Below are positions 1 through 44,198 of a stretch of DNA of 44,198 nt, in pieces; the first letter of the stretch is position 1, and each line of letters starts with the position of its first letter. The position numbers and the translations under genes were made by a program. The notes beneath the pieces were generated by a model, which saw nothing but the letters and a program-made list of their open reading frames with translations, made no database searches and was not told where the DNA came from. Origin of the DNA: a virus (taxonomy: Duplodnaviria > Heunggongvirae > Uroviricota > Caudoviricetes). The stretch lies in IMG/VR virus record IMGVR_UViG_2541047823_000013. The stretch is one strand, 5' to 3'.

Positions 1-18645: not shown

Positions 18646-19134
18646 TTAGATGCCCGCGCGATCAAGAATAGCTTCTTTCATTTCATCTGCTGCAAGCACC
18701 TCATTTTTTGTTGGGGCGCTTTTTTTCAATTCAGCGATATAGCGCTCCAGTTTTTCAATACGTGATTCAACATCATCTTTTTCTGACCGCAGTGTTGACG
18801 GCGGCATCTTCAGAGCATCAGTAATTCTTCCCGGTAGCTTTCCTTTGTAGGTTATCAACACATCCTGCGCCTCTAAAATTATGGGGCGCTTTTCCGGCAA
18901 CGGTTCGTTCCCTTCACATAACCCGGCAGCAACATCCATGAAAAACTGCTTCGCCTGCTTTTTCGCCTCAGCTTCGTAAAACTCCAGCGTGGCACCTTCA
19001 GTACGGTCAAGACTAATCGCCACATCTGGCAACAACAGCGACGCTTGCCCGTCACCTTCCGGCTTCACAGTAACAGTAACCTTATCCCGGTAATTATTTA
19101 TCCCCTTAACAACCAGTTCATATTTTTTATTCAT
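18646..19134 (-). CDS. hypothetical protein
   Basis: 162-aa ORF directly downstream of the holin gene; no recognisable motif. Confidence 0.5.
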   Translation of the reverse strand: MNKKYELVVKGINNYRDKVTVTVKPEGDGQASLLLPDVAISLDRTEGATLEFYEAEAKKQAKQFFMDVAAGLCEGNEPLPEKRPIILEAQDVLITYKGKLPGRITDALKMPPSTLRSEKDDVESRIEKLERYIAELKKSAPTKNEVLAADEMKEAILDRAGI

Positions 19135-19138
19135 CGCT

Positions 19139-19354
19139 TTACTCTCCCCGCGCCGCCTTACGCCGGTCCTCTCTGATTTTGAAATACAGGTTAGTCAGGT
19201 ACGTCAGCAGCCCAAACAGCAGACTCCCCAGCACGCCTATTGCCGCCCACTGAGACGGGGAAACCCTGTCCAGCAACTGCAGGAACCAGTAGCCCGTTCC
19301 CACCGCTGACGTGGTGTATGACACACCTGTTGTGATTTTTTCCATCTGGTACAT
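19139..19354 (-). CDS. pinholin, S21-like, with dual-start motif
   Basis: 71 aa, [10 protein letters not shown]...[51 protein letters not shown]; two TM segments; Met1/Met4 dual start. Confidence 0.9.
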
Positions 19355-19429
19355 ACCCCGTCTCCCGTTATCCGGAAGCTCACAACAACAAGTGGGGCAT
19401 CAGCTCACACCGACACCCCCTGCGCATGG

Positions 19430-19699
19430 TTACATCATCATTTCGCCGTCAGGCTGAGGCTCTTCACTACCGTCAGGCTGAGACCCGACGCCATCTGAAA
19501 CAGTACTGTCATCCGCAATGCCTTCCGGCTCCGGAACCGCTGGTACGCCCAGCAGCTCATCCAGAATGGCATCCACTTCTGCATCAAGACGCGCCTCAAG
19601 GTTCTGGCGGAGTTTCTGTTTCAGTGCGCTCAGGACTTCTTCAGAGCGCAGGACTTCCTTCACTGCCTCAGCAGTGACCAGGGATGTGATTTCTGACAT
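19430..19699 (-). CDS. hypothetical acidic protein
   Basis: Track ORF 19430..19873 probably starts at the internal Met (MSEITSLVTAEAVKEVLRSEEV...); start uncertain. Confidence 0.4.
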   Translation of the reverse strand: MSEITSLVTAEAVKEVLRSEEVLSALKQKLRQNLEARLDAEVDAILDELLGVPAVPEPEGIADDSTVSDGVGSQPDGSEEPQPDGEMMM

Positions 19700-19736
19700 G
19701 GGATTTTCTCGTTGAAAGGTGTTGTCAAGAAAGTGA

Positions 19737-19919
19737 CTACGGAATGAGCGGATCTTCGGGTTTGCTTCCGGCTGACTGACTGGCGCTGATTCTCTCAGCG
19801 GCCCTTTTATCAATCTGCCTGCGCCAGAAATCGCGCACTGCCCTGTACCCACCCGAAAGAAGATACATAACACAGACTGCCGTACAGAAGTACAGCATCA
19901 CCTGATGAATAAATGTCAT
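19737..19919 (-). CDS. hypothetical small membrane protein
   Basis: 60 aa with N-terminal hydrophobic segment VMLYFCTAVCVMYLL. Confidence 0.35.
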   Translation of the reverse strand: MTFIHQVMLYFCTAVCVMYLLSGGYRAVRDFWRRQIDKRAAERISASQSAGSKPEDPLIP

Positions 19920-20055
19920 AATTTCTTACCGTTATGGTTGACAATGAGAACTGTTTTCATTTAAAAAACCGATATACGAAAGCATCTTTTCTTTACATTC
20001 TCCATTGGGATTACCTCCGCCAGCTTCCATTCCTGCCGCTGGCGGCCTTTTTTTA

Positions 20056-22017
20056 TCATGCCGCGGCATCCGCGTTGTTCACTTCCACCTTCACACTGTC
20101 AATCAGCAGCGTATATGTCGCCGCCTTTGATATGCCTGTCAGTTGCAGTTTGTCCGCCGCCCCTGATGCCGGAGATTTCACCAGTGTGAACGGCGTCCCC
20201 CGTTTCTCATCCAGTACCGGCGTCACCTGAATGCTGTTGTTTCCGGCAAACTCAAAAGCCAGTGTGTGCCATCCGTTATCAAAGACCCCGAACGTATCCA
20301 GCTTCGCATTCGGCTTCTTGTGGTGCATCGCGTTCAGGTTCGTCGCATCCGTCTGCAGGAAGAAGGACATCAGCATGTCGTTGCCTTCCTCTGCCAGCGT
20401 CACTCCCTCCGGCAGGGACGACAACTGCCAGTAAATGCCCAGGGCAAACTGATTCGGCACCAGTGAACCCGGCAACTTAAACCGTACGCTCACACGTCCC
20501 CCCTTCTTCAGTAACTCCACTCCCTGTCCGGCTGCATCATGCTCCAGAAACCAGATGTGGTTTTCCGGTTTATTCAGTTGCAGGGCCTTACCTCCCGTAG
20601 CCCCCGCATCACTGACCACCGCTTCAGCAATGTTTTTGTTAACATTGTCTCCGCTCGCCGGTTTGTGATAATAGCGCCAGCCCTGTGATGCCAGGTCTTC
20701 GCCGGACGCCAGCAGACTCATCAGGGTTCGGTTACTGACCGGGGCTTCCGGCTCTCTCTCCGTACCTTCACCGGAAGGTCCGGTGGGCTTCACCGTATCA
20801 GGCTGTTTTCCGGTAATGAATTCAGCGTTTCTCCCGGCATGCACAAGAATCGCCGTTGCCAGACGGTCGGAAATAATCCCACGACGTGCCCATGATCCAA
20901 AATGCGTTTTACGGTCAGCCGTCGTCCAGGTTTTGGCGTCCGTTCGACCACCGGCTCCGTAATACCCAATATCCGCAACATCCGGATCTTCTGACGGCTC
21001 GTTGGTACCCACATTTCGCCCGTTTTCATCCGTCATAAACGGCACAAAGAAGATTTTTTTTGCGGATTTCGTCTTGTATGCACCATACACCGCATCGTAT
21101 TGCGAAGAATAAGTCTGCTTCCAGTAGTAGGTCGTGTCGCCACAAATCCAGGGAACTGATGACGGAGAGCCCCCGAGACACTGACCTCCGAATTCCGACA
21201 GGTCAGAACGATATTTTTCCACCATGGAATCAAACAGCCCCGGCTGAGTGGCGTATGCACCCTGTTTCAAATCAAACTCGCCCTGCATCCAGACCACTGC
21301 AAGCAGAATATTTTTAGGGTTGGCCTTCAGTGCGGCCTGAGTACGGGTAAGCAGGTCCTTGTACAGTGGCTTATCTACACCCCAGCGTGCCGAGGTCTCG
21401 CTTGCGCCGGTGGATTCGCTGAAGGTACCTTCATCGCCCGCCAAAAATGCAGAACCACCACGGCAGCACGGAACCAGAAGAATACCGGCATTCGCCGGAA
21501 TAAACGGCAACAATTTCTTCGCGATATGTAATCCCTGCCCCACGCATCCATACTGAGCTGCGCTGGCTTTCGGGTGTGAAAACTTACTCAAATCCTGAAC
21601 ATCATGCAGGCAGTGGTCCGCAGGAATAATGTCATTGTAGTTACAGGACGCACCACCCGGCGTGACAGTGCTGCGACGCGCCAGCTGTTTAATACGCGGG
21701 TCCGGACGGTCATATGTCTCCGGCAGCGGAAGCCCTTCACCATACGCCATACCGTTTGACTGCCCGGCCAGGGCAACAACAAAGTAATACTCCGGGTTGC
21801 TGGTGGTGCTGATAACTGCGCCTTCTCCATCCGACGGCTTCACCACCACAGGTGTGGTGACATCACCTTCCGCCGCAATGGCCTGCATCAGGGTATAAGG
21901 CGTGATGGCCACCGGACTGCCAAATGGCTGCCACCCCTCCTTCAGTTTTTGTGTCAGTCGTTTCGCAAGGTCTGACGGCGATGCCGCCCTGACCACGTCA
22001 TAGTGTTTAAATGCCAT
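20056..22017 (-). CDS. nanS-p: sialate O-acetylesterase, prophage NanS-p type
   Basis: 653 aa; N-terminal MAFKHYDVVRAASPSDLAKRLTQKLKEGWQPFGSP, SGNH-type GQSNGMAYGEG block, C-terminal beta-rich domain; GGAGG RBS 6 nt upstream. Confidence 0.85.
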   Translation of the reverse strand: MAFKHYDVVRAASPSDLAKRLTQKLKEGWQPFGSPVAITPYTLMQAIAAEGDVTTPVVVKPSDGEGAVISTTSNPEYYFVVALAGQSNGMAYGEGLPLPETYDRPDPRIKQLARRSTVTPGGASCNYNDIIPADHCLHDVQDLSKFSHPKASAAQYGCVGQGLHIAKKLLPFIPANAGILLVPCCRGGSAFLAGDEGTFSESTGASETSARWGVDKPLYKDLLTRTQAALKANPKNILLAVVWMQGEFDLKQGAYATQPGLFDSMVEKYRSDLSEFGGQCLGGSPSSVPWICGDTTYYWKQTYSSQYDAVYGAYKTKSAKKIFFVPFMTDENGRNVGTNEPSEDPDVADIGYYGAGGRTDAKTWTTADRKTHFGSWARRGIISDRLATAILVHAGRNAEFITGKQPDTVKPTGPSGEGTEREPEAPVSNRTLMSLLASGEDLASQGWRYYHKPASGDNVNKNIAEAVVSDAGATGGKALQLNKPENHIWFLEHDAAGQGVELLKKGGRVSVRFKLPGSLVPNQFALGIYWQLSSLPEGVTLAEEGNDMLMSFFLQTDATNLNAMHHKKPNAKLDTFGVFDNGWHTLAFEFAGNNSIQVTPVLDEKRGTPFTLVKSPASGAADKLQLTGISKAATYTLLIDSVKVEVNNADAAA

Positions 22018-22603
22018 GAATCCTCCCGGCCGGGATAATATTGTGAGTAAAATAAGGAGCGGGCTGAAGTCCGGAAGTTACAGGACAATGGCAGAAGAGA
22101 GACGACAGCCCGCAATTCGAAAAAGACCGCGCAGTTGCGCAGCCTTATGAATTCTGGTTAAAATCCATTCGATTATAAAAATGTATATCTCATGCTGTTG
22201 CCCGAACCCACTCGGGCTTTTTTTTGCCCACAAGAAAGCCCCTCCGGAGAGGGGCTAAAGCCGCGTATCTGTATCATCATGCACATGATGCCGGGTGCCT
22301 CCCGGTGAGTTCAGTATCAGCACCTGAACCCGCACAGAAAGGATAAGGGTCGGTGACAAAACACCAGTTGCTGATTGCCCCTCCGCACAGGGGGATTCAC
22401 CATGCCAGTTTCTTTTAACAAATTCGCCGCTAACAGGACAACATTCCGCTTTCTGAGTTGTGAGGAATTTAACACTTCACACCTGTGTGCATTTTCTACA
22501 GGCTGATCCCAGCACCACAATACATCGCAGGCAACAGAAGCCAAATGCCCCACCACAGAAAAAACATGCAATTATGATTATTGTTTACTGCAAAGATGTA
22601 GAA

Positions 22604-23032
22604 TCACGGTTTAAAATCCAGCACTCCATTGTGAAATACTTTATATACTTCCGGAGACGGCGGAACTGGTATATCAGCATGCTTCACCGCATTCATCGCT
22701 TCACGACATAAATCGGGGTCTCCACCTTCTCTTTTAACCTGTAGCAGAAGACCATTCGGGGCCATATACATTCTCAGTGAACACTCTTTTCCTGAATACT
22801 TACTCGCATCCTTTAACTGTTCTTCTATGGCTTTCCTGACCTGAATGGCATACTGCCTGATTTCTTCACTGGCATCAGGGGTACGTTCCGATGAGCTCAA
22901 ATTTTGCGACTTTATTAATTTATCTGAGTGATACAGAGAAGCATCATAATTATTTGTCGATACATCTTTTGTGCAGCCAGTTGTCAGACTGGCTAATATC
23001 AAAACAAGAACTGGTACAGCACGGCAATACAT
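22604..23032 (-). CDS. lipoprotein with TolA C-terminal (domain III)-like module, copy 1
   Basis: 142 aa; signal peptide plus lipobox-like MYCRAVPVLVLILASLTTGC; C-terminus GKECSLRMYMAPNGLLLQVKREGGDPDLCREAMNAVKHADIPVPPSPEVYKVFHNGVLDFKP resembles the TolA C-terminus as I recall it. Confidence 0.75.
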   Translation of the reverse strand: MYCRAVPVLVLILASLTTGCTKDVSTNNYDASLYHSDKLIKSQNLSSSERTPDASEEIRQYAIQVRKAIEEQLKDASKYSGKECSLRMYMAPNGLLLQVKREGGDPDLCREAMNAVKHADIPVPPSPEVYKVFHNGVLDFKP

Positions 23033-23310
23033 TTATCCATCTCCATATTAACAAGAACAATTATCTATAAAATATAGTAAATATGCGGGATCCGGGAGGA
23101 CTTGTAACTATCATCTCCGGATCAGCATGTAGTTTTTATTTTTCCGGATGATATATGCCGCAATAATACCTCTGCATACAGATGCCTGCAAATATCTGCG
23201 AAGCATCCGGCGAGAATAAACAAGGAAGTCTGAGGCTATCTTATATGATAGCCTGTTGCTCAAAAGACAATGATTCACTCATCAGAACCAACAACGCATA
23301 ATGCAGATAA

Positions 23311-23387
23311 TGGACCGCCATCGAGGACTCGAACCCCGCGCAGCCAGCTTCGAAGGCTGGCGCTCTATCCCGATGAGCTAATGGCGG
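23311..23387 (-). tRNA. tRNA-Arg (anticodon UCG), copy 1
   Basis: 77-nt cloverleaf drawn by hand: acceptor CCGCCAT/ATGGCGG, D-arm GCTC/GAGC, anticodon loop CUUCGAA, T-arm with TTCGAGT, 3' CCA encoded. Confidence 0.75.
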
Positions 23388-23396
23388 TATGTGATA

Positions 23397-23472
23397 TGGT
23401 GGCCCTTGCTGGATTTGAACCAGCGACCTGGCGATTATGAGTCGCTCGCTCTCACCACTGAGCTAAAGGGCC
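23397..23472 (-). tRNA. tRNA-Ile2 (anticodon CAU, lysidine type; ileZ/ileX-like), copy 1
   Basis: 76 nt GGCCCTTTAGCTCAGTGGTGAGAGCGAGCGACTCATAATCGCCAGGTCGCTGGTTCAAATCCAGCAAGGGCCACCA; very close to E. coli tRNA-Ile2 as I recall it. Confidence 0.85.
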
Positions 23473-23512
23473 GGGCGCAGGATAATAACGGTACGTAACT
23501 AATTCTGCAATA

Positions 23513-23851
23513 TCATCCGTTCTGACTGACTAAATCCTGAACTTCCCGAACCGTCTGCTCAAAACGTTCAGTCTCCAGCTCAACGCCTGTAGCACGACGG
23601 CCCAGTGCCAGTGCAGCTTTAACTGTTGAACCTGACCCCATAAAAAAATCTGCAACCAGGTCACCCGGACGACTGCTTGCGCTGATTATCTGCTGCAGCA
23701 TTTCTGCCGGTTTTTCGCACGGATGTTTCCCGGGATAGAACTGCACCGGTTTATGCGTCCAGACATCGGTATACGGCACCTGCGCCGTCACGCCAAAATA
23801 CCGCCGCAGTCGGCATTCACAACCACCAGCGCATTTAACGTTCAGGCACAA
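23513..23851 (-). pseudogene. DNA methyltransferase remnant (C-terminal part of an N6/N4 beta-class MTase), copy 1
   Basis: Only the HPCEKP ... DFFMGSGST(V) SAM-binding end is present; the N-terminal catalytic region is absent and the frame is closed by a stop about 70 nt upstream. Confidence 0.6.
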
Positions 23852-23880
23852 AAAAACCCGCTCGACGGCGGGTTTAAGCT
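23852..23880 (-). terminator. intrinsic terminator-like hairpin, copy 1
   Basis: ACCCGC-TCGACG-GCGGGT stem-loop followed on the minus strand by T7. Confidence 0.5.
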
Positions 23881-24301
23881 GTGTGACGAAGTAACCACTC
23901 TTAACAGCATAACCAATTTTTTACGTACGTAAACTACTAAATGATATTTGTGAGAATGCCACCGAGTGTTCAAAACACCACCACAAATACATAAGAAAAC
24001 TTCAACAAATAACCAATGAATAATTTCCGATGTTATTTTTAGGTTGTTTAAATTAAGCCAAAAAATTATAGGGTACTTATAAATAAGTGTCATTAATATA
24101 AATTAGCTAATAGATTTATTTTTGTTCAAACAAGAGCCATGAATAGGATTAGATAGAAAAGGTTCAGATAAAAATAGAGATCTACGTCAAAAATTAAATG
24201 AGAAACTAAAACTTACATCTTGAAATAATCACATTGATTAGATGAATATTTATCGCGCAGTGACATCATTTTTTTATAATAGTTCAAAAAAAGGGCGTAC
24301 A

Positions 24302-24850
24302 ATGAAAAAATTAACAGTGGCAATTTCTGCTGTAGCTGCATCAGTACTGATGGCGATGTCTGCTCAGGCAGCTGAAATTTATAATAAAGACAGTAACAAG
24401 CTGGATCTATACGGGAAAGTTAATGCCAAGCACTACTTCTCCTCTAATGATGCAGATGATGGTGATACTACTTATGCTCGTCTTGGCTTCAAAGGTGAAA
24501 CCCAAATCAACGATCAACTGACTGGTTTCGGTCAGTGGGAATATGACTTCAAAGGCAACCGTGCTGAATCTCAAGGTTCTTCCAAAGACAAAACCCGTCT
24601 TGCATTTGCAGGCCTGAAATTTGGTGATTACGGCTCAATCGATTACGGCCGTAACTTCGGTGTAGCATACGACATCGGTGCGTGGACTGACGTCCTGCCA
24701 GAATTCGGTGGTGACACTTGGACTCAAACCGACGTGTTCATGACTCAACGTGCAACTGGTGTTGCAACTTATCGTAACAACGACTTCTTTGGTCTGGTCG
24801 ATGGCCTGAACTTTGCTGCTCACTGCCCGGCCAGGGCAACAACAAAGTAA
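24302..24850 (+). pseudogene. truncated porin fragment (codons 1 to ~173) fused to 9 out-of-context codons at the duplication junction
   Basis: Same start, signal peptide and upstream region as the intact porin at 27365; diverges after ...NFAA into HCPARATTK and stops. Confidence 0.8.
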
Positions 24851-25080
24851 TACTCCGGGTTGCTGGTGGTGCTGATAACTGCGCCTTCTCCATCCGACGG
24901 CTTCACCACCACAGGTGTGGTGACATCACCTTCCGCCGCAATGGCCTGCATCAGGGTATAAGGCGTGATGGCCACCGGACTGCCAAATGGCTGCCACCCC
25001 TCCTTCAGTTTTTGTGTCAGTCGTTTCGCAAGGTCTGACGGCGATGCCGCCCTGACCACGTCATAGTGTTTAAATGCCAT
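24823..25080 (-). pseudogene. duplicated 5' fragment of nanS-p (first 86 codons)
   Basis: Identical to 21760..22017; ends at a TGA created by the junction. Confidence 0.8.
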
Positions 25081-25666
25081 GAATCCTCCCGGCCGGGATA
25101 ATATTGTGAGTAAAATAAGGAGCGGGCTGAAGTCCGGAAGTTACAGGACAATGGCAGAAGAGAGACGACAGCCCGCAATTCGAAAAAGACCGCGCAGTTG
25201 CGCAGCCTTATGAATTCTGGTTAAAATCCATTCGATTATAAAAATGTATATCTCATGCTGTTGCCCGAACCCACTCGGGCTTTTTTTTGCCCACAAGAAA
25301 GCCCCTCCGGAGAGGGGCTAAAGCCGCGTATCTGTATCATCATGCACATGATGCCGGGTGCCTCCCGGTGAGTTCAGTATCAGCACCTGAACCCGCACAG
25401 AAAGGATAAGGGTCGGTGACAAAACACCAGTTGCTGATTGCCCCTCCGCACAGGGGGATTCACCATGCCAGTTTCTTTTAACAAATTCGCCGCTAACAGG
25501 ACAACATTCCGCTTTCTGAGTTGTGAGGAATTTAACACTTCACACCTGTGTGCATTTTCTACAGGCTGATCCCAGCACCACAATACATCGCAGGCAACAG
25601 AAGCCAAATGCCCCACCACAGAAAAAACATGCAATTATGATTATTGTTTACTGCAAAGATGTAGAA

Positions 25667-26095
25667 TCACGGTTTAAAATCCAGCACTCCATTGTGAAAT
25701 ACTTTATATACTTCCGGAGACGGCGGAACTGGTATATCAGCATGCTTCACCGCATTCATCGCTTCACGACATAAATCGGGGTCTCCACCTTCTCTTTTAA
25801 CCTGTAGCAGAAGACCATTCGGGGCCATATACATTCTCAGTGAACACTCTTTTCCTGAATACTTACTCGCATCCTTTAACTGTTCTTCTATGGCTTTCCT
25901 GACCTGAATGGCATACTGCCTGATTTCTTCACTGGCATCAGGGGTACGTTCCGATGAGCTCAAATTTTGCGACTTTATTAATTTATCTGAGTGATACAGA
26001 GAAGCATCATAATTATTTGTCGATACATCTTTTGTGCAGCCAGTTGTCAGACTGGCTAATATCAAAACAAGAACTGGTACAGCACGGCAATACAT
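25667..26095 (-). CDS. lipoprotein with TolA C-terminal (domain III)-like module, copy 2
   Basis: Translation identical to 22604..23032. Confidence 0.75.
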   Translation of the reverse strand: MYCRAVPVLVLILASLTTGCTKDVSTNNYDASLYHSDKLIKSQNLSSSERTPDASEEIRQYAIQVRKAIEEQLKDASKYSGKECSLRMYMAPNGLLLQVKREGGDPDLCREAMNAVKHADIPVPPSPEVYKVFHNGVLDFKP

Positions 26096-26373
26096 TTATC
26101 CATCTCCATATTAACAAGAACAATTATCTATAAAATATAGTAAATATGCGGGATCCGGGAGGACTTGTAACTATCATCTCCGGATCAGCATGTAGTTTTT
26201 ATTTTTCCGGATGATATATGCCGCAATAATACCTCTGCATACAGATGCCTGCAAATATCTGCGAAGCATCCGGCGAGAATAAACAAGGAAGTCTGAGGCT
26301 ATCTTATATGATAGCCTGTTGCTCAAAAGACAATGATTCACTCATCAGAACCAACAACGCATAATGCAGATAA

Positions 26374-26450
26374 TGGACCGCCATCGAGGACTCGAACCCC
26401 GCGCAGCCAGCTTCGAAGGCTGGCGCTCTATCCCGATGAGCTAATGGCGG
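26374..26450 (-). tRNA. tRNA-Arg (anticodon UCG), copy 2
   Basis: Duplicate of 23311..23387. Confidence 0.75.
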
Positions 26451-26459
26451 TATGTGATA

Positions 26460-26535
26460 TGGTGGCCCTTGCTGGATTTGAACCAGCGACCTGGCGATTA
26501 TGAGTCGCTCGCTCTCACCACTGAGCTAAAGGGCC
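26460..26535 (-). tRNA. tRNA-Ile2 (anticodon CAU), copy 2
   Basis: Duplicate of 23397..23472. Confidence 0.85.
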
Positions 26536-26575
26536 GGGCGCAGGATAATAACGGTACGTAACTAATTCTGCAATA

Positions 26576-26914
26576 TCATCCGTTCTGACTGACTAAATCC
26601 TGAACTTCCCGAACCGTCTGCTCAAAACGTTCAGTCTCCAGCTCAACGCCTGTAGCACGACGGCCCAGTGCCAGTGCAGCTTTAACTGTTGAACCTGACC
26701 CCATAAAAAAATCTGCAACCAGGTCACCCGGACGACTGCTTGCGCTGATTATCTGCTGCAGCATTTCTGCCGGTTTTTCGCACGGATGTTTCCCGGGATA
26801 GAACTGCACCGGTTTATGCGTCCAGACATCGGTATACGGCACCTGCGCCGTCACGCCAAAATACCGCCGCAGTCGGCATTCACAACCACCAGCGCATTTA
26901 ACGTTCAGGCACAA
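26576..26914 (-). pseudogene. DNA methyltransferase remnant, copy 2
   Basis: Duplicate of 23513..23851. Confidence 0.6.
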
Positions 26915-27364
26915 AAAAACCCGCTCGACGGCGGGTTTAAGCTGTGTGACGAAGTAACCACTCTTAACAGCATAACCAATTTTTTACGTACGTAAACTAC
27001 TAAATGATATTTGTGAGAATGCCACCGAGTGTTCAAAACACCACCACAAATACATAAGAAAACTTCAACAAATAACCAATGAATAATTTCCGATGTTATT
27101 TTTAGGTTGTTTAAATTAAGCCAAAAAATTATAGGGTACTTATAAATAAGTGTCATTAATATAAATTAGCTAATAGATTTATTTTTGTTCAAACAAGAGC
27201 CATGAATAGGATTAGATAGAAAAGGTTCAGATAAAAATAGAGATCTACGTCAAAAATTAAATGAGAAACTAAAACTTACATCTTGAAATAATCACATTGA
27301 TTAGATGAATATTTATCGCGCAGTGACATCATTTTTTTATAATAGTTCAAAAAAAGGGCGTACA

Positions 27365-44198: not shown

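Follow-up and report, generated by a model that had tools for sequence, protein, structure and literature searches.

Several routes by which phages and colicins enter the cell can be closed by proteins already present in it. The lipoproteins Cor (phages phi80, N15 and HK022) and Llp (T5) bind and plug the receptor FhuA, and the g3p made in filamentous-phage-infected cells occupies TolA, which gives colicin tolerance and superinfection resistance. [quoted passage not shown] Free periplasmic TolA-III causes periplasmic protein leakage in E. coli (PMC6195910, which cites Levengood-Freyermuth 1993 for periplasmic TolA-III). The LDFKP edge of TolA is the docking strand for TolB, g3p-N1 and colicin N, with D418 and K420 serving as backbone hydrogen-bond donors to all three, and the D418P and K420P substitutions break TolB binding and give the full tol phenotype (PMC4339652). 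The affinity of TolA-III is about 1 uM for colicin N versus about 40 uM for TolB (TolB value from PMC4339652).

Here we describe an E. coli prophage gene for a 142-aa protein which, as read from its sequence, is of the lipoprotein type and almost wholly made of this TolA tip domain. Full-text literature searches turned up no account of a TolA-III protein encoded by a phage or plasmid, or of such a decoy, in agreement with the earlier note on this DNA, whose author knew of no characterised phage TolA-III decoy.

Gene and protein architecture

Within the window (the whole stretch of 44,198 nucleotides that was analysed), the gene lies on the minus strand at 22604..23032, with its stop codon at 22604-22606 and a GGAG ribosome-binding site 8 nt 5′ of the ATG; the position and the length of 142 aa are exactly those reported before, when no strand was given. 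Its N-terminus reads MYCRAVPVLVLILASLTTG, followed by the lipobox Cys20 and TKD (signal peptide with Cys20, 22973..23032, minus strand), and comprises a basic N-region with R4, a hydrophobic core (VPVLVLILASL) and L-T-T-G-C20 (lipobox LTTGC, then T), a signal that presumably fits PROSITE pattern PS51257. The lipoprotein-type signal peptide proposed earlier is thus present in the sequence, lipidation being predicted from it, and the lipobox Cys is invariant across the 40-sequence family alignment. Thr at +2, instead of Asp, predicts sorting of the lipoprotein to the outer membrane. A Ser/Asn/Asp-rich linker of about 32 residues follows (residues 21-52; 22877..22972, minus strand), which is predicted to be disordered (AF2 pLDDT 52-59) and is poorly conserved (dN/dS 0.34-0.84).

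Residues 53-142 (22607..22876, minus strand) correspond to TolA domain III, and the comparison with this domain that the earlier note had proposed gave matches well outside chance at the levels of profile, PDB chain and structure model, contrary to the outcome that the note had named as refuting it (no significant profile or structural match). Pfam TolA_C (PF06519) scored 81.9 bits against a cut-off of 25 (E=3.8e-23), with residues 52-140 covering profile positions 7-96 of 96, and PDB TolA-III chains matched residues 54-142 in phmmer (E about 1e-26). The earlier alignment of the last ~85 residues with the E. coli TolA C-terminus proved correct: 48/89 residues (54%) are identical to TolA 333-421. 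An AF2 model based on a 40-sequence MSA reached pLDDT 89-98 over the domain, and its best Foldseek matches were all TolA-III (2x9a_B: TM 0.96, rmsd 0.6 Å, 88 columns), a likeness to be read with the possible presence of TolA-III in the AF2 training set in mind. This model replaced a poor one from a 5-sequence MSA (mean pLDDT 60.5, TM 0.35-0.56 to TolA-III). Cys84 and Cys109 are the counterparts of the TolA disulfide C363/C388 and are >=90% conserved among 40 family members, and the terminal LDFKP strand is identical to TolA 417-421. Among the colicin A contact residues (PMC3365938), K379, K396, L375 and L376 are kept, K368 is replaced by Tyr and P380 by Arg, and D377Q is a further change at this site. 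Profiles and model together identify the C-terminal 89 residues as a genuine and complete TolA domain III.

The protein is nevertheless not a bona fide TolA. It has no TolQ-TolR-coupling membrane helix, the N-terminus being a 19-residue signal peptide that ends in the lipobox Cys, and the long Ala/Lys/Glu-rich helical domain II is absent, with the 32-residue low-pLDDT linker in its place, so that the total length is 142 aa versus 421 aa for TolA. The full-length TolA profile NF007065 stays below threshold (104.6 vs cut-off 213), and TIGR02794 passes (74.2 vs 59.45) but covers profile positions 266-362 only. The neighbours are Q, tRNAs, nanS-p and holin, not ybgC-tolQRA-tolB-pal-cpoB. Since anchor helix, domain II, full-length score and operon are all at variance with TolA, the PGAP name 'tolA' is a mis-assignment. 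Hundreds of genomes carry this 142-aa gene under the label 'tolA' or 'cell envelope integrity protein TolA', a systematic annotation error that is worth correcting whichever function applies.

Genomic context and expression signals

The gene order is Q, a pR′/tR′-like element, tRNAs, the TolA-III lipoprotein gene, STnc100/AsxR, nanS-p and holin, by which the gene evidently occupies the stx (stx2) slot of a lambdoid prophage. This accords with the earlier description of a phage-borne gene between Q and the lysis genes, and the CE10 annotation shows a prophage with holin, endolysin and an Rz-type lysis protein. The Q antiterminator, which controls the late operon, is of the quuD type (28635..29033, minus strand; Pfam Phage_antitermQ E=7.7e-54 and CE10 annotation). 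A strong sigma-70 promoter-like site, ATGACA-17-TATAAT (24065..24093, minus strand; second copy at +3063), is a candidate pR′ by virtue of an 11/12 consensus match only, and about 200 nt past it lies an intrinsic-terminator-like, tR′-like hairpin with a T-run (23854..23875, minus strand). Genes for tRNA-Arg(TCG) and tRNA-Met/Ile(CAT) (23311..23472, minus strand; CE10 annotation) sit directly 5′ of the TolA-III gene, as in Stx phages, and the latter is the first intact protein-coding gene past the pR′/tR′-like element, a DNA-methylase fragment and the tRNAs. On its 3′ side, a match to the STnc100 sRNA (22226..22434, minus strand; Rfam 132 bits, gathering score 47) and one to the anti-stx2 sRNA AsxR (22170..22222, plus strand; 63 bits, exactly at the gathering score of 63) coincide with terminator-like hairpins.

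The promoter-like site nearest to the gene (23192-23163) matches the consensus at 9/12 positions, and such sites are no commoner in the region than in shuffled sequence. When the flanks of alleles A1, A2, A3 and B were aligned, homology between A and B started only at about codon 19, with no common upstream DNA or promoter, so that the two types carry non-homologous signal peptides on one and the same domain. The gene is co-oriented with the Q-dependent late operon at every locus with recognisable flanks. Because A and B share no upstream DNA and the gene is so oriented, constitutive expression in the lysogen is unsupported. Mosaic backgrounds with three Q types either have the gene between Q and holin or lack it, and the GC content of the gene (0.42 vs 0.51 for the window) is moron-like.

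The neighbourhood is rich in envelope genes, namely an Lc/NmpC-type porin, the NanS-p esterase and a second lipoprotein with a TonB C-terminal domain (TonB-C; 16113..16454, minus strand). The earlier note had recognised this companion as TonB C-terminal-like, in line with Pfam TonB_C (E=1.4e-14), the PDB TonB CTD (E=4e-16) and a lipobox LVMGC followed by TQH; its true start is likely the ATG giving 108 aa (16113..16439), as in the CE10 annotation.

The TolA-III gene is present twice in the window, in a tandem duplication of 3,063 bp (unit 1, 21759..24821; unit 2, 24822..27885). Positions 21759-24822 equal 24822-27885 at an offset of 3063 with one mismatch (24592/27655), and the second gene copy (25667..26095, minus strand, 142 aa) is identical to the first. 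The junction, GCTGCTCA joined to CTGCCCGG with about 1 nt of microhomology, yields a truncated porin ORF (24242..24850, plus strand) and a nanS-p 5′ stub (24820..25080, minus strand). This junction was found in 0 of 5,426 complete E. coli genomes, which suggests that the duplication may be private to the source or an assembly artefact; strains with the identical gene (CE10, AR_0013 and N32) have one copy each. The doubled gene dosage claimed earlier therefore holds for the window, not for the wider set of genomes.

Distribution and selection

Family members occur in about 888-897 of the 5,426 complete E. coli genomes (~16%), and the ORF is intact at 82/82 loci examined, with a domain dN/dS of 0.23-0.36 among family loci that points to purifying selection on the gene. 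In INPHARED, mEp460_ev081 is the only sequenced phage genome with a TolA-III homolog (E<=1e-5), and relatives are present in 1,334 plasmid records, so that prophages and plasmids are essentially where the family is found. Some of the plasmid genes form pairs with TonB C-terminal genes that adjoin bacteriocin operons: on Klebsiella cloacin-type plasmids the TolA-III lipoprotein and TonB-C genes overlap by 4 bp next to a bacteriocin-immunity-lysis operon, and a Salmonella homolog adjoins MccV-family microcin genes. Proteins K and L of CloDF13, considered as a TolA/TonB pair, are unrelated; in Klebsiella 10-kb relatives it is the pair that fills their place. In Rac-type prophages, two TolA-III lipoprotein genes that have diverged from each other stand in tandem, and one of them also occurs in the leading region of pO157 (IncF). 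Some distant members lie in ordinary chromosomal contexts that have no tie to mobile elements or bacteriocins: P0128 neighbours a TonB-dependent receptor gene, and P0046 is flanked by housekeeping genes.

The architecture of lipobox plus TolA-III is common to dozens of 50%-identity clusters. The PHROG assignment is phrog_5772 ('unknown function'), and no family in PADLOC-DB matches the TolA-like or the TonB-like ORF. A neighbour-joining tree of the 90-residue domains, built to see whether the lipoprotein forms had a single origin, places most bona fide TolAs together and spreads the lipoproteins over deep branches, a pattern too weakly resolved to interpret. A proteome paper on O157 gave nothing usable on the expression of prophage TonB/TolA-like proteins.

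Possible functions

The results above show how the protein is built and folded, that its binding edge is conserved, that the gene is under purifying selection and that it lies in the late operon and is spread on mobile elements; from them we infer how the lipoprotein may bind, where it may be located, when it may be expressed and which phenotype it may give. The reading that we favour is a motor-less TolA-III on the outer membrane that would act as a competitive decoy against Tol-dependent import, perhaps weakening Tol-Pal at high dose, a proposal that we regard as evenly balanced between right and wrong. The domain would be tethered to the outer membrane, and its flexible linker of ~32 residues would place it between outer membrane and peptidoglycan, the zone in which TolB-Pal complexes are located and colicin translocation domains and filamentous-phage g3p-N1 emerge. 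Given that the fold and the LDFKP edge used for beta-strand augmentation are kept and TolQR coupling is missing, ligands of TolA-III should be bound unproductively. At low dose the tighter binders, with colicin N ahead of TolB, would be titrated first, and the cell would tolerate colicins of group A as well as phages of the Ff type. At the high dose that Q-dependent late transcription is expected to supply, the TolB N-terminus would also be competed for, so that Tol-Pal would be weakened and the outer membrane would become leaky before lysis. The companion TonB-C lipoprotein would act in a like manner on TonB-box ligands.

In favour of a decoy are the fold with its kept interface, the missing TolA anchor and domain II, the intact and selected reading frame and the precedent of free periplasmic TolA-III; by association, the TonB-C partners, the bacteriocin and microcin neighbours and the tandem paralogs of Rac-type prophages would count for it as well. 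Several points count against it. A protective decoy needs expression in the lysogen, so the lack of support for constitutive expression weighs on the other side, and since one molecule of colicin is enough to be lethal, a decoy that works by stoichiometric binding has to be highly efficient. The cost to envelope integrity, the chromosomal members outside mobile elements and bacteriocin loci, and the lack of a match in PADLOC-DB also speak against it.

As an alternative, if the protein mattered in lytic growth only, with colicin and phage tolerance as an incidental effect, high pR′ output could titrate the TolB N-terminus so that PMF-driven TolA no longer strips TolB from Pal; the resulting weaker outer membrane-peptidoglycan tethering, with blebs and leaks, could aid the spanin step and let virions and periplasmic cargo out more readily. 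The position as first intact gene in the stx2 slot with AsxR and STnc100 just downstream, the failure to find an allele-independent promoter, the leakage documented for periplasmic TolA-III (PMC6195910), the tol phenotype of D418P/K420P (PMC4339652) and the place of the gene beside the bacteriocin release (lysis) gene on cloacin plasmids would all suit such a late role. The prophage, however, already has holin, endolysin and an Rz-type lysis protein, the weak TolA-TolB affinity (about 40 uM) would call for very high levels, and a late role leaves unexplained the accompanying TonB-C lipoprotein, for which no part in lysis is obvious, as well as the divergent Rac-type paralogs and the IncF leading-region copy. 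The gene moreover stays intact where the integrase, portal or terminase gene of the prophage has a frameshift, which argues for a benefit outside virion production, and we consider an exclusively lytic role unlikely, if still the strongest of the alternatives.

Outer-membrane TolA-III could instead recruit or retain TolB or another partner and tune Pal dynamics or vesiculation for the host, a form of lysogenic conversion that has nothing to do with import blocking. The non-mobile chromosomal members P0128 and P0046 and the envelope-gene-rich surroundings would agree with this positive modulation, but TolA-III lacking TolQR coupling has been seen only as a dominant negative (PMC6195910) and our data suggest no partner beyond the known TolA-III ligands, which makes it improbable. 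Still further down the scale stands the view that the gene is a captured 3′ piece of tolA or an annotation artefact, functionless and kept by hitch-hiking. PGAP at times flags members as partial pseudogenes, and several database variants (P0022, P0024, P0028 and P0036) have a C-terminal frameshift. Against this, an ATG, a ribosome-binding site and a lipoprotein signal peptide all belong to the gene itself, types A and B fuse two non-homologous signal peptides to one domain, and the intact loci, the dN/dS of about 0.3 and the dozens of clusters with lipobox and TolA-III make a decaying fragment a very improbable explanation.

The decoy proposal may extend to a wider class, made up of the lipoprotein-anchored TolA-III genes together with the TonB-C genes that partner them, on prophages (lambdoid and Rac-type), on cloacin/klebicin and microcin elements, and on IncF plasmids. 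Tentatively, and with somewhat more doubt than confidence, these genes could represent widespread, unrecognised 'energy-transducer decoys'. Their products would imitate the tip of the import motor instead of blocking a receptor, and hosts would thereby tolerate a broad range of bacteriocins and phages that need Tol or Ton, whatever the receptor. Such genes would have stayed hidden in ~16% of E. coli genomes and >1,300 plasmid records because pipelines call them 'TolA'. If the decoy proposal holds, prophages and plasmids would spread a natural, receptor-independent tolerance to bacteriocins and filamentous phages, of relevance to colicin ecology, to phage display hosts and to E. coli and Klebsiella therapeutics built on bacteriocins or phages. 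The Tol-Pal field would gain a dominant-negative probe of natural origin, able to tell ligand classes apart by its diverged surface, and if late interference with Tol-Pal is the true function, a new accessory step in phage lysis and cargo release would be added at the stx locus.

Comparison with known systems

The prophage protein has the fold, disulfide and LDFKP strand of E. coli TolA domain III (PDB 1TOL, 2X9A, 3QDP/3QDR and 1S62), but its domain stands alone, with a predicted outer-membrane lipid anchor instead of the TolQR-coupled helix, the gene lies in a late operon and not in tol-pal, and the colicin A site is partly altered (K368Y, D377Q, P380R). Homologs of the companion gene, with 72-99% identity, are found in phage 21 ('TonB C-terminal domain protein', CPT_21_73), CP-933N, ev017 and Stx1a phages. 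CPT_21_73 shares the design principle of the TolA-III lipoprotein, but it has a TonB domain and is sited past the lysis genes next to bor. The direct functional precedent is engineered periplasmic TolA-III (Levengood-Freyermuth, Click & Webster 1993; Wan & Baneyx 1998; PMC6195910), likewise an exported domain without motor coupling, which was laboratory-made, soluble and overexpressed, whereas the prophage form is natural, predicted to be lipid-anchored, 54% identical and under selection. Cor and Llp are also small phage lipoproteins that, from the periplasmic face of the outer membrane, shut an import route of phages and colicins; the prophage protein has no sequence relationship to them and would mimic the tip of an energy transducer rather than block a receptor. 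Filamentous-phage g3p targets the same g3p-TolA-III interaction and blocks Tol-dependent import, but as a mirror image: there a ligand saturates the TolA of the host, and here a copy of the target would saturate the ligand.

Identity and predicted localization of the TolA-III lipoprotein

The 142-aa ORF at 22604..23032 (minus strand), with a GGAG ribosome-binding site 8 nt 5' of its ATG, begins with MYCRAVPVLVLILASLTTG-C20-TKD, in which a basic residue, a hydrophobic core and the lipobox L-T-T-G-C make up a textbook lipoprotein signal. The Thr at +2, together with established sorting rules, predicts the outer membrane as the Lol-dependent destination. Residues 54-142 could be aligned without gaps to residues 333-421 of E. 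coli TolA (48/89 identical), and PDB chains of TolA domain III (TolA-III, the C-terminal tip) were matched at E about 1e-26 (phmmer); the alignment that the earlier note had given was accurate. The profile and structure match named in advance as its check was also found: Pfam PF06519 scored 81.9 bits against a cut-off of 25, and an AF2 model built from a 40-sequence family alignment (pLDDT 89-98 over the TolA-III domain, about 55 over residues 1-53) had E. coli TolA-III as its best Foldseek match (2x9a_B; TM 0.96, rmsd 0.6 A); further TolA-III structures ranked next, and TonB C-terminal ones after them.

The identical protein of E. coli strain CE10 (WP_000271630.1) is named 'cell envelope integrity protein TolA' by PGAP. 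This name was rejected, as the protein has neither the defining TolQR-coupled membrane helix nor the long helical domain II, falls short of the NF007065 cut-off (104.6, where 213 is required), matches TIGR02794 in the last 97 positions only, and is encoded outside any tol-pal operon. Judged from its sequence, the protein is a TolA-III by itself, attached to a predicted lipid anchor. In PHROGs it is assigned to phrog_5772, 'unknown function'.

Prophage context, duplication and the TonB-like companion

The window is a lambdoid prophage reading right to left, with the integrase (42912..44198) followed by the early genes and a quuD-type Q (28635..29033, minus). Q and the late region are separated by an Lc/NmpC-type (or Lc/NmpC/OmpC-type) porin gene (27305..28447, plus) on the strand opposite to Q. 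This gene adds to the envelope-remodelling cargo, and its surroundings are AT-rich (GC 0.28 directly upstream of it). Immediately 3' of Q, no promoter-like site was found. A strong, near-consensus one (ATGACA-17-TATAAT, a consensus match only) is located at 24093-24065 (minus), with a clean, strong terminator hairpin about 200 nt further on (23875-23854, minus); this geometry, again by consensus match only, is reminiscent of pR'/tR', and the oppositely oriented porin gene stands between Q and this element. After the terminator comes what is left of an N6/N4 DNA methyltransferase gene, a C-terminal pseudogene fragment (23513..23851, minus; Pfam positions 135-220 of 221), and then tRNA-Met/Ile(CAT), tRNA-Arg(TCG) and the TolA-III lipoprotein gene. 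The NanS-p esterase gene (20056..22017) precedes holin, lysozyme and Rz-type lysis genes, the TonB-like lipoprotein gene, and terminase, capsid and tail genes. Because of this gene order, the slot of the TolA-III lipoprotein gene is the stx slot of Stx phages. GC content is 0.42 for this gene and 0.44 for the TonB-like gene, against 0.51 for the window.

Between the TolA-III lipoprotein gene and nanS-p, Rfam matches to the sRNA STnc100 (22226..22434, minus; 132 bits) and to AsxR, the Stx2-phage anti-sRNA (22170..22222, plus; 63 bits, exactly at threshold), mark a stx-equivalent locus in a non-Stx prophage. The promoter-like site, hairpin, methyltransferase fragment and both RNA matches recur at +3063. 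The terminase large subunit (12860..14522, minus) and portal (8225..10647, minus) each appear split into two overlapping ORFs, and both are annotated as frameshifted in the identical CE10 prophage; the prophage may thus be defective while its cargo genes stay intact.

The earlier note had described the gene as present twice with its dosage doubled. For the window this stands: 21759-24822 is repeated as 24822-27885 (offset 3063), giving an identical 142-aa ORF at 25667..26095 (minus), and the sole mismatch, 24592 A vs 27655 C, amounts to a Lys-to-Asn substitution in the porin. At the junction, GCTGCTCA abuts CTGCCCGG (microhomology of about 1 nt) and a truncated porin is joined to the 5' stub of nanS-p, which yields a 202-aa porin ORF with a frame-shifted tail (24242..24850, plus) and an 86-aa NanS-p N-terminal stub (24820..25080, minus). 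As a property of the element the doubling falls away, since the junction was absent from all 5,426 complete E. coli genomes and strains with the identical gene carry it in single copy; the doubled dosage is therefore either a private and very recent event or an assembly artefact. The companion lipoprotein with a TonB C-terminal domain (TonB-C), also proposed in that note, was recovered at 16113..16454 (minus) with the lipobox LVMGC before TQH, a Pfam match at 1.4e-14, a match to the PDB TonB CTD at 4e-16, and the PQYPA motif of TonB. Its homologs occur in phage 21 (next to bor), Stx1a phages, ev017 and JLK-2012, and its PHROG 1267 label, 'Rz-like spanin', is probably a mislabel from position.

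Distribution and allelic diversity

The family was found in about 888-897 of the 5,426 complete E. coli genomes (about 16%). Across 82 loci (80 IMG/VR contigs, CE10 and phage mEp460_ev081), the ORF was always intact and exactly 142 aa long, with 12 protein variants in four allele groups and dN/dS of 0.23-0.36 in the TolA-III part. The window's allele, A1, is rare, its whole 901-bp region being matched in 15 genomes; the common allele B (68% identical) occurs at >=99% identity in 781. Every locus with recognisable flanks has the gene co-oriented downstream of Q and/or upstream of holin, with three unrelated Q types. Homology between the A and B alleles begins only at about codon 19, so that one and the same mature protein is combined with two distinct signal peptides and upstream regions; this argues for selection on the exported lipoprotein, and with the upstream regions differing, no shared private promoter is identifiable.

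Strain NCTC9082 has allele B in a full-length Rac-type prophage at ttcA, with the gene of another, divergent TolA-III lipoprotein behind it (124-131 aa, C-terminus GFDMRG, Pfam E about 1e-14); almost the same protein is encoded in the pO157 leading region. Such tandem lipoproteins are found in full-length Rac-type prophages and mEp460; the positions for this whole set are 20001-20429 and 20601-20975 in NCTC9082 (locus L093), 6580-6975 in locus L002 and 5947-6378 in locus L084. PGAP flags the first of the pair as a partial tolA pseudogene although its ORF is intact. Integrase and recT are frameshifted in the NCTC9082 prophage, and the TolA-like gene is intact in both this and the CE10 prophage despite their frameshifted phage genes.

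More widely, phmmer recovered 330 relatives among 1.84 billion cluster representatives; a lipobox (regex) was present in at least 51 short representatives (110-170 aa) from Serratia, Klebsiella, Kosakonia, Dryocola, Enterobacter, Salmonella and others. The source names were without exception 'TolA' or 'colicin import membrane protein'. A tblastn search matched 1,334 plasmid records, of which three kinds were inspected. On 10-kb cloacin-type ColRNAI plasmids of Klebsiella, a TolA-III lipoprotein gene and that of a signal-peptide-bearing periplasmic TonB-C protein share 4 bp (NZ_CP044260.1, 9206-9577 and 9574-9939); the pair adjoins the bacteriocin-immunity-lysis operon, in a slot that CloDF13 fills with its unrelated proteins K and L. 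In pO157 the second-paralog type follows psiB-psiA-hok in the leading region, and Klebsiella IncFII/IncR plasmids have a third type. Another bacteriocin-locus link is seen in Salmonella (GCA_014724235.1, 7001-7387), where a 128-aa homolog adjoins two MccV-family microcin genes, near genes for an Rce1-like (CAAX) protein, an HlyD-type exporter and a resolvase. Two other members have ordinary chromosomal contexts; mobile elements are thus not the only home of the class.

Possible function

By beta-strand augmentation, the C-terminal beta3 strand of TolA-III binds colicin N (ColN; about 1 uM), the N-terminus of TolB (about 40 uM) and g3p-N1; either of the TolA substitutions D418P and K420P destroys these three interactions and results in a tol phenotype (PMC4339652, PMC7391070). 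The LDFKP of the phage protein is identical to TolA. Colicin A uses the opposite edge, L375-P380 plus K368, K379 and K396 (PMC3365938), which is partly retained (LLQVKR vs LLDIKP; K379 and K396 kept, K368 replaced by Tyr). The lipobox Cys, the disulfide pair, core Gly/Asp/Pro and F140 (TolA F419) are invariant or near-invariant in 40 family members.

Anchor-free exported TolA-III reportedly rendered E. coli tolerant to colicins E1, E2, E3 and A (Levengood-Freyermuth, 1993). It also causes leakage of periplasmic protein (PMC6195910). Given this precedent and the conserved surfaces, a natural, outer-membrane-tethered TolA-III without a motor should compete with host TolA for the same ligands, and the lipid anchor and 32-residue linker would put the domain beside porin exits and TolB-Pal. 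That the phage protein acts as such a competitive decoy seems to us about evenly balanced. The main rival, a late-phase weakening of Tol-Pal for release, accords with the late-operon position of the gene and with expression in the lysogen being without support; we consider it rather unlikely. A positive envelope-modulating role is more doubtful still, and a functionless fragment, set beside the uniformly intact ORFs, is very improbable. For the competitive decoy, the main payoff is likely a block of Tol-dependent import, because of the recurrent TonB-C pairing, the bacteriocin-locus association and the tandem divergent paralogs.

Our literature search found no description of a natural lipoprotein TolA-III on mobile elements, of its abundance or of its TonB-C partner, and phage or plasmid forms go unmentioned in a 2025 survey of TolA/TonB evolution. 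The existence of the TolA-III lipoprotein is well supported, it can readily be tested, and its annotation is systematically wrong; a decoy function is what we infer for it. The TolA-III domain itself is already known, as are the dominant-negative action of its free form and exclusion lipoproteins of phages, among them Cor and Llp.
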